Origin: Actinomycetota bacterium
GTDB lineage: Bacteria > Actinomycetota > Acidimicrobiia > Spongiisociales > UBA11373
NCBI GenBank assembly: GCA_016870535.1
Contig: VGBK01000002.1
Span: forward strand, 2,841 to 66,840
DNA: 64,000 nucleotides
Reading direction: 5' to 3'
The translations under genes were made by a program, and so were the position numbers. Shown piece by piece: positions 1 through 64,000 of this stretch. Numbering within the stretch: the first letter of the stretch is position 1; the number at the start of each line of letters is the position of its first letter. Below the pieces are notes generated by a model that was not told where the DNA came from, did no database searches, and worked only from the letters and a program-made list of their open reading frames with translations.

Positions 1-150
1 CGTCCGTGCCCGGGGTGTCGTTGTTCAGGTGGATGTACCAGGTCTGCCAGCCGTCGTCGTGGGCGAGGAAGACTGAGCAGCAGGTGGAACCGGTCCAGGC
101 GACCGTGGCGGCGGCGGCGGCGTAGACCGGCGTCATCTTCGGAGCCATGA
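1..150 (-). CDS. Hypothetical protein, N-terminal 50 aa only. The gene runs off the window start.
   Basis: ATG at 150..148 is preceded by a GAGGGAG ribosome-binding site. Translation reads MAPKMTPVYAAAAATVAWTGSTCCSVFLAHDDGWQTWYIHLNNDTPGTD and stays open to position 1. Not in the ORF track because it is truncated. Confidence 0.4.
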
Positions 151-532
151 TGTCCACTCCCTCGTGCCGCCGGGTGCATCCTCCACGGCAGGCCCCGAAG
201 CCCAGGCCGTGCTCCTCGGTGAGGGTCAGCCCCGACCCTCCCACCGGGAACACCAGTGGGTACTCGACGCGCTGGCCGTAGACGAACGGCCCGGAGGGTA
301 CCCCCGGAGCAGCCGATGCCGCCGCAGGGCCCAGTGGACCGCCGCTCCACCCCAGGAGCAAGAGAGCGATCGCCCCCAACGCCCCCAGGCGCAAGCCGAG
401 ACGATTGGCCATGCGGATTCCATCGGACGCCACCGGGCCGAACCTGACCCGAATCGCCGGCGGGACGGGAACGGGGACGGCTCGGCAGGAAGGCCCGTCG
501 TGCCGATGCCTGCCGGGGAAGCGCCGGCAGCC

Positions 533-1792
533 ATGATCGGGGCGAGTACCCTGCGGCCCGGCCGACGGCGGCGAGCGCGCCGCTCCCCGCTGCGATCGAG
601 GAGGCACGCCATTAGATCGTTCCGGCTCGTTCCCGCTCTGCTTCTCATCGCGGTGGCCTTGGCCGTGACGCGCCCCTCGGAGGCCGCCGACCATCTTTGC
701 TTCGGGAAGGCCGCCACCATCGTCGGCACCCCCGGTCCAGACACCATCGTCGGCACCCCCGGTCCAGACGTCATCGTCGGGCGCGGGGGCAACGACCACA
801 TCTCCGGGCGGGGCGGCAACGACCTCATCTGCGGCGGACCGGGTGACGACGTGCTGCTGGGAGAAGACGGCGCCGACTCCCTCGACGGCGGCGACGGAGC
901 CGACGTCCTCCGGGGCGGCCGCAGCGCAGACCTGCTGCGGGGAGGCGCCGGCCCCGACTTCATCGTCGGGGGCACAGGAGCCGACACGGCGCGGGGCGGC
1001 CCCGGCCGAGACTCCTGCACCGCCGAGACTGCGTCGGGCTGCGAGCAGCCCATCGTGATAGACCACACCACCGCCGACTTGAGCCGCATACCCGCAGCCT
1101 GGCGGCGGCTGGCGGCCGAACGCGTGGTGTGGGCCTACGGCTCCACCTCGCACGGCACGCAGGTGTGGACGGGGGCGGAGTACCTGAAGTCCCTTCTCGG
1201 ATCGACGGCCTACCCCTTCGCCCGCGGGTGGCACGCCGTCCCGGCCCAGACCGCCCCGCCTCGGCTCCGCATGGCGTACGACTCGGGATGGTCCTGGGAC
1301 CCCGCCGCCTTCTACAACACGGCTGCCGCCCTCCTCGCCGATGCGCCCCAGGCCAATGCCTTCATGTGGTCGTGGTGCGGCGAACTGTCTTGGGACAACA
1401 CCGCCGTGGACGCCTACCTGCGCGCCATGAAGCGCCTCGAAGTCGACTTCCCCGGAGTCACCTTCGTGTACATGACGGGCCATACCGACGGCCCGGGGGA
1501 CCAGATGCTCGAGAGGAGCAACCAGAGGATTCGCAACCACGCGCTGGCCCGCAGCAAGGTCCTGTACGACTTCGCCGACATCGAATCCTGGAGCCCGGCG
1601 GGCACCCACTACCCCGGCACCGACGACTCCTGTACCTGGTGCCCCGCCTGGTGCGCCGCCCACCCCGGCGATTGCTCGGGCCTCTCGGCCCAGCCGTACG
1701 ACTGCGCCCACTCCCATCGCTTCAACTGCGTGGTTAAGGGGCGGGCTTTCTGGTGGCTGTCGGCCCGTCTCGCCGGCTGGGGAGGCGCGTGA
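533..1792 (+). CDS. Secreted protein with RTX-type (GGxGxD) calcium-binding beta-roll repeats and a Cys-rich C-terminal domain of unknown function.
   Basis: The ORF track begins at 164, but an internal Met at 533 is followed by an RRRRARR motif and a hydrophobic stretch (LLLIAVALAVT..SEA), a signal-like N-terminus. Repeats run GTPGPDTIVGTPGPDVIVGRGGNDHISGRGGNDLICGGPGDDVLLGEDGADSLDGGDGADVLRGG. The C-terminal roughly 230 aa are paralogous to the next gene. Confidence 0.6.
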   Translation: MIGASTLRPGRRRRARRSPLRSRRHAIRSFRLVPALLLIAVALAVTRPSEAADHLCFGKAATIVGTPGPDTIVGTPGPDVIVGRGGNDHISGRGGNDLICGGPGDDVLLGEDGADSLDGGDGADVLRGGRSADLLRGGAGPDFIVGGTGADTARGGPGRDSCTAETASGCEQPIVIDHTTADLSRIPAAWRRLAAERVVWAYGSTSHGTQVWTGAEYLKSLLGSTAYPFARGWHAVPAQTAPPRLRMAYDSGWSWDPAAFYNTAAALLADAPQANAFMWSWCGELSWDNTAVDAYLRAMKRLEVDFPGVTFVYMTGHTDGPGDQMLERSNQRIRNHALARSKVLYDFADIESWSPAGTHYPGTDDSCTWCPAWCAAHPGDCSGLSAQPYDCAHSHRFNCVVKGRAFWWLSARLAGWGGA

Positions 1793-2679
1793 GGCCGGCT
1801 CTCGCCCTGGGCGGTCTCGCCCTCCTGGCCGCCGCCTGCGGGGGAGGGAGTGCTTCGACCACCTCGACCCCGGCCACCACCGGAGCCCCGGTCCCCACCG
1901 CCACCCCGGCCGCTACCACCGCCGCGCCCACCACCGCCGTGCCCACCACCACCGCCCCGCCTGCTGCGACTGCGCTGGTGGCCGACCACGCGGCCGCCGC
2001 GGTCCCGGTCCCGGCGGAGTGGCGCGAGCGCGCCGCCGCTGAGGTCGTGTGGGCCTACGGGTCCACCTCACACGGCACCCAGGTCTGGACGGGGGCGGAG
2101 GCACTGGGGGAGGGGTTCCCCTTTGCCCGGGAGTGGCACGCCGTGCCCGGGTCGGACGCCCTCCGCATGGCCTACGACGACGGCTGGTCCTGGGATGCCG
2201 CGACCTTCTACGACACCGCCGCCGCCCTGCTGGCCGATGCGCCCACCGCGGACGCCTTCATGTGGTCCTGGTGCGGGGAGTTGTCCTGGGACACCACCGC
2301 CGTAGAGGCCTACCTCGCCGCCATGGGCCGCCTCGAAGCCGACTACCCAGGGATCACCTTCGTCTACATGACGGGCCACACCGACGGGCCGGGACACCGG
2401 GTCTTGGAGCAGAACAACCAGGCCATCCGGGACCATGCCGCCGCCCGCGGCAAGGTGCTCTACGACTTCGCCGACATCGAATCCTGGGACCCGGACGGCA
2501 CCTTCCATCCCGACACCGACGACTCCTGCCCCTGGTGCGCCGGGTGGTGCGCCGCCCACCCGGAGGACTGCCCCGACCTGCCGGGCGACTGCGCCCACTC
2601 GCACCCGTTCAACTGCATCCTGAAGGGCCGGGCCTTCTGGTGGCTGTCGGCTCGCCTGGCGGGGTGGGACGGGGCGTAG
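1753..2679 (+). CDS. Putative lipoprotein, paralog of the upstream gene's C-terminal domain. It has a Thr/Pro/Ala-rich linker and the same Cys-rich domain of unknown function.
   Basis: Lipobox-like LLAAACGGG is followed by a TTSTPATTGAPVPTATPAATTAAPTT linker. The rest aligns to the 533..1792 product (VVWAYGSTSHGTQVWTGAE ... SWCGELSWD ... YMTGHTDGPG ... DDSCPWCAGWCAAHPEDC ... DCAHSHPFNC ... GRAFWWLSARLAGW). Its start overlaps the end of the upstream gene. Confidence 0.6.
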   Translation: MAVGPSRRLGRRVRPALALGGLALLAAACGGGSASTTSTPATTGAPVPTATPAATTAAPTTAVPTTTAPPAATALVADHAAAAVPVPAEWRERAAAEVVWAYGSTSHGTQVWTGAEALGEGFPFAREWHAVPGSDALRMAYDDGWSWDAATFYDTAAALLADAPTADAFMWSWCGELSWDTTAVEAYLAAMGRLEADYPGITFVYMTGHTDGPGHRVLEQNNQAIRDHAAARGKVLYDFADIESWDPDGTFHPDTDDSCPWCAGWCAAHPEDCPDLPGDCAHSHPFNCILKGRAFWWLSARLAGWDGA

Positions 2680-2691
2680 CCCGCCGGCGAC

Positions 2692-5388
2692 TCACCGCAC
2701 CCGGGGGTCGGCCGTCTCCGGGTCGATCTCATAGCGGGTGAGGGCGTCGGCCACCAGCGCCGCCGCTATCCGGCCCTCGGCCGCCAGGGCGCTCAACACT
2801 GCCACCACCACATGCCCGGCGTCCACCTCGAAGAAGCGCCGCAGGGCCTCCCGGGTGTCGCTGCGCCCGTAGCCGTCGGTACCGAGGGGGACGAAGGTGC
2901 CGGGAACCCACCGGGCCACCTGGTCGGGCACCGCCTTCATGTAGTCGGTGACCGCCACCACCGGCCCGGGAACCTCGCCCAGCGCCCGGGTGACGAACGG
3001 CAGGCGGGGCGTCTCGGCCGGGTGCAGGCGGTTCCAGCGCTCCACCTCCAGCGCCTGCTCCCGCAGGGCCTTGTACGAGGTGGCGCTCCACAACTCGACC
3101 CCCAGTCCGTAGTGGGAGGCCAGGTCGGCCTGCGCCTGCCGAGCAGCGCGCTGTGCCGGCCCTGAGAACAGGATCGCTCCCGACGGCGGCACTCCCTCCG
3201 GTGCCGGCGCCCAGCGGTACAGCCCGGCGATGATCCCCTCATCCACCCCCTGCGGTCTGGGGGGCATGGCGTAGTTCTCGTTGTAGAGGGTCAGGTAGTA
3301 GAAGACGTCCTCGCCCTCCGGCCCGTACATCTCCTGCAGGCCGTGCTCCACGATGGCCGCCATCTCATAAGCGAAGGCCGGGTCGTAGGCCCGGCACACC
3401 GGCACGGTGGAGGCGAGGAGGAGGCTGTGGCCGTCCTGATGCTGCAGGCCCTCGCCCAAGAGGGTCGTCCTCCCGGCGGTGGCCCCCAGCAGGAACCCGC
3501 GGGCCCGGGCGTCCCCGGCCAGCCAGACCAGGTCGCCCACCCGCTGGAAGCCGAACATCGAGTAGAAGGTGAAGAAGGGCGCCATGGGCACGCCCCGGGT
3601 GGCATGAGAAGTGGCGGCGGCGATCCACGACGCCATCGAGCCCGCTTCGGTGATGCCCTCCTCGAGGATCTGGCCGTCGCGGGACTCCTTGTAGGAGAGC
3701 AGCAGGTGGTGGTCCACCGGCTCGTACAACTGCCCCTCGGAGGCGTAGATGCGCAGTTCCTTGAACAGGGCGTCCATGCCGAAGGTGCGGCCCTCGTCGG
3801 GGATGATGGGAACGACCCGCGGCCCGAAAGAATCGTGCCGGGCCAGGTTGCGCAGGAGCCGGGTGAAGGCCATGGTCGTCGAGACCTCCTGCGTCCCCGA
3901 GCCGGCGTCGAACTCGGAGAAGGGCCCGTGGTCGGGCAGGACCAGCGGGCGGCGCAGCTCCACCGGCCGGCTGGGGAGCGGCCCGCCCAGGGCCCGGCGC
4001 CGCGCCAGCAGGTACTGCACCTCCGGAGAATCCACCGGCGGCCGGTAGAAGGGAGGCTCCCGGCCTTCTTCCAGGGCGGCGTCGGGGATCTCCGTCTGCA
4101 GCTGCAGCCGGTCGCGCAGCGCCAGCAACTGATCGTTGGAGAGCTTCTTGATCTGGTGGGTGGCGTTGCGTCCCTCGACGTCCGGGCCCAGGGTCCAGCC
4201 CTTCACCGTCTTGGCCAGGATCACCACCGGAGCGCCCCGCAGGTCCACCGCCGCCCGGTAGGCGGCGTACATCTTGCGGTAGTCGTGCCCCCCGCGGCGC
4301 AGCGCCCAGACCTCGTCGTCGCTCATCCCCGCCACCAGGCGCCGCAAGCGCGGGTCGGGCCCGAAGAAGTGCTCCCGCACATAGCCCCCGTCCTCGGCCT
4401 TGAAGCGCTGGTACTCGCCGTCGACGGTGGTATTCATCTTCTGGACCAGGACGCCTTCGGCATCCCGGGCCAGCAGCGGGTCCCAGTTGGCCCCCCAGAT
4501 GACCTTGATGACGTGCCAGCCGGCGCCGCGGAAGAAGGCCTCGAGCTCCTGGATGATCTTCCCGTTGCCCCGCACCGGGCCGTCGAGGCGCTGCAGGTTG
4601 CAGTTGACCACCCACACCAGGTTGTCGAGGCGCTCCCGGGCGGCCAGCGAGATGGAGCCCAGGGTCTCCGGCTCGTCCACCTCGCCGTCTCCCAGGAAGC
4701 ACCACACCCGGGAGGCCGACGTGTCGTCGAGGCGGCGGTGGTGCAGGTAGCGGTTGAAGCGCGCCTGGTAGATGGAGTTGATCGGGCCGAGCCCCATCGA
4801 GACGGTGGGGTACTCCCAGAAGTCCGGCATCAGCCGAGGGTGCGGATAGGAGGACAGCCCCCCGCCGCCGATCTCCCGCCGGAAGCGCAGCAGTTGGGCC
4901 TCCTCCAGGCGGTGCTCCAGGAAGGCCCGGGAGTAGATGCCGGGGGCGGCGTGTCCCTGGATGTAGATGTGATCGCCGGGGTTGCCGTCGGCCTTGCCGC
5001 GGAAGAAGTGGTTGAACCCCACCTCGTAGAGGGCAGCCGAGGAGGCGAAGGTGGAGAGGTGCCCGCCGATGCCGTCGGCCGCCTTGTTGGCCCGCACCAC
5101 CATGACGGCGGCGTTCCAGCGGATGATGCGCCGGATGCGGCGCTCCAGGTCCTCGTCGCCGGGGAACCAGGCCTCCTGCTCCGGGGGGATGGTGTTGATG
5201 TAGGGGGTGCTCACCGAAGCGGGCACGCCGATGTTGCGCTCCCGCGCCCGCTCGATGAGGCGAGCCATGAGGAAGCGGGCGCGGCTCTCCCCGGCCCGAT
5301 CGACGATCTGGTCGAGGGCCTCGAGCCACTCCCGGGTCTCGTCGGGGTCGGCGTCGGGCAGTTGGTGGACGAACCCGTCGATGATCAT
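2692..5388 (-). CDS. aceE: Pyruvate dehydrogenase E1 component, homodimeric type.
   Basis: 898-aa ORF with hallmark AceE sequence along its whole length (thiamine-diphosphate binding region, GDGE..NLVWVVNCNLQRLDGPVRGN). Confidence 0.9.
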   Translation of the reverse strand: MIIDGFVHQLPDADPDETREWLEALDQIVDRAGESRARFLMARLIERARERNIGVPASVSTPYINTIPPEQEAWFPGDEDLERRIRRIIRWNAAVMVVRANKAADGIGGHLSTFASSAALYEVGFNHFFRGKADGNPGDHIYIQGHAAPGIYSRAFLEHRLEEAQLLRFRREIGGGGLSSYPHPRLMPDFWEYPTVSMGLGPINSIYQARFNRYLHHRRLDDTSASRVWCFLGDGEVDEPETLGSISLAARERLDNLVWVVNCNLQRLDGPVRGNGKIIQELEAFFRGAGWHVIKVIWGANWDPLLARDAEGVLVQKMNTTVDGEYQRFKAEDGGYVREHFFGPDPRLRRLVAGMSDDEVWALRRGGHDYRKMYAAYRAAVDLRGAPVVILAKTVKGWTLGPDVEGRNATHQIKKLSNDQLLALRDRLQLQTEIPDAALEEGREPPFYRPPVDSPEVQYLLARRRALGGPLPSRPVELRRPLVLPDHGPFSEFDAGSGTQEVSTTMAFTRLLRNLARHDSFGPRVVPIIPDEGRTFGMDALFKELRIYASEGQLYEPVDHHLLLSYKESRDGQILEEGITEAGSMASWIAAATSHATRGVPMAPFFTFYSMFGFQRVGDLVWLAGDARARGFLLGATAGRTTLLGEGLQHQDGHSLLLASTVPVCRAYDPAFAYEMAAIVEHGLQEMYGPEGEDVFYYLTLYNENYAMPPRPQGVDEGIIAGLYRWAPAPEGVPPSGAILFSGPAQRAARQAQADLASHYGLGVELWSATSYKALREQALEVERWNRLHPAETPRLPFVTRALGEVPGPVVAVTDYMKAVPDQVARWVPGTFVPLGTDGYGRSDTREALRRFFEVDAGHVVVAVLSALAAEGRIAAALVADALTRYEIDPETADPRVR

Positions 5389-5437
5389 GGATGCGCTCCG
5401 CGGGGCGTCGGCCGCTGAGGTTACCCCCCGGAAGCCC

Positions 5438-5935
5438 CTACCCGGAGGCGATGTCGGCGACGGCCGCTCCCAGCAGCCGCACCAGGTCCTGGGGGGCCAC
5501 CTCCACCTGCAAGCCCCGCCGTCCGCCGCTGACCAGAACCGTCGCGTGCTCGAGCAGGGAGCGGTCCGCCACCACCGGCAGGCGCCGCTTCTGCCCGAAG
5601 GGGCTGATGCCGCCCACCACGTAGCCGGTCAGCCGTTCGGCGTGGGCCGGGTCCGCCATCGTGGCCTTCTTGGCGCCCAGGGCGCGCGCCAGGGCTTTGA
5701 GAGACAGATGGCCGCCCACCGGCACCACCGCCACCGTGGGGCGCTCGTCCACCACCGTCACGAGGGTCTTGAATACCCGTTCGGGCTCCACCCCGAGCGC
5801 GCCGGCAATGGCCTCGCCGTAGCTCCCCACGGCCTCCGCCACCGGCGGGTACTCGCGAGGAGTGAAGGTGATTCGCGCCCGGCGCAGCGCCTCGGTGGCC
5901 GGGGTTGCGCTCATCCCCCTCCCTCCTTTCGCCAC
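5438..5935 (-). CDS. ybaK: Cys-tRNA(Pro)/Cys-tRNA(Cys) deacylase YbaK.
   Basis: 165 aa. YbaK/EbsC family motifs are present (KTLV..., GGISPFG). Confidence 0.75.
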   Translation of the reverse strand: MAKGGRGMSATPATEALRRARITFTPREYPPVAEAVGSYGEAIAGALGVEPERVFKTLVTVVDERPTVAVVPVGGHLSLKALARALGAKKATMADPAHAERLTGYVVGGISPFGQKRRLPVVADRSLLEHATVLVSGGRRGLQVEVAPQDLVRLLGAAVADIASG

Positions 5936-6173
5936 ACCGAACCCGAGCCCGCGAAACGAGGATACCGAAGGCGCGCCGACGATCGCTCCGGGCCGGGGCT
6001 CGGCCGGAGGCCGCGCTCCCTCGAGCCTCGGCCTCCCTGGTGACGGCGTTCCCTTCGCGTGCCCTCAGAGAGCGCCGGCAGCTTCCCGAGGTCCGCACCC
6101 ACGCCCAGGGCGCTGCTGCCGGAGGCTCGACCGGACCGGCCGCGGGGGTGAGGACCGCACGCCGCCCAGGAGG

Positions 6174-7154
6174 TCAGTCGAGGTGGTGCTGCGCCCGGAG
6201 CAGGGCCAGGTCGGCGGCGACCATCTTCTCGATCATCTCCTCGAAGGTCACCGTCGGCTTCCAGCCGAGCCGCTCCCGGGCCTTCGAGGCGTCCCCGACG
6301 AGCAGGTCCACTTCGGCCGGGCGGAGGTCGGCTGCGCTCAACGTCACGTGGCGCTCCCAGTCGAGTCCGAGGCAGCCGAAGGCCACCTCACAGAGCCGGC
6401 GCACCGAGTGGGTGCGTCCGGTGGCGAGAACGAAGTCCTCGGGAGCGTCGGGGCGGAGCATGAGGTGCATGCCGCGCACGTAGTCGGGAGCCCAACCCCA
6501 GTCGCGCTGGGCTTCCAGGTTGCCCATCGGAAGCCGGTCGGCCAGACCCAGGGAGATCTTGGCAGCGTGGTAGGTGACCTTGCGGGTGGCGAACTCCAGG
6601 CCCCGGCGGGGCGACTCGTGGTTGAAGAGGATCCCGGAGACGGCGTACATGTCGTACGACTCCCGGTAGTTCACCGTGATCCAGTGACCGTACAGCTTGG
6701 CCACGCCGTAGGGGCTCCGGGGGTGGAAAGGGGTCGTCTCGCGCTGAGGAATCTCGACGACCCGGCCGAACATCTCGCTCGAAGAAGCCTGGTAGAAGCG
6801 GATTGACGGGTCGACCTTGCGGATCGCCTCGAGCACCCGGGTCACGCCGAGGGCGGTGAACTCCCCGGTGAGAACCGGCTGACCGAAAGACGTCGGGATG
6901 AACGACTGCGCTGCCAGGTTGTACACCTCGCTGGGCCGGTGCTCCCGGATCACATCTATGAGGGGCACGAGATCGAGGAGATCCCCCTGGACGAGCCGGA
7001 TGCGGTCCTGAATGCCCACGATGCGCTCGAAGTTGAGGGTGGAGGTGCGGCGCACCATCCCGATGACCTCATACCCCTCGTCGAGCAGGAACTCTGCGAG
7101 GTAGGAGCCATCCTGCCCGGTAATCCCGGTCACCAGCGCCTTCCGCGGGGTCAC
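6174..7154 (-). CDS. gmd: GDP-mannose 4,6-dehydratase.
   Basis: [20 protein letters not shown] Rossmann N-terminus and the body of a GMD short-chain dehydratase. Probable GTG start at 7154, overlapping the upstream gene's stop (GTGA). The ORF track's start at 7349 is an upstream extension. Confidence 0.8.
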
Positions 7155-8109
7155 TTCGCGCCTCCGATCCTCCGACGCCAGTCGTCGAGTGTATCCGCCA
7201 GGGTCTCCTCGAGAGCCCTGACGGGCTCCCAGCCGGTCCGGGCGCGCAGCTTCGACGCGTCGCAGTAGCTCACCGGGTTGTCCGAGGGGCGCATGCGGGC
7301 CGGGTCGGGACGCACCTCGATGGGCACCCGGGCGGCGGAGAGCAGCCACTCCACGATGGCAGAGATGGCCACCGGGTGCCCGCTCCCGACGTTGTAGGCC
7401 TCTCCGGGCAGGCCTTCTTCCAGCGCCAGGAGGTAGGCCCGGGCCACGTCCCGCACGTCGCTGAAGTCCCGCTCCGCCTCCAGATTGCCCACCAGGAGCA
7501 CCGGCGGGCGAAGGCCCGCTTCGATCTCGGCGATCTGGCGGGCGAAGCTCGAGACGACGAACATCTCATCCTGGCGCGGCCCGATGTGGTTCGCCGGACG
7601 CACCCGGACGACGTGGAGTCCCTCGCTCAGGTGGTACTGCAAGGCCAGCAAGTCCTGGGCCGCCTTGCTCACCGCGTACGGGTTCGCCGGGCGCAGCGGC
7701 ATCTCCTCGGTGAAGGGGAGCCGCGCCGCGGCGACGGTCCCGTAGGCCTCGATGGAGCCGACCACGAGCACCCGGGTGGGGGAGGGGCTCCCGCTCAGCG
7801 CCATCAGCACATTCAACTGACCGCGCACGTTCGTTTCGAAGGTCTCCCACGGCTCCGACCAGGCGGCCGGACCGAAGGCCTGCCCGGCCAGGTGATACAC
7901 CCGCTCTGGGGCCGCCTCGGCCACTGCCTGGGCCGCGAAGCCCGGATCCCTCAGGTCACCCTCGCGGTAGGCGAGACGACCGGCGAGATGCCCGATTCGA
8001 TCGGCTCGCCCGCGCCCAACGCCCCACACCTCAACGCCGGCCTGTGCCACCAGCAGGTCCGCGAGGTGGCTCCCGGCGAACCCGTTGACTCCGGTGATCA
8101 GGACGCGCA
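7151..8109 (-). CDS. NAD(P)-dependent GDP-4-keto-6-deoxy-D-mannose reductase or epimerase (Rmd/Fcl-like), in an operon with gmd.
   Basis: SDR-extended family sequence (YAVSKAAQD catalytic YxxxK). The tracked ORF starts at Met 8050, but the in-frame upstream sequence encodes the Rossmann motif [17 protein letters not shown]. That stretch is preceded by an AGGGGAGGAAG ribosome-binding site and a stop at about 8125, with only a CTG available as start. Confidence 0.65.
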
Positions 8110-8270
8110 GGCCGCTTCCTCCCCTCGACTGGGGGAGACTCTAGTTGACCGCCCCTCTGCTGCCGGTGGAGGCCGGGGACGGCACATCACGGAGATCAAC
8201 TTGACATAACGTTGATTATGGGCGTTCCGTCCTACCCGGTAACCGGGCGCCCCGTGCCCGCTCGGGCGCT

Positions 8271-8750
8271 TCAGCCCGCTTCGGCGGCCGGCGGCGTCAG
8301 TACTGCGGCCGGTTCCACGCAGGCGTCGCGCAACGGGGCCGCGGCGGCGTAGAGGTGCTGGAAGGCGCGCCGGTAGTCCTCCGGGCCGGGCCGACCCCGC
8401 AGGTCGACTTCGACGTCGTCCAGGGCGCTCTCGAGGACGTAGAGGCCGTCCCGCAGGCGGCAGAGGGCGTCGGCGTCGACGAGAGCCTCTCCGGAGGCAA
8501 GACCCATGCGGGCCGCCAGGCAGCGCGCTTCAAAGGCCCGCTGGCGGTGGCTCCGCCGGCAGTAGCGCGCCCGGCGCCCCTGGCTGCCCGAGCGGGCGAA
8601 GGCCCGGCCGCACCAGGCGCAGTGAGCGATCTCCGTCTTTTGCGTCACAGTGACGGAATGGTAGCCGGACGACGGGCAGGGCCCGGGGCACTGCCCCGGG
8701 CCCCCGGCCTCGGCGGCGGCTACTTCTCCAGCAGGCTGCGCAGCATCCAC
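8271..8750 (-). CDS. Hypothetical small protein with an N-terminal zinc-ribbon-like motif.
   Basis: Motif CAWCGRAF...GRRARYCRRSHRQRAFEAR (CxxC ... C..H). No confident family assignment. Start uncertain. Confidence 0.35.
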   Translation of the reverse strand: MDAAQPAGEVAAAEAGGPGQCPGPCPSSGYHSVTVTQKTEIAHCAWCGRAFARSGSQGRRARYCRRSHRQRAFEARCLAARMGLASGEALVDADALCRLRDGLYVLESALDDVEVDLRGRPGPEDYRRAFQHLYAAAAPLRDACVEPAAVLTPPAAEAG

Positions 8751-9199
8751 GACGTCTTCTCGTGGACCTGCATGCGCTGGGTCAGGAGATCTGCGGTCAC
8801 CTGGTCGTCTCCCTCGTTCGCCGCCGGGAACACGGCCCGGGCGGTGCGCACCACCGCTTCGTGCGCTTCCACCAGGCGCCGGATCATGGTGACGGCGTCG
8901 GGGTCGTCGGCGTCCTCGGGAATCGAGGTCAGCGAGGTGAACTCCCGGTAGCTGCCTGGAGACAGAGCCCCAAGGGCCCGGATACGCTCGGCGATCTCGT
9001 CCACCGCCATCGCCAGCTCGGTGTAGTGCTGCTCGAACATGACGTGGAGGGTCTGAAACATCGGCCCGGTGACGTTCCAGTGATACTTGTGGCTCTTGAG
9101 GTAGAGCGTGTAGCTGTCCGCCAGCACTCGCTCCAGACCCGAGGCGATGGCCTCTCGGTGCGCCGGGGCGATCCCGGTGTCGATCTGCATGCCGCCCAT
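8720..9199 (-). CDS. dps: Dps (DNA protection during starvation), a ferritin-like protein.
   Basis: MGGMQIDTGIAPAHREAIASGLERVLADSYTLYLKSHKYHWNVTGPMFQTLH... is a classic Dps sequence. ATG at 9199 with a GAAGGGAG ribosome-binding site. The track ORF is over-extended upstream. Confidence 0.85.
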   Translation of the reverse strand: MGGMQIDTGIAPAHREAIASGLERVLADSYTLYLKSHKYHWNVTGPMFQTLHVMFEQHYTELAMAVDEIAERIRALGALSPGSYREFTSLTSIPEDADDPDAVTMIRRLVEAHEAVVRTARAVFPAANEGDDQVTADLLTQRMQVHEKTSWMLRSLLEK

Positions 9200-9353
9200 T
9201 CCGTCGCTCCCTTCTGCCGGCGAGACTGCCGGCACCTGGTGGTTCCTGCTCCGCTCCCCCTGCAACGCCGCCGGGCCCGGGAATAATCCGTCACTGTGAC
9301 GATATTGCAGGCCTCGCGGCAAGAGACACCCAGCGAGAGGAACCATAACCGCC

Positions 9354-9758
9354 ATGCCCACCCTGGAACTCACCCGGGAGAACTTCGAGACCACCATCGC
9401 GGAGAACGAGACCGTGCTGGTCGACTTCTGGGCCTCGTGGTGCGGCCCCTGCCGCATGTTCGGGCCCATCTTCGAGAAGGCCTCCGACGAGCACCCCGGC
9501 ATCGTCTTCGGCAAGGTCGACACCGAGGCGCAGCAGGAACTGGCGGCCGCCTTCGGCATCAGTTCCATCCCCACGCTCATGGTCTTTCGCGACCAGGTGG
9601 TGCTCTACTCCCGGCCCGGGGCCCTGCCTGCCGCCGCGCTCGGCGACCTGATCCGCCAGGCCCAGGCCCTCGACATGGACGAGGTGCGGCGCACCATCAC
9701 CGCCCAGGAAGCCGAACATGCCGGCCACGACCACAGTCGCGATCACCACGACGACTGA
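9354..9758 (+). CDS. trxA: Thioredoxin.
   Basis: WCGPC active site. 134 aa with a His-rich C-terminal tail. Confidence 0.9.
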   Translation: MPTLELTRENFETTIAENETVLVDFWASWCGPCRMFGPIFEKASDEHPGIVFGKVDTEAQQELAAAFGISSIPTLMVFRDQVVLYSRPGALPAAALGDLIRQAQALDMDEVRRTITAQEAEHAGHDHSRDHHDD

Positions 9759-9789
9759 CCCGTCGCGCCCGCCGGCGTAGCATCGCCGG

Positions 9790-10653
9790 GTGCTGCGCTA
9801 CGCGATCAACCTGCCCAACTTCGGCGACTTCGCCGACCCGCATCGCCTGGTGGACCTCGCCCGGCGAGCCGAGGCCGCCGGCTGGGACGGCTTCTTCCTC
9901 TGGGATCACATCCGGGCCGGGGAGTGGGCGGGCCCGGTCACCGACCCGTGGGTCGCTCTGGCCGCCGTGGCCGGGGCCACCCGGCGCCTCACCCTGGGGA
10001 CCATGGTCACTCCCCTCCCCCGCCGCCGGCCCACCACCCTGGCTCGCCAGACGGTGACCCTCGACCACCTGTCGAGGGGGCGGCTGGTGCTCGGGGTGGG
10101 CATCGGCTGGCCGCGCGACGTGGACTTCGCCGACCTGGGCGACTCGGGAGACGATCGGGTGCGAGCCGCCCAACTCGATGAGGGTCTCGAGGTCCTCACC
10201 GGGCTGTGGTCGGGCGAGCCCTACTCCTTCAACGGAGTGCACTACCACCTCAAGCGAACGCAGTTCCTGCCCCCGCCGGTCCAGCAGCCCCGCATCCCCA
10301 TCTGGGTGGGAGCCATGTGGCCCCGCCGCCGGCCGTTCCGCAGGGCGGCCCGCTGGGACGGCATGGTGCCTCTGGTGCAGGACCCCGAGATGGACTTCCG
10401 GCCCCCGACCGCCCCCGAGGTGGCCGAGATGCTGGACTACGTCGGGGAACACCGCGACCCGGTGGCGCCGTTCCAGGTGGCCGTGGGCGGCACCCTCTCC
10501 GGCCTGGCCGACCAGGGCATGACCGCCCCCGAGGTCATCGGCCCCTACCACGAGGCCGGGGCCACCTGGTGGATGGAGGCCATCGGCTGGCCGCTGCGGC
10601 CCTATGGGTTCTGGCCGGAGTACGTGTCGCTGGGGCCGCCCCGCCTCGGCTAG
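9790..10653 (+). CDS. LLM-class (luciferase-like) flavin/F420-dependent oxidoreductase.
   Basis: Luciferase-like monooxygenase fold signature across the 287-aa protein. Confidence 0.7.
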   Translation: MLRYAINLPNFGDFADPHRLVDLARRAEAAGWDGFFLWDHIRAGEWAGPVTDPWVALAAVAGATRRLTLGTMVTPLPRRRPTTLARQTVTLDHLSRGRLVLGVGIGWPRDVDFADLGDSGDDRVRAAQLDEGLEVLTGLWSGEPYSFNGVHYHLKRTQFLPPPVQQPRIPIWVGAMWPRRRPFRRAARWDGMVPLVQDPEMDFRPPTAPEVAEMLDYVGEHRDPVAPFQVAVGGTLSGLADQGMTAPEVIGPYHEAGATWWMEAIGWPLRPYGFWPEYVSLGPPRLG

Positions 10654-10728
10654 CGCGCCGGGCCGCAGGGCAGTGCCGGCTTCAGTACGATCGCGTCACC
10701 ACCCCCCGAGACGGCGGAAGGAGAAGCA

Positions 10729-12495
10729 ATGCGGACTTCACGTGGGGCTCTAGGGATCCTCTGCGCCGGCGCCATCCTGATCGCAGGGTGCACCTCGGGC
10801 ACGCCCGAGCCCGGGGCGTCCACCACGCCGACACCCCCGCCGTCTCCGGCCGATCTGGTGCTCACCAACGGGGTCGTGTACACCGTGGATGCCGGCCGCA
10901 GCATCTCATCGGCCATGGCCATCGCCGGCGACACCATCGTCTATGTAGGCGACGATGCCGGTGCGGCGGCCTTCGTGGGGGCGGACACCACCGTCATCGA
11001 CCTCGGGGGGCGCCTCGTCCTCCCCGGCCTCATCGACAGCCACGCCCACGCCACCTCCGGCGTGTCCGACCTCTACGAGGTCCCCCTGTACGGGATCGGG
11101 TCCGTCGAGGAGTACCAGCAGGCCGTCGCCGACTTCCTGGCCGCCTCGCCCGGCTTGACCGCCCTGCGCGGCGCCGGCTGGATCAACGCCGTCTTCGGCC
11201 CGCAGGGGCCCACCGCAGCCATGCTCGACGCGGTGGCCCCCGACATCCCGGCCCTGCTGTATTCCGAGGACTACCACAGTGCCTGGGCCAATACCGCGGC
11301 CCTGGAAGCGGCCGGCATCACCGCCGCCACCCCCGATCCCGCCGGCGGGATCATCGAGCGCGACCCGGACGGCAGCCCCCTGGGCACCCTGCGGGAGTCG
11401 GCCATGGCCCTGGCCGAAGGGGTCATCCCGCCGTACGGCGTCGAGCAGTACCTCGAAGGGCTGGCCTACTTCCAGGGCTTCGCCCACTCGCTCGGGCTGA
11501 CCACGGTCTACATCCCCAGCCTGCCCGGCGGGGACGACGCCGCCCTGCAGGCCCTGCACGACTTCGAAGCTTCCGGCGACATGGCGATCCGCTTCCCCAC
11601 CGCGGTCAACATCGACCCCGAGGAAGACCTCTCTGCGGTCGACGCCCTGGCCGCCCGGCGGAGCGCCGAGGCCGGGGGCCTCTTCCAGATCGTGGCTGCC
11701 AAGATCTTCGTGGACGGCGTTCTGGAAGGCGGGACCGCCTACCTGGAGGAGCCCTATCTGCACCAGCCGGGCAACGGCGAGTTGCTGTGGGACCCCGAGC
11801 ACTACAACGAGATGTGCGCCGCACTCGATCGGGCCGGCGTCCAGATCCACGTCCACTCCATCGGCGACGCCTCCACCCGCATCACCCTGGACGGGTTCGC
11901 CCATGCCCGCGCGCAGAACGGGGCGCGCGATGCCCGCAACATGATCACCCACCTCCAGCTGGTAGCTCCCGAGGACATCGCCCGCTTCGCCGACCTTGGC
12001 GTGATCGCCGTCCCGCAGCCCTACTGGTTCGTGGTGGACACCTACTACCACCAGGCGGTCGACTACGTGGGCCAGGAGCGGGCCGATGCGCAGTACCCGA
12101 TGAGGAGCTTCTTCGACGCCGGCGTCACGGTGGCCTCGGCCAGCGACTACCCGGTCTCCTGGCCGCCGGACCCCATGCTCGCCATCGAGCTCGGCATCAC
12201 CCGGACGGTGCCCCGCGGCAGCGAGATCTACGTGGACCCGGACTTCGAGACACCCCTGAATCCGGAGGAGGGGGTCACGATCGACCAGATGATCGCGTCC
12301 TTCACCATCAACGGGGCCTACGCCATCTCCATGGAGGGCGAGATCGGCTCCCTGGAGGTGGGCAAGAAGGCCGACTTCATCGTCCTGAGCCAGAACATCC
12401 TCGAGGCCGACCCGGGCGCGATCCACGAAACCACCGTGCTGCTGACCTACTTCGCCGGCCGGGAGGTCTACCGCAGCGAGGCCTACCCCGGGTGA
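10729..12495 (+). CDS. Secreted or lipoprotein amidohydrolase-family metal-dependent hydrolase.
   Basis: Lipobox LIAGCTSG. Amidohydrolase motifs (IDSHAHA ... HVHSIGD). Confidence 0.7.
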   Translation: MRTSRGALGILCAGAILIAGCTSGTPEPGASTTPTPPPSPADLVLTNGVVYTVDAGRSISSAMAIAGDTIVYVGDDAGAAAFVGADTTVIDLGGRLVLPGLIDSHAHATSGVSDLYEVPLYGIGSVEEYQQAVADFLAASPGLTALRGAGWINAVFGPQGPTAAMLDAVAPDIPALLYSEDYHSAWANTAALEAAGITAATPDPAGGIIERDPDGSPLGTLRESAMALAEGVIPPYGVEQYLEGLAYFQGFAHSLGLTTVYIPSLPGGDDAALQALHDFEASGDMAIRFPTAVNIDPEEDLSAVDALAARRSAEAGGLFQIVAAKIFVDGVLEGGTAYLEEPYLHQPGNGELLWDPEHYNEMCAALDRAGVQIHVHSIGDASTRITLDGFAHARAQNGARDARNMITHLQLVAPEDIARFADLGVIAVPQPYWFVVDTYYHQAVDYVGQERADAQYPMRSFFDAGVTVASASDYPVSWPPDPMLAIELGITRTVPRGSEIYVDPDFETPLNPEEGVTIDQMIASFTINGAYAISMEGEIGSLEVGKKADFIVLSQNILEADPGAIHETTVLLTYFAGREVYRSEAYPG

Positions 12496-12523
12496 GGTGA
12501 GGAGCCCCGGCCGGCCTGAGCCG

Positions 12524-13330
12524 TCACCCCCGGGGAATCAGCGCCAGCTGACGCGACTGGGCGACCAGCCGGCCCGAGGCGTCCCACACTTCACCGTCCT
12601 CCTCCAGGAACCCCCCGGTGATGAACCGGGTGGTGAAGGCGCAGCGCAGCCACCCCGGCTCGGGCCGGGCGCGGACGTGGGCGGTGAGCTCCAAAGTAGG
12701 GGTCCAGGCCACGGGCAGGCCGGCCCGGAACACGGTGGGCGGGAAGGCGTCGACCGCCACCAGCAGCCCGAGAGGGTCGATCGGCTCGCCGCCGGGGAAG
12801 CGGAACCAGCCGCTGACCCGAGGAGGCCCGGTCGGGCCGGTGAAAGGCAGTTCATCGGGATGCAGGCGAAGCTCCACCCGGCCCATGAAGGGCGGCGGGA
12901 AGGTCTCGGTGGCCTCGATCAGGTAGCAGTCCTCCGGCGGCGGCAGGTCGGGCGGGGCGGCATCCACCCGCTCCGGCCCGGCGTAGCCTCCCAACTCGGC
13001 GAAGCTGCCCAGCACGGCCACCACCGGCACGCCCGCCGAGGCCAGGGTGGCCGCCACGGTGGAGAAGCGCCGGCCGCGGCGCAGCACCCGCGCCTCGATC
13101 TGCACCGGGCCGGGACGGCCCGGAGCGAGGTAATGGCCGGTGACGGTCACCGGGTCCGGCCGGCCGGAGGCCTCGGCCGCGGCCCGGGCGGCGATGGCCA
13201 GGGTGTACCCGCCGTCGGCGTTCCCGCCGATGTCCCAGCCCGGGGCGATCTCCCCGGCCCAGGTGGTCTCGTCCCGGCGGTGGACCGCGCTGGCGGCGGC
13301 GAAAGGCCCGGTCACGCCGGCCTCAGCCCC
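12524..13330 (-). CDS. Acyl-CoA thioesterase (TesB-like double hotdog).
   Basis: The C-terminal roughly 270 aa of the track ORF match the acyl-CoA thioesterase II family. The upstream part of the ORF overlaps tag and is not coding. A GTG start near 13330 is assumed. Confidence 0.55.
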   Translation of the reverse strand, partial: GAEAGVTGPFAAASAVHRRDETTWAGEIAPGWDIGGNADGGYTLAIAARAAAEASGRPDPVTVTGHYLAPGRPGPVQIEARVLRRGRRFSTVAATLASAGVPVVAVLGSFAELGGYAGPERVDAAPPDLPPPEDCYLIEATETFPPPFMGRVELRLHPDELPFTGPTGPPRVSGWFRFPGGEPIDPLGLLVAVDAFPPTVFRAGLPVAWTPTLELTAHVRARPEPGWLRCAFTTRFITGGFLEEDGEVWDASGRLVAQSRQLALIPRG

Positions 13331-13941
13331 GCCGCCGGCGCGACCCGCGCCGCTTCCACCTCCGCTTGCATCACACAGCCGGCGGCATGGTCGTTGACCA
13401 GGCCCACCGCCTGCATGAAGGAGTAGACGATGGTGGGCCCCACGAAGGAGAAGCCGCGCCGCTTGAGATCGCGGCTCAACAGGCGGGACCCCTCCGTCTC
13501 GGCCGGGAGTTCGGCGATGGCTTGCGGCGCCGCGCCCGGGAGCACCATGTGGGGCCGGAAGTAGGCGGCCAGAGAGCCGAGCTCCGCCCCGACCTCCAGC
13601 GCCCGGCGGGCGTTGCCGATCGCCGCCTCGATCTTGCCGCGATGCCGGACGATGCCGGCGTCGCCGAGCAGGCGGGCCACGTCCGCCGCGCCGAAGGCCG
13701 CCACTCGTGGGATCTCGAAGCCGGCGAAGGCGGCCCTGAAGGCCTCCCGCTTGCGCAGGATCGTCGCCCACGACAGGCCGGCCTGGAAACCCTCGAGCAC
13801 CAGCATCTCGAACAGATGCCGATCGTCGGTCACCGGCCGGCCCCACTCCTGGTCGTGGTAGCGGAGGTAGGTCTCGCCGCCGCCCACCCCCCACCAGCAG
13901 CGCAGGCGGCCGTCCGGTCCCGGGGCGAGGATGTCGGTCAT
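13312..13941 (-). CDS. tag: DNA-3-methyladenine glycosylase I.
   Basis: YHDQEWG, LEGFQAGLSWATIL and other Tag motifs. Confidence 0.85.
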   Translation of the reverse strand: MTDILAPGPDGRLRCWWGVGGGETYLRYHDQEWGRPVTDDRHLFEMLVLEGFQAGLSWATILRKREAFRAAFAGFEIPRVAAFGAADVARLLGDAGIVRHRGKIEAAIGNARRALEVGAELGSLAAYFRPHMVLPGAAPQAIAELPAETEGSRLLSRDLKRRGFSFVGPTIVYSFMQAVGLVNDHAAGCVMQAEVEAARVAPAAGLRPA

Positions 13942-13981
13942 GCCTCCACGCTACTGCGCGGTCCCCGACCCCCGGCGCCGC

Positions 13982-16354
13982 TCAGTCGCCTCCGAGCGCC
14001 TCCAGCGCCCGCTGCACCAGCGTCCGGAGAACCGCCACCTTGTAGCGGTTGTCGGCGAGAGGAGCCGCGTCGGCCACCGCCAGGCTCGCCGCCTCGCCGA
14101 CCGTCGCCGGATCGAGACGCCGGCCGACCAGGTACTCCTCGGCCCCGGTGGCCCGCAGCGGGATCGGCGCCGCCGCCCCCAGCGCCACGCGGGCAGAGCG
14201 CACCTCCCCCCGAGACAGGGTCGCCACCGCGGCCACCCCGGCGATGGGGAAGTCGATGGAATGCCGGGTGCGGAACTTCAGGTAGCACTGCCGGGTGCCC
14301 GGGGCGGGGCGCGGCACCTCGACCTCGGCCACCAGTTCGCCGGGCGCCAGCACCGTCGCCGATTGCGGCCCCACGGCGAAGAATTCCTCGGCCGGAACCC
14401 GCCGCCGGGTGGTGCGGATCGTGGCCCCCAAAGCCACCAGCACCGGGGCCAGGTCGGCGGCGTTCACCGCCACACAGCCACCGCAGTTGAAGCAGCGCCG
14501 CGCCTCGGCATCGAGCGTCGCCCAGGGCAGGGAGGACCGGTCCTCGGCCGTCAGGGTGCGCCCTCCGACCGCCTCCTCCGCGACCGGGGGTGACGACACC
14601 CACGACGCCGGGTTCAGGTCCAGGAACGCCGGGCGGCGCGCCGCCTCGGTCCCCCGCAAAACCCCTGCGCCTCCCAGGTGCCGGTCCAGGGCGAGGGCGG
14701 CGCGCCGCCCGGCGGCGATGGCCGCCACCACGGTGGCCGGGCCGCCGGTGGCGTCGCCCCCGGCGAAGACCCCCGGCAGACCGGTCGCCCCCGTCTCGGG
14801 ATCCGCCGCCAGCACGCCGCGGCCCGTCACCGGCACGCCGCGGGCGTACCCGAGATCGGGGCCCTGCCCTATCGCCAGCACCACCTGGTCGGCGGCCACC
14901 GTCACCCGCTCCCCCGTGTCCATGACCGGAGCGAATCGTCCGGCGGCGTCGAACACCTCCGTGCAGCGGGCCAACTCCATCCCGGCGAGGGCCCCCCGCC
15001 GGAGGAGGGCCCGGTGCGGACCCCACGACGGCATGATCTGCACCCGCTCCCGCAGGGCCTGCTCCACATCCTCGGGGAAAGCCGGCATCTCGTCGCGCTT
15101 CTCGAGGCAGGCGACGGTGACCTGCCCGGCGCCGAGGCGCAGCGCCGAGATGGCCACATCCAGAGCCACGCTGCCCCCGCCGATCACCAGGACCCGCCGG
15201 CCGGCCGAGGTCACCGTCCCGTCGCGGATCCCACGCAGGAAGGCCAGGCCGCTCGTCAGCAACTCCCCGTGGGGCAGGCCGAGGGGCTTCTGCACCCAGG
15301 CGCCCGTAGCCAGGAACACCCCGTCGTGGCGCGACCGCACCGTCCGCAGCGACAGCCCGGGCGCCCCCACACGGGCCCCGAACCGGAAGGCGATCCCCAT
15401 GCCCTCGAGGGCGGCCACCTGGCGACGCACCACCTCGGCGGGCAGCCGATAGGCGGGGATCCCGTAGGCCAGCATCCCGCCCGCGTCGGGAAGAGCCTCG
15501 TACACCGTCACCTCGTGCCCCAGGCGCCGCAGGAAGTAGGCGGCCGACAGGCCGCCCGGGCCCGAGCCCACCACGGCTACCTGCTTCCCGCTGCGCCGCC
15601 GCGGCGCCCGATAGAGGCGCCGGGCATGCTCGAGGGCGTGCTCGCCGATCCCCCGCTCGATGCTCCGCACCGACACCGCCCCGTCCCAGTGGCCCCGGTT
15701 GCAGCCCATTTCGCAGTAGTGGGGGCAGACCCGGCCGGTGATCGCCGGCAGCGGGTTCTGCTGCAGGACGAGAGCGGCGGCGCCGTCGAGGTCCCCGGCT
15801 CGCACCAGGCTCAGGTAGGCGGCGATGTCGATGTGCGCCGGGCAGTCCCGGGAGCAGGGTGCGTCGATGGCGCGCATCGCCCCGAACACCGAGTGGTAGC
15901 GGTTCTCCCCCATCACCGCCGGGCACCCGTTGCCCCCCTTGCGGGAGCAGAAGAACCGGTTCTCGGGGTGCCGGTAGTACCAGCAGCGCGGCTCCTGGCA
16001 GATGTTCCCACCCACCGTGGCCATGTTGCGGATCTGCGACGAGGCCACCGCCCCCGCGGCCGCAGCCAGGGCCGGCCAGGTGGTGATCACCTCTGCGCCG
16101 GCGGCTACCTCGGCGAGGGTGACGCGCGCCCCCAGGCGCAGCCGGTCCGGGGTGACGGCGATGCCCCCGATCCCCGGCACGGCCTGGAGATCGGCGACGA
16201 GGGCCGGCGCCACGGGATGGATGTGGTCCCGCAGGGCCCCCAGCAGGTCGGTGCCCCCGGCGAGGACCACACCGGCCTCCGGGCCCGCCCCCACCAGGGC
16301 CGCCGCCTCTTCGAGAGAAGCGGGCCGCTCGTAGGTGAAGGGGCTCGGCTCCAC
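13982..16354 (-). CDS. Chimeric FAD-binding subunit of a molybdenum hydroxylase. It is CoxM/XdhB-like with an inserted GltD-like NADPH-dependent oxidoreductase module.
   Basis: Domain order along the protein: (1) CoxM-type FAD-binding N-domain (GGTDLL ... ATVGGNICQE); (2) a Fer4_20-like Cys cluster followed by a GltD-type dinucleotide-binding domain (VAVVGSGPGGLSAAY ... AYGIPAYRLP ... GGDATGGPATVV); (3) CO-dehydrogenase-flavoprotein C-terminal domain. GTG start at 16354, 3 nt after the stop of the Mo subunit. The track ORF start at 17284 is spurious. Confidence 0.7.
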   Translation of the reverse strand: MEPSPFTYERPASLEEAAALVGAGPEAGVVLAGGTDLLGALRDHIHPVAPALVADLQAVPGIGGIAVTPDRLRLGARVTLAEVAAGAEVITTWPALAAAAGAVASSQIRNMATVGGNICQEPRCWYYRHPENRFFCSRKGGNGCPAVMGENRYHSVFGAMRAIDAPCSRDCPAHIDIAAYLSLVRAGDLDGAAALVLQQNPLPAITGRVCPHYCEMGCNRGHWDGAVSVRSIERGIGEHALEHARRLYRAPRRRSGKQVAVVGSGPGGLSAAYFLRRLGHEVTVYEALPDAGGMLAYGIPAYRLPAEVVRRQVAALEGMGIAFRFGARVGAPGLSLRTVRSRHDGVFLATGAWVQKPLGLPHGELLTSGLAFLRGIRDGTVTSAGRRVLVIGGGSVALDVAISALRLGAGQVTVACLEKRDEMPAFPEDVEQALRERVQIMPSWGPHRALLRRGALAGMELARCTEVFDAAGRFAPVMDTGERVTVAADQVVLAIGQGPDLGYARGVPVTGRGVLAADPETGATGLPGVFAGGDATGGPATVVAAIAAGRRAALALDRHLGGAGVLRGTEAARRPAFLDLNPASWVSSPPVAEEAVGGRTLTAEDRSSLPWATLDAEARRCFNCGGCVAVNAADLAPVLVALGATIRTTRRRVPAEEFFAVGPQSATVLAPGELVAEVEVPRPAPGTRQCYLKFRTRHSIDFPIAGVAAVATLSRGEVRSARVALGAAAPIPLRATGAEEYLVGRRLDPATVGEAASLAVADAAPLADNRYKVAVLRTLVQRALEALGGD

Positions 16355-16356
16355 GG

Positions 16357-18717
16357 CTAGGCCTTCCCCAGGGCGGCCAGGACCTTCTGCGGGGTCAGCG
16401 GTATCTCGTCGAGCCGCACCCCGATCGCCTGATAGACCGCGTTGAGGATCGCCCGCGGGGTGCAGGTGAGCACCCCTTCGCCGATGCCGCAGGCCCCGTA
16501 CTCCCCCGCCCCGCGCCACTCCTCCAGCAGGACCGGGGTGATGTGCGGCATGTCGGGAAGGGTGGGGATGTGGTAGTCGATCCAATTGAAGTTGAGGGGC
16601 ACCCCGGTGCCCCGGTCGTAGATGATCTCCTCGGTGAGCGTCTCCCCCACTCCGGCGCACTGCCCGCCGATCTGCTGCGCCTCGGCTCCCGAGGCGTACA
16701 TGACGGTCCCGCAGTCGTTGACCACCACCAGTTCCAGCACCTCGATGCGGCCGGTTCCGGTGTCCACCTCCACCTCGGCGAAGGCGGCCAGGTAGGGAAC
16801 CCCGGTTTCCTCGGCAGCGGGGAGCCGGCTGGTGGTGACCACGATGGGCACCAGGTCGCCCTGCCACAGCACGGCGCGGAAGTCCACCCCGGCCTCGGGG
16901 GCGTCCCGGCGGAAGATGCGCCCGCCGGCGACGTCGAGGTCGGCGGGGTCCGCCTGCCACTGCCGGGCCGCCGCCGCCAGCACCCGTGCCTTGAGCTCCC
17001 GGGCGGCGTCGACCAGCGCCTCCGACTGGAGGAAGGAGACCGAGCTGTCGGTTTGCACGGTGTCCTTCAGCCCCCGTTCGGTGTCCACCACCGCCACCCA
17101 GGTGATGTCCTCCGGGGTGATGCCCAGGAAGCCCAGCGCCTCGGCGCAGCCGAGCACGTTGCAGGTGTTCGACCCGGTCCCGGTCTCCACCGTGGGGGCA
17201 TCGAGCAGCACCGTCCCGTCGGGGTTGAGCCGCAGGCTCACCTGGATCTCCCCCCGGCGCAGCTCCTGCCACTCGGCGTGCCACCCCGGGTGGAAGGAGA
17301 AGCCGACGCCGCGGCGCCGCTCTCCGGGAGACTCCGGGCCGGCGCCGGGGGCGTGGCGCTTGTCCCGCCAGCCGATGCGCCGGGCGCCGGCTTCCAAGAC
17401 CGCCTTCAGGCTGGCGTCGGGCAGCGCCTCCTGGCGGTGGCCGAAGTTGCGCACGGCCAGGTCCAGGGGGTCCAGGCCGAGGCGCTCGGCGAGCAGGTCC
17501 ACCAGGTGCCCGAGGATCAGGTTCAACTGGGAGTTGCCCACCCCGCGCATCATGCAGCCCGGCAGCTTGTTGGTGTAGACGCCGTAGGCCTCCATCCGCA
17601 CATTGGGGATGTGGGCGAAGCAGACCTCGGCCACCTCGGCGGGGGCGAACTTGAGGGCGAACACCGAGTGATCGGCGTAGGCCCCCACATTGCCGGTCCC
17701 CTTCAGGCAGAGCGCGGTGATGGTGCCGTCCCGGCGCGCTCCCAGGCGCCCCTCGTAGATGATCGGCTGGCGCGAGTCGTGGAACGCCTCGCGCCGGCTG
17801 TGGCGGAACTTCACCGGACGCCCGGTGCGCCGCGCCAGCAGGGCGGTGAAGACGAAGAAAGGCTGGTCCCCGGTGTCGTTGCGGCCGAACTGGCCGCCCA
17901 CGTAATGCGAGATCACCCGCACCCGCGACAAGGGGATCTCCAGCATCTGGCTGAGGTGCATGCGGGTCTGGTCGGCCTCGTAGGAGTTCGACCAGACGGT
18001 GAGGGTGTCGCCCTCCCAGCGGGCCAGGCAGGTCCAGTTCTCCAGGGCGCCCTGATTGGCGTTGTGGTACACCGAGGTGCCGGCCACCACCACCTCGGCT
18101 TCCTCCAGCGCGCCCAGGGCGTCGCCCTTGTCCAGGAAGACATCGGCTCCGCCGACTTCGTCCGCCGGCAGGACGTTGCCCGGGGCCACCTCCGGGTGGA
18201 CGGCCGGGGCCCCCGGCCGCATGGCCTCATACGGGTCGAGGACGAACGGCAGCACTTCCCAGTCGACCACGATCTGGCGCAGCGCCTCCTCGGCCGCCGC
18301 CTCGCTCTCGGCAGCGACCACCACCCCGGCCTCGTCGCCCACCCAGTGCACGCGGTCCCCGAGTACCCGGCGGTCGCGGAAGCGCCGCCACATCATCCGC
18401 TCGTAAGAGACGGTGTCCACGCCGTCGGTCCATCCCGCACTGGTCGGTTTGAGGGCGGCCACCTCGGGGTCGGCGTAGGTCAGGATGTCCACCACCCCGG
18501 GCAGCGCTGCGGCCCGGGAGAGGTCCAGGCCCCGGATGCGGGCATGGGGATGCGGGCTGCGCAGCACCCGGGCGTGCAGCAGGTTGGGGAAGCGCTCTCG
18601 GGTGGTCACGTCGTCGGCGTACCGCGCCCGCCCCGACGCCTTCTCCAGCGCATCGATCCGCGGCCGGTAGCCGCCGACGAAGCGCCGGGGCACGCGCGGG
18701 GCGAAGGGCTCGCTCAC
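16357..18717 (-). CDS. Xanthine dehydrogenase / aldehyde oxidase-family molybdopterin-binding large subunit.
   Basis: 786 aa with MoCo-binding a/b hammerhead and the aldehyde oxidase/xanthine dehydrogenase domains. Its start overlaps the 2Fe-2S subunit stop (ATGA). Confidence 0.8.
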   Translation of the reverse strand: MSEPFAPRVPRRFVGGYRPRIDALEKASGRARYADDVTTRERFPNLLHARVLRSPHPHARIRGLDLSRAAALPGVVDILTYADPEVAALKPTSAGWTDGVDTVSYERMMWRRFRDRRVLGDRVHWVGDEAGVVVAAESEAAAEEALRQIVVDWEVLPFVLDPYEAMRPGAPAVHPEVAPGNVLPADEVGGADVFLDKGDALGALEEAEVVVAGTSVYHNANQGALENWTCLARWEGDTLTVWSNSYEADQTRMHLSQMLEIPLSRVRVISHYVGGQFGRNDTGDQPFFVFTALLARRTGRPVKFRHSRREAFHDSRQPIIYEGRLGARRDGTITALCLKGTGNVGAYADHSVFALKFAPAEVAEVCFAHIPNVRMEAYGVYTNKLPGCMMRGVGNSQLNLILGHLVDLLAERLGLDPLDLAVRNFGHRQEALPDASLKAVLEAGARRIGWRDKRHAPGAGPESPGERRRGVGFSFHPGWHAEWQELRRGEIQVSLRLNPDGTVLLDAPTVETGTGSNTCNVLGCAEALGFLGITPEDITWVAVVDTERGLKDTVQTDSSVSFLQSEALVDAARELKARVLAAAARQWQADPADLDVAGGRIFRRDAPEAGVDFRAVLWQGDLVPIVVTTSRLPAAEETGVPYLAAFAEVEVDTGTGRIEVLELVVVNDCGTVMYASGAEAQQIGGQCAGVGETLTEEIIYDRGTGVPLNFNWIDYHIPTLPDMPHITPVLLEEWRGAGEYGACGIGEGVLTCTPRAILNAVYQAIGVRLDEIPLTPQKVLAALGKA

Positions 18718-19259
18718 GGAGAGGCCCCGAGATCACCGGCGGCGGCGTGCTGCACGGCGCGGGCAATGCCGGCGTAGCAGCCGCACCGGCAGATGTTGCC
18801 GCCCAGGGCCTCGGCCACTGCCGCCGGACCGGGCCTCGGCTGGCGGTCGAGCAGCGCCCGCGCCGTCATGACGAAACCGGGAGTGCAGTAGCCGCACTGC
18901 AGGGCCGTCCCGAAGCCCGGCTCGCACTGGGCGGCGAAGGCCTGCACCACCGCGTCATCGGCACCCAGGCCCTCCACGGTCACGATCTCGTGCCCTTCGG
19001 CCGCCATCGCCAGCACCAGGCACGACAGCACCGCCTTCCCGTCCATGATGACCGTGCAGGCGCCGCAGGCCCCCTCGTCGCAGGCCAGTTTCAGCCCGGT
19101 CAGGCCCAACCGCTCGCGTAGCACGTAGCCCAGAGTCGTGCCGGGTTCGAGGTCACGCCCCACCGTCAGTTCGTGAGTGCGACCGTTGACCCGCAGACGG
19201 CAGATCGGCCCGGCCGACCAATCCCCCGGAGCCCCCGCCCGCTTCGCCGCCTCCGCCAC
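18714..19259 (-). CDS. (2Fe-2S)-binding small subunit of a molybdenum hydroxylase (CoxS-like).
   Basis: Plant-type ferredoxin cysteines CDEGACGAC plus the second cluster CGYCTPG...CRCGCY. Confidence 0.85.
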   Translation of the reverse strand: MAEAAKRAGAPGDWSAGPICRLRVNGRTHELTVGRDLEPGTTLGYVLRERLGLTGLKLACDEGACGACTVIMDGKAVLSCLVLAMAAEGHEIVTVEGLGADDAVVQAFAAQCEPGFGTALQCGYCTPGFVMTARALLDRQPRPGPAAVAEALGGNICRCGCYAGIARAVQHAAAGDLGASP

Positions 19260-19339
19260 TGCGTCTGCCTCCTCGCCATCGAATCCGACACGCCGGATCC
19301 GGCCCGATCATGCCACACGCGGCCGCGCTGCCGTACCGG

Positions 19340-19738
19340 CTACGCCTCGTCGCGCGCCAGGTCGAGGGCGGCGGAGTTCATGCAGTACCTCAGTCCCGTG
19401 GGATCGGGCCCATCGTCGAACACGTGGCCCAAGTGGCCCCCACACCCGGCGCACCGCACCTCGGTCCGCACCCGCCCGTGGGAGCGGTCCTCATGGGTGG
19501 TCACCGCCGCCGCATCCACCACCTCCCAGAACGAAGGCCAGCCGGTGCCGGAGTCGTACTTGGCCTCGGAGCGGAAGAGCGCCGCCCCGCAGCCCGCGCA
19601 GTGGTAGGTCCCGGCGTCCTTGGCAGCCCAATAGGCGCCGGTGAAGGGAGGCTCGGTCGCGCTGCACCGCAGCACCTGGTACTGCTCGGAGCTGAGTCGT
19701 CCCCGCCACTCGTCGTCGCCGCCGGCCACGTCGCCCAT
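19340..19738 (-). CDS. msrB: Peptide-methionine (R)-S-oxide reductase MsrB.
   Basis: CAGCGAALF ... [22 protein letters not shown] is the SelR fold with two CxxC pairs. ATG at 19738. Confidence 0.85.
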
Positions 19739-19863
19739 CGCTACCTCCGCCTCGCACCCTACTCTCGGCCCACCCGATAGCCGCCCCGGGCCGGGCCTCG
19801 ATGTTGGGTCGACGGTCGCCCGCTCGATCTCGACCCTCACCGCGAGGCTACGGTGTCGCACTC

Positions 19864-21315
19864 TCAAGTGGCAGTCGAGCCTTCCCCGAGCCGCCACACC
19901 CCGGCGCTTCGGCCCGGCACTTCGGCCTGCGCCTCTCCCCCGACCCACTCTCCCCCGCCCCACAGGCGAACGGGGGCGCCGCCGCTCGCCGGGAGGGCCA
20001 TACGCGCCGGGGTGCTCCCGGCGTTGACCACCACGGCGAGGGCCTCGCCCTCCCCTTCCCGAACGAACCCGTAGCAGTCACCCGCCGCGCCGAGATGGCG
20101 GTAGCCACCCCGGCGCAAGGCCGGGTGGTTCTTCCGCAGGGCGGCCAGGCTGCGGAACCCCTCCAACAAGACTCGATCCCAGGTCTCCGGACGCTCCCAG
20201 GGGAAGGCGCCGCGCCCTCCCGGGTCGTGGTGGCCCGTCAGGCCGACCTCGTCGCCGTAGTAGATGCAAGGCGCCCCGGTGAAGGTGAACAGCAGCACTG
20301 CCGCCAGGATCACCGCGTCCCGATCCTCCCCCACCATGCTCAGCACTCGCGGCGTGTCGTGCGAGCCGAGCAGGTTCAGGTTCCCGCGCTGGGCCTCCCC
20401 GGGGTAGGTGGCCAGCAGGCGATCCACCGCCTCCCGGTACCCGGCCGCACCAAAGGGCGGCTGCAGGGTGAGGTTCACCGGGGCCACCACCGCCGGGTCG
20501 ATCCGCTCCCCGGCAGCGAACCGCAGGACCGCCTCGGTCAGCACGTAGTTCATCACCCCGTCGAAGCGCTCCCCCGACACCGTCCACTCCGGCGCCGGGT
20601 GCCAGATCTCCCCCACCAGGTAGGCCTCGGGATTGACCGCCTTCACCCGGGAGCGGAACTCCTCCCAGAAGCCCGGCGTGGTGATCTCCTCGGGCACATC
20701 GAGCCGCCAGCCGTCGGCCCCGCGCTGGATCCAATGCTCGGCCACCCTCATCAGGTACTCCCGCACCTCCGGGTTGCCCGTGTTCAGCTTGGGCAGGGCG
20801 TGGAGGCGCCACCAGGCCTCGTAGTCGGGAGGGCGGCTCAGGTCGTAGGCGTTCACCGGCATCCCGTGGATGGTGAACCAATCGAGGTAAGGGGAGTCGG
20901 CCCCGTTCTCGAGGACGTCGTGGAACGGGAAGAAGCCGCGCCCGGTGTGGTTGAAGACTCCGTCGAGCACCACCCGCATCCCCCGCTCATGCGCCGCCCG
21001 GATGAGAGTGTCGAAGGCCGCGTTGCCCCCCAGCAGGGGATCGACCGACAGGTAGTCGTAGGCGTGGTAGCGGTGGTTGGAGGCCGACTGGAAGATCGGG
21101 TTGAGGTACAGGCCGGTGATCCCCAGATCGGCCAGCCAGCCCAGACGCTCCACCACTCCCAGCAAGTCCCCGCCCTTGTACCCGTGACGCGTCGGCGGGA
21201 CATCCCAGGCTTCCAGCCGGGCGGGCTTCGGGACCCGGGCCGAGCGAGCGAAGCGATCGGGGAAGATCTGATAGAAGACGGCGTCGGCAACCCAGGACGG
21301 CGGAGTGTGGCTCAT
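19864..21315 (-). CDS. Glycoside hydrolase family 13 (alpha-amylase superfamily) enzyme.
   Basis: GH13 regions I-IV are present ([36 protein letters not shown]). Confidence 0.8.
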
Positions 21316-21367
21316 CGAGTCGAGAGTCTGCCACGCCGGGAAGGTGGCTCAGCCGTCGGCCGCCGCC

Positions 21368-21925
21368 TCACGATGGTGAGGTAGGCGGCTCCACCCTCCC
21401 CCCGGTTCGCCAGTAGACGCCCTCGGCCCGCGTCAGGAAGCCTTCATCCACCAGGTAGCGGCGCAGCGTGGTGTGGTCGGGGTAGAAGACCTGCAGCACC
21501 GAGTTCACCGCCACCTCGGGATAGCGCACTCCCGGCTCGAACTCCTGCACCAGGCGCTCCAACACCAGGCGGCGCTTGGCGTGATTGGCGGGCAGGGAAG
21601 CCAGGCGAGAGCCCGAGAAGAACTGCGCCAGTTGGCGGGCCTCCTCTGCAGTCCACGGCCCTTCCAGCAGCACCGGGTCTGCCGGCGCGGCCTGGGGCAG
21701 CGCCCGGGCGATGCGCTGCAGAACGCCCCGGTCGAGCCTCAGGTCCCGGCCCAGCAAGCCCGTGGCCACCAGGCGGCCTACCTCGCGCCGCACCCGGCGA
21801 GGGTCTTCGTGGAGTTCGACGGCGAGGAGGTCGGCGTCTACCGGAGCGGCCGCCGCCTTGCCCAGGATGGCCAGGCGCAGGTGATCGGCGGCGATGCGCA
21901 GGAACTCGGTCGGGCCGATGAGCAC
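21368..21925 (-). CDS. DUF2087 domain protein (putative transcriptional regulator).
   Basis: The C-terminal VLQVFYPDHTTLRRYLVDEGFLTRAEGVYWR motif is characteristic of DUF2087. Confidence 0.5.
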   Translation of the reverse strand: MLIGPTEFLRIAADHLRLAILGKAAAAPVDADLLAVELHEDPRRVRREVGRLVATGLLGRDLRLDRGVLQRIARALPQAAPADPVLLEGPWTAEEARQLAQFFSGSRLASLPANHAKRRLVLERLVQEFEPGVRYPEVAVNSVLQVFYPDHTTLRRYLVDEGFLTRAEGVYWRTGGRVEPPTSPS

Positions 21926-21975
21926 CCGCCCAGGCTACCGCCCCGTGGCACCGCCGGCTCGGTAGGCTGACGGGG

Positions 21976-22578
21976 GTGACCCGGCTCATCCTCATCCGCC
22001 ACGCCCCCACCGCCGAGACCGGCCGGCGGCTCACCGGCCGCCTCCCCGGCGTGGAGATCAGCCCCCGGGGCCGCCGGGCCGCCGGCGCCGCGGCGCGCCA
22101 CCTGGCCGAGGAGCCGCTGGCGGCCGTCTACACCTCGCCGGTCCTGCGCTGCCGTCAAACGGCAGCGCTCGTCGCCGCACCGCACGGACTGCGCCCCGTG
22201 GCCCACGGCGGCCTCACCGAGATCGACTACGGCGCCTGGGCGGGGCGACCCCTGGCGGCGCTGCGCCGTACCGCTGCCTGGCGGCTGCTGCAGACCACCC
22301 CGGCGCGCTTCGCCTTTCCCGAGGGCGAGTCGCTGCGCGCCGCCCAGGCCCGGGCGGTGCAGGCCGCCGAGGCCCTGGCCGGCCGTCATCCCGGCTCCGC
22401 GCTCGCCCTGGTGACCCACGGGGACGTCGTGCGCTTCATCCTGGCCCACCACCTGGGAGTGCCCCTGGACCTCTACTCCCGCCTGGCCGTGGACCCCGCC
22501 TCGCTCTCCATCCTGGACCTGCCTCCCCACGGCCCGCCGACGCTCCGCGAACTCAACCTCACGCCCGGAGGCACCTGA
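21976..22578 (+). CDS. Histidine phosphatase family protein (phosphoglycerate mutase-like).
   Basis: The RHG motif appears as LIRHAPT...R...H in the histidine-phosphatase fold. Confidence 0.7.
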   Translation: MTRLILIRHAPTAETGRRLTGRLPGVEISPRGRRAAGAAARHLAEEPLAAVYTSPVLRCRQTAALVAAPHGLRPVAHGGLTEIDYGAWAGRPLAALRRTAAWRLLQTTPARFAFPEGESLRAAQARAVQAAEALAGRHPGSALALVTHGDVVRFILAHHLGVPLDLYSRLAVDPASLSILDLPPHGPPTLRELNLTPGGT

Positions 22579-23036
22579 TGCGCTCTCTGGGTCGGGTGGG
22601 GCACCTCGCCGCCGGGGCCGTTGGGCCACCCGGCCGGCGCATCTTCTACCTGGAAGTGGGATCTGCCGAGGATCGCGAGTGCTTCCTCCTCGAGAAGGAG
22701 CAGGTGGCCGCGCTCGCCGCCCACGGCCTCGAACTCGCCGGTGCCGAAGCCGGCGGCGGCCCTGGGCCCTCCCCGGGGCCCCCTGGGGAACCCACCTTCC
22801 GCGTCGCCGAGATCGGCCTGGGCACCGACGGGGACGAGATCGTCGTCCTCCTCTCGCCGGCCGACGGGCCCGAACCGGTGGCCTTCACCGTACCGGCCGA
22901 GGTGTTCGCCGCCATGGCGCGGCAGGCTCTGGAGGTCGTGGCCGCCGGCCGTCCGCCCTGCCGCCTGTGCGGGCTGCCCCTGGACCCCGACGGGCACGCC
23001 TGCCCGGGCGGCAACGGGGACCTGCGCCGCCGGTGA
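22578..23036 (+). CDS. DUF3090-family protein.
   Basis: About 150 aa with a C-terminal CRLCGLPLDPDGHACP motif. The start overlaps the preceding stop, and the gene is followed by a SCO1664-family gene, the typical pairing. Confidence 0.55.
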   Translation: MRSLGRVGHLAAGAVGPPGRRIFYLEVGSAEDRECFLLEKEQVAALAAHGLELAGAEAGGGPGPSPGPPGEPTFRVAEIGLGTDGDEIVVLLSPADGPEPVAFTVPAEVFAAMARQALEVVAAGRPPCRLCGLPLDPDGHACPGGNGDLRRR

Positions 23037-23719
23037 CCGGCCCGCCGGCGGCGTTGGTGGACGAGGTCGTCGGCCGCTTCGCCGGCGCCTCGAACCTCAC
23101 TCTGCTGGCTCGCTCCGGTGGGCGCCTCGTCGTCTACAAGCCAACCGCCGGAATCCGACCCCTGTGGGACTTCGATCCGGTCACGCTGGCGGCACGCGAG
23201 GTTCTGGCCTTTCGGGTCTCCGAGGCAATGGGCCTGGGCGTGGTGCCCGAGACATCCTTCGCCGATGGGCCCCTGGGACCCGGCGCGGTGCAGCGCTTCA
23301 TCGAGCAGGCGGCGCCGTCCGCCCCCATCGACCTCATCGCCACCGCCGACGAGTCGCTCTGGCCCGTGGCCCTCCTGGACCTGGTGCTGAACAACGCCGA
23401 CCGCAAGGCGGGGCACCTGCTCCTCGAGGCCGGCACGGGCCGTCTGTGGGCCATCGACCAGGGCCTCACCTTCCATCCGGAGGCGAAACTGCGCACCGTT
23501 CTCTGGGGCTTCGCCGGCCGCCGCGTCCCTCGGGCCCTGCTCCCCTCCCTCGACCGGCTGAGAGCGATGCTCGACTCGGGCCTGAGCGAGGAGGTGGCTT
23601 CGTCCCTCGGCGAGGCGGAGGCGGCGGCGCTGGAGGGACGAGCCGACGCCCTGTGGCATCGGCCGGTGCATCCCCGCCCGCCGCCGGACCGTCACCCGCT
23701 CCCCTGGCCGCCTTACTGA
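23033..23719 (+). CDS. SCO1664-family protein (uncharacterised, actinobacterial).
   Basis: GTG at 23033 overlaps the DUF3090 stop (GTGA). The sequence resembles the conserved partner of DUF3090. The ORF track's start at 22679 runs antisense-like through the upstream gene and is rejected. Confidence 0.5.
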   Translation: MTGPPAALVDEVVGRFAGASNLTLLARSGGRLVVYKPTAGIRPLWDFDPVTLAAREVLAFRVSEAMGLGVVPETSFADGPLGPGAVQRFIEQAAPSAPIDLIATADESLWPVALLDLVLNNADRKAGHLLLEAGTGRLWAIDQGLTFHPEAKLRTVLWGFAGRRVPRALLPSLDRLRAMLDSGLSEEVASSLGEAEAAALEGRADALWHRPVHPRPPPDRHPLPWPPY

Positions 23720-23815
23720 GCCGGTCTCTTCTCCGCCCGTCGACTTGACGAGATCGACCCGGGGTGTAGTCTCCCAATAGACTAAAGCGGAGCGAGTTGA
23801 TCGACTTGCTCTGTA

Positions 23816-24913
23816 TTGCCCATGCAGGAGGCTTCCCGTATGACCGCAAGGTTCGTCCGCCGCCTGGCCCCGGCCCTGGCGGCGGTGCTCGCCCTGGCCG
23901 TCGCCGCCTGCGGCGGCGGCAGTGGCGCCACCACCGCCGTCCCCGACGGGAACGGTGCGGGCACCCTGACCGGCACCGTGCGCCTGGGCATGTTCCCCAA
24001 CGTGACCCACGCCCCGGCCCTGGTCGGCCTCGGGCGGGGCCTCTTCCAGGAGGCCCTCGGCCCCGGGGTCAAACTCGAACTCAGCTACTTCAATGCCGGC
24101 GGCGAGGCCATCGAAGCCATGTTCGGCGGGGGGATCGACATGACCTTCATCGGGCCCAACCCGGCGATCAACGGGTTCGCCCAATCCAACGGCACGGCCA
24201 TCCGCATCGTGGCCGGGTCCACCTCCGGCGGCGCCTTCCTGATCGTCCGCCCCGGCATCACCCGACCCGCGGACCTGGTCGGGGCCTCCCTGGCCACGCC
24301 GGCGCTGGGCAACACCCAGGATGTCGCCCTGCGCGCCTGGCTGACCGACCAGGGCCTCACCTACGACGTAGCCGGAGGCGGAGACGTCGCCGTCATCCCC
24401 CAGGCCAATCCCGACACCCTGCGCGCTTTCCAGGCCGGCGACATCGACGGGGCCTGGGTGCCCGAGCCCTGGGCGACACGCCTCATTCAAGAGGGGGGCG
24501 GGGTGGTCCTGGTCGACGAGCGCGACCTGTGGCCCGGCGGCCGGTTCGTCACCACTCACCTCATCGTGCGCACCGCCTTTCTCGAGCAACACCCCGACCT
24601 GGTCGAAGCGGTGGTCCGCGCCGACCTGGCCGCCATCGCCTTCTGCAACGAGAGCCCCGACGAAGCGCAGCAGATCGTCAACGACCAGATCGAGGAGATC
24701 ACGGGGAAGCGTCTCCCCGACCCGGTCATCGCCGGCGCCTGGGAGACCCTGGACTTCACCTGGGATCCGATCGCTTCGTCCCTGCAAGAGTCGGCGGACG
24801 ATGCCGTGACCGCCGGTCTGCTGAAGCCGGTCGACCTGACCGGCATCTACGCCCTCGATATCCTCAACCGCCTCCTCGCCGAGGGGGGCCAAGCACCGGT
24901 GGCCGGCCTGTGA
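23816..24913 (+). CDS. ABC transporter substrate-binding lipoprotein of the NitT/TauT (SsuA/NMT1) family.
   Basis: Signal plus lipobox (LAVAACGGGSG). NMT1/SsuA-like periplasmic binding fold. The alternative start at 23840 (MTARF...) is equally plausible. Confidence 0.75.
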   Translation: MPMQEASRMTARFVRRLAPALAAVLALAVAACGGGSGATTAVPDGNGAGTLTGTVRLGMFPNVTHAPALVGLGRGLFQEALGPGVKLELSYFNAGGEAIEAMFGGGIDMTFIGPNPAINGFAQSNGTAIRIVAGSTSGGAFLIVRPGITRPADLVGASLATPALGNTQDVALRAWLTDQGLTYDVAGGGDVAVIPQANPDTLRAFQAGDIDGAWVPEPWATRLIQEGGGVVLVDERDLWPGGRFVTTHLIVRTAFLEQHPDLVEAVVRADLAAIAFCNESPDEAQQIVNDQIEEITGKRLPDPVIAGAWETLDFTWDPIASSLQESADDAVTAGLLKPVDLTGIYALDILNRLLAEGGQAPVAGL

Positions 24914-25701
24914 CCGCCACCCTCTCCCATGGTCCTGCGGCTCACACGAAGGCCGCAGAAGCCGCGGTCCGGGTCGACGCAGTCAGCAAGATCTTCGGCC
25001 ACGGCCCCGAGGCGGTGCAGGCCCTCGACCGGTTGACCCTCCAGGTCGACCGGGGGGAGTTCGTCTGCCTGGTAGGAGCCTCCGGGTGCGGCAAGAGCAC
25101 CCTGCTCCACATGCTCGCCGGCCTGGACTCCCCCACGGCGGGCTCCATCGCCGTCGAGGGCCGCACCGGGCTCATGTTCCAGGAGGCGGCCCTGTTCCCA
25201 TGGCTGACGGTGGCGGGCAACGTCGCTCTGGCGCTGCGCCTGCGGGGGGTGGGCCGGGCCGAGCGCCGGCCTCTGGTGACCTCGCTGCTGGAGATGGTGC
25301 ATCTGGAGGGTTTCGCCTCTCGCCGGCCCCACGAGTTGTCGGGCGGCATGCGCCAGCGAGTCGCCCTGGCGCGGGCCCTGGCGCAGAACGCCGACGTGAT
25401 GCTCATGGACGAACCCTTCGGCTCTCTCGACGCCATGACCCGCGACCTGCTGCACGCCGAACTCGAACGGCTGTGGACGGAGCGCCGCTTCACCGTGCTC
25501 TTCGTCACCCACAATGTGCGCGAGGCGGTGCGACTGGCGGACCGCGTGCTGGTGCTGACCTCCCGCCCGGGGCGGCTGTCGGCGTCGTTCCGGGTCGACA
25601 TCCCCCGGCCCCGGCGCATCGAGACCCCGGCAGTATCGGCGCTGGCCGGGGAAATCACCGAACAGCTGAGCGTGGAGGTGCGCCGCCATGGCCACGCGTG
25701 A
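24909..25701 (+). CDS. ABC transporter ATP-binding protein (NitT/TauT family).
   Basis: Walker A GASGCGKST, signature LSGGMRQR and Walker B LMDEPF. GTG at 24909 overlaps the stop of the substrate-binding protein. The track ORF from 23797 is an out-of-frame-looking upstream extension. Confidence 0.8.
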
Positions 25702-26557
25702 TCGTCTCACCGAGGAGGTAGCCGGACTCGATGCCCTCGATCTGCCCAAAGCACCCAGGGTCCGACGGGCCGTCCGCCTCTGGGCCGGCTTCTGGCCCAA
25801 GATCGCGGCTCTGGCCCTCGCCCTCGGCCTGTGGCAGGCGGTGGTCTGGTCGGGCTGGAAACCCACCTACGTCCTTCCCCACCCTTGGACGGTCCTCTCG
25901 GAGTTGGGACGACGCGTCGGCGACGGCACCTTGATGACGGCGGCCGGCATCACCCTGCGTCGGGCGCTGGTGGGCTACACCCTCGCCGTCCTGGTGGGCA
26001 CGGCCATCGGCAGCCTGGTGTCGCGCGTCAAGCTGCTGCGGGTCGCCACCGGGTCGCTGATCACCGGGCTGCAGACCATGCCGTCCATCGCCTGGTTCCC
26101 CCTGGCCATCCTGATCTTCAAGCTCTCGGAGTCGGCCATCCTGTTCGTGATCATCCTCGGAGCCGCCCCGGCCATCGCCAACGGGTTGATCACCGGGGCC
26201 GACCACATCCCGCCGCTGCTGCTGCGGGCGGGCCGGGTCCTGGGAGCACGCCGACTCGCCCTGTACCGCTATGTGATCCTCCCCGCCTCGCTCCCCGGAT
26301 TCGTCGCCGGGATGAAGCAGGGCTGGTCGTTCGCCTGGCGCAGCCTGATGGCCGGGGAGTTGCTGGTCATCATCGCTCGCAAGCAGTCGATCGGAGTGCA
26401 GTTGCAGGTGGCTCGCGACTTGGCCGATGCCCCCGGCCTGATGGCCACCATGCTGCTGATCCTGATCATCGGCATCGCCGTGGACTCGCTCTTCTTCGGC
26501 ACCCTCGACCGGGCCATCCGCCGCCGTTGGGGCCTGATGGACCCGGCCACGTCATAG
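25688..26557 (+). CDS. ABC transporter permease (NitT/TauT family).
   Basis: Six-TM BPD-type permease with an EAA-like loop. Overlaps the ATPase stop. Confidence 0.8.
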   Translation: MATRDRLTEEVAGLDALDLPKAPRVRRAVRLWAGFWPKIAALALALGLWQAVVWSGWKPTYVLPHPWTVLSELGRRVGDGTLMTAAGITLRRALVGYTLAVLVGTAIGSLVSRVKLLRVATGSLITGLQTMPSIAWFPLAILIFKLSESAILFVIILGAAPAIANGLITGADHIPPLLLRAGRVLGARRLALYRYVILPASLPGFVAGMKQGWSFAWRSLMAGELLVIIARKQSIGVQLQVARDLADAPGLMATMLLILIIGIAVDSLFFGTLDRAIRRRWGLMDPATS

Positions 26558-26566
26558 GTTGATCCT

Positions 26567-26599
26567 CCGAGGGCCCCCGCCGGAAGCGGAGGCCCTCGG
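26567..26599. terminator. Bidirectional stem-loop between convergent genes.
   Basis: Perfect inverted repeat CCGAGGGCC-(15 nt)-GGCCCTCGG lies between the end of the permease (+) and the end of the SSB-like gene (-). Confidence 0.4.
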
Positions 26600-26629
26600 A
26601 GCGGCCGACCCTGCAGCACCCCCGGCGCG

Positions 26630-27004
26630 TCAGTCGGCGCCCGCCTCCGAGCGCAGGCAGACCTGATCGGCCACTACCTCCAGCCGGCTGCGGCGGCCTT
26701 CGGCCCCGCTCCAGAAGCGCCGTTGCACCGACCCGGCCACCCACACCGGCCGCCCGGGAGCGGGTTCTGCGTCGACCAGTTCCGCCGGGGGGTCCCACAG
26801 CGTCACCGGGACGACGTCCACCCGGCGCGGCTCTTCGGACCGAACGGTGACCAGATAGCGGGCCAGCCGGCTGCCGCTCTCGAACTGCCGTATCTCGACG
26901 GGGGCGGCCAGGCGACCGCACAGGACTACGAGGTTCAGATCCACCTTGGCACCTTCCTGGGGAATTCGGGGGGCGAGGCTCAAGGTATGCCGGAGGGGTG
27001 ACAC
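26630..27004 (-). CDS. Single-stranded DNA-binding protein paralog (OB fold, no acidic C-tail).
   Basis: SSB-like pattern NLVVLCGRLAAPVEIR...YLVTVRS...VDVVPVTLW...SVQRRFW. Only about 124 aa. Confidence 0.5.
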   Translation of the reverse strand: MSPLRHTLSLAPRIPQEGAKVDLNLVVLCGRLAAPVEIRQFESGSRLARYLVTVRSEEPRRVDVVPVTLWDPPAELVDAEPAPGRPVWVAGSVQRRFWSGAEGRRSRLEVVADQVCLRSEAGAD

Positions 27005-27145
27005 GAACGCGCCCTACTCCGCCGACCCCGAGCGGGCCCGGCTCGCCGCCTCAGCGCTCCGGCCCCATCGCGCCGCCGCCGACCCCCTCCCTCGGCCTTT
27101 CGGCCGCCACCGCCGCGCCGTCCCGGACGGGTAACCTCGCCGTCA

Positions 27146-28065
27146 TGCCCGACGTCGCCGTAACCCCCCTGGGCCACGACCTGTACCTGATCGACGCCTT
27201 GATGCACGATCAGCCGGAGCGCCTCGCCTGCTACCTGTTCGACACACCCGAGAGAGTGCTGGTGGAATGCGGCCCCTCGTCCTCCATCGCCCATCTCTTC
27301 GCTGCGCTCGACCACCTGGGGATCGACGACATCGGCACCCTGGCGGTGACCCACATCCACCTGGACCACGCCGGAGGGGCCGGCCACTTCGCCGCCCGGT
27401 TCCCGCAAGCCCGGGTGGCGGTTCACACCCGCGGGGCCCCGCACCTGGTCGATCCGGCGCGCCTCCTGGCTTCCGCCACCCGCATCTACGGCGAGGAGGG
27501 GATGCGTCGCTACTGGGGGCCCATGGAGCCTCTCGACCCGGCCCGACTCGTCGTCCTCGACGAGGGAGACCGCCTCCGCCTCGGCGGGAGCCGGGCGCTC
27601 GAGGTGCTGTACACCCCCGGGCATGCCAAGCACCACCTGGTCTACCTCGAGGCAGAGACCGGAGCCTGCCTGGTGGGCGACGAGATCGGCGTGGCCTTCC
27701 CTCACGGCCACGCGGTGCAGCCCGACACCCCGCCCCCCGACTTCGATCCGGTCCTCATCACCGAGCAACTGCACCGTATCGCCGCCCGCCGCCCGGCCTT
27801 CCTCGGCCTGGCCCACTTCGGGCTTCACCCCGACCCCCAGGCGGCCCTCGCCCAAGCGGAGCAGCGACTGTGGGAGGCGGTGGCGTGGATCGAAGGCACC
27901 GCCCCGGCAGAGGATGAGGCGGCTGCCTATCGCTCCTGGGCGCTCGCCGGGCTCAGGGCGCTGGGCCTCCCCGAGGAGGAGATCGCCAAGTACGACGACT
28001 CCACATTCTGGGACATGCAGCCCGCCGGCCTGCGCCGCTGGCTGGAGCGGCGGCCCTCCCCCTGA
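27146..28065 (+). CDS. MBL-fold metallo-hydrolase.
   Basis: THIHLDHAGG motif (HxHxDH) and downstream His/Asp ligands. Met at 27146 is preferred over the track start at 26998. Confidence 0.7.
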
Positions 28066-28075
28066 CGCCGGTATC

Positions 28076-28873
28076 TCAGGCCCCGAGGGCCGCCTCGAGT
28101 TCGTCGAGGCCCGGAAAGCCGGGATCGCTCTCCGCGATGGCCTGGTAGAGCCGCCGGCTGCCCGACCGGTCACCCAGCCGCGCCGCGGCCCTCGCCGCCA
28201 CGTACCACACCCGCAACTCACCTTCTGTGGGCCGGGCTTTGAGGTTCGCCGGCCGGGTCAACTCCCAGGCCTCACGCGCCCGGTCCCCATCCAGCAGGTG
28301 AGAGGCATACACCACCCGGCCTTCATCGAGCGCCGCCTTGCTCCCCCCCAGCCGGCGAAGGAGCGCGTAGGCGGCCTCCACCTCCTCGGATCGCCCCAGG
28401 GCCCGCAGCGTGTCCATTTCCACCGGCAGGTGCGTGCTGTCCCCGCTCAACCTCCGGTAGGTCCGCAACTCCGCCAACGCCTGCTCCCAGCGCCCGATCC
28501 GGTACGCCGCCAGGCCGAGCACCTCCCGGACGGCCGGCAGCCGAGGCGTCAGCGCCTTGGCCTCTTCGGCGTGGCGCCGCGCCTTGGCATACCTCCCGGC
28601 CACGAACGCCGCCGCCGCCTCTTCCAATTCCAGCCGCGCCGCCGCCACCCGACGGCCCGACGTGACCCGGGCAAGCTCCTCGAGCAGCCACCCCGGCAGC
28701 CCGCCGCCACCCTCCTGGCGCCCCGTCCCTGCGCTGGGCCGTCCCGTGAGGCCCTCCCCGCGCCCGCTGTGCCCGCCGGACGCCCGGCCCCGGTCGTAAC
28801 CCGGCCGCGGCCTTCCGGCCGCGCTCCCACCGGCCCTGGCCCTGCCTCGTGGGTCGCGATCACGGGAACTCAT
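28076..28873 (-). CDS. TPR-like repeat protein, hypothetical.
   Basis: Ala/Leu-rich tandem helical repeats (YAKARRHAEEAKAL..., WEQALAELRTY...). The N-terminal part of the ORF is low complexity. Confidence 0.4.
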   Translation of the reverse strand: MSSRDRDPRGRARAGGSAAGRPRPGYDRGRASGGHSGRGEGLTGRPSAGTGRQEGGGGLPGWLLEELARVTSGRRVAAARLELEEAAAAFVAGRYAKARRHAEEAKALTPRLPAVREVLGLAAYRIGRWEQALAELRTYRRLSGDSTHLPVEMDTLRALGRSEEVEAAYALLRRLGGSKAALDEGRVVYASHLLDGDRAREAWELTRPANLKARPTEGELRVWYVAARAAARLGDRSGSRRLYQAIAESDPGFPGLDELEAALGA

Positions 28874-28952
28874 GCGGACATCGTACCGGCACCCCGGGCC
28901 TCCCCGGACGCGACGAAGGGCCGCCTCGCGGCGACCCTTCGTCCAAGAACCG

Positions 28953-29066
<114 letters not shown>

Positions 29067-29395
29067 TCTCGCGTGCTCGGCACCCCGAGCACTCCATAGC
29101 GAGCACTCACGTCTGAATTCACAAGCCCTCGGCCGATTAGTACCGGTCGGCTCAACGCATTGCTGCGCTTCCACCTCCGGCCTATCAACCTGGTGTTCTG
29201 CCAGGGGCCTTACCCGCGAACGGTGGGAGGTCTCATCTTGGAGCCGGCTTCGCACTTAGATGCCTTCAGCGCTTATCCGTGCCGTACATAGCCAACCAGC
29301 AGTGCCCTTGGCAGGACAACTGGCACACCAGAGGTACGTCCATCCCGGTCCTCTCGTACTGGGGATAGGTCTCCTCAAACCTCCTGCGCCTGCGA

Positions 29396-29427
<32 letters not shown>

Positions 29428-29446
29428 AAACCCAGCTCGCGTACCG

Positions 29447-29502
<56 letters not shown>

Positions 29503-30034
29503 GGCCGACATCGAGGTGCCAACCCTTGCCGTCGATATGGACTCTTGGGCAAGATTAGCCTGTTATCCCCGGGGTACCTTTTAGCCGATGAGCCACGGCG
29601 CTTCCACATGCCGCCGTAGGATCACTAGGCCCTGCTTTCGCATCTGCTCGACTCGTAGGTCTTGCAGTCAAGCTCCCTTGTGCCCTTACACTCGCCGTCT
29701 GATTGCCGACCAGACTGAGGGAACCTTTGGGCGCCTCCGTTACATTTTGGGAGGCCACCACCCCAGTGAAACTGCCCGCCAGGCACCGTCCCTAATCCGG
29801 ATAACGGACCGAGGTTAGAAGCCCGATATGCCAAGGGTGGTATTTCAACGCTGACTCCACAACGGCTAGCGCCGCTGCTTCCAAGTCTCCCACCTATCCT
29901 ACACATGCCACACCAGACTCCAATGCCAAGCTGCAGTAAAGGTCCCGGGGTCTTTCCGTCCTGTCGCAGGAAGTGAGCATCTTCACTCACACTGCAATTT
30001 CGCCGAGTCCGTGGTTGAGACAGCGCCCAAATCG

Positions 30035-30089
<55 letters not shown>

Positions 30090-30832
30090 CACATTTGTTA
30101 CTACCTGCCCGTGATGTTCGCAGGCGAGGTGGCCAGGTCATTTCTGCCTGGCTCCTCATGTCGCCATGAGGGTCGGACTGTCTCATCGCCCTTCACAAGG
30201 GCGCCTGGCGTACAGTCTCTGAGGATCCTGCCAGAATCTGATCCAGGGTTCGCGCCCGCTGCTTTCCCACTCCGTTCATGGTGTAGGCCAGCCGGATCAG
30301 GCGTTCGAATCCTGCTCTCACGAGGTGTTCCTTCTTGCGCATTGCCCTCACGATGAGAGCGAAAGTCTCGAAGTCCTGACGCTTGACGATGAGAGGATGC
30401 CTCTCGAAGAACGGCACTACGCACCGTTCCAGATCGGACATCCTGCGCACTTCAAAGGTCAATACCGAGCTCTTCGGTCCCTTCTGCCGGATGAATCCGC
30501 ATCCGAAGAGCCGCCGGATTCGTTCGAGTGCCTCCCGACCGCGCTCGTGCTGGTAGACCTGGAAGACAGCCTGAAGCTGCCACCCGTTGGTCATCTTCGC
30601 ACCCGGATTCCGGTGGATCGACACGGAGAAGCATCCCTCTCCGTCGACGAACCCACAGAGCCAGTTCGGGTCGAGAGCCGATTCCTGAGTTTCCTGCTGA
30701 TAGTCCGCACCGGAAGGATTGTCACTCATCATGCCGGCACCGTATCGCACGGCACTGACAGTAATGAGTACCTCCGGATTCCCGGATGTCCCAGCATACA
30801 GCCAGGTTTTGCAACCGCCAGGTCGCTAACCG
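30090..30832 (-). mobile_element. Intron (probable group I) in the 23S rRNA gene, carrying a LAGLIDADG homing endonuclease gene.
   Basis: The conserved domain IV sequence ...GGCGGUAACUAUAACCGU | CCUAAGGUAGCGAAAUUCCUUGUCGGGUAAGUUCCGACC is contiguous in other bacteria. Here it is split by 743 nt. The insertion ends in G before exon 2, exon 1 ends in U, and a GCGGUU tract within the intron is complementary to the exon-1 terminus (AACCGU), giving a P1 with a G·U pair. Confidence 0.7.
30193..30750 (-). CDS. LAGLIDADG-family homing endonuclease, single-motif homodimeric type, encoded in the 23S intron.
   Basis: 185 aa. The N-terminal motif LCGFVDGEGCFSV is the canonical LAGLIDADG dodecapeptide. 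The ORF is on the rRNA sense strand and lies entirely inside the insertion. Confidence 0.8.
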   Translation of the reverse strand: MRYGAGMMSDNPSGADYQQETQESALDPNWLCGFVDGEGCFSVSIHRNPGAKMTNGWQLQAVFQVYQHERGREALERIRRLFGCGFIRQKGPKSSVLTFEVRRMSDLERCVVPFFERHPLIVKRQDFETFALIVRAMRKKEHLVRAGFERLIRLAYTMNGVGKQRARTLDQILAGSSETVRQAPL

Positions 30833-31752
30833 ACGGTTATAGTTACCGCCGCCGTTTACCGGGGCTTAGGTTCAGAGCTTCGCCACCGAAGTGGCTAACC
30901 CCTCCCCTTGACCTTCCGGCACCGGGCAGGCGTCAGAGCGTATACAGCGTCTTGCGACTTAGCACGCTCCTGTGTTTTTAGTAAACAGTCGCTTGGGCCG
31001 AGTCACTGCGGCCTCCTCGGGCTCGAGCATGCGAAACGCTCTCACCCTACCGAGGCGCCCCTTCTCCCTAAGTTACGGGGCGATTTTGCCGAGTTCCTTA
31101 ACCACGGTTCTCTCGCTCGCCTTGGTATTCTCTACCTGTCCACCTGTGTCGGTTTGGGGTACGGGCACCTTGTGCACTCGCTAGAGGCTTTTCTCGGCGG
31201 CATGGGCGTTCGGCAGCTTCTCCTAAAGCGGATCGGCATCACGCCTCAGGCTTAGTGGGGTCCGGGTTTGCCTGGACCCCGCCCTACACGCTTGCCCCGG
31301 GTCAACCAACGCCCGGGTCTGCTTACCCTTCCGCGTCACCCCATCGCTGGCCTAGTGCCGGCCGGTTCGGTAGGCCCCGAAGGGCTTTCCTTAGCAGGCC
31401 GGGGTCGGCCGTGGCGCGCACATGGTGGTACTGGAATATCAACCAGTTGTCCATCGACTACGCCTCGCGGCCTCGCCTTAGGTCCCGACTAACCCTGGGC
31501 GGACGAGCCTTCCCCAGGAAACCTTGGACATTCGGCGGGGGAGATTCTCACTCCCCATTCGCTACTCATGCCGGCATTCGCACTCCAGCAGCCTCCACGG
31601 CTGGCTCCCGCCGCCGCTTCGCTGGCTGCTCGACGCTCCCCTACCGATCCCGCCGCCTGGACCCGTCCCCCGAAAGGAACAGGCCTGGCTGATGGCGGAA
31701 TCCCGCAGCTTCGGTGCTGGACTTGAGCCCCGTTACATTTTCCGCGCAGAAC

Positions 31753-31822
<70 letters not shown>

Positions 31823-33126
31823 AGCAATTCCACATCGTTCCCCACTTAGTCCAGACTTTGGGACCTTAGCTGGCGATCTGGGCTGTTTCCCTTTTGACCA
31901 GTGAGGCTCATCCCCCACGGTCTGACTGCCGCGCTGTGGCACCATGGCATTCGGAGTTCGACTGAGATCGGTAAGCTTGTAGGCCCCCTAGCCCAATCGG
32001 TGCTCTACCTCCACGGTGGAATGCGCGACGCTAGCCCTAAAGCTATTTCGGGGAGAACCAGCTATCGCCGAGTTTGTTTGGCCTTTCACCCCTATCCACA
32101 GGTCATCCCCCAGGTTTTCAACCCTGGTGGGTTCGGGCCTTCGCGAGGTCTTACCCTCGGTTCACCCTGCCCATGGATAGATCACTCGGCTTCGGGTCTA
32201 GAGCACGCGACTAGACGCCCTATTCAGACTCGCTTTCGCTGCGGCTACGGCTCTCGCCTTAACCTTGCCACGTACCGCTAACTCGCCGGCTCATTCTTCA
32301 AAAGGCAGGCCGTCAGGCCCCCGAAGGAGCCCTCCGACTGCTTGTAGGTCCACGGTTTCAGGTTCTATTTCACTCCCCTCACCGGGGTGCTTTTCACCTT
32401 TCCCTCACGGTACTGGTTCACTATCGGTCGCTGGGTAGTACTTAGCCTTACGAGGTGGTCCTCGCAGATTCACACGGGATTTCACGTGCCCCGTGCTACT
32501 TGGGAACTCCACACGGAGGCCGGTGCGCTTTCGCCTACAGGGCTGTTACCTTCTGTGGCCCTCCTTTCCAGGAGGCTTCGGCTAGCACCCGGCTTGGTAA
32601 CTCCGCAGCAGTGCCGGCGCACTGCTCAGTGGGTCCCACGACCCCGACACGGCAACGCCACCGGGCTATCACGCCGTGTCGGTTTAGGCTCATCCCGTTT
32701 CGCTCGCCGCTACTCAGGGAGTCGCTGTTGCTTTCCATTCCTCGGGGTACTGAGATGTTTCAATTCCCCCGGTTGCCTCAACCGGCCCTATGTGTTCAGA
32801 CCGGAGCGGCCGGGCATTACCCCGGCCAGGTTTCCCCATTCGGACATCCCCGGGTCAAAGCCTGCTTGACGGCTCACCGAGGCTTATCGCAGCCTGCCAC
32901 GTCCTTCATCGGCTCCCAGCGCCAAGGCATCCACCGTAGACCCTTAGTAGCTTGTTGGTAGAATCCAAGACGCTTGTGCTCGCTATGCAGTTCTCAAGGT
33001 GCCGGAGGAATCGGGTTTCCCCGCTCCCTCACGACTGAACAGTGTGTCCGACCGACCCGAAGGCCGCTCGTTTCAGCCGTCGCATTGACTGGGTGCTCGA
33101 GGCCGAAAGGCCTCAGTGAGCTCCTT

Positions 33127-34657
<1,531 letters not shown>

Positions 34658-34659
34658 CG

Positions 34660-34995
34660 TAGATCTCGGCCCTGAGGCCGGAATCCGTGTGTGAGTCTGA
34701 AGGCGGGTCTTTGGCCAAACCATTCACCCGCCCGCACCGCGTCTTGGTAGCGCGGTGCACTTGAAGTACGACCGACCACAGACGGCACGAAGCCGCCCGC
34801 GGAGGGCTCGACTGGCTGTTGACACACTGTTCAGTTGTCAAGGAGCCGGGATGTCAGCCACCCAGGCGTCGCCCGCGAGGACACGCCTCAGGTGCGGCAC
34901 GTAACCCTAGCCGCTCTGCCCGTCCAGGTCAAGACACAACCGCGGCGGCGCCGGTGGCTGGCCGACGCCCCGGCACTAGGCTACCGTCGCGCCCC
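34660..34995. promoter_or_regulatory. Divergent promoter region: rRNA operon leader and promoter on the minus strand, tyrS promoter on the plus strand.
   Basis: On the minus strand, CTTGACA lies at about 34843..34837 upstream of the 16S leader. On the plus strand, TTGACA at 34819-34824 lies upstream of tyrS. Confidence 0.4.
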
Positions 34996-36276
34996 GTGAC
35001 CGACGCCCTCGACTCCCTCCACTCACTTCGCTCTCGCGGCTTCGTGCACGCGGTGACCGACGAGGGTGCCCTCGGCCGGCTCCTCGCCGAGGAGCGCGTC
35101 ACCTTCTACGTCGGCTTCGATCCCACCGCCGCCTCCCTCCACATCGGCCATCTCATGGGCATGATCGCCATGGCCTGGCTGCAGCGGGCGGGCCACCGCC
35201 CCATCGCCGTCGTCGGCGGGGGGACCGGCCGGATCGGCGACCCCTCCTTCCGCGACGAGGAGCGCGAACTCCTCGACGAGGATCGGCTCCGCGGCAACCT
35301 CGACGGCATTCGCCGGCAGCTGGCCCGCGTCCTGGACCTGACCGACGGCCTCCTCCTCGACAACCACGAGTGGCTCGGCCGGTTCGGCTTCATCGAGTTC
35401 TTGCGCGACGTCGGCAAGCACTTCTCGGTCAACGCCATGATCGCGCGCGAGTCGGTGCGCCGGCGCCTCGAAGAGCGCGAGCACGGCATCTCGTTCACCG
35501 AGTTCTCCTACCAGTTGCTGCAGGCCTACGACTTCGCCCACCTGTACGCCGCTCACGGCTGCCGCCTCCAGGCCGGGGGGTCGGACCAGTGGGGCAATAT
35601 CACCGCCGGCATCGACCTCACCCGCCGGCTGCACGGCGCCCGGGTTTTCGGCCTGGTGTGGCCGCTCGTGGAGCGCTCCGACGGCCGGAAGTTCTCCAAG
35701 TCGACCGGCGAGGCCGTCTGGCTCGACGCCGCCCTCACCTCGCCCTACGCCTTCTACCAGTGGTTCTTCAACGTGCCCGACGCCGACGCCGGTCGGTTCC
35801 TGCGGCTGTTCACCTTCCTGCCGCTCGAGGAGATCGCCTCCCTCGAGGCCGCCCAGGGGGAGAACCCGGCGGCCCGGCCGGCGCAACGGGCGCTGGCCGC
35901 GGAGGTCACCCGCATCGTTCACGGGGAGGGGGGAGTTCGACAGGCGGAGCGAGCCAGTCGGGCTCTCTTCGGCGACGAGCCCTTGGCCGGCCTGGACGAC
36001 CGGACCCTGGCCGACGCCTTCGACACTGCCCCGACGGTCGATCTGCCCCGCGACCGCCTCGAGGCGGGCCTCCACCTCACCGACCTCATGATCGCTGCCG
36101 GGGCGGCGAAGTCCCGCGGCGAGGCCCGCCGCCTGGTGGAACAGGGCGCCGTGAGCCTCAACAACCGGCGCGTCGAAGACGCCGCTGCCCGGATCGGCCC
36201 CGCCGACCTGGTGGGCACCTCCACGGTCGTGCTGCGGGTGGGCAAGAAGCGGCACTTCCTGGCGCGCTTTCGCTGA
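34996..36276 (+). CDS. tyrS: Tyrosine--tRNA ligase.
   Basis: Class I HIGH motif (HIGH as 'HIGHLMG'), KFSKS (KMSKS), and a C-terminal S4 domain. GTG start at 34996. The track start at 34819 lies in the promoter region. Confidence 0.85.
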   Translation: MTDALDSLHSLRSRGFVHAVTDEGALGRLLAEERVTFYVGFDPTAASLHIGHLMGMIAMAWLQRAGHRPIAVVGGGTGRIGDPSFRDEERELLDEDRLRGNLDGIRRQLARVLDLTDGLLLDNHEWLGRFGFIEFLRDVGKHFSVNAMIARESVRRRLEEREHGISFTEFSYQLLQAYDFAHLYAAHGCRLQAGGSDQWGNITAGIDLTRRLHGARVFGLVWPLVERSDGRKFSKSTGEAVWLDAALTSPYAFYQWFFNVPDADAGRFLRLFTFLPLEEIASLEAAQGENPAARPAQRALAAEVTRIVHGEGGVRQAERASRALFGDEPLAGLDDRTLADAFDTAPTVDLPRDRLEAGLHLTDLMIAAGAAKSRGEARRLVEQGAVSLNNRRVEDAAARIGPADLVGTSTVVLRVGKKRHFLARFR

Positions 36277-36363
36277 GGCCCCGCCGCCTGTGGATAAATC
36301 CCGCGCTCCGCGCGCTTGCCCCGCTACCCTTCGCGCGCACTAGTCGACACCAGGACACCCTAG

Positions 36364-38754
36364 ATGTCTCGCCGCGCGGCGGGCGTGCTGGTGATAGCGC
36401 TGTTAGCCGCCGCCTGCGCTGTAGAGCCCATCGAGGATCCGGGCATAGGAGCGGGCAGCCTCACCAGCGTGGTGTACGCCGCCGACGGGACGGCGCTCAC
36501 CGAATGGCACGCGGGCGAAGACCGGGTGCTGGTGCGCTATGACCAGCTCCCCCGCCATCTGGTCGATGCCGTGGTGGCCATCGAAGACCAGCGATTCTGG
36601 GTCCACCCGGGCGTCGACCTCCGCGCCGTGGTGCGGGCGGTGCAGGCCGATCTCGCCGCAGGCGAGGTCGTCCAGGGCGGCTCCACCATCACCCAGCAGT
36701 ACGTCAAGAACGCGCTGCTGACGCCGGAGGTGAGCCTCGATCGCAAGATGCGGGAAGTGTCCTTGGCACTGGGAGTCGAGAAGACCCTGAGCAAGCAGGA
36801 GGTCTTCGAGAGGTACGTCAACACCGTCTTCCTCGGGAACGGGGCCTACGGCGTCGGAGCCGCCGCCCGCCGCTACTTCGGCAAAGAGGTGTCCGCCCTG
36901 ACCCTCGACGAGTCGGCGCTGCTGGCCGGCCTCATCCGCCGGCCGAACGCCCTCGACCCCTACCTGTACCCGAACGCCGCCGTGGCGCGCCGCCAGACGG
37001 TGCTCGACAAGATGGTGGATCTGGGCTGGCTACCGAAGGCCGAAGCCGATGCCGCCGGCGCCCTGCCCCTGCGCCTCCAGCCCGAAGGCGCCGCCGACCG
37101 CTCCCGCTTCCCCTACTTCACCGACGAGGTACGCCGCCGCCTCCTGGCCGAGCCCGCCCTCGGCGCCTCCCCTGAGGATCGCTTCACCGCCCTTACCACG
37201 GGCGGCCTCCGCGTCTACACCACCCTGGATACGGCAGCCCAATTGGCGGCGGAGGCTGCGGTCGCCTCGGTGGTTCCCGCCGGCGGCCCCTCGGCCGCCC
37301 TGGCCGCGGTCGACCCGCGCACCGGCCACGTGCTGGCCCTCGTCGGCGGCGCCGACTACTACGACCCCGACGACCCGGTGGCCCAGTTCAACCTGGCCAC
37401 TCTCGGGCGTCGCCAGCCCGGCTCCGCCTTCAAGCCCTTCGCTCTCGCCGCGGCCCTGCAGGCCGGCATCGGGCTCGACTCCGAGTTCGAGGGGGGGCGC
37501 TCGGCGGTCGTCCAGACCCCCGCCGGTCGCTGGCGCGTGGAGAACTACAACCGGCTCGCCTACCCCAACCTCACCCTCCTCGAGGCGACCGTGTTCTCGG
37601 TGAACGTGGTCTACGCGCGGCTGATGAACCTCCTCGACCCCTCCGACGTCGTCGCCCTGGCCCGGGCCGCCGGGATCACCTCGCCACTGGAGGCCCTGCC
37701 CTCGCTGGCGCTGGGCACCCAGGAGGTCACCGTCCTCGAAATGGCCTCCGCCTACGCCACCTTCGCCGCCGGCGGCCTCCGCATCGACCCCGTCCTGGTC
37801 ACCCGGATCGAGGACCCCTCCGGCCGGGTGCTCTTCCAGGCGGTGCCCACCATCCGCAAGGCGATGGACCCCTCCATCGCCGAGGAGGTGACCGCCGCCC
37901 TCACCGAGGTCGTGACGCGGGGGACGGGCCAGCAGGCCAGGATCGGCCGCCCGGTGGCGGGAAAGACGGGCACCACCGAAGGCCAGTACGACGCCTGGTT
38001 CGTCGGCTACACCCCGGAGTTGTCCGCCGCCGTCTGGCTCGGGTTCCCCCGGGGCGATCGCCCCATGGAGGCCCCGCACACCCCCTTCACCATCACCGGC
38101 GGCACCTGGCCGGCCCAGATCTGGGCCCGGTTCGCCACCGGGGCCCTCTCCGGGATCCCGTATCGGGATCTCCCGGACGCCGACTCCGCCGACCTGGTAG
38201 CAGTGCAGATCGACCTCTCCACCGGCTTCCTCGCCGGGCCCCTGTGCCCTCGGGCCCACGTGGCCACGATCCACGTCCATCCCGAGAGCGCCCCGACCGT
38301 TCGCTGCCCCATCCACCACCCGGAAGGAGTCGAACTGCCCTCTCCCGGATTCGTCCCCGCGGTCTCCGGACGCGACCTCGCCGAGGCCGTCGCCTGGCTG
38401 GAGGCAGCCGGGTATCAGGCCACCGCCGAGTGGGTCGGGGCCCCGGGGCGCATCCCGGGAAGGGTGGTGACCCAGTATCCCGCCTCCGACAGCCCGCTGG
38501 CGCCCGGATCCCGCGTCGCTCTCACCGTGGTCGGCCCCGAACCGGGCACGGCCATCCCCGATGTCCTCGGCCTCCTCGCCGGCGACGCCCGGAAGGCCCT
38601 GGAGACCTACGGGTTCCGGGTTCGCACCGTAGTAACCCCCGAACCGGACCCCGGCGCCGCCGCCCTCCATCGGGGCCGCGCCTGGTCGCAGTCCCCGACG
38701 GCCGGCCTGCCCCCCGGCGACACCGACACGATCACTCTCCTGGTCAACCCCTGA
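36364..38754 (+). CDS. ponA: Class A penicillin-binding protein (transglycosylase/transpeptidase) with two C-terminal PASTA domains.
   Basis: GT51 motifs (EDQRFWVHPGVD, GGSTITQQYVKN). Transpeptidase SxxK/SxN/KTG (KTGTT). PASTA repeats at the C-terminus. Confidence 0.8.
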   Translation: MSRRAAGVLVIALLAAACAVEPIEDPGIGAGSLTSVVYAADGTALTEWHAGEDRVLVRYDQLPRHLVDAVVAIEDQRFWVHPGVDLRAVVRAVQADLAAGEVVQGGSTITQQYVKNALLTPEVSLDRKMREVSLALGVEKTLSKQEVFERYVNTVFLGNGAYGVGAAARRYFGKEVSALTLDESALLAGLIRRPNALDPYLYPNAAVARRQTVLDKMVDLGWLPKAEADAAGALPLRLQPEGAADRSRFPYFTDEVRRRLLAEPALGASPEDRFTALTTGGLRVYTTLDTAAQLAAEAAVASVVPAGGPSAALAAVDPRTGHVLALVGGADYYDPDDPVAQFNLATLGRRQPGSAFKPFALAAALQAGIGLDSEFEGGRSAVVQTPAGRWRVENYNRLAYPNLTLLEATVFSVNVVYARLMNLLDPSDVVALARAAGITSPLEALPSLALGTQEVTVLEMASAYATFAAGGLRIDPVLVTRIEDPSGRVLFQAVPTIRKAMDPSIAEEVTAALTEVVTRGTGQQARIGRPVAGKTGTTEGQYDAWFVGYTPELSAAVWLGFPRGDRPMEAPHTPFTITGGTWPAQIWARFATGALSGIPYRDLPDADSADLVAVQIDLSTGFLAGPLCPRAHVATIHVHPESAPTVRCPIHHPEGVELPSPGFVPAVSGRDLAEAVAWLEAAGYQATAEWVGAPGRIPGRVVTQYPASDSPLAPGSRVALTVVGPEPGTAIPDVLGLLAGDARKALETYGFRVRTVVTPEPDPGAAALHRGRAWSQSPTAGLPPGDTDTITLLVNP

Positions 38755-38878
38755 GGGGCCCGGGCGGATGGGTGGTGGGCTTCGCCCGCCGTCTGATCCA
38801 ATCCGCCCGAAGCGCCTGCGCCTTCGGGCGAGGGCCGGGCAGGCGGGGCCGGCTCCCCTCCCCCCATCGGCGCGGCCG

Positions 38879-39433
38879 CTAGGGCCCGGGCTCCACCATC
38901 CGGAACCTCCATGGACGGTCGGCGGCCCGGGAGATGCCCACCCTCGGCCCGGCCACAATGCGCCGCCCCGGCGGCGGGTCACCCAGCAAGCGCACCGGTC
39001 CCTCGAGGAGCGAGGTGCCGTCGTGCTCGCCGGTCACCCCCAGAGCCTGGGCCAGCTTGCCGGGCCCGTCGCACAGATGATCCGAACGGCCCCGCCGCCG
39101 GCGCATCTCCTCCTCCCCCACCAGCGGCCGACCCGCCCGGAGCAGGACCGCGGCCGGCTCCCCCACCGCGCCGGCGACCGCGTTCAGGCACCAATGGATG
39201 CCGTAGGAGCGGTAGACGTACAGGGTGCCCGGGGAGCGAAACATGCTGGCATTGCGACGCGTCCAACCCCCGAAGCCGTGGCTCGCCGGATCCTCGGTCC
39301 CCCCATAGGCCTCGACCTCGGTGAGGAGCACCTCACACACGATCCCGCCGATCTCACTGCGCAGGCGGCGGCCCAGCAGGCGGCGCGCCGCCGCCACCAC
39401 GTCACCGGCCAGGAGGCGGGGGAGGTCGCTCAC
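38879..39433 (-). CDS. mpg: DNA-3-methyladenine glycosylase II (Mpg/AAG family).
   Basis: GGIVCEVLLTEVEAYGGTEDPASHGFGGWTRRNASMFRSPGTLYVYRSYGIHWCLNAV matches the Mpg fold. GTG start at 39433 overlaps the argF stop. Confidence 0.7.
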   Translation of the reverse strand: MSDLPRLLAGDVVAAARRLLGRRLRSEIGGIVCEVLLTEVEAYGGTEDPASHGFGGWTRRNASMFRSPGTLYVYRSYGIHWCLNAVAGAVGEPAAVLLRAGRPLVGEEEMRRRRGRSDHLCDGPGKLAQALGVTGEHDGTSLLEGPVRLLGDPPPGRRIVAGPRVGISRAADRPWRFRMVEPGP

Positions 39434-40333
39434 CCCGCCACGTGCAGCAAGATGGCCTTGAAGGCGTGCATCCGGTTCTCCGCCTGATCGAAGATGCGGC
39501 TCCGTTCGTGGTCGGCCACGCCGTCGGTGACCTCGTCGCCGCGGTGGGCCGGAAGGCAGTGCAGGAAGATGGCCTGTGGGCCGGCCAGCGCAAAGAGGCG
39601 CTCGTCCACCCGGAAGGGCTCGAAGAGGCGCCGCCGCTCCGCCGCCTCCGCCTCCTGACCCATCGAGGCCCACACATCGGTGTAGACGGCGTCCGCCCCG
39701 CGCACCGCCTCCGCGGGGTCATGGCCGATCGAGATCTCCGCTCCGGGAGCGGCCAGCGCCCGGGCCCGCGCCACCACCTCGTCGGACGGCTCGAAGCCCG
39801 GAGGCGAGGCCACCCGCAGGCTCACCCCGCGCATCGCCCCCGCCAGGAGCAGCGAGTGGCAGACGTTGTTGCCGTCGCCCAGAAAGGCCAGCACCGCTCC
39901 CGGCAGCGGCCGGGACTCGGCCAGCGTCTGTAGATCGGCCAGCGCCTGGCAGGGGTGCTCGAGGTCGGACAGCAGGTTGATCACCGGGGCAGCGGCATGC
40001 TCGGCCACCGTCACCAGGTCGCGGTGGCGGAACACCCGGAAGCAGAGGACGTCCAGATAGCGGTCGAGGGTGCGGGCCACATCGGCCACCGACTCCCGCT
40101 TCCCCAGTCCCACCTCGTCCTGCTTCAGCACCAGCGGCACTGCTCCCACGTCGGCGGCGGCTACCTCGCAGGACACTCGCGTGCGCGTGGACGGCTTCTC
40201 GAAGAAGAGGCCCACCTTGCGCCCGGTGAGGCGCCCGGCGGCCTTGCCCGGTTCGGCCTTGACCGCGGCCGCGGTGGCCAGCACCTCGGCCAGGCCCTCG
40301 CCACCGAGATCGGCGACGCTCAAGAAGTCCATG
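39430..40333 (-). CDS. argF: Ornithine carbamoyltransferase.
   Basis: STRTR motif, HPCQALAD and HCLPAHRG. ATG at 40333. The track ORF is over-extended. Confidence 0.85.
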
Positions 40334-40334
40334 C

Positions 40335-42713
40335 TCAGCCTCCTCTGAGCCGGCCGCCCACGGAGGCGCCGACCCCATCGGTGATCCGGGCGCGCACCGG
40401 CACGAGATCCTCGTCGGTGAGCGTTCGCTGCGGGTGACGGAAGGTCAGTCGGACGGCCAGGCTCTTGCGCCCTTCGCCCAACGGGCCGCCGCGAAACAGG
40501 TCGAACAACTCCAACCGCTCCAGCCAGGGGCCCGCCGCACCCCGCACCGCCTCGAGCAGGGACGCGGCGGGAACCTCCTCGGCCAAGTCGAAGGCGAGGT
40601 CGAACACCGCCGGCGGGTAAGGGCTCGGCACGGCGAAGGACCTGATCCCGGCCGGAGCGAGCAGGGCGTCGAGGTCGAAGTCCCCCGCAGCCACCCGCGT
40701 GGTGAGGCCGAAGCGGGCCGCCACCGCCGGGTGCAACTCCCCGACCACCCCCACCGCCTTCCCCTCCACCAGAACCCGGCCGCCCCGCCCCGGATGGAAG
40801 GGGGCGGCGACGACCTGCTCCAGTTGGTAGTCCACACCCAGGCTCGCCGCCAGGGCCTCCCACAGGCCCACCGCGTCGTGGGCGTCGCGCTCGGGGGCCT
40901 CCCCTTCCCAGCGCGCCTCCGCTCGCCTCCCGGCAGCCGCGAACGCCAGCCGCGACGGCTGCTCGGGCAGCTCCCCGGCAGCCGGGAAGAACACCCGCCC
41001 CATCTCGAACAGGGCGGCGTCGCCTCGCCCGCGGGCGGCGTTGGCCCGCAGCGCGCCCAGCAGCCCCGGCAGGAGGCTGGTGCGCAGGAACGCCTGCTCT
41101 TCGCTCAGCGGGTTGCGCACCCGCACCGGCACCCGGCGGCGGTCTCCCTCGGGCAGGCCCAGGGCTTCGACCTCATCGCTCCCCTGGAAGGAGAAGCTGA
41201 GCACTTCGAAACACCCCGCCGCCACCAGGGCCCGGCGCAGCCGGCGGCGGCGCTGCTCCTCGACGGGCAAGCCCTCTCCCACCCCCTTGGGCAGGCGGGA
41301 CGGGAACTCGTCGTAGCCGTGCAGGCGGGCGATCTCCTCCACCAGGTCGGCCGCGCGGGTCACATCGGGCCGGTAGGTCGGAACCGTCACCTGCCAGGGA
41401 TCGCCGCCCGTCACCCTGAAGCCCAGCCGGGTCAGCAGGCCCGTGATGCGCCTCGCCCCCAGTTCCACCCCGAGCAGCCTTCCCGGCTCCCGGCGCGGCA
41501 GCGGCACCACCCAGGGCTCGATCGGCGCCGGGTAGAGGTCGATGAAGCCCCCGGCCACCTCTCCCCCCGCCAGATCCGCCATGAGGCGAGCCGCCCGGGC
41601 TGAGGCCAGGGGCGGTAGGGCCGGGTCCACCCCCCTTTCGAACCGGGCACCCGCCTCGCTCCGCAGGCCATGCCGCTTGCCGCTCAGCAGGATCCCCGCC
41701 GCGGCGAAGTGGGCCACCTCCAGGAAGACCCGGCTGGTCTGGGGGCGCACCTCCGAGGACTCACCGCCCATGACGCCGGCCAGGGCCAGCGGGCCCCCGG
41801 GCGAAGCGATGAGGAGGTCCTCGGGGTCGAGGCGGCGCTCCACTCCGTCGAGGGTGGTGAGAGTCTCTTCCGGAAGGGCCCGGCGCACCACCAGCGTCTC
41901 CGCCGGGATGAGATCCAGGTCGAAGGCGTGGATGGGCTGGCCCAGCTCCAGCATCACGTAGTTGGTCACGTCGACCACGTTGTTGATCGGCCGCACCCCG
42001 GCGTGACGCAGGCGCAACTGCATCCACAGCGGTGAAGGCCCCACCGTGAGACCGCGCACCTCCCGGGCGGTGAAGCGCGGGCAGCGCTCCGGGTCCTCCA
42101 CAACGGCGCGGCCCGTGGTGGGCGCACCGGTGGGGCCCTCCTCTCCTTCGGGGGCCCGCAACGCCACCCCAAACCTGGCGGCCAGATCGCGCGCCAGGCC
42201 GAAGATCGACATGGCGTCGGGCCGGTTCGGGGTGACGGTGACCTCGAAGAGAGCGTCGGGGAAGGCCAGGCAGGAGGCGAAGTCGGCCCCGATCGGGTAC
42301 CCCTCGTCGAGGACCAGGATCCCGGCCGACTCCTCGGCGAGTCCCAGTTCGGCAGCCGAGCAGATCATGCCCCGCGAGACGACGCCGCGGATCTCCCGCT
42401 CCCCCACTTCCAGCCCGCCGGCGAGCACCGCGCCTACGGTGGAGAGGGGGACGATCGCCCCGGCCTCGAAGTTCCATGCCCCGCAGACGACCTCCTGCTC
42501 GCCGGCGCCCGTGTCGAGACGGGCCAGGCGCAGCTTGTCGGCCCGGGGGTGGGGTCGAACCTCGACCACCCGCGCTACCACCACCCCGGAGAACGGGGCG
42601 ACCACACGGCGCACGCCCTCTACCTCGTGCCCCAGGGCCGAGAGAGCGCGGGCTACCTCGTCGGCGTCGTCGGGCAGGGCGGCGAACTCCCGGAGCCAGC
42701 GCAGCGAGATCAT
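40335..42713 (-). CDS. pheT: Phenylalanine--tRNA ligase beta subunit.
   Basis: MISLRWLREF... with the tRNA-binding domain, B3/B4 and B5 domains. ATG at 42713 overlaps the pheS stop (ATGA). Confidence 0.85.
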   Translation of the reverse strand: MISLRWLREFAALPDDADEVARALSALGHEVEGVRRVVAPFSGVVVARVVEVRPHPRADKLRLARLDTGAGEQEVVCGAWNFEAGAIVPLSTVGAVLAGGLEVGEREIRGVVSRGMICSAAELGLAEESAGILVLDEGYPIGADFASCLAFPDALFEVTVTPNRPDAMSIFGLARDLAARFGVALRAPEGEEGPTGAPTTGRAVVEDPERCPRFTAREVRGLTVGPSPLWMQLRLRHAGVRPINNVVDVTNYVMLELGQPIHAFDLDLIPAETLVVRRALPEETLTTLDGVERRLDPEDLLIASPGGPLALAGVMGGESSEVRPQTSRVFLEVAHFAAAGILLSGKRHGLRSEAGARFERGVDPALPPLASARAARLMADLAGGEVAGGFIDLYPAPIEPWVVPLPRREPGRLLGVELGARRITGLLTRLGFRVTGGDPWQVTVPTYRPDVTRAADLVEEIARLHGYDEFPSRLPKGVGEGLPVEEQRRRRLRRALVAAGCFEVLSFSFQGSDEVEALGLPEGDRRRVPVRVRNPLSEEQAFLRTSLLPGLLGALRANAARGRGDAALFEMGRVFFPAAGELPEQPSRLAFAAAGRRAEARWEGEAPERDAHDAVGLWEALAASLGVDYQLEQVVAAPFHPGRGGRVLVEGKAVGVVGELHPAVAARFGLTTRVAAGDFDLDALLAPAGIRSFAVPSPYPPAVFDLAFDLAEEVPAASLLEAVRGAAGPWLERLELFDLFRGGPLGEGRKSLAVRLTFRHPQRTLTDEDLVPVRARITDGVGASVGGRLRGG

Positions 42714-43756
42714 CGGTACTGCTCCAGCACCCGCAGGTCCGGATCGAAGAAGAAGCGCAGTTCGGGCACCCCGTAGCGGATCATCGCCAGGCGGTCCACC
42801 CCCACCCCGAAGGCGAAACCCGAGACCGACGCCGGGTCGTAGCCCACCGCCTCGAAGACGTTGGGGTCGACCATGCCGCAGCCCAGCAATTCGATCCAGC
42901 CGCTCCCGCCGCACACCCGGCAGCCGCCTCCTTCGCAGGAGAAGCACGAGGTGAGCATCTCGGCGGAAGGCTCGGTGAACGGGAAGAAGTGGGGCACGAA
43001 GCGCACCCGCTGGCCCGGCCCGAAGAACTCCCGGGCGAAATGGGCCAGGGTTCCTTTGAGGTCGGCGAAGGTGACGCCGGCATCCACCGCCAACCCCTCC
43101 ATCTGATGGAAGACGGGGGTGTGCGTGGCATCCGTGGTGTCGCGCCGGAAGACGCGGCCCGGGGAGACGATGTAGACCGGCGGCGGATGCTGCTCCATGT
43201 AGCGGGCCTGCACGGGGGAGGTCTGGGTACGCAGGAGCACCCCCTCCGGATCGGGGCCGTGCACCACGTAGAGGGTGTCGCTCTCTAGGCGAGCGGGATG
43301 GGTGGGCGGGGTGTTGAGGGCGTCGAAGTTGTAGAAGGCCGTCTCCACCTCGGGGCCGTCGGCCACCGTGTAGCCCAGCGCCACGAAGACGTCGGTGACC
43401 TCTTCGAGCACCTGCATCACCAAGTGGGCGGCCCCCGGCCGCACTCCCCGGCCGGGCAGGGTGATGTCGAGGCGCTCCGCATCGAGGCGACTCGCCTCCT
43501 CGGCCGCCGCCACCAGGAAGCGCCGTTCTGCCAGGCGCTCCGCCAGTCGGGCGGCGATCTCGTTGATGGCCCGCCCTGCCTCCCGCCGCGCCCCTTCGGG
43601 CAAGGCTCGCAGGCCCCGGCGCGCCTCGGCCAGCGCCGAGGCGTTGCCCAGCACCTCACGCTCCAGAGCCTCGATCGCCGCCGCGGCGGTGGCGCCTTCG
43701 AGCCGGCGCATGGCCTCCGCTTCCACGGCGAGCAGGCCCGCCAGGGTGTCGTCCAC
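42710..43756 (-). CDS. pheS: Phenylalanine--tRNA ligase alpha subunit.
   Basis: Class II aaRS motifs (FRRDTTDATHTPVFHQMEG, GFAFGVGVDRLAM). Confidence 0.9.
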   Translation of the reverse strand: MDDTLAGLLAVEAEAMRRLEGATAAAAIEALEREVLGNASALAEARRGLRALPEGARREAGRAINEIAARLAERLAERRFLVAAAEEASRLDAERLDITLPGRGVRPGAAHLVMQVLEEVTDVFVALGYTVADGPEVETAFYNFDALNTPPTHPARLESDTLYVVHGPDPEGVLLRTQTSPVQARYMEQHPPPVYIVSPGRVFRRDTTDATHTPVFHQMEGLAVDAGVTFADLKGTLAHFAREFFGPGQRVRFVPHFFPFTEPSAEMLTSCFSCEGGGCRVCGGSGWIELLGCGMVDPNVFEAVGYDPASVSGFAFGVGVDRLAMIRYGVPELRFFFDPDLRVLEQYR

Positions 43757-43798
43757 GGCATCGCAGGTTAGTTGAGGGCCCGCCGTCTCCGGCCGAGT

Positions 43799-44419
43799 TC
43801 AGCCGGCTGCGGGCCGCTCGGCGCGGCGGGCCACCTCATAGGCCACGATCGCCCCCGCCACCGCGGCGTTGAGGCTCTCCGTGCCCCCGCGCATGGGGAT
43901 GGTGACCGCCAGGTCGCAGGCCCCCGCCACCTCTTCTGGAAGGCCCCGGGCCTCATCCCCGACCAGGATGGCCAACGGGCCCGGCGGCAGCCCCATCGGG
44001 GGCGAGCCTCCCCGGGGTACGGTGGCCACCAGGCGGCGCCCGCCGGCGCGCAGCGCCTCCAGCGCGTCCACCGCGGCCACCCCGGTGCGGAAGTGGCCGC
44101 CGGCGGCGGAGCGCAGCACCTTGGGCGCCCAGGCATCGGCCGTTCCCGGACCGACGACGAATCCCAGGCCGAAGGCGGCGGCAGTACGGATCAGCGTCCC
44201 CAGGTTGCCGGGATCGCCCACTCCCCAGGCTGCCATCAGGTCCCCTGCCGGAGCCACCGGCGTCGCGGGCACCAGGATCACCGCCGCCGGGCTCCGGGGG
44301 TGCTCGGTGGTGGCCAGGCGCTTCAGGCCGCGCTCGTCGACCACCACGAGGTCGGCCCCACAGCGATGCGCCGCCTGCGCCGAAGCGGTGTCGCCGGGCA
44401 GGGCAAAGACCCGTTCCAC
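43799..44419 (-). CDS. TrmH/SpoU-family RNA 2'-O-methyltransferase.
   Basis: SPOUT motifs (GNLGTLIRTAAAFG, ...GGTESLNAAVAGAIVAYE). GTG start. Confidence 0.7.
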   Translation of the reverse strand: MERVFALPGDTASAQAAHRCGADLVVVDERGLKRLATTEHPRSPAAVILVPATPVAPAGDLMAAWGVGDPGNLGTLIRTAAAFGLGFVVGPGTADAWAPKVLRSAAGGHFRTGVAAVDALEALRAGGRRLVATVPRGGSPPMGLPPGPLAILVGDEARGLPEEVAGACDLAVTIPMRGGTESLNAAVAGAIVAYEVARRAERPAAG

Positions 44420-44558
44420 CCGGATTCCGGCAACGAGGGCCTCGGCGAGCAGGTGCGGCCCTTCGAGGAGGGCGCGCCCGGTGAGCTGCCGGCTTCGAGC
44501 CTCGCGCAGGCGGGCCGCCTCCAGGAGCCGCCGGCTGTGGGGCGAGGCGACGGCGGGC

Positions 44559-44918
44559 TCAGCCGTCGGACTTCCCCGCCGCGGTCGCCACCAGCTGGCC
44601 GAAGGCTCGTGGATCGCGGACCGCCAGGTCGGCGAGCATCTTGCGGTCGATGTCGATCTCGGCGGCGCGCAGGTCGGCCATGAGGCGGGAGTAGGTGGTG
44701 CCGTGCTGCCGGGCGGCGGCGTTGATCCGGGCGATCCAGAGGCGCCGGAAGTCGCCCTTGCGCGCCCGCCGGTCGCGGTAGGCGTCCTGCATGGCGTTCA
44801 TCACCTGCTCGTGGGCGGTGCGCAGGCGGCGGCTGCGGGACCCCTTGTACCCCTTGGCCTGCTCCATTATGCGGCGGCGGCCCTTGCGGCTGTTGACCGA
44901 GCGCTTGACGCGTGCCAT
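44559..44918 (-). CDS. rplT: 50S ribosomal protein L20.
   Basis: [17 protein letters not shown]... is the canonical L20 sequence. Confidence 0.9.
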
Positions 44919-44921
44919 GAC

Positions 44922-45122
44922 CTACCTCCCCAACAGGCGCCCGACCCGGCGCCGATCGCCCGCGGAGACGTTCGCCTCGCCGCCGAGACGGGTCAAGCGG
45001 GTGCTCCGGGGCTTCTTGCCCACCTTGAGGTGCTTGGCTCCGGCCTGCCGGCGGCGCAGGCGGCCGGTGCCGGTCACCTTGATGCGCTTCGCCGTCGCCC
45101 GGCTGGTCTTGGTCTTGGGCAT
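44922..45122 (-). CDS. rpmI: 50S ribosomal protein L35.
   Basis: MPKTKTSRATAKRIKVTGTG... The start is taken at the Met preceding PKTK, 5 nt after the infC stop. Confidence 0.85.
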   Translation of the reverse strand: MPKTKTSRATAKRIKVTGTGRLRRRQAGAKHLKVGKKPRSTRLTRLGGEANVSAGDRRRVGRLLGR

Positions 45123-45127
45123 GGTCC

Positions 45128-45691
45128 TCACTCCTCGGCCGCGGGGGTGGCAGCCGTCTCGGCTTCCCGCAGGCGGCGGGGCTTGCGCTCCGGCGCCAAT
45201 TGCATGGTCATGTTTCGTCCTTCGAGCGCCGGCGGCATCTCGACGGCCCCCGCTCCTGCCACATCTTCGGCGAGGCGGCGCAGGATCCGCTCGCCGATCT
45301 CGGGATGGGTGATCTCCCGGCCCCGGAACATCATCGTGATCTTGACCTTGTCGCCCTCCTCCAGGAACTCCACCACCCTCCGCTTCTTCACCTCGAAGTC
45401 GTGGGCGTCGATCTTGGGGCGGAACTTCACTTCCTTGATCACGGTCCGGGTCTGCTTCTTGCGGGCCTCACGCTGACGGACCGACTGCTCGTACTTGTAC
45501 TTGCCGTAGTCCATCAGCCGGCACACGGGCGGGTTGGCCTCGGGGGCCACTTCGACTACGTCGAGGCCGAGTTGCACGGCCAGCCACTGGGCCTCCTCGA
45601 TGCTCTTGACCCCGATCTGCGAACCGTCCGGGGCCACCAACCTCACTTCGCGCGCCCGTATGCGCTCGTTGACACGCAGTTCCTGTGCTAT
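45128..45691 (-). CDS. infC: Translation initiation factor IF-3, with a non-AUG start codon.
   Basis: IF-3 N- and C-domains (…VRLVAPDGSQIGV…, KEVKFRPKIDAHDFEVKKRRVVEFLEEGDKVKITMMFRGRE). The GGAGGAG ribosome-binding site is followed by an ATA codon at 45691, with no in-frame AUG or GUG. The track ORF is extended far upstream. Confidence 0.8.
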   Translation of the reverse strand: MAQELRVNERIRAREVRLVAPDGSQIGVKSIEEAQWLAVQLGLDVVEVAPEANPPVCRLMDYGKYKYEQSVRQREARKKQTRTVIKEVKFRPKIDAHDFEVKKRRVVEFLEEGDKVKITMMFRGREITHPEIGERILRRLAEDVAGAGAVEMPPALEGRNMTMQLAPERKPRRLREAETAATPAAEE

Positions 45692-45701
45692 CGCTCCTCC
45701 T

Positions 45702-45740
45702 GTGGCCAAAGAAAAGACGGCAGGCTGCTGCCGTCTCCGG
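45702..45740 (-). terminator. Terminator-like hairpin in the infC 5' leader (candidate L20-responsive attenuator).
   Basis: The minus-strand RNA reads GGAGACGGCAGCAGCCUGCCGUCUUUUCUUUGG, a GC stem followed by a U tract, about 12 nt upstream of the infC ribosome-binding site. Confidence 0.45.
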
Positions 45741-45884
45741 TGAGAGAAACCGCGGCACGCTCTGAAGCGGCCGGGTGGGAAGCAGCGCCTCCGCTTGGTC
45801 TGGGTTGTCGGCGGGAGTATACGGGAGCACCGGGGCGAGTCCAACCTCCCCAGGCGGCTGCGTACCGCGCGTATCATGCCCTGG

Positions 45885-46237
45885 TGCCCTCTGCCCCGCC
45901 CCCGCCATCGCTCTACCGCGACCGCTGGATCGAATGCACCCCCGAGCAACTGCTCATCCGCGGCTACTACTTCCCGTACGGCCCCCCCAAGGCCATCGCC
46001 TACTCGAAGGTCCGCTCCGTCGAGCGCTTCCCCCTCACCACCTGGACGGGCAAGTGGCGGATCTGGGGCACGAGCAGCCCCCGCTACTGGGCCCACCTGG
46101 ATCCCGGCCGCCCCCACAAGGCCGTCGGGCTCCTGCTGGACCTCGGCGGTTTCGTCCGCCCGTGGATCACCCCCGACGACCCCGACGCGGTGGAAGAGAT
46201 CATCAACCGCCGCCGCCTCGCCCCCGGCTCTCCCTGA
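45885..46237 (+). CDS. Hypothetical protein, about 117 aa.
   Basis: GTG at 45885 begins SLYRDRWIECTPEQLLIRGYYFPYGPPKAIAYSKVRSVERF... Divergent from the infC leader. No family recognised. The track ORF from 45200 is antisense to infC and rejected upstream of this start. Confidence 0.35.
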
Positions 46238-46286
46238 AGCCGGCCCCCGCCCTCTCTCCCGCCGCCGCCCGGCCCGTACCGGCTCG

Positions 46287-47021
46287 TCACCCCTCCTCGA
46301 CCTCGGTCTGGCGACGGCCCGCCGTAGCCGGGAACAGCACCCGCTGGAACCCCGGTCGCTCGAAGCGCTCCACTCCCGGCCAGGCCAGCGCCTCCATGAA
46401 CACCCACGACCGGCGGTGGATGGCGCTCGGTCCCAGCCACTGCAGCGCCGCCCGGTGGCGCGGCCCCGGGTAGCCCTTGTTGGCCTCGAACCAGTAGGCG
46501 GGAAAGTGCTCGGCCTCGGAGCGCATGAGGCGGTCGCGGGTCACCTTGGCCAGGATCGAGGCGGCGGCGATCGACAGGCACGAGGCATCTCCCCGCACCA
46601 CGCTCCGCGCCCCCCCGACGAAGTCCCAGGCGCCGTCCACCAGCACCGCATCTGGAGCCACACCGAGGGACTCCAGGGCGCGTCGCGCCGCCAGGCGCTG
46701 CGCCTCCGACATGCCCAGGGCGTCGCACTCCTCGGGCGAGGCGTGGCCCGTCGCCCAAGCGCGACACCACCCGGCCACCCGGCCGAAGAGCGCCTCGCGC
46801 TCTTCCTCGTTGAGCATCTTGGAGTCGCGCACCTTGTAGACCCGCCGGTCGGGGGGCAGCACTGCCGCTCCCACCGTCAGCGGCCCCGCCCAGGCTCCCC
46901 GGCCTACCTCGTCCATGCCCACCACCGTCCGCGCCCCTCCCTCCCAGATCTCGCGCTCCAGCGCCAGGCCGGGCGCCTTCCCCCTGAGCGAGGGCCGCAG
47001 GCCCGGGACTCCCCCGGTCAC
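46287..47021 (-). CDS. rnhB: Ribonuclease HII.
   Basis: GMDEVGRGAWAGPLTVGAAVL ... DSKML ... motifs of RNase HII. Confidence 0.85.
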   Translation of the reverse strand: MTGGVPGLRPSLRGKAPGLALEREIWEGGARTVVGMDEVGRGAWAGPLTVGAAVLPPDRRVYKVRDSKMLNEEEREALFGRVAGWCRAWATGHASPEECDALGMSEAQRLAARRALESLGVAPDAVLVDGAWDFVGGARSVVRGDASCLSIAAASILAKVTRDRLMRSEAEHFPAYWFEANKGYPGPRHRAALQWLGPSAIHRRSWVFMEALAWPGVERFERPGFQRVLFPATAGRRQTEVEEG

Positions 47022-47497
47022 CGGTCGGGGCCGCCCGCCCGGCCGCCCAGGCGGCGGATGGCGGCAGCCGCCTGCACCGCCGCCTCGGCCGCCTCGGCTC
47101 CCTTGTTGCCCGGGCCGGGCAGGCTGCGGGCGCGGGCCTGTTCCGCCTTGCGGGCGGTGAGCACCCCCAGCGCCACGGGCACCCCGGTGGTCAACGCCAC
47201 CTGCTGCAAGCCGGCGATGGTCTGCGCGGCCACGTGCTCGTAGTGGTCGGTCTCGCCCTTGATGACCGCTCCGAGCGCCACCACGGCGTCACAGCCCGAT
47301 GCCACCAGGGCCTTCGCCGCCACGGGCAACTCGAAGGATCCGGCCACCCGCAGGACGGCGGGATCCTCGACGCCGGCGGCGGCCAGTGCCTCCAGGGCTC
47401 CCTGGAGCAACCCCTCGGTCACGAAGGCGTTGAAGGCGGCGACGGCCACCCCGACCTTCAGGCCCCTCCCGGCGACGGGTCCCTCAGGCTCAGGCAT
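47018..47497 (-). CDS. ribH: 6,7-dimethyl-8-ribityllumazine synthase.
   Basis: [16 protein letters not shown] ... [15 protein letters not shown] lumazine synthase signature. Confidence 0.9.
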
Positions 47498-48710
47498 CCG
47501 GTTCCTCCCCCAGGTCGAGCAGGTGCCCCATCTTGGCCGCCTTGGTGGTGAGATAGCGGCGGTTCTCGGCCGTGGGCCGGGTCTGCAGTGGTTCCCGCGC
47601 CGTGATGCTCAGGCCGTACCCCTCGAGCCCGGCGCGCTTGGCCGGGTTGTTGGTCAGCAGCCGCATGCTGGTCACCCCCAGGTCGGCCAGGATCTGAGCG
47701 CCGATGCCGTAGTCGCGGGCATCCACCGGGAGGCCCAGATCCTCGTTGGCCTCCACGGTGTCTCGCCCGTTCTCCTGCAGCGCATAGGCGGCCAGTTTGT
47801 GCAGGAGGCCGATGCCGCGCCCCTCGTGCCCGCGCAGGTAGAGGACCACGCCGCACCCCTCCTCCGCCACCCGGCGCAAGGCATCGTGAAGCTGGAGCCC
47901 GCAGTCGCAGCGGCGGCTGGCGAACACATCTCCGGTGAGGCACTCCGAGTGCACCCGCACCAGCACCTCGGCGGCTCCCGCTACCTCGCCCCGCACCAGG
48001 GCCACGTGATGGGTGCCGTCGAGCAGCGACTCGAAGCCGACTGCCTGGAAGGGCCCGAACTCGGTGGGCAGCGAGGCCTCGACCACCCGGCGCACCAGCT
48101 TCTCCCGATGGCGCCGGTACGAGATCAGGTCGGCGATGGAGATGAGCGGGAAGCCATGGGCCGCGGCGAAGACCTCCAGTTCGGGGAGGCGCGCCATGCT
48201 CCCGTCGTCGTTCACGACCTCGCACAGCACCCCGGCCGGATAGAGCCCCGCCAGGCGCGCCAGGTCCACCGCCGCCTCGGTGTGGCCCGCCCGGGCCAGC
48301 ACGCCCCCCTCCCGGTAACGCAGCGGGAAGATGTGGCCCGGCCGCGCCAGGTCTCCGGGCCCGGTGCGAGGGTCGACCACCGCCCGGCAGGTAGCCGCCC
48401 GGTCGGCCGCCGAGATGCCGGTGGTGGTGCCGGGGGTGTAGTCCACCGACACGGTGAAAGCGGTGCGGCGCGCGTCGGTGTTCTCCGACACCATCAGCGG
48501 CAGCCGCAGTTCGTCGAGCCGCTCCCCTATCACCGGCAGGCAGATGAGGCCGCTGGTGTGGCGCACCATGAAGCCCAACTGCTCCGCCGTAACCCTCTCG
48601 GCGGCGACGATGAGGTCCCCCTCGTTCTCCCGGTCGGCGTCGTCGACCACCACCACGAACTCGCCCCGGGCGAATGCGGCCACCGCCGCCTCGATCGACG
48701 AGAAGGTCAC
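47490..48710 (-). CDS. ribBA: Bifunctional 3,4-dihydroxy-2-butanone-4-phosphate synthase / GTP cyclohydrolase II.
   Basis: DHBP synthase ([13 protein letters not shown]) and GCHII (CxCxxC ... [10 protein letters not shown]) domains. GTG at 48710 with an AGGAGGGAAG ribosome-binding site. The track start at 49163 is spurious. Confidence 0.85.
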
Positions 48711-49300
48711 CTTCCCTCCTCCAGCAGGCGCTCGACGTACTTGGCGATGACGTCGGCCTCCAGGTTCACCGCGTCCCCCGGCCGGCGCGACCCGAAGAGG
48801 GTCACCTCGAGGGTATGGGGGATCAGCACCACCTCGAACCCGGCGCGGTCCACTCCCGACACGGTGAGGCTCACTCCGTCCACCGCCACCGAGCCCTTCT
48901 CGGCCAGATAGCGGAGCAGGGCGGGCGGAGCGTCCACCCACAGGCGGATCGAGGCTCCTTCGGTCTCGATGGAGCGAACCGTGCCCACCCCGTCGACGTG
49001 GCCCTGGACGATGTGCCCGTCGAAGCGCCCGTCCGCCCGCATGGGGCGCTCGAGGTTGACCCGGGCCCCCTGCCGGAGCAGCCCCAGATTGGACCGGGCC
49101 AGCGTCTCGTCCACCGCCTCCACCGCCACTCTCGATCCCGTCACCTCGACGGCGGTGAGGCACACTCCGTTCACCGCCACCGAGTCCCCCGCCCGCATCC
49201 CGGCCGCCAGGCCGCCCACCTCCAGCAGGAGGCGGCGCTTCCCGCCGACCTCCTCGGCCTCCGCTACGACGCCCATCGCTTCCACGATCCCGGTGAACAT
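48707..49300 (-). CDS. ribE: Riboflavin synthase alpha chain.
   Basis: [10 protein letters not shown] ... two lumazine-binding repeats. ATG at 49300. Confidence 0.85.
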
Positions 49301-50331
49301 CACACCTCCTCTACGACGAACTCCACACGCAGGTCCGGCCCCACCGGCCGCGCCCCGGTCATCCGCACCGCCCGGGCATCGGCCAGAGTGGCAAAGGGGC
49401 CTGCCAGCGCCGGCGTGCCCTCGCCCCCGCCGAGGCGGGCCCCGAAGTAGAACACCCCGCGATCGACCAGACGCTCCCGCAGCAGCGCCCCGGCCAGCGT
49501 CGGACCTCCCTCCACCAGCACCTCGAGCAGGCCTCGCTCCCCCAGAGCCGCCATGGCCGCCGGCAGGTCTACCCCGCCGGGGCCGGGAACGACCACCACC
49601 TCTCCGCCGCTGCCTGCCGGCGCCGGCGCCAGGACCAGCGGGCGCCGCTCCCACAGACGGGCGGTCTGAGGAAGCGGTCGTCGGCCGGCCACCACCACGG
49701 CGCGCGGCTGCGGGCCCTCGTAGCCTTCGAGGCGCACCGACAGCAACGGGTCGTCGGCCCGCAGCGTCCCCGCCCCGATGACGACCGCGTCGGCTTCCGC
49801 CCGCAGGCGGTGGGCGTCCTCCCGGGCCTCGCCGGAGGTGATCCACTGCGACGTGCCGTCGGCGGCCGCCGCCCGGCCGTCGAGGGTGAGGGCGGCCTTG
49901 AGCGTCACCCGGGGACGTCCGGTGCGCCGGTGATAGAAGTACGCCGGATCCTGCGCCTCGACCTCGGCGGCCGCGATGCCCGACACCACCTCCTTCCCCG
50001 CCGAGCGCAGCCGCGCCAGGCCGCGTCCCGCCACCCTGGGGTCGGGATCCACCGCCCCCACCAGCACCCGGGCTATCCCCGCGGCCAGGATGGCCTCGGT
50101 GCAGGGCGGAGTACGGCCGTGGTGGTCGCACGGCTCGAGGGTCACCACCAGCGTGCCGCCGCGGGCTTGCTCCCCGGCTGCCTCCAGAGCGGCCACTTCG
50201 GCGTGGGCCTTCCCCGGGCCGGAGTGCGCCGCCCGGCTCAACACCCGCCCGGCGGGGTCGAGGACCAGGGCGCCGACGCGCGGGTTGGGGTGGGGGCGGG
50301 TGGACGCGACCAGGGAGATCGCCTCCTTCAT
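49300..50331 (-). CDS. ribD: Bifunctional diaminohydroxyphosphoribosylaminopyrimidine deaminase / 5-amino-6-(5-phosphoribosylamino)uracil reductase.
   Basis: Deaminase HAEVAAL ... [11 protein letters not shown] plus the reductase domain. Met at 50331 (MKEAISLV) with an AGGAGG ribosome-binding site. The track start at 50424 would overlap the riboswitch. Confidence 0.8.
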
Positions 50332-50397
50332 GAGCCGCTCCAAGTCCACGACGGCCTCCACCGCAACGGGGGCGCGGCCGCGAGCGAGCGGCGCGAG

Positions 50398-50525
50398 CCC
50401 TCCTTCTCCCATCCGGACTCTCACCGTCGGCCCCGGAGTCGCACCGGGTCGGCCCCCATCGGGGGTTCGCGGGCTGTACCGCCGGTCGGGGATTTCACCC
50501 AGCCCTGAAGAAGGGCCTGACGCCG
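50398..50525 (-). ncRNA. FMN riboswitch (RFN element) in the rib operon leader.
   Basis: The minus-strand RNA reads CUUCAGGGCUGGGUGAAAUCCCCGACCGGCGGUACAGCCCGCGAACC...GACGGUGAGAGUCCGGAUGGGAGAAGGAGG. It matches the conserved RFN blocks (GGGUGAAAUUCCC, ACCGGCGGUA..AGCCCGCGA, GACGGU.AAAGUCCGGAUGGGAGAAGG). Confidence 0.8.
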
Positions 50526-50559
50526 GGGATTCTACCGGCCGCCGGGAACTCCCGGACGG

Positions 50560-51489
50560 TCAGCGCGTGCGCCGATCGACCTTGTAGCAGGAGCCCACCT
50601 CGTGCTTGGCGTGCTCCTTCATCTCCGAGGCCACCGCCGAGGCTTCCCATTCACTGTTGAAAGTGCGGCGCAGGTTGGTTGCCACTCCCAACGAGATGGA
50701 GACGATGGGAAAGGCATGGCGCTCACCGCGGCGGTCGATGACCTCCACGAAGCCGCGCAACGCGTCCTGCGGGTCGTAGAAGTCGAGGATGCCGTCGTCG
50801 AAGCGGTCGACGACCGTCTTGCAGAAGGTCTCGCCCACATCGGGGTGCATCACCGCGATGAAGTCGTCGCCCCCCACGTGGCCCACGAAGCACGAGGGGT
50901 CATCGGTGTCCGCCGCCGCCTGGACCAGCACGTTGGCGGTGAACTTGATCACGTTGTCGCCGCGCATGAAGCCGTAGTGATCGTTGAAGGCCTTGAAGTT
51001 GTCCAGGTCGGCGTGAACCACCGCCATAGGGCGGCCACTGGAGACCCGGCGCTGCAACTCCTCGGCGATACGGAAGTTGCCGGGGAGGGCGGTCAGCGGG
51101 GACAGGTCCCGCATGGCCTTGGAGCGGCGCAGGACGGCCCCCACCCGCGCCACCAGTTCTTCGATGTCGAACGGCTTGGTTATGTAGTCGTCCGCACCCA
51201 GTTCCAGGCCCCGCACCCGGTCGCGGGCGTCGGTGCGCGCCGTGAGCAGGACTACCGAGACGCTGGACGTCCCCGGACTTACCCGGAGCCGGCTGAGCAG
51301 TTCCAGCCCGTCCAGGTCGGGCATGAGGATGTCCAGCAGGATCAGATCCGGCGGCTCCTCCAGGGCGGCGCGCAGCCCGGCGTTGCCCTCAGTAGCGGTG
51401 GCTACCTGGTAACCCTCCCGCTCCAGGCTGATCCGCACGAAGCGCACGACGTCGGCGTCGTCGTCGATGACCAGGATCCGTTCGCTCAT
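50560..51489 (-). CDS. Response regulator with receiver and GGDEF (diguanylate cyclase-like) domains. The signature reads GGDDF.
   Basis: REC domain (LVIDDD ... DLILLDILMPDLDG ... ITKPF). GGDEF domain (ADLDNFKAFNDHYGFMRGDNVI ... GHVGGDDFIAV). Confidence 0.75.
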   Translation of the reverse strand: MSERILVIDDDADVVRFVRISLEREGYQVATATEGNAGLRAALEEPPDLILLDILMPDLDGLELLSRLRVSPGTSSVSVVLLTARTDARDRVRGLELGADDYITKPFDIEELVARVGAVLRRSKAMRDLSPLTALPGNFRIAEELQRRVSSGRPMAVVHADLDNFKAFNDHYGFMRGDNVIKFTANVLVQAAADTDDPSCFVGHVGGDDFIAVMHPDVGETFCKTVVDRFDDGILDFYDPQDALRGFVEVIDRRGERHAFPIVSISLGVATNLRRTFNSEWEASAVASEMKEHAKHEVGSCYKVDRRTR

Positions 51490-52152
51490 CTAGTCCCCGA
51501 CCGCAGCTCGTAGTTCCTGCACGGCGGCCACCGGGTCGGGAGCACGGACCACCGCGGTGCCGGCCACGAAGGCGTCGGCCCCGGCCCGGCGCGCCAGCCG
51601 TGCGGTCTCCGGTGTGATGCCACCATCGATCTCGACATCGGCAGCCAGGCCCCGCGAGTCAATGAGCATTCGCGCCGCCTCGACCTTTTCCAGGACCTCG
51701 GGAATGAACCCCTGGCCACCGAACCCGGGGTTCACCGACATCACGAGCACCAGGTCGCACAACTCCAGGAAAGGCGCGGCCGCCTCGAACGGTGTGGGGG
51801 GGTTGATCACCAGGCCGAACTGCAGGCCCAGCCCCCGGGCCGCCTTCGCCGCCCGCGTGGGATCGGGGTGCACCTCCAGGTGCACCGATACCAGGTCGGC
51901 CCCGGCCGCCTTCAGGTCGGCGAAGAGCGCCATGGGGTTGGTCACCATCAGGTGCGCATCGAAGAACAGGCGCGAGACCCGCCGCAGCGAGGCGATCACT
52001 GGAGGGCCGAAGGAGAGGTTGGGCACGAAGTGCCCGTCCATGATGTCGAGGTGCAGGAAGTCCAGGTGGGGCTCCAGAACGGCGAGTTCCTCACCCAGGC
52101 GGGCGAAGTCGGCGTTGAGGATGGAGGCGGCGAGACGGGCGGGCTTGGCCAC
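51490..52152 (-). CDS. rpe: Ribulose-phosphate 3-epimerase.
   Basis: LHLDIMDGHFVPNLSFG ... MSVNPGFGGQ ... DGGI motifs. Confidence 0.9.
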   Translation of the reverse strand: MAKPARLAASILNADFARLGEELAVLEPHLDFLHLDIMDGHFVPNLSFGPPVIASLRRVSRLFFDAHLMVTNPMALFADLKAAGADLVSVHLEVHPDPTRAAKAARGLGLQFGLVINPPTPFEAAAPFLELCDLVLVMSVNPGFGGQGFIPEVLEKVEAARMLIDSRGLAADVEIDGGITPETARLARRAGADAFVAGTAVVRAPDPVAAVQELRAAVGD

Positions 52153-52213
52153 GCGGCGAGTGTATCGCGGGGCCGGCGCCGTCTGCCGCCGGCCCGGCGC
52201 CTACCCTTTCGGC

Positions 52214-53020
52214 ATGGACCGCTACCGCATCGCTCCCGACACCACGGTGAACCTCGCCGCCCTCGACCCCGGCGACACCGGCGGCCTCCGGGAAAAGGAG
52301 GCCCGGGAGCGCCTGGGCGAGCTGAATCGCCGCCTGGAGACGCTTCAGGAGCTCCTGTACGCGGAGGGCAAGCGCAAGGTGCTCGTCGTTCTCCAGGCGA
52401 TGGACACCGGGGGCAAGGACGGCGTCATCCGCCGGGTCTTCGACGGGGTGAACCCCCAGGGAGTGAAGGTCGCCGCCTTCGGCCGGCCCACCGAGGAGGA
52501 ACTGGCCCACGACTACCTGTGGCGGGTGCACCGCCACACCCCCGGTGCCGGCCAGATGGTGATCTTCAACCGCAGCCACTACGAGGACGTGCTGGTGGTT
52601 CGGGTGCGCGCCCTGGTTCCGGACTCCGTCTGGAGCCGCCGTTACCGCCACATCAACGAGTGGGAGCACCTGCTGGCCGATGAGGGGACGACCATCCTCA
52701 AGTTCTTCCTGCACATCTCCCCCGAGGAGCAGGCGATCCGCCTGGCAGAGCGCCGCGACGACCCCGCCAAGCAGTGGAAGTTCCGGCGAGGCGACCTCGA
52801 AGAGCGGCGCCTGTGGACCTCCTACATGGCGGCCTACGAGGCCGTCCTCTCCCGCACCAGCACCCCCTGGGCTCCCTGGTTCGTCGTCCCGGCCGACCGC
52901 AAGTGGTACCGCGACCTGGTGGTCGCGACGGCCCTCGTGGAGGCTCTGGAAGGCCTGCAGATGGCCTATCCCCCACCGGCAGAGGATCTCTCGGGCATCG
53001 TCATCCCGCCGGCGGGGTGA
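52214..53020 (+). CDS. ppk2: Polyphosphate kinase 2 (polyphosphate:nucleotide phosphotransferase).
   Basis: Walker A-like LQAMDTGGKDG and the PPK2 lid (FNRSHYEDVL). ATG at 52214. The track ORF from 51557 is antisense to rpe. Confidence 0.8.
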   Translation: MDRYRIAPDTTVNLAALDPGDTGGLREKEARERLGELNRRLETLQELLYAEGKRKVLVVLQAMDTGGKDGVIRRVFDGVNPQGVKVAAFGRPTEEELAHDYLWRVHRHTPGAGQMVIFNRSHYEDVLVVRVRALVPDSVWSRRYRHINEWEHLLADEGTTILKFFLHISPEEQAIRLAERRDDPAKQWKFRRGDLEERRLWTSYMAAYEAVLSRTSTPWAPWFVVPADRKWYRDLVVATALVEALEGLQMAYPPPAEDLSGIVIPPAG

Positions 53021-53927
53021 AGCGCGCCGGCCGCCCCTGCCGGCCCCGCATCCACTCCGCCGCCGCCAGGCGACGCCCCCCGGCGGGCTGGACCTCCAGC
53101 AACTCCACCGCGCCGTCGGCGGTCCCCAGCACCACCCGGCCGCCTTGCGGCACCGCCACCCCCGGCTCAGGCCCGGGGCCCTCCTCGCCCCGGGCGCGCC
53201 AGAGCTTCAGCCGCCGCCCGTCCATCTCCGTCCAGGCTCCGGGACGCGGATCGAAGGCGCGCACCGCCCGCAGCACCGCGGCGCGCCGGTGCCGGAGGGG
53301 ATCGACGAAGGCCTCCTCCACCCGTACCCGCGCCGCCGCCGTCGCCCCCCCTTCGGGCTGGGCTCGCGGTATCAGCGAGCCGTCGAGGTAGGCCGGCAAG
53401 AACTCCGCCAGCATCCCGGCGCCCAGCATCGCCAGGCGGGCGCTGAGCTCCCCGGCGCTCTCCTCGGGCCCAATCCCGACGGGCATCATCCGCAGCGCCG
53501 GTCCGGTGTCCAGGCCGGCGTCCACCTGCATCAGCGTGACTCCGGTGACCTCGTCGCCGGCCAGGATGGCGCGCACCACCGGACTGGCGCCCCGCCACCG
53601 CGGGAGCAGGGAGAAGTGCACGTTCACGAAGCCGTGGCGGGGCACTGCCAGCAACTCCGGCGGCAGGATCTGGCCGTAGGCCACCACCACCGCCACCTCG
53701 GGCTTGAGCCCCCGCAGCAGTTCCAGGTCCTCGATGGCGCGCGTCGGCTGGCTGACCGGGAGCCCGCGCTCGAGCGCCGCCTGCTTGACCGGCGGGGGCT
53801 GCGGCCTCCCCGAGCGGCCCCGCGGCTTGTCGGGGCGGGTGGTCACCAGCACCACCTCGGCCATCTCCAGCAGCGCCTCCAGAGACGGTACCGCCTCAGC
53901 GGGGGTGCCGAAGAAGGCAGCCCTCAA
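53001..53927 (-). CDS. fmt: Methionyl-tRNA formyltransferase.
   Basis: Formyltransferase N-domain (HGFVNVHFSLLPRWRGASP) and C-domain. Confidence 0.85.
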   Translation of the reverse strand: MRAAFFGTPAEAVPSLEALLEMAEVVLVTTRPDKPRGRSGRPQPPPVKQAALERGLPVSQPTRAIEDLELLRGLKPEVAVVVAYGQILPPELLAVPRHGFVNVHFSLLPRWRGASPVVRAILAGDEVTGVTLMQVDAGLDTGPALRMMPVGIGPEESAGELSARLAMLGAGMLAEFLPAYLDGSLIPRAQPEGGATAAARVRVEEAFVDPLRHRRAAVLRAVRAFDPRPGAWTEMDGRRLKLWRARGEEGPGPEPGVAVPQGGRVVLGTADGAVELLEVQPAGGRRLAAAEWMRGRQGRPARFTPPAG

Positions 53928-54427
53928 CTCTCCCCTCCCAAGCCGAGTGCCTCCTCGCGCAGTTCCTTGAGGGCCTGCTTGCGCGTCCGCCGCGGCAGGC
54001 GCTCGAGGATGAGCGTGCCCCCCAGGTGATCGATCTCATGCTGCAGTACCCGGCCCAGCAACTCCTCCCCGGCGTACTCCACCTCTGCCCCGTCCAGATT
54101 CAGCCCGCGCGCCCGGGCGAAGGCGGGACGGCGCACCGGCCAGAACCGTCCCGGGACCGATAGGCACCCCTCGTCGAAGGACCACGCCCCCGAGGTCTCC
54201 AGCAACTCCGGGTTGATGAGGTGGTGCGGTCCCTCACCGATGTCGAAGACCACCACCCGCAGGGCTACCCCGATCTGAGGGGCGGCCAGGCCGACCCCCG
54301 GGGCCCGGTACATCGTCTCCAGCATGTCGTCGACCAGGCGGCGGATCTCACCGTCGATGCGGCTCACCGGCGCCGCCGGAGCGCGCAGCACCGGGTCGGG
54401 CCAGCTGCGGATGGGGAAGACGGCCAC
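53924..54427 (-). CDS. def: Peptide deformylase.
   Basis: GVGLAAPQIG, EGCLSVPG and HEIDHLGG motifs. Confidence 0.9.
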   Translation of the reverse strand: MAVFPIRSWPDPVLRAPAAPVSRIDGEIRRLVDDMLETMYRAPGVGLAAPQIGVALRVVVFDIGEGPHHLINPELLETSGAWSFDEGCLSVPGRFWPVRRPAFARARGLNLDGAEVEYAGEELLGRVLQHEIDHLGGTLILERLPRRTRKQALKELREEALGLGGES

Positions 54428-54464
54428 GGCTCCTCCTGTGCCGGGCGGTGAGGATAGCCCGGAG

Positions 54465-56226
54465 TCAGAGGTCGATGGGGTCGGCGTCGACCCGCACCCG
54501 GGCCCCGCCGTCGCGCCATTCCTGCACCTGGGAGCGCAGCATCAACCGGGCCCCCTGCAGGTCACCACCCTGCAAGAGCCAGCGCATCCGGTCGCCGCGC
54601 CCCACCGGCCCGTGCACCTCCGCTCGCCCGGCTACCCCTTCCCGGAGGGCGGCATCGGCCCCTTCGGGCGCTCCGCTCGTCTCGATCACGAGGATCTCCC
54701 CCGCCGGAGGGAACCCCAGCGCCGCTCGGCCCGCCGTCTCCGCGGTCAGCAGCGGCAGGGGGTCTCCCCGCCGCAGGGCCAGGAACGCCGGATGGCCCGG
54801 GTCGGCGGTCTGCACCAATGCCCTCCTGCCTCTCCCCGGCCCCGCGGCGCCGGCCACCCGCGCCATCAACCGCAGGCCGTCCTCCACCGCCCGGTAGTGC
54901 GGGGCCCGCAGCAACCCGTCGGCGTCGACCACCACCCCGAGGTCCACGGGCCCCAGATCGGCGAGGTCGCGCTCGGTGCCCACCACCACCGGCCGGCCGC
55001 TGCCGGCCTCCCCCACAGCGCCCCTCCCGAGGAAGCCGCTCACCTCGGCCACCAGGCGGCCCACCGTCGCCCCCAGCGGTTCGAAGCGGCGCCCACCGCA
55101 GCGGGCACAGGGCCCCAGGTCGGCGCGGCAGCGCGGGCAGGAACCTCCCCCGTCGGGACGGCAGGCGCATCGGGGACAGAGGCGCAGGCTCCGGCACGAG
55201 AGGCACCGCAGCGCCGGAGCGCGCTCGGCAGCCAGCACGAAGGCCCGCCCCCCCGAGGTCGCCACCGCCCGCAAGGCCTGCCGCCCCCGCTCCGCCACCA
55301 GGCCTCCGCCCGGGGGCTCCGCCGACCGGTCCACTACCTCCACCAGTCCCCAGGGCCGTCGCCCGAGGCGGACCAGAGAGGGGGCGCGGTGCAGCGCCTC
55401 GGCGGTGGGAACCGCTCCGCACAGAACGAGGGGAAACCGCTCCACGGCGGAGCGCCGCCAGAGCAGATCCCGGGCGTGGGTCGTAGGCGTCGCCCGGTCC
55501 TTGAGACCCCGCCGCCCCTCCTCCACCACCACGGCCAGGGACAAGCCGGCCAGGGGCCACAGCGCCACCTCCCTGGTACCCACCACCAGGCGACCCGGCT
55601 GCCGGCCGGCCTCCCAGGCCGCCGTCAGCGCCCCGGCGCCGCCCTCGGCGGCCGCCGGGACCACCCGCTCCCCGAACCATGCGACGAGACCCTCGGCCAG
55701 GCGCCCCGCTTCGGCCACCGAAGCCACCACCACCACCACGCTTCGTCCCGCCGCCAGGACGGGCGCCGCCAGGCCGGCGATCGGCCCCGCCCAGGGTCCG
55801 GGCCCCAGCAGGTAGCGAGCCCCCAGGTGCCGCCCGGCAGCGGCCGCCGCCGACGCTTCCGGCAGCGGCGAAGCCCCGGCGGCGCCGACCGGCGCCAGGC
55901 CCGCCGGCGGGCGGCGGCGGGGCACATTCGGGGGAGCGCCCTTGCCCAGCACCACCGCCAGCGGGGCCACGTAGTGCAGCGCCGCCCAGCGCATCACCTC
56001 CAGCAGGCCCCGTCCGAAGACCGACTCATCCCCGCGGCGGCCCAGCAGCGGCCGCAGGCCGGGACGCGCCGTCTCGCCGACCGCGACCACGAATCCCTGC
56101 ACCCGCCGGCCGCCCAGCGGAATGCGCACCAGCGCCCCCACTTCCACGGCAACCCCGGCGGGCACCTCGTAGGCGAACCCGTCGTCGACGGCGAAGGTGG
56201 GCAGATCGGGCACCACCCGGGCCACG
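54465..56226 (-). CDS. priA: Primosomal protein N' (PriA), actinobacterial type.
   Basis: N-terminal 3'-DNA-binding domain, helicase-like core, and a Cys-rich zinc-binding insert (CLSCRSLRLCPRCACR...CPRCR...CARCGG). GTG at about 56226 directly downstream of coaBC. The track start at 57182 overlaps coaBC. Confidence 0.7.
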
Positions 56227-56236
56227 AGCGGAGCGC

Positions 56237-57427
56237 TCAGGGTGTGCCCCGGCTCCTCAGCTCGGCGATCCGCTCCCAGAGGAGGGCCGCCACCCGGCGC
56301 TTGGGCAAGCGCTCCCACCGTTCCAGCGTCCCGTCGGGGAGGATCAGGGCCACCTCGTTGTCCTCGCTCCCGAACCCCGAGCCGGCAACGGTCACGTCGT
56401 TGGCCACCAGGAGGTCCACTCCCTTGGACACCGCCTTCGCCACGGCTCCCTCCGCCGGCCCCGTCTCGGCGGCGAAGCCGACCAGGAACGGGCGCGGCCG
56501 CATCGCCGCCACCCCGGCCAGCACGTCGGGGGTGGGCTCCAGCACCAGGTCGGGCGGCCCCGCGGCCCGCCGCAGCTTCCCGGAGGCGGGCTGTGCCGGC
56601 CGGAAGTCGGCCACCGCCGCCGCCATCACCGCCACGTCGACTTCTCCGGCGCGGCTCCACACCGCCTCGGCCATCTCCTGGGCCGTCTCCACCCGGATCG
56701 CTTCGAGCCGGCGCGCCGCCGGAGGGTCGGCCGCCGTGACCAGGGTGACGACGGCGCCGCGCGCCGCCGCCTCCTCGGCTACGGCGTGGCCCATCTTGCC
56801 CGACGAGCGGTTCCCCACGAACCGGACCGGGTCGATGGGCTCGCGGGTGCCGCCCGCGGTGACCAGGACGCGCCAGCCCTCCAGCGTCCCCGCCCCCAGG
56901 CTTCGCTCCAGAGCGGCGGCGATCTCTTCGGGCTCCACCATGCGGCCGGGCCCGGCATCCCCGCCCGCCAGCGGCCCACTCGCCGGACCCACCACCGTCA
57001 CCCCGTCGGCCAGCAGGGCCGCCAGGTTGCGGCGGGTGGAGGGATGGGACCACATCTCGGAGTGCATCGCCGGGGCTATCACCACCGGTGCCCGGGTGGC
57101 CAGCACCACCGCCGACAGCAGATCCTCGCTCAGCCCGTGCGCCAGACGCGCCATGGTGGCCGCGGTGGCCGGGGCCACGCACACGGCGTCGGCCCAGCGT
57201 GCCAGGTCCAGGTGGGGGGCTGCCGTCGGCTCGTCCCAGAACCCGGTGGCCGGAGCGACGCCGGTCAGCCCGGAGAGAGTGGCCGGCCCGATGAAGCGCA
57301 GGGCCGATTCGGTGACGACGGTGCGCACCTCGGCGCCGGCCTGCACCAGGAGTCGGGCCAGATGGGCGCTCTTGTAGGCGGCGATACCCCCGGTTATGCC
57401 CAGGACGATGCGCCGGCCGGCGAGCAC
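56237..57427 (-). CDS. coaBC: Bifunctional phosphopantothenoylcysteine decarboxylase / phosphopantothenate--cysteine ligase.
   Basis: Flavoprotein N-domain (ILGITGGIAAYK) and DFP C-domain. Confidence 0.85.
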   Translation of the reverse strand: MLAGRRIVLGITGGIAAYKSAHLARLLVQAGAEVRTVVTESALRFIGPATLSGLTGVAPATGFWDEPTAAPHLDLARWADAVCVAPATAATMARLAHGLSEDLLSAVVLATRAPVVIAPAMHSEMWSHPSTRRNLAALLADGVTVVGPASGPLAGGDAGPGRMVEPEEIAAALERSLGAGTLEGWRVLVTAGGTREPIDPVRFVGNRSSGKMGHAVAEEAAARGAVVTLVTAADPPAARRLEAIRVETAQEMAEAVWSRAGEVDVAVMAAAVADFRPAQPASGKLRRAAGPPDLVLEPTPDVLAGVAAMRPRPFLVGFAAETGPAEGAVAKAVSKGVDLLVANDVTVAGSGFGSEDNEVALILPDGTLERWERLPKRRVAALLWERIAELRSRGTP

Positions 57428-57431
57428 GGCC

Positions 57432-57662
57432 TCACTCGCCGCGATCGATGATCACCTTGTCGGCGGCGATCTCCTCGAAGGCGATCGACAAGGGCTTGCG
57501 CGACAGCGAATGCACCTGCGGGGGCACATAGGAGCCGAGCCCGTCGCCCAACTGGTGGAAGTAGGCGTTGATCTGCCGGGCGCGCCGCGCCGCCAGCACC
57601 ACCAGGGCGAAGCGGTTCTCCGTGCGCTCCAGGACGGTCTCGATGGCCGGTTCGATCATCAT
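57432..57662 (-). CDS. rpoZ: DNA-directed RNA polymerase subunit omega.
   Basis: MMIEPAIETVLERTENRFALVVLAARRARQINAY... Start overlaps the gmk stop (ATGA). Confidence 0.8.
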   Translation of the reverse strand: MMIEPAIETVLERTENRFALVVLAARRARQINAYFHQLGDGLGSYVPPQVHSLSRKPLSIAFEEIAADKVIIDRGE

Positions 57663-58216
57663 GCGGTGTTTCCCGGGGATTGCGGAGCCGCCAGTATACC
57701 GGCCACCTCGGCGATGGCCCGCCCCAGGTCGTCGTTGACCACGAAGTGATCGAACCGCTCCCGGCCTTCCTCGATCTGGCTTGCCGCCACCGCCAGGCGC
57801 CGGGCTATCTGCTCGTCCCCCGTGTCGCCTCGGCCCCGCAGCCGCGCTTCCAGCACCGCCGGGCTCGGGGGCGCGATGAAGACCAGCCGGGCCTCCGGGT
57901 AGGCGGCCTTCACCTGTTCGGCGCCCAGCAGCTCCACGTCGAGCACCACATCCGACCCGGCGGCCAGCCGGCGCTCCACCGGGGCACGCGGCGTCCCGTA
58001 CAGGTGGCTGCTGTACTCCGCCCACTCCAGCAGCTCGCCGGCGTCCCGGGCGGCGAGGAACTCGGCGCGCGAGACGAAGTGGTAGTCGACTCCGTCCTCC
58101 TCTCCCGCCCGCGCCGGGCGCGTGGTCATGGAGACCGAGAAGTGAAACGCGGCGTGCCGGGCGAGCCCCGCCACGACGCTCGACTTGCCCGCCCCCGAGG
58201 GACCGGAGACGACCAC
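57659..58216 (-). CDS. gmk: Guanylate kinase.
   Basis: P-loop VVVSGPSGAGKSS, YHFVS and the GMP-binding region. The GTG start at 58216 is chosen to avoid overlap with mihF. The track start is at 58309. Confidence 0.8.
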   Translation of the reverse strand: MVVSGPSGAGKSSVVAGLARHAAFHFSVSMTTRPARAGEEDGVDYHFVSRAEFLAARDAGELLEWAEYSSHLYGTPRAPVERRLAAGSDVVLDVELLGAEQVKAAYPEARLVFIAPPSPAVLEARLRGRGDTGDEQIARRLAVAASQIEEGRERFDHFVVNDDLGRAIAEVAGILAAPQSPGNTA

Positions 58217-58238
58217 GAGGCGGCCGCGGCGGGGCGGG

Positions 58239-58550
58239 TCAGGAGAAGGCGGCGAGGAGGGCCTCCTTCTGCCGGGCGCCGAGACCCCGCAGACGGCGGC
58301 TCTCGGCAATCCCCAGGCGCTCCATGAGGCGAGCCGCCTTGACCTTGCCCAGCCCCGGCAGCGCGGTGAGGGCGGCGCTCACCTTGAGGCCGCCGACCGC
58401 CTCGTCGCTGCCGGCCCGGGCGAGCAAGTCCGCCAGGCTCAAAGCCCCCTCCTTCAGCGCCGCCTTCACCGCCGCCCGTTGCCGGCGGGCGGCGGCGGCT
58501 TTCGCCAGGGCGTCGGCTCGCTGTTCGGGGGTCAACTTCGGTAGTGCCAT
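58239..58550 (-). CDS. mihF: Integration host factor, actinobacterial type (mIHF).
   Basis: MALPKLTPEQRADALAKAAAARRQRAAVKAALKEGALSLADLL... is the mIHF family. Confidence 0.8.
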   Translation of the reverse strand: MALPKLTPEQRADALAKAAAARRQRAAVKAALKEGALSLADLLARAGSDEAVGGLKVSAALTALPGLGKVKAARLMERLGIAESRRLRGLGARQKEALLAAFS

Positions 58551-58575
58551 CACCCCTCCCTCCCTCGGGACCACT

Positions 58576-59268
58576 CTATCGCCCGGCCAGCTCGGCGTGC
58601 AGGCGCTCCACCGCCGCCACCGGATCCGGGGACTCGATGATCGGCCGGCCCACCACCAGCAGATCGGCCCCCCGGGCCACGGCCTCGGTGGGGGTCGAGA
58701 TCCGCCGCTGGTCGTGAGCGGCCGTCCCCGCCGCCCGGATCCCGGGCGTCACTCGCAGCAGGCCCGGAGCGACCTCGGCTACCACACGCAGCTCCTTGGG
58801 CGAGCAGATCACCCCCTCCACCTCCGCCTCTGCCGCCCGCCGAGCCAGCCGCGAGGTCAGCTCGCCCGGCGATCTCCCGAAGAGAGCGCCCGCCGCCGCC
58901 TCGTCGATGCTGGTGAGCACGGTCACCGCCAGTATCCCGGCAGCCCGGCCCCCGGCGCCGGCCTCCAGCCCCGCTGCCGCGGCGCGCAGCATCTCCACGC
59001 CCCCCGAGGCGTGGGCGGTCACCCAGCGCGCCCCGTACTCCCCCAGGCGGCGCGCCGCCGCCTGGACCTGGCTCGGGATGTCGTGCAGCTTGGCGTCGGC
59101 GAAGACCGGCCCCAGCCGGGCCACCGCGCCCACCACGCCGGGCCCCGGCCCGTGCAGCAGGCCCAGGCCAACCTTGAACCCGGCCACCTTGCCGGCCAGC
59201 AGCCGGGCCAGGCGCACCGCCTCTTCGGCGCGCCGCACGTCCAGAGCCACCAGCAGTGGGCTCGTCAC
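58576..59268 (-). CDS. pyrF: Orotidine 5'-phosphate decarboxylase.
   Basis: LLVALDV ... FADAKLHDIP ... motifs. GTG start near 59268. Upstream ORF extension rejected. Confidence 0.75.
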   Translation of the reverse strand: MTSPLLVALDVRRAEEAVRLARLLAGKVAGFKVGLGLLHGPGPGVVGAVARLGPVFADAKLHDIPSQVQAAARRLGEYGARWVTAHASGGVEMLRAAAAGLEAGAGGRAAGILAVTVLTSIDEAAAGALFGRSPGELTSRLARRAAEAEVEGVICSPKELRVVAEVAPGLLRVTPGIRAAGTAAHDQRRISTPTEAVARGADLLVVGRPIIESPDPVAAVERLHAELAGR

Positions 59269-60191
59269 CAGGGCCTCCAGGCGCCCACCAGTTCGGTCAC
59301 CCGGTCCACCCGGTGGCGGCGGCCGTAGCGGTGCAGATCCCGCACCATCCGCCTTCCCGCCCGGGTGTCGGCGAAGTGGGCCGTGCCCACCGCCACCGCC
59401 TGCGCCCCGGCCAGCAGGAACTCCACGACATCCGCCCCGCTCCGCACCCCACCGCCTCCCACCAGCGGCAGGTCGGGCAGGGCGCGGCGCACCTCCAGCA
59501 CGGCCCGCACCGCAATCGGCTTGATGGGCCCTCCCGAGTAGCCCCCCACCACCCCCGAGATGCCCGGCCGCCGCGTCTCGGGATCGATCGCCGCCCCCCA
59601 CACCGTGTTCCCCACCACGACGAAGTCGGCCCCGGCGGCGGCCACCGCGGCGGCCACCGCAGCCACATCGGGGGCGTTGGGAGACAGCTTGGCTCCCACG
59701 GGCAGGGTGGTAGCCGCCCGTACCCCGGCCACCACCTCCGCCGCCGTCCCCGGCTCCAGGGCGAACATCAGTCCGCTCTCGAGGTTGGGGCACGACAGGT
59801 TCACTTCCAACGCGGCCACCCCGCTGGGCGTCAGGGCCGCCGCCACTCGGGCGAACTCGGCCGCCGTCCTGCCTACCACCGACGCCCAGACCGGCACCCC
59901 CGCCTCCGCCAGGCGAGGGGCCACCGTCTCGAGCCACCCGGCGACTCCCAGGTTCTGGATGCCGATGCCGTTGAGCATCCCGGTCCCCACCGGGTACAGG
60001 CGCGGCGGGGGCCGGCCCTCCCAGGGGGCTTCGCTCACCGACTTGGCCACCGCCGCGCCGTAGTGCTCGAACGCCCCCACCGCGGCGAAGTCCACCACGG
60101 AGCCCACCGTGCCCGACGCCGCCACCAGCGGGGACCTCAGGGTCAGCGGGCCCAGACGGGTGGTGAGATCCACCGTCTCAGCCCTCCCCAC
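59265..60191 (-). CDS. pyrD: Dihydroorotate dehydrogenase, class 1-type catalytic subunit.
   Basis: GMLNGIGIQN ... NLSCPN ... VGGGGV motifs. No adjacent pyrK. Confidence 0.8.
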   Translation of the reverse strand: MGRAETVDLTTRLGPLTLRSPLVAASGTVGSVVDFAAVGAFEHYGAAVAKSVSEAPWEGRPPPRLYPVGTGMLNGIGIQNLGVAGWLETVAPRLAEAGVPVWASVVGRTAAEFARVAAALTPSGVAALEVNLSCPNLESGLMFALEPGTAAEVVAGVRAATTLPVGAKLSPNAPDVAAVAAAVAAAGADFVVVGNTVWGAAIDPETRRPGISGVVGGYSGGPIKPIAVRAVLEVRRALPDLPLVGGGGVRSGADVVEFLLAGAQAVAVGTAHFADTRAGRRMVRDLHRYGRRHRVDRVTELVGAWRPW

Positions 60192-60200
60192 CCGCCGCCT

Positions 60201-61484
60201 TCACCACTGCAGCACCCCGTCGCGCAGGGTGAAGCGGCCCCGCAGCACCACGTGCCGGGCCCGGCCCCGCAGGCGCTGCCCGCGCCACGGGCTGTTGGCC
60301 GACCGCGAGTGGAAGCGCTCCGCCGTCCACTCGGCAGCAGGGTCCACCACCGTCAGTGTGGCCGGACCGCCGTTCGCCACCCATCGTCCGTGGTCCGCCA
60401 GGCCGGCGAGCCGGGCCGGAGCCACCGCCATGCGGTCGAACAGGGCATGGGGACCCAGATCGACCGCGGCGAGCACCGCAGCCACCGCCGTCTCCAGGCC
60501 GATCACCCCGCGCGGGGCGTCCTCGAACGGCACGTCCTTCTCATGGGCCGCGTGCGGGGCGTGGTCGGTGCCCACCATTTCGATGGTGCCGTCGGCCAGG
60601 GCGGCGCGCACCGCCTCCACGTCCTCGGGAGCCCGCAACGGCGGATACATCTTGAAGGCGGGGTCGGTGCGGCGGACCGCGGTGTGGTCGAAAGCAAGGT
60701 GGTGCGGCGCCGCTTCGGCCGTAACCGCCAGCCCTTCCGCCTTCGCCGCGCGGATCAGGGCAACCGTCCCGGCCGTCGAGACATGCTGCACGTGGTAGCG
60801 GCCTCCGGTCAGCCGGGCTATCGCCAGGTCGCGGGCCACCACCACCTCCTCGGCGGCGGTGGGGATCCCCGCCAGGCCGAGCAGGGCCGAGATCTCGCCT
60901 TCGTGCATCTGCCCCCCACCGGCCAGGCCGCGGTCCTCGGCGTGCTGGGCCACCACCCCTCCCAGGTCGCCCAGGTACTCCATCGCCCGCCGCAACAGGC
61001 CGGCGTCGGCCACGCCGTCCCCGTCGTCGCTGAAGACCCGAACCCCCGCCGCCCAGAGGTCGTCGAGGTGGGCCAAGCGCTGACCCGAACGGCCCGCGGT
61101 CACGCAGCCGGCGGGCACCACCTCCACCAGACCCACCTGTCGGCCCCTCTCGGCGACGAACCTTGCCAGGTGGCCGGCGTCGATCGCCGGGTCGGTGTTG
61201 GGCATGGCCACCACGGCGGTGAACCCACCGGCGGCGGCGGCTCGCGATCCCGACTCTATGTCCTCCTTCCACTCCTGGCCCGGCTCGCGCAGGTGCACAT
61301 GCGGGTCGACCAGGCCCGGGCCCACCCAGCAGCCACTGCAATCCACCACCTCGGCCCGCTCCCGATCGATGTCGGGACCGACCGCCGCCACCCCGGTGCC
61401 GCTCACCCTGACGTCGGCGGGGACCATGCCCGCCGCCGTGGCCACCAGTCCTCCGGCCAGCACGATGTCAGGCATCGCTCTCAC
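60201..61484 (-). CDS. pyrC: Dihydroorotase.
   Basis: DPHVHLREPG ... amidohydrolase metal ligands. Confidence 0.85.
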   Translation of the reverse strand: MRAMPDIVLAGGLVATAAGMVPADVRVSGTGVAAVGPDIDRERAEVVDCSGCWVGPGLVDPHVHLREPGQEWKEDIESGSRAAAAGGFTAVVAMPNTDPAIDAGHLARFVAERGRQVGLVEVVPAGCVTAGRSGQRLAHLDDLWAAGVRVFSDDGDGVADAGLLRRAMEYLGDLGGVVAQHAEDRGLAGGGQMHEGEISALLGLAGIPTAAEEVVVARDLAIARLTGGRYHVQHVSTAGTVALIRAAKAEGLAVTAEAAPHHLAFDHTAVRRTDPAFKMYPPLRAPEDVEAVRAALADGTIEMVGTDHAPHAAHEKDVPFEDAPRGVIGLETAVAAVLAAVDLGPHALFDRMAVAPARLAGLADHGRWVANGGPATLTVVDPAAEWTAERFHSRSANSPWRGQRLRGRARHVVLRGRFTLRDGVLQW

Positions 61485-62384
61485 CTCCCAGCAGGCGGAA
61501 AAGCACCGCCATGCGCACTGCCACCCCCAGGCTCACCTGTTCCAGCACCAGGGCGTCGGGGTCGTCGGCCACCTCGTCGGCGATCTCCACCCCTCGATTC
61601 ATCGGGCCGGGGTGCATCACCACCGCGTCCCGCTTCAGGCGAGATCGCCGCTCGCGGGTCATCCCGAACCGGGTGGTGTACTCGGCCAGCGAGGGGAACA
61701 CGCTGGCTCCGCCCCGCTCGGTCTGCACCCGCAACAGGTACACCACGTCGAGTTCGGGCAGCACCTCGTCCAGAGATGAACTCACCCGCACCGGCCAGTC
61801 GGCGAAGGTCACCGGGAGCAGGGTCCGCGGCGCCACCAGCGTCACCGTGGCCCCCAGCTTGGAGAAGGCGAGGAGATCCGAGCGCGCCACCCGGGAGTGG
61901 CGGATGTCGCCCACGATGGCGATCTGCAGTCCCTCCAGGGTCCCGAAGCGCCGCCGGATGGCCAGGGCGTCGAGCAGAGCCTGGGTGGGATGCTGGTGCG
62001 CGCCGTCGCCCCCGTTCACCACGGGGATGGAGAGCCACTCCGCCGCTCGCTCCGCTGCCCCGACCGCCTGATGGCGCATGACCAGCAGGTCCGAACCCAT
62101 GGCCTGCAGGGTGAGCACGGTGTCCTTGAGGCTCTCTCCCTTCGAGAGGGACGAGGTGCCCGGGGCGAAGGTCATGGTGTCCGCCGACAGCGTCTTGGCA
62201 GCGCGCTCGAACGACAGGCGGGTGCGCGTCGAAGCCTCGAAGAAGGCCGTGGTCACCGTCTTGCCCCGCAAGGCGGGGACCTTGGGAATGGGCCGGGCGA
62301 GCACCTCCACGAAGCCGTCGGCGTCGTCGAGGAGGCCCGCCAGGTCCGCCGGGCTGAGGTCGGCGATGTCGAGCAGGTGGCGCA

Positions 62385-62385
<1 letters not shown>
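61468..62385 (-). CDS. pyrB: Aspartate carbamoyltransferase catalytic subunit.
   Basis: STRTR, HPTQ and HPGP motifs. ATG at 62385. Confidence 0.9.
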
Positions 62386-62990
<605 letters not shown>

Positions 62991-63037
62991 TTAAAGGACG
63001 TCGGCGGCACCCTAGCAGCCCGCCACGCCCCGGCGGT

Positions 63038-63451
63038 TCACCCGTCGGCTTCCCGCCCTCCGGCCAGGCGGCCCAGCACCCCGTTGACGAACGCCCCGCT
63101 CCGGGCGGTGGAGTAGGCCTTGGCCAGTCGCACCGCTTCGGAGATGACCACCCCCACCGGCACCTCCGGCCGATGGCGCAACTCCCACAGGGCGAGACGC
63201 AGCACCGCCCGGTCCACCGCCGCCAGCCGCTCCACCCGCCATTCCTCCGCGGCGGCCCCAATGGCCGCATCCAGGTCGGCGCGCTCGTCCCAGGCGCCCC
63301 GTGCCAGGTCGGCGCCGAGGGTGTCGAGGCCCTCCGTCTCGGGAGGCCGGGAACGCGCCTCGGCTTCGTAGAGAGCTTCGAGCGCCTCGTCACGGCGCAC
63401 CAGGCGGGCGACGCGCCCCAGGCGCTCGGGGTCGAGGGCGGGAACGCCCAC
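63038..63451 (-). CDS. nusB: Transcription antitermination factor NusB.
   Basis: …RVARLVRRDEALEALYEAEAR ... AAVDRAVLRLALWEL ... FVNGVLG matches the NusB fold. The GTG start at about 63451 is assumed. The track start at 63634 overlaps efp. Confidence 0.65.
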   Translation of the reverse strand: MGVPALDPERLGRVARLVRRDEALEALYEAEARSRPPETEGLDTLGADLARGAWDERADLDAAIGAAAEEWRVERLAAVDRAVLRLALWELRHRPEVPVGVVISEAVRLAKAYSTARSGAFVNGVLGRLAGGREADG

Positions 63452-63611
63452 TGCCGCCCCCCTGCCGGCGGAGCGCAGCAGGTCGACCGCGGCGCGCAGG
63501 CGAGCCGTGCCGTCGGTGTCCGCCTGCAGGCGCGCCAACCCCGCCAGGACGGCGTCGGTCTCGGCCCCGGCCAGCGCTTCGGCCAGGGCGACGACCTCGG
63601 GGGTGGGCGGT

Positions 63612-64000
63612 TCAGACCCGCGTGATGTAGGCACCGCTGCGGGTGTCCACCTTGACCCGGTCGCCGGCGTCGACGAACAGTGGCACCTGAACCACCAGGC
63701 CGGTCTCCAGCGTCACCGGCTTGGTGGCCCCCGAGACGCGGTCCCCTTTCACTCCCGGCTCGGCGTGCGTCACGGTGAGGGCTACTGCGGCCGGGAGCTC
63801 CAGACCGATGGCACGGCCCTGGTGCATGGCCAGTAGGACCGTGTCGCCCTCCTTGAGGTACCCGGAGGCCTGGCCCACCAGCTCGGCCGCCAGAGCCAGC
63901 TGGGCGTAGGTCTCCCCGTCCATGAAGTGGTAGCCGAGGTCGTCCGAGTAGAGGTACTGGTGGGCGCGCCGTTCGATGATGGCCTGCTGCACCGGCTCGT
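63612..64000 (-). CDS. efp: Elongation factor P, C-terminal part. The gene continues beyond the window end.
   Basis: …VDTRSGAYITRV C-terminus and KOW-like/OB domains (MQQAIIERRAHQYLYSDD...). Confidence 0.8.
   Translation of the reverse strand, partial: EPVQQAIIERRAHQYLYSDDLGYHFMDGETYAQLALAAELVGQASGYLKEGDTVLLAMHQGRAIGLELPAAVALTVTHAEPGVKGDRVSGATKPVTLETGLVVQVPLFVDAGDRVKVDTRSGAYITRV

Follow-up and report, generated by a model that had tools for sequence, protein, structure and literature searches.

Two adjacent genes of a freshwater actinobacterium, here called gene A and gene B, raise the question of what the C-terminal domain shared by their products is and what it might do outside the cell. 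The pair lies near one end of a 64,000-nucleotide stretch of DNA (hereafter the window). In a BLASTP alignment, the two products had 168 of 230 residues in common (73%, E 5e-109) over a C-terminal domain of about 240 aa, and every motif that a preceding sequence-only reading had quoted for a conserved domain was visible there. That reading had itself allowed for a similarity of low-complexity composition, which was not borne out, as only the Thr/Pro-rich linker of gene B and the RTX region of gene A are of low complexity. Its view that the paralogs are exported with differing modules holds, with a signal peptide and RTX β-roll in A and a lipoprotein signal and linker in B. The duplication that it had taken to be recent, however, did not prove to be so: nucleotide identity was 75% overall and 62% at third codon positions, and the distance between genes A and B was similar to that between gene B and its orthologues from other metagenomes. 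Judged by these distances, the duplication is old.

The coordinates of the features are collected in Table 1. The start of gene B overlaps the stop codon of gene A by 4 nt (GTGA), an overlap that makes co-transcription and translational coupling probable in what would be a two-gene operon; a consensus scan of positions 350-2800 for promoters and terminators returned no sites. The sequence-only reading had started gene B at 1753, an upstream in-frame GTG, which is less likely than GTG 1789, since a protein of 296 aa from JGI contigs (P0001), 100% identical to the gene B product, is called from the latter position. For gene A, a start upstream of approximately position 413 is excluded because the DNA there belongs to a divergent M23 peptidase gene, and among ordinary start codons (ATG, GTG or TTG) ATG 533 comes first. 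Alternatives are ATT 611, in frame and with AGGAGG ahead of it at 599-604, and GTG 665, the JGI gene call, which would remove the signal peptide. Two further open reading frames, one extending gene A upstream (164-1792) and one on the minus strand (226-1089), were discarded as artefacts of high GC content, which run across the genuine M23 gene and gene A.

Table 1. Features of genes A and B, in window coordinates; the export signals are as read from the sequence.
Feature	Position	Strand	Remarks
Gene A CDS	533..1792	+	419 aa from ATG 533; signal peptide, RTX β-roll, then SGNH-like domain
Gene A N-terminal export signal	533..685	+	Arg-rich n-region, hydrophobic core LVPALLLIAVALAV, cleavage-like site between SEA and A
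RTX nonapeptides (G-x-x-G-x-D-x-U-x), 11 in tandem	725..1021	+	Residues 65-163; predicted calcium-binding β-roll
Gene A SGNH-fold domain (predicted)	1046..1789	+	Candidate nucleophile Ser206 (nt 1148-1150); candidate base His393 (nt 1709-1711)
Cys-rich insert, gene A	1589-1705	+	
Gene B CDS	1789..2679	+	296 aa from GTG 1789
Gene B lipoprotein signal peptide	1789..1839	+	M-RPALALGGLALLAAA-C; lipobox Cys17 at nt 1837-1839
Thr/Pro/Ala-rich flexible linker, gene B	1840..1974	+	45 residues
Gene B SGNH-fold domain (predicted)	1975..2676	+	Key residues His10 (nt 1987-1989), Ser37 (2068-2070), Cys105 (2272-2274), Asp169 (2464-2466), His213 (2596-2598)
Cys-rich insert, gene B	2485..2595	+	Between β5 and block-V His213; motif C-x2-C-x3-C-x2-HP-x2-C

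The signal peptide and GGxGxD β-roll repeats claimed earlier for the first gene were both recovered. A signal-like segment is present, and the orthologue P0011 begins MRSARLLSALLLAAAALLLAATPGAAA at the position aligned with it. Pfam HemolysinCabind (PF00353) matched gene A at E 2.4e-24 (85.3 bits against a cut-off of 23) with 11 contiguous repeats, and the AF2 model of gene A placed a short strand approximately every nine residues over most of the repeat region. Such canonical nonapeptides are common to RTX β-roll proteins and gene A, but the repeats of gene A stand in the N-terminal part, after a Sec-type signal peptide, unlike those of classical type I secretion (T1SS) substrates, which lie upstream of a C-terminal secretion signal. 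With its N-terminal signal-like segment, and with repeats that precede a catalytic-looking domain, gene A does not resemble a T1SS substrate, and a role as calcium-stabilised spacer or adhesion module is probable for its β-roll.

The lipobox and Thr/Pro-rich linker noted before in gene B were likewise found. The signal reads MRPALALGGLALLAAA-C17 with lipobox LLAAAC, predicting lipidation as a bacterial lipoprotein, and fits what we take to be the PROSITE-type rule, [LIVMFWSTAG](2)-[LIVMFYSTAGCQ]-[AGS]-C; orthologues of gene B retain a Cys at the position aligned with Cys17. Export by the Tat route (SRRLGR upstream of gene B, SRRHAI in gene A) is not favoured, given that relatives carry ordinary Sec or lipoprotein signals and that SRRLGR lies upstream of 1789, the most likely start of gene B.

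By sequence, the shared domain matched no known family, in agreement with the sequence-only reading. Nothing reached threshold in Pfam, NCBIfam or PDB sequence searches, whether the query was a single sequence or a 116-sequence profile, the named relatives are all called 'hypothetical protein', and literature searches on the domain motifs or with SGNH-related terms returned nothing relevant. The SGNH fold underlies several CAZy carbohydrate esterase families (CE2, CE3, CE12, CE16, CE17, CE20 and others); among the Pfam models compared, the window proteins had no match at threshold to Lipase_GDSL_2 (PF13472), Lipase_GDSL (PF00657) or CE2_N. Sub-threshold matches to PF13472, whose gathering threshold is 32.9 bits, were obtained for gene B in both searches made with it, for 6 of 69 relatives and for the orthologue in the Acidimicrobiia MAG L009 (E 0.0015-0.03, 15-19.5 bits), and when the 254-domain family alignment was compared by hhalign with a canonical GDSL subfamily of 93 sequences, built from L002 as seed, the probability was 0.6%. 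Pfam matches to MHB (haemophore) in 11 members were treated as spurious because they map to a short helix (…TREYLDAHPDCN…) within the domain.

Structure prediction, by comparison, placed the domain. Like the domain part of the gene A model (pLDDT > 90), the gene B domain was modelled by AF2 with high confidence (pLDDT 94.9, pTM 0.92), and its predicted fold is a three-layer α/β/α arrangement around a five-stranded parallel sheet. The elements follow the order β1-α1-(hairpin)-β2-α2-β3-α3-β4-α4-β5-[insert]-α5, which is the secondary-structure order that we take to define the SGNH topology. The structural neighbours returned were overwhelmingly SGNH-fold enzymes; PatB was the top Foldseek match (E 4e-4), with OatA and Ape1 also among the matches. 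The modelled domain is thus clearly a very divergent SGNH/GDSL-type esterase fold, and it still looks like the extracellular Cys-rich enzyme that had been proposed. Small SGNH/GDSL members, namely BT3161 (PDB 4h08), 4rsh, 4rw0 and the C. thermocellum CE3 esterase (2vpt), have the same strand and helix order and, as in the domain, a conserved Ser past β1 and a [D/E]-x-x-His ahead of the last helix, at 7-11% sequence identity. The domain differs from them in carrying T-S-H-G, W-S-W-C-G and T-G-H in place of GDS(L), the block-II Gly and G-x-N-D, and in possessing an N-terminal D-H motif and a Cys-rich insert of about 37 residues between β5 and the His.

We next consider the individual SGNH blocks, numbering residues by the 239-aa gene B domain model (window 1960-2676) and counting conservation over 254 full domains. 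Block I lacks a GDS motif; Ser37 (252/254) instead stands in G-x-T-S-H-G, three residues past β1 at the start of α1, where topology would make it the equivalent of the nucleophile. The oxyanion-hole residues of blocks II and III were not found in their usual form: position 75 after β2 is Gly in only 118 of the 254 domains, and the segment after β3 reads S-W-C-G-E/Q, without an Asn, while the invariant Asn153 sits within a helix. Block V is present as [E79/D72/S59]-C-A-His213, with the His conserved in 253 domains and located two residues ahead of helix 216-233; position 210 is acidic (Asp or Glu) in 151/254 (approximately 60%), and both window copies read D-C-A-H. By secondary-structure order, Ser37 stands in the model where block I of an SGNH enzyme would fall, and His213 where block V would. 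The earlier suggestion that GHTDG and CAHSH mark a catalytic or metal site stands insofar as both look active-site-like, but for CAHSH the best reading is block V of the SGNH pattern ([D/E]-x-x-His), and not primarily a metal site.

Conservation extends well beyond these two residues. His10, Gln41, Thr138, Asn153, Asp169 and Lys222 are invariant (254/254), and His38 (252), His140 (250) and Cys105 (250) nearly so; His10, His38, Cys105, His140 and Asp169 are family-specific conserved residues. Losses occur together: the degenerate second copy of the two-domain protein P0132 combines S37E, C105S, H140P and H213Q, P0241 combines S37P, H38F, C105G and H140P, and each of the four sequences without Cys105 is also missing a further site residue. 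A conservation of 98-100%, with joint loss only in rare degenerate copies, is a pattern typical of an active enzyme. From topology and conservation we infer how Ser37 and His213 are arranged, which residue is the acid and how the disulfides pair. Two other assignments were rejected. His200 (W-C-x-x-H-P) as the catalytic His, following the weak Pfam alignment of block V at His200-Pro201, is conserved in only 81% of domains (otherwise N, Y or R) and belongs to the TACI-like Cys motif described below; a metallophosphoesterase-like reading of DH…GHTD…AHSH conflicts with the SGNH fold and with the presence of His215 in only 83% of domains.

Clustered at 50% identity, the family comprises at least 1,811 clusters, and its genome loci number at least 580, from many phyla; Chloroflexota, Acidimicrobiia, Acidobacteriota, Planctomycetota and Zixibacteria are among the groups represented, with members also in some archaeal and CPR (Patescibacteria) MAGs. 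On these counts it is large, and it is without a name in Pfam and NCBIfam. A signal-like or lipobox N-terminus was seen in 208 of 266 members (approximately 78%), and a lipobox-like one in 90. Fusion partners include dockerin, T9SS tails, PA14, CBM60, CBM96, fn3, Ig, β-helix and CE2_N modules. CE2_N, a β-sandwich, lies directly upstream of the domain in P0150 and also upstream in P0231, so that in P0150 the domain takes the place of the SGNH catalytic domain in what is presumably the CE2 architecture (CtCE2, 2wao; CjCE2, 2waa). Enzymes of CE2 likewise deviate from the complete Ser-His-Asp/GDSL canon. However, they show no detectable sequence relationship to the domain, the window proteins have no CE2_N, and the Cys-rich insert and His-rich site are features of the domain and not of CE2. 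When open reading frames were clustered across 84 loci, no gene indicating a substrate recurred; the recurrent clusters were only antisense ORFs of the domain, generic histidine kinases and ABC transporters.

We consider it fairly probable, at roughly 60%, that the domain is an extracellular Ser-His acyl-esterase or acyl-transferase of SGNH fold that acts on a glycan. Given the modelled fold and the observed conservation, joint loss, export signals and partner modules, we infer the residue roles, chemistry and substrate class as follows. Gene A would release a secreted product with an N-terminal calcium-binding RTX β-roll, whereas the gene B product would be held at the membrane surface by its lipid anchor and flexible Thr/Pro-rich linker. 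The nucleophile would be Ser37, in the T-S-H-G turn past β1, and the ester that it attacks would most plausibly be that of an O-acetyl or some other acyl group carried by a glycan outside the cell or by a polymer of the envelope. The general base would be His213, in [D/E]-C-A-H just ahead of the last helix, aided by Asp210 or the invariant Asp169; His38, Cys105/Gly106 and His140 would take over from the canonical Gly and Asn in lining the pocket for oxyanion and substrate, and the disulfide-stabilised Cys-rich insert may form a lid or substrate-binding lobe. Counting against an esterase are the absent GDS(L) and block II/III motifs, the hhalign result, the weak Pfam placement of block V at His200-Pro201 and the lack of a substrate-indicating neighbourhood. 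In addition, a site this rich in His (10, 38, 140, 213) and acids (Asp169, Asp172, Glu174), with a possibly unpaired Cys, would also fit metal-dependent or other chemistry.

A bolder proposal is one that we regard as unlikely: the SGNH site may have been rebuilt as a His/Cys-rich centre (His10, Ser37, His38, Cys105, His140, His213) under a disulfide-knotted cap, carrying out a reaction other than ordinary de-O-acetylation, such as one on a polymer from the environment that is assisted by a metal or depends on Cys. An enzyme of the cell wall itself is unlikely. Here the domain would be an O-acetyl esterase or O-acetyltransferase for peptidoglycan or another wall glycan, working alongside the neighbouring M23 endopeptidase in the manner of PatB (7tjb), the OatA C-terminal domain (5ufy, 6vjp) or Ape1 (4k3u), extracytoplasmic SGNH domains that act on cell-wall glycan and are among the Foldseek matches, at TM-scores of about 0.42-0.47 and 7-13% identity. 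The product of the gene divergent from gene A combines Peptidase_M23 with a pair of PG_binding_1 domains, L009 retains the order M23, domain gene, aceE, ybaK, an M23-like gene lies upstream in L008, and a lipid-anchored copy facing the wall would be compatible. However, this linkage may be plain synteny because it is seen in close relatives only: no wall-related neighbour recurs across the 84 loci, the recurrent neighbours include no acyltransferase-3 or PatA-like membrane protein, although peptidoglycan O-acetyl esterases and transferases (Ape, PatB, OatA) are usually linked genetically to an acyl-translocating membrane partner, and members in archaeal MAGs, together with the dockerin, CBM and PA14 fusions, point to external glycans.

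We also doubt that the scaffold has been repurposed altogether, with His10, His38, Cys105, His140, Asp169, Asp172, Glu174 and His213 binding a metal, or with Cys105 as nucleophile, in place of Ser-His ester cleavage. Polar conservation does run well past the four SGNH residues, as four His and three acids are kept in at least 98% of domains (248-254/254) and Cys105 in 98%; seven Cys are conserved, an odd number, and therefore one is probably free; and Cys105 is lost only alongside other site residues, in a site whose canonical Asn/Gly oxyanion residues are absent. Against this, Ser37 and His213 lie at the SGNH nucleophile and base positions by element order, each in at least 252 of the 254 domains, the structural neighbours are overwhelmingly SGNH-fold enzymes, and neither sequence nor fold detected a metal-enzyme family.

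A GDSL-type lipase, lysophospholipase or thioesterase for lipids or small esters is very unlikely. Many structural neighbours are annotated as lipolytic GDSL, TesA, PAF-AH or PlaA, and weak NCBIfam matches of the gene A RTX region include polyurethane esterase (PueAB) and serralysin-type proteases, but the partner modules are glycan-binding or cell-surface ones (CBM60, CBM96, CE2_N, PA14, dockerin, β-helix) and not lipid-related, and the conserved Arg157, Lys222, Asn153 and Gln41, with many Trp, might suggest a polar or carbohydrate ligand. Finally, a non-catalytic binding or structural module, comparable to OSK in the Oskar protein, a domain whose fold is SGNH-like but which is not an active enzyme, would account for the missing canonical motifs but is scarcely credible with polar residues clustered at strand ends, 98-100% conserved over many phyla including archaeal and CPR MAGs, and jointly lost only in rare, evidently degenerate copies.

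If the preferred reading of a Ser-His acyl-esterase or acyl-transferase is right, thousands of exported 'hypothetical' metagenome proteins could be annotated as SGNH-fold esterases or transferases, and the analysis names specific residues for mutation. The family may be an unrecognised carbohydrate-esterase family, because many relatives occur in cellulosome-like, T9SS-sorted or CBM-bearing proteins, and might as such bear on how polysaccharides are turned over in lakes, soils and sediments. Because the site is non-canonical, there is some scope for new chemistry, and a rebuilt His/Cys centre, if true, would represent a new functional class of extracellular enzyme. For genes A and B themselves, the gain is mainly one of annotation and holds no surprise.

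The Cys-rich insert resembles a quite different protein. Its spacing, C-x2-C-x3-C-x2-H-P-x2-C, is common to the TNF-receptor-type CRD2 of TACI (PF09305), and Pfam TACI-CRD2 matched weakly in 10 of 69 members (best E 5e-4), while the family profile aligned with the TACI structure in the PDB over a short, non-significant stretch (E ~1). The insert probably holds disulfides. The likeness to TACI is almost certainly convergent or that of a generic disulfide knot. CRD2 is a receptor module, whereas the insert sits inside an enzyme fold. Cys193 and Cys204 tend to be lost jointly across the 254 domains, matching what we take to be the C89-C100 disulfide of TACI.

The domain shared by the products of genes A and B, about 240 residues at their C-termini, represents an unannotated and strongly diverged family within the SGNH-hydrolase fold, with an apparently rebuilt, His- and Cys-rich active site and a probably disulfide-knotted insert. 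AlphaFold2, run on a 116-sequence alignment, modelled the gene B domain with high confidence (pLDDT 94.9, pTM 0.92), and in a second model, of the mature gene A product, the pLDDT exceeded 90 across most of the domain. The first Foldseek match in the PDB was the peptidoglycan O-acetyltransferase PatB (E 4e-4, TM ~0.45), followed mostly by other SGNH proteins, and the elements of the gene B model run in the order β1-α1-(hairpin)-β2-α2-β3-α3-β4-α4-β5-[insert]-α5, which we take to be the SGNH topology, as in TesA. Given these matches and this order, we place the domain, as modelled, in the SGNH fold, from whose other members it diverges greatly. The sequence-only reading could place it in no known family, which holds for named sequence families (no Pfam or NCBIfam model at threshold, no match in a PDB sequence search) but not for the fold.

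That reading had further proposed that genes A and B arose by a recent duplication. Its observation was confirmed, as all the motifs it quoted are found in the shared region of both products (73% identity over 230 residues, E 5e-109), and its interpretation was partly right; the duplication is not recent, with a nucleotide identity of 75% and just 62% at third codon positions despite a GC3 of ~0.9. The gene A domain shares about as much identity with gene B (73%) as with homologues from other metagenomes (P0011, for example, at 74%).

The plus-strand ORF list contains 164-1792 and 1753-2679. However, the upstream part of the gene A ORF is unusable, since the DNA upstream of ~412 is occupied by an M23 peptidase gene. 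In the window, which has a G+C content of ~72%, two further reading frames, the long minus-strand ORF 226-1089 and the extension of gene A over 164-532, are artefacts of high GC that overlap real genes. The first ordinary start codon of gene A (ATG, GTG or TTG) is ATG 533, yielding a 419-aa product. An in-frame ATT at 611, 6 nt downstream of AGGAGG (599-613 region), may be a rare alternative start, since in the alignment it falls on the initial Met of the orthologue P0011 (MRSARLL… vs IRSFRLV…). JGI metagenome contigs contain the same DNA; their gene calls include a 296-aa protein, P0001, identical to the gene B product, and a gene A start at GTG 665 that would cut off the signal peptide. Gene B was called from GTG 1789, overlapping the TGA of gene A (GTGA), and its N-terminus, MRPALALGGLALLAAA-C, reads as a lipoprotein signal, followed by a 45-residue Thr/Pro/Ala-rich linker. 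The products of the aceE-like and ybaK-like ORFs downstream have 85% and 74% matches, respectively, in a syntenic MAG.

Features of the window, with the basis of each call
Feature	Position (nt)	Strand	Remarks
Peptidase_M23 with two PG_binding_1 domains	1-412 (7488-8624 at metagenome locus L003)	minus	divergent; JGI contigs and Pfam; window begins inside the gene
Gene A	533-1792	plus	signal peptide, RTX repeats, shared domain
Gene B	1789-2679	plus	lipobox, linker, shared domain
Putative pyruvate dehydrogenase E1 (aceE), 898 aa	2692-5388	minus	downstream, convergent; translation inspected, match in syntenic MAG
Putative ybaK-like ORF, smaller			downstream of gene B, convergent; translation inspected, match in syntenic MAG
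5S rRNA	28948-29064	minus	
23S rRNA	29117-32957	minus	
LAGLIDADG_1 homing endonuclease ORF	30193-30750	minus	inside 23S, same strand; E 1.4e-16
16S rRNA	33129-34660	minus	
FMN riboswitch (RF00050)	50397-50516	minus	107.6 bits, E 4.7e-24

A hydrophobic N-terminus was found in 208 of 266 family proteins, 90 of which also carry a lipobox-like motif. Multi-domain relatives combine the domain with anchoring or sorting modules (dockerin, T9SS sorting tails, SLH), glycan-binding modules (PA14, CBM60, CBM96) and cell-surface repeats (fn3, Ig-like domains, FG-GAP, DUF11, right-handed β-helix). In the family protein P0150 a CE2_N β-sandwich (197-267) lies directly upstream of the domain (262-560), and P0231 also has CE2_N upstream; the shared domain thereby fills in P0150 what we take to be the slot of the catalytic domain in the CE2 acetyl-esterase architecture. 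This pattern of partner modules supports an extracellular enzyme acting on glycans, and we favor, with a probability of about 0.6, a Ser-His enzyme, either an acyl-esterase or an acyl-transferase, that is secreted or anchored at the surface and acts on a glycan. No neighbor was conserved across the 84 loci examined. One Acidimicrobiia MAG (locus L009) retains the order M23 peptidase, domain gene, aceE, ybaK, with a single 715-aa lipoprotein (4591-6738) between peptidase and aceE; in this protein a different N-terminal region of ~450 aa, with no Pfam match, precedes the SGNH-like domain, and two family proteins (P0105 and P0054) carry sequence matching the end of this region just upstream of their own domains. 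Tandem domain copies also occur at a few other loci (L033, L037). The M23 neighbor in Acidimicrobiia would be compatible with a function at the cell wall, although plain synteny may explain it, and we consider an enzyme directed at peptidoglycan unlikely.

We aligned 254 full-length domains to the family HMM, with numbering from the 239-aa model (window 1960-2676). His10, Gly39, Gln41, Tyr118, Thr138, Asn153, Asp169, Lys222 and Trp227 were kept in all 254, His213 in 253, Ser37 and His38 in 252, Arg157 in 251, Cys105, His140 and Asp172 in 250, and Glu174 in 248. Ser37, the candidate nucleophile, lies in the β1-α1 turn (motif G-x-T-S-H-G), the place of the block-I nucleophile in SGNH enzymes. 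His213 sits two residues before the last helix, and an acidic residue (Glu or Asp) occupies position 210 in 151 of the 254 domains, both window copies included, resulting in a block-V-like D-x-x-H. Neither the block-II Gly nor the block-III Asn is conserved in this alignment; S-W-C-G-E/Q follows β3 and T-G-H follows β4. The second copy in the two-domain protein P0132 (residues 710-982) carries S37E, C105S, H140P and H213Q, while P0241 (residues 173-403) carries S37P, H38F, C105G and H140P, and all four sequences lacking Cys105 also lack another of Ser37, His38, His140 and His213. This joint loss in natural degenerate copies, an independent test of the site, shows these five residues behaving as a single functional unit, and the P0132 and P0241 copies are likely pseudo-enzyme modules. 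Ser37 and His213 would form the catalytic pair, with Asp210 or Asp169 as the putative acid, an arrangement predicted from topology and conservation. That the site was repurposed for metal- or Cys-dependent chemistry appears improbable.

Between β5 and His213, ~37 residues form the Cys-rich insert, C190-x2-C193-x3-C197-x2-H200-P-x2-C204…C211, with the same Cys spacing as the TACI CRD2 module. Weak Pfam TACI-CRD2 hits were obtained for 10 of the 69 members; in the PDB, the profile of the family aligned with TACI, but not significantly (E ~1). Cys193 is replaced by Ala in 23 sequences, 15 of which also lack Cys204, a pattern that fits a Cys193-Cys204 disulfide, the counterpart, we assume, of C89-C100 in TACI. 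Cys residues at 207 (47/254 domains) and at 216 (55/254; columns counted separately) suggest an extra, subfamily-specific disulfide. Since the domain has seven conserved Cys, an odd total, one is probably unpaired, and we suspect Cys105. His200, block V of Pfam's weak GDSL_2 alignment, was rejected as the catalytic His, as it is kept in 81% of domains and belongs to the TACI-like Cys motif.

The sole recurring sequence signal was a sub-threshold Lipase_GDSL_2 match, seen with gene B (E 0.026 for the full-length protein, 0.012 for the isolated domain), with 6 of 69 relatives (lowest E 0.0021) and with the L009 orthologue (E 0.0015). A lipase seems quite improbable to us, and a non-catalytic module hardly credible. 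A word-indexed search returned 2,836 clusters at 90% identity, and exhaustive HMMER 1,811 representatives at 50% identity with E ≤ 1e-3, 551 of them with E ≤ 1e-30; the source names among the family members seen were all "hypothetical protein". The family is thus large, and at least 580 loci carry the domain when each species is represented by one genome. The best 80 of these all came from MAGs, with no cultured isolate, and covered Anaerolineae and other Chloroflexota, Acidimicrobiia, Acidobacteriota, Planctomycetota, Zixibacteria, Bdellovibrionota, Patescibacteria and a few archaea (Nanoarchaeia and Methanobacteriota among them). Such all-MAG sampling may account for the absence of a curated family model.

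Elsewhere in the window, a complete minus-strand rRNA operon (28948-34660) accounts for the low-GC stretch. The 23S model has 2,925 positions, whereas the match to it is 3,841 nt long; ~760 of the additional nt fall between model positions 1399 and 2240. Group I intron models gave no match at E ≤ 0.1. Together with the LAGLIDADG_1 ORF, the extra length has the look of an intron, or of an intervening sequence, that bears a homing endonuclease within a bacterial 23S gene.
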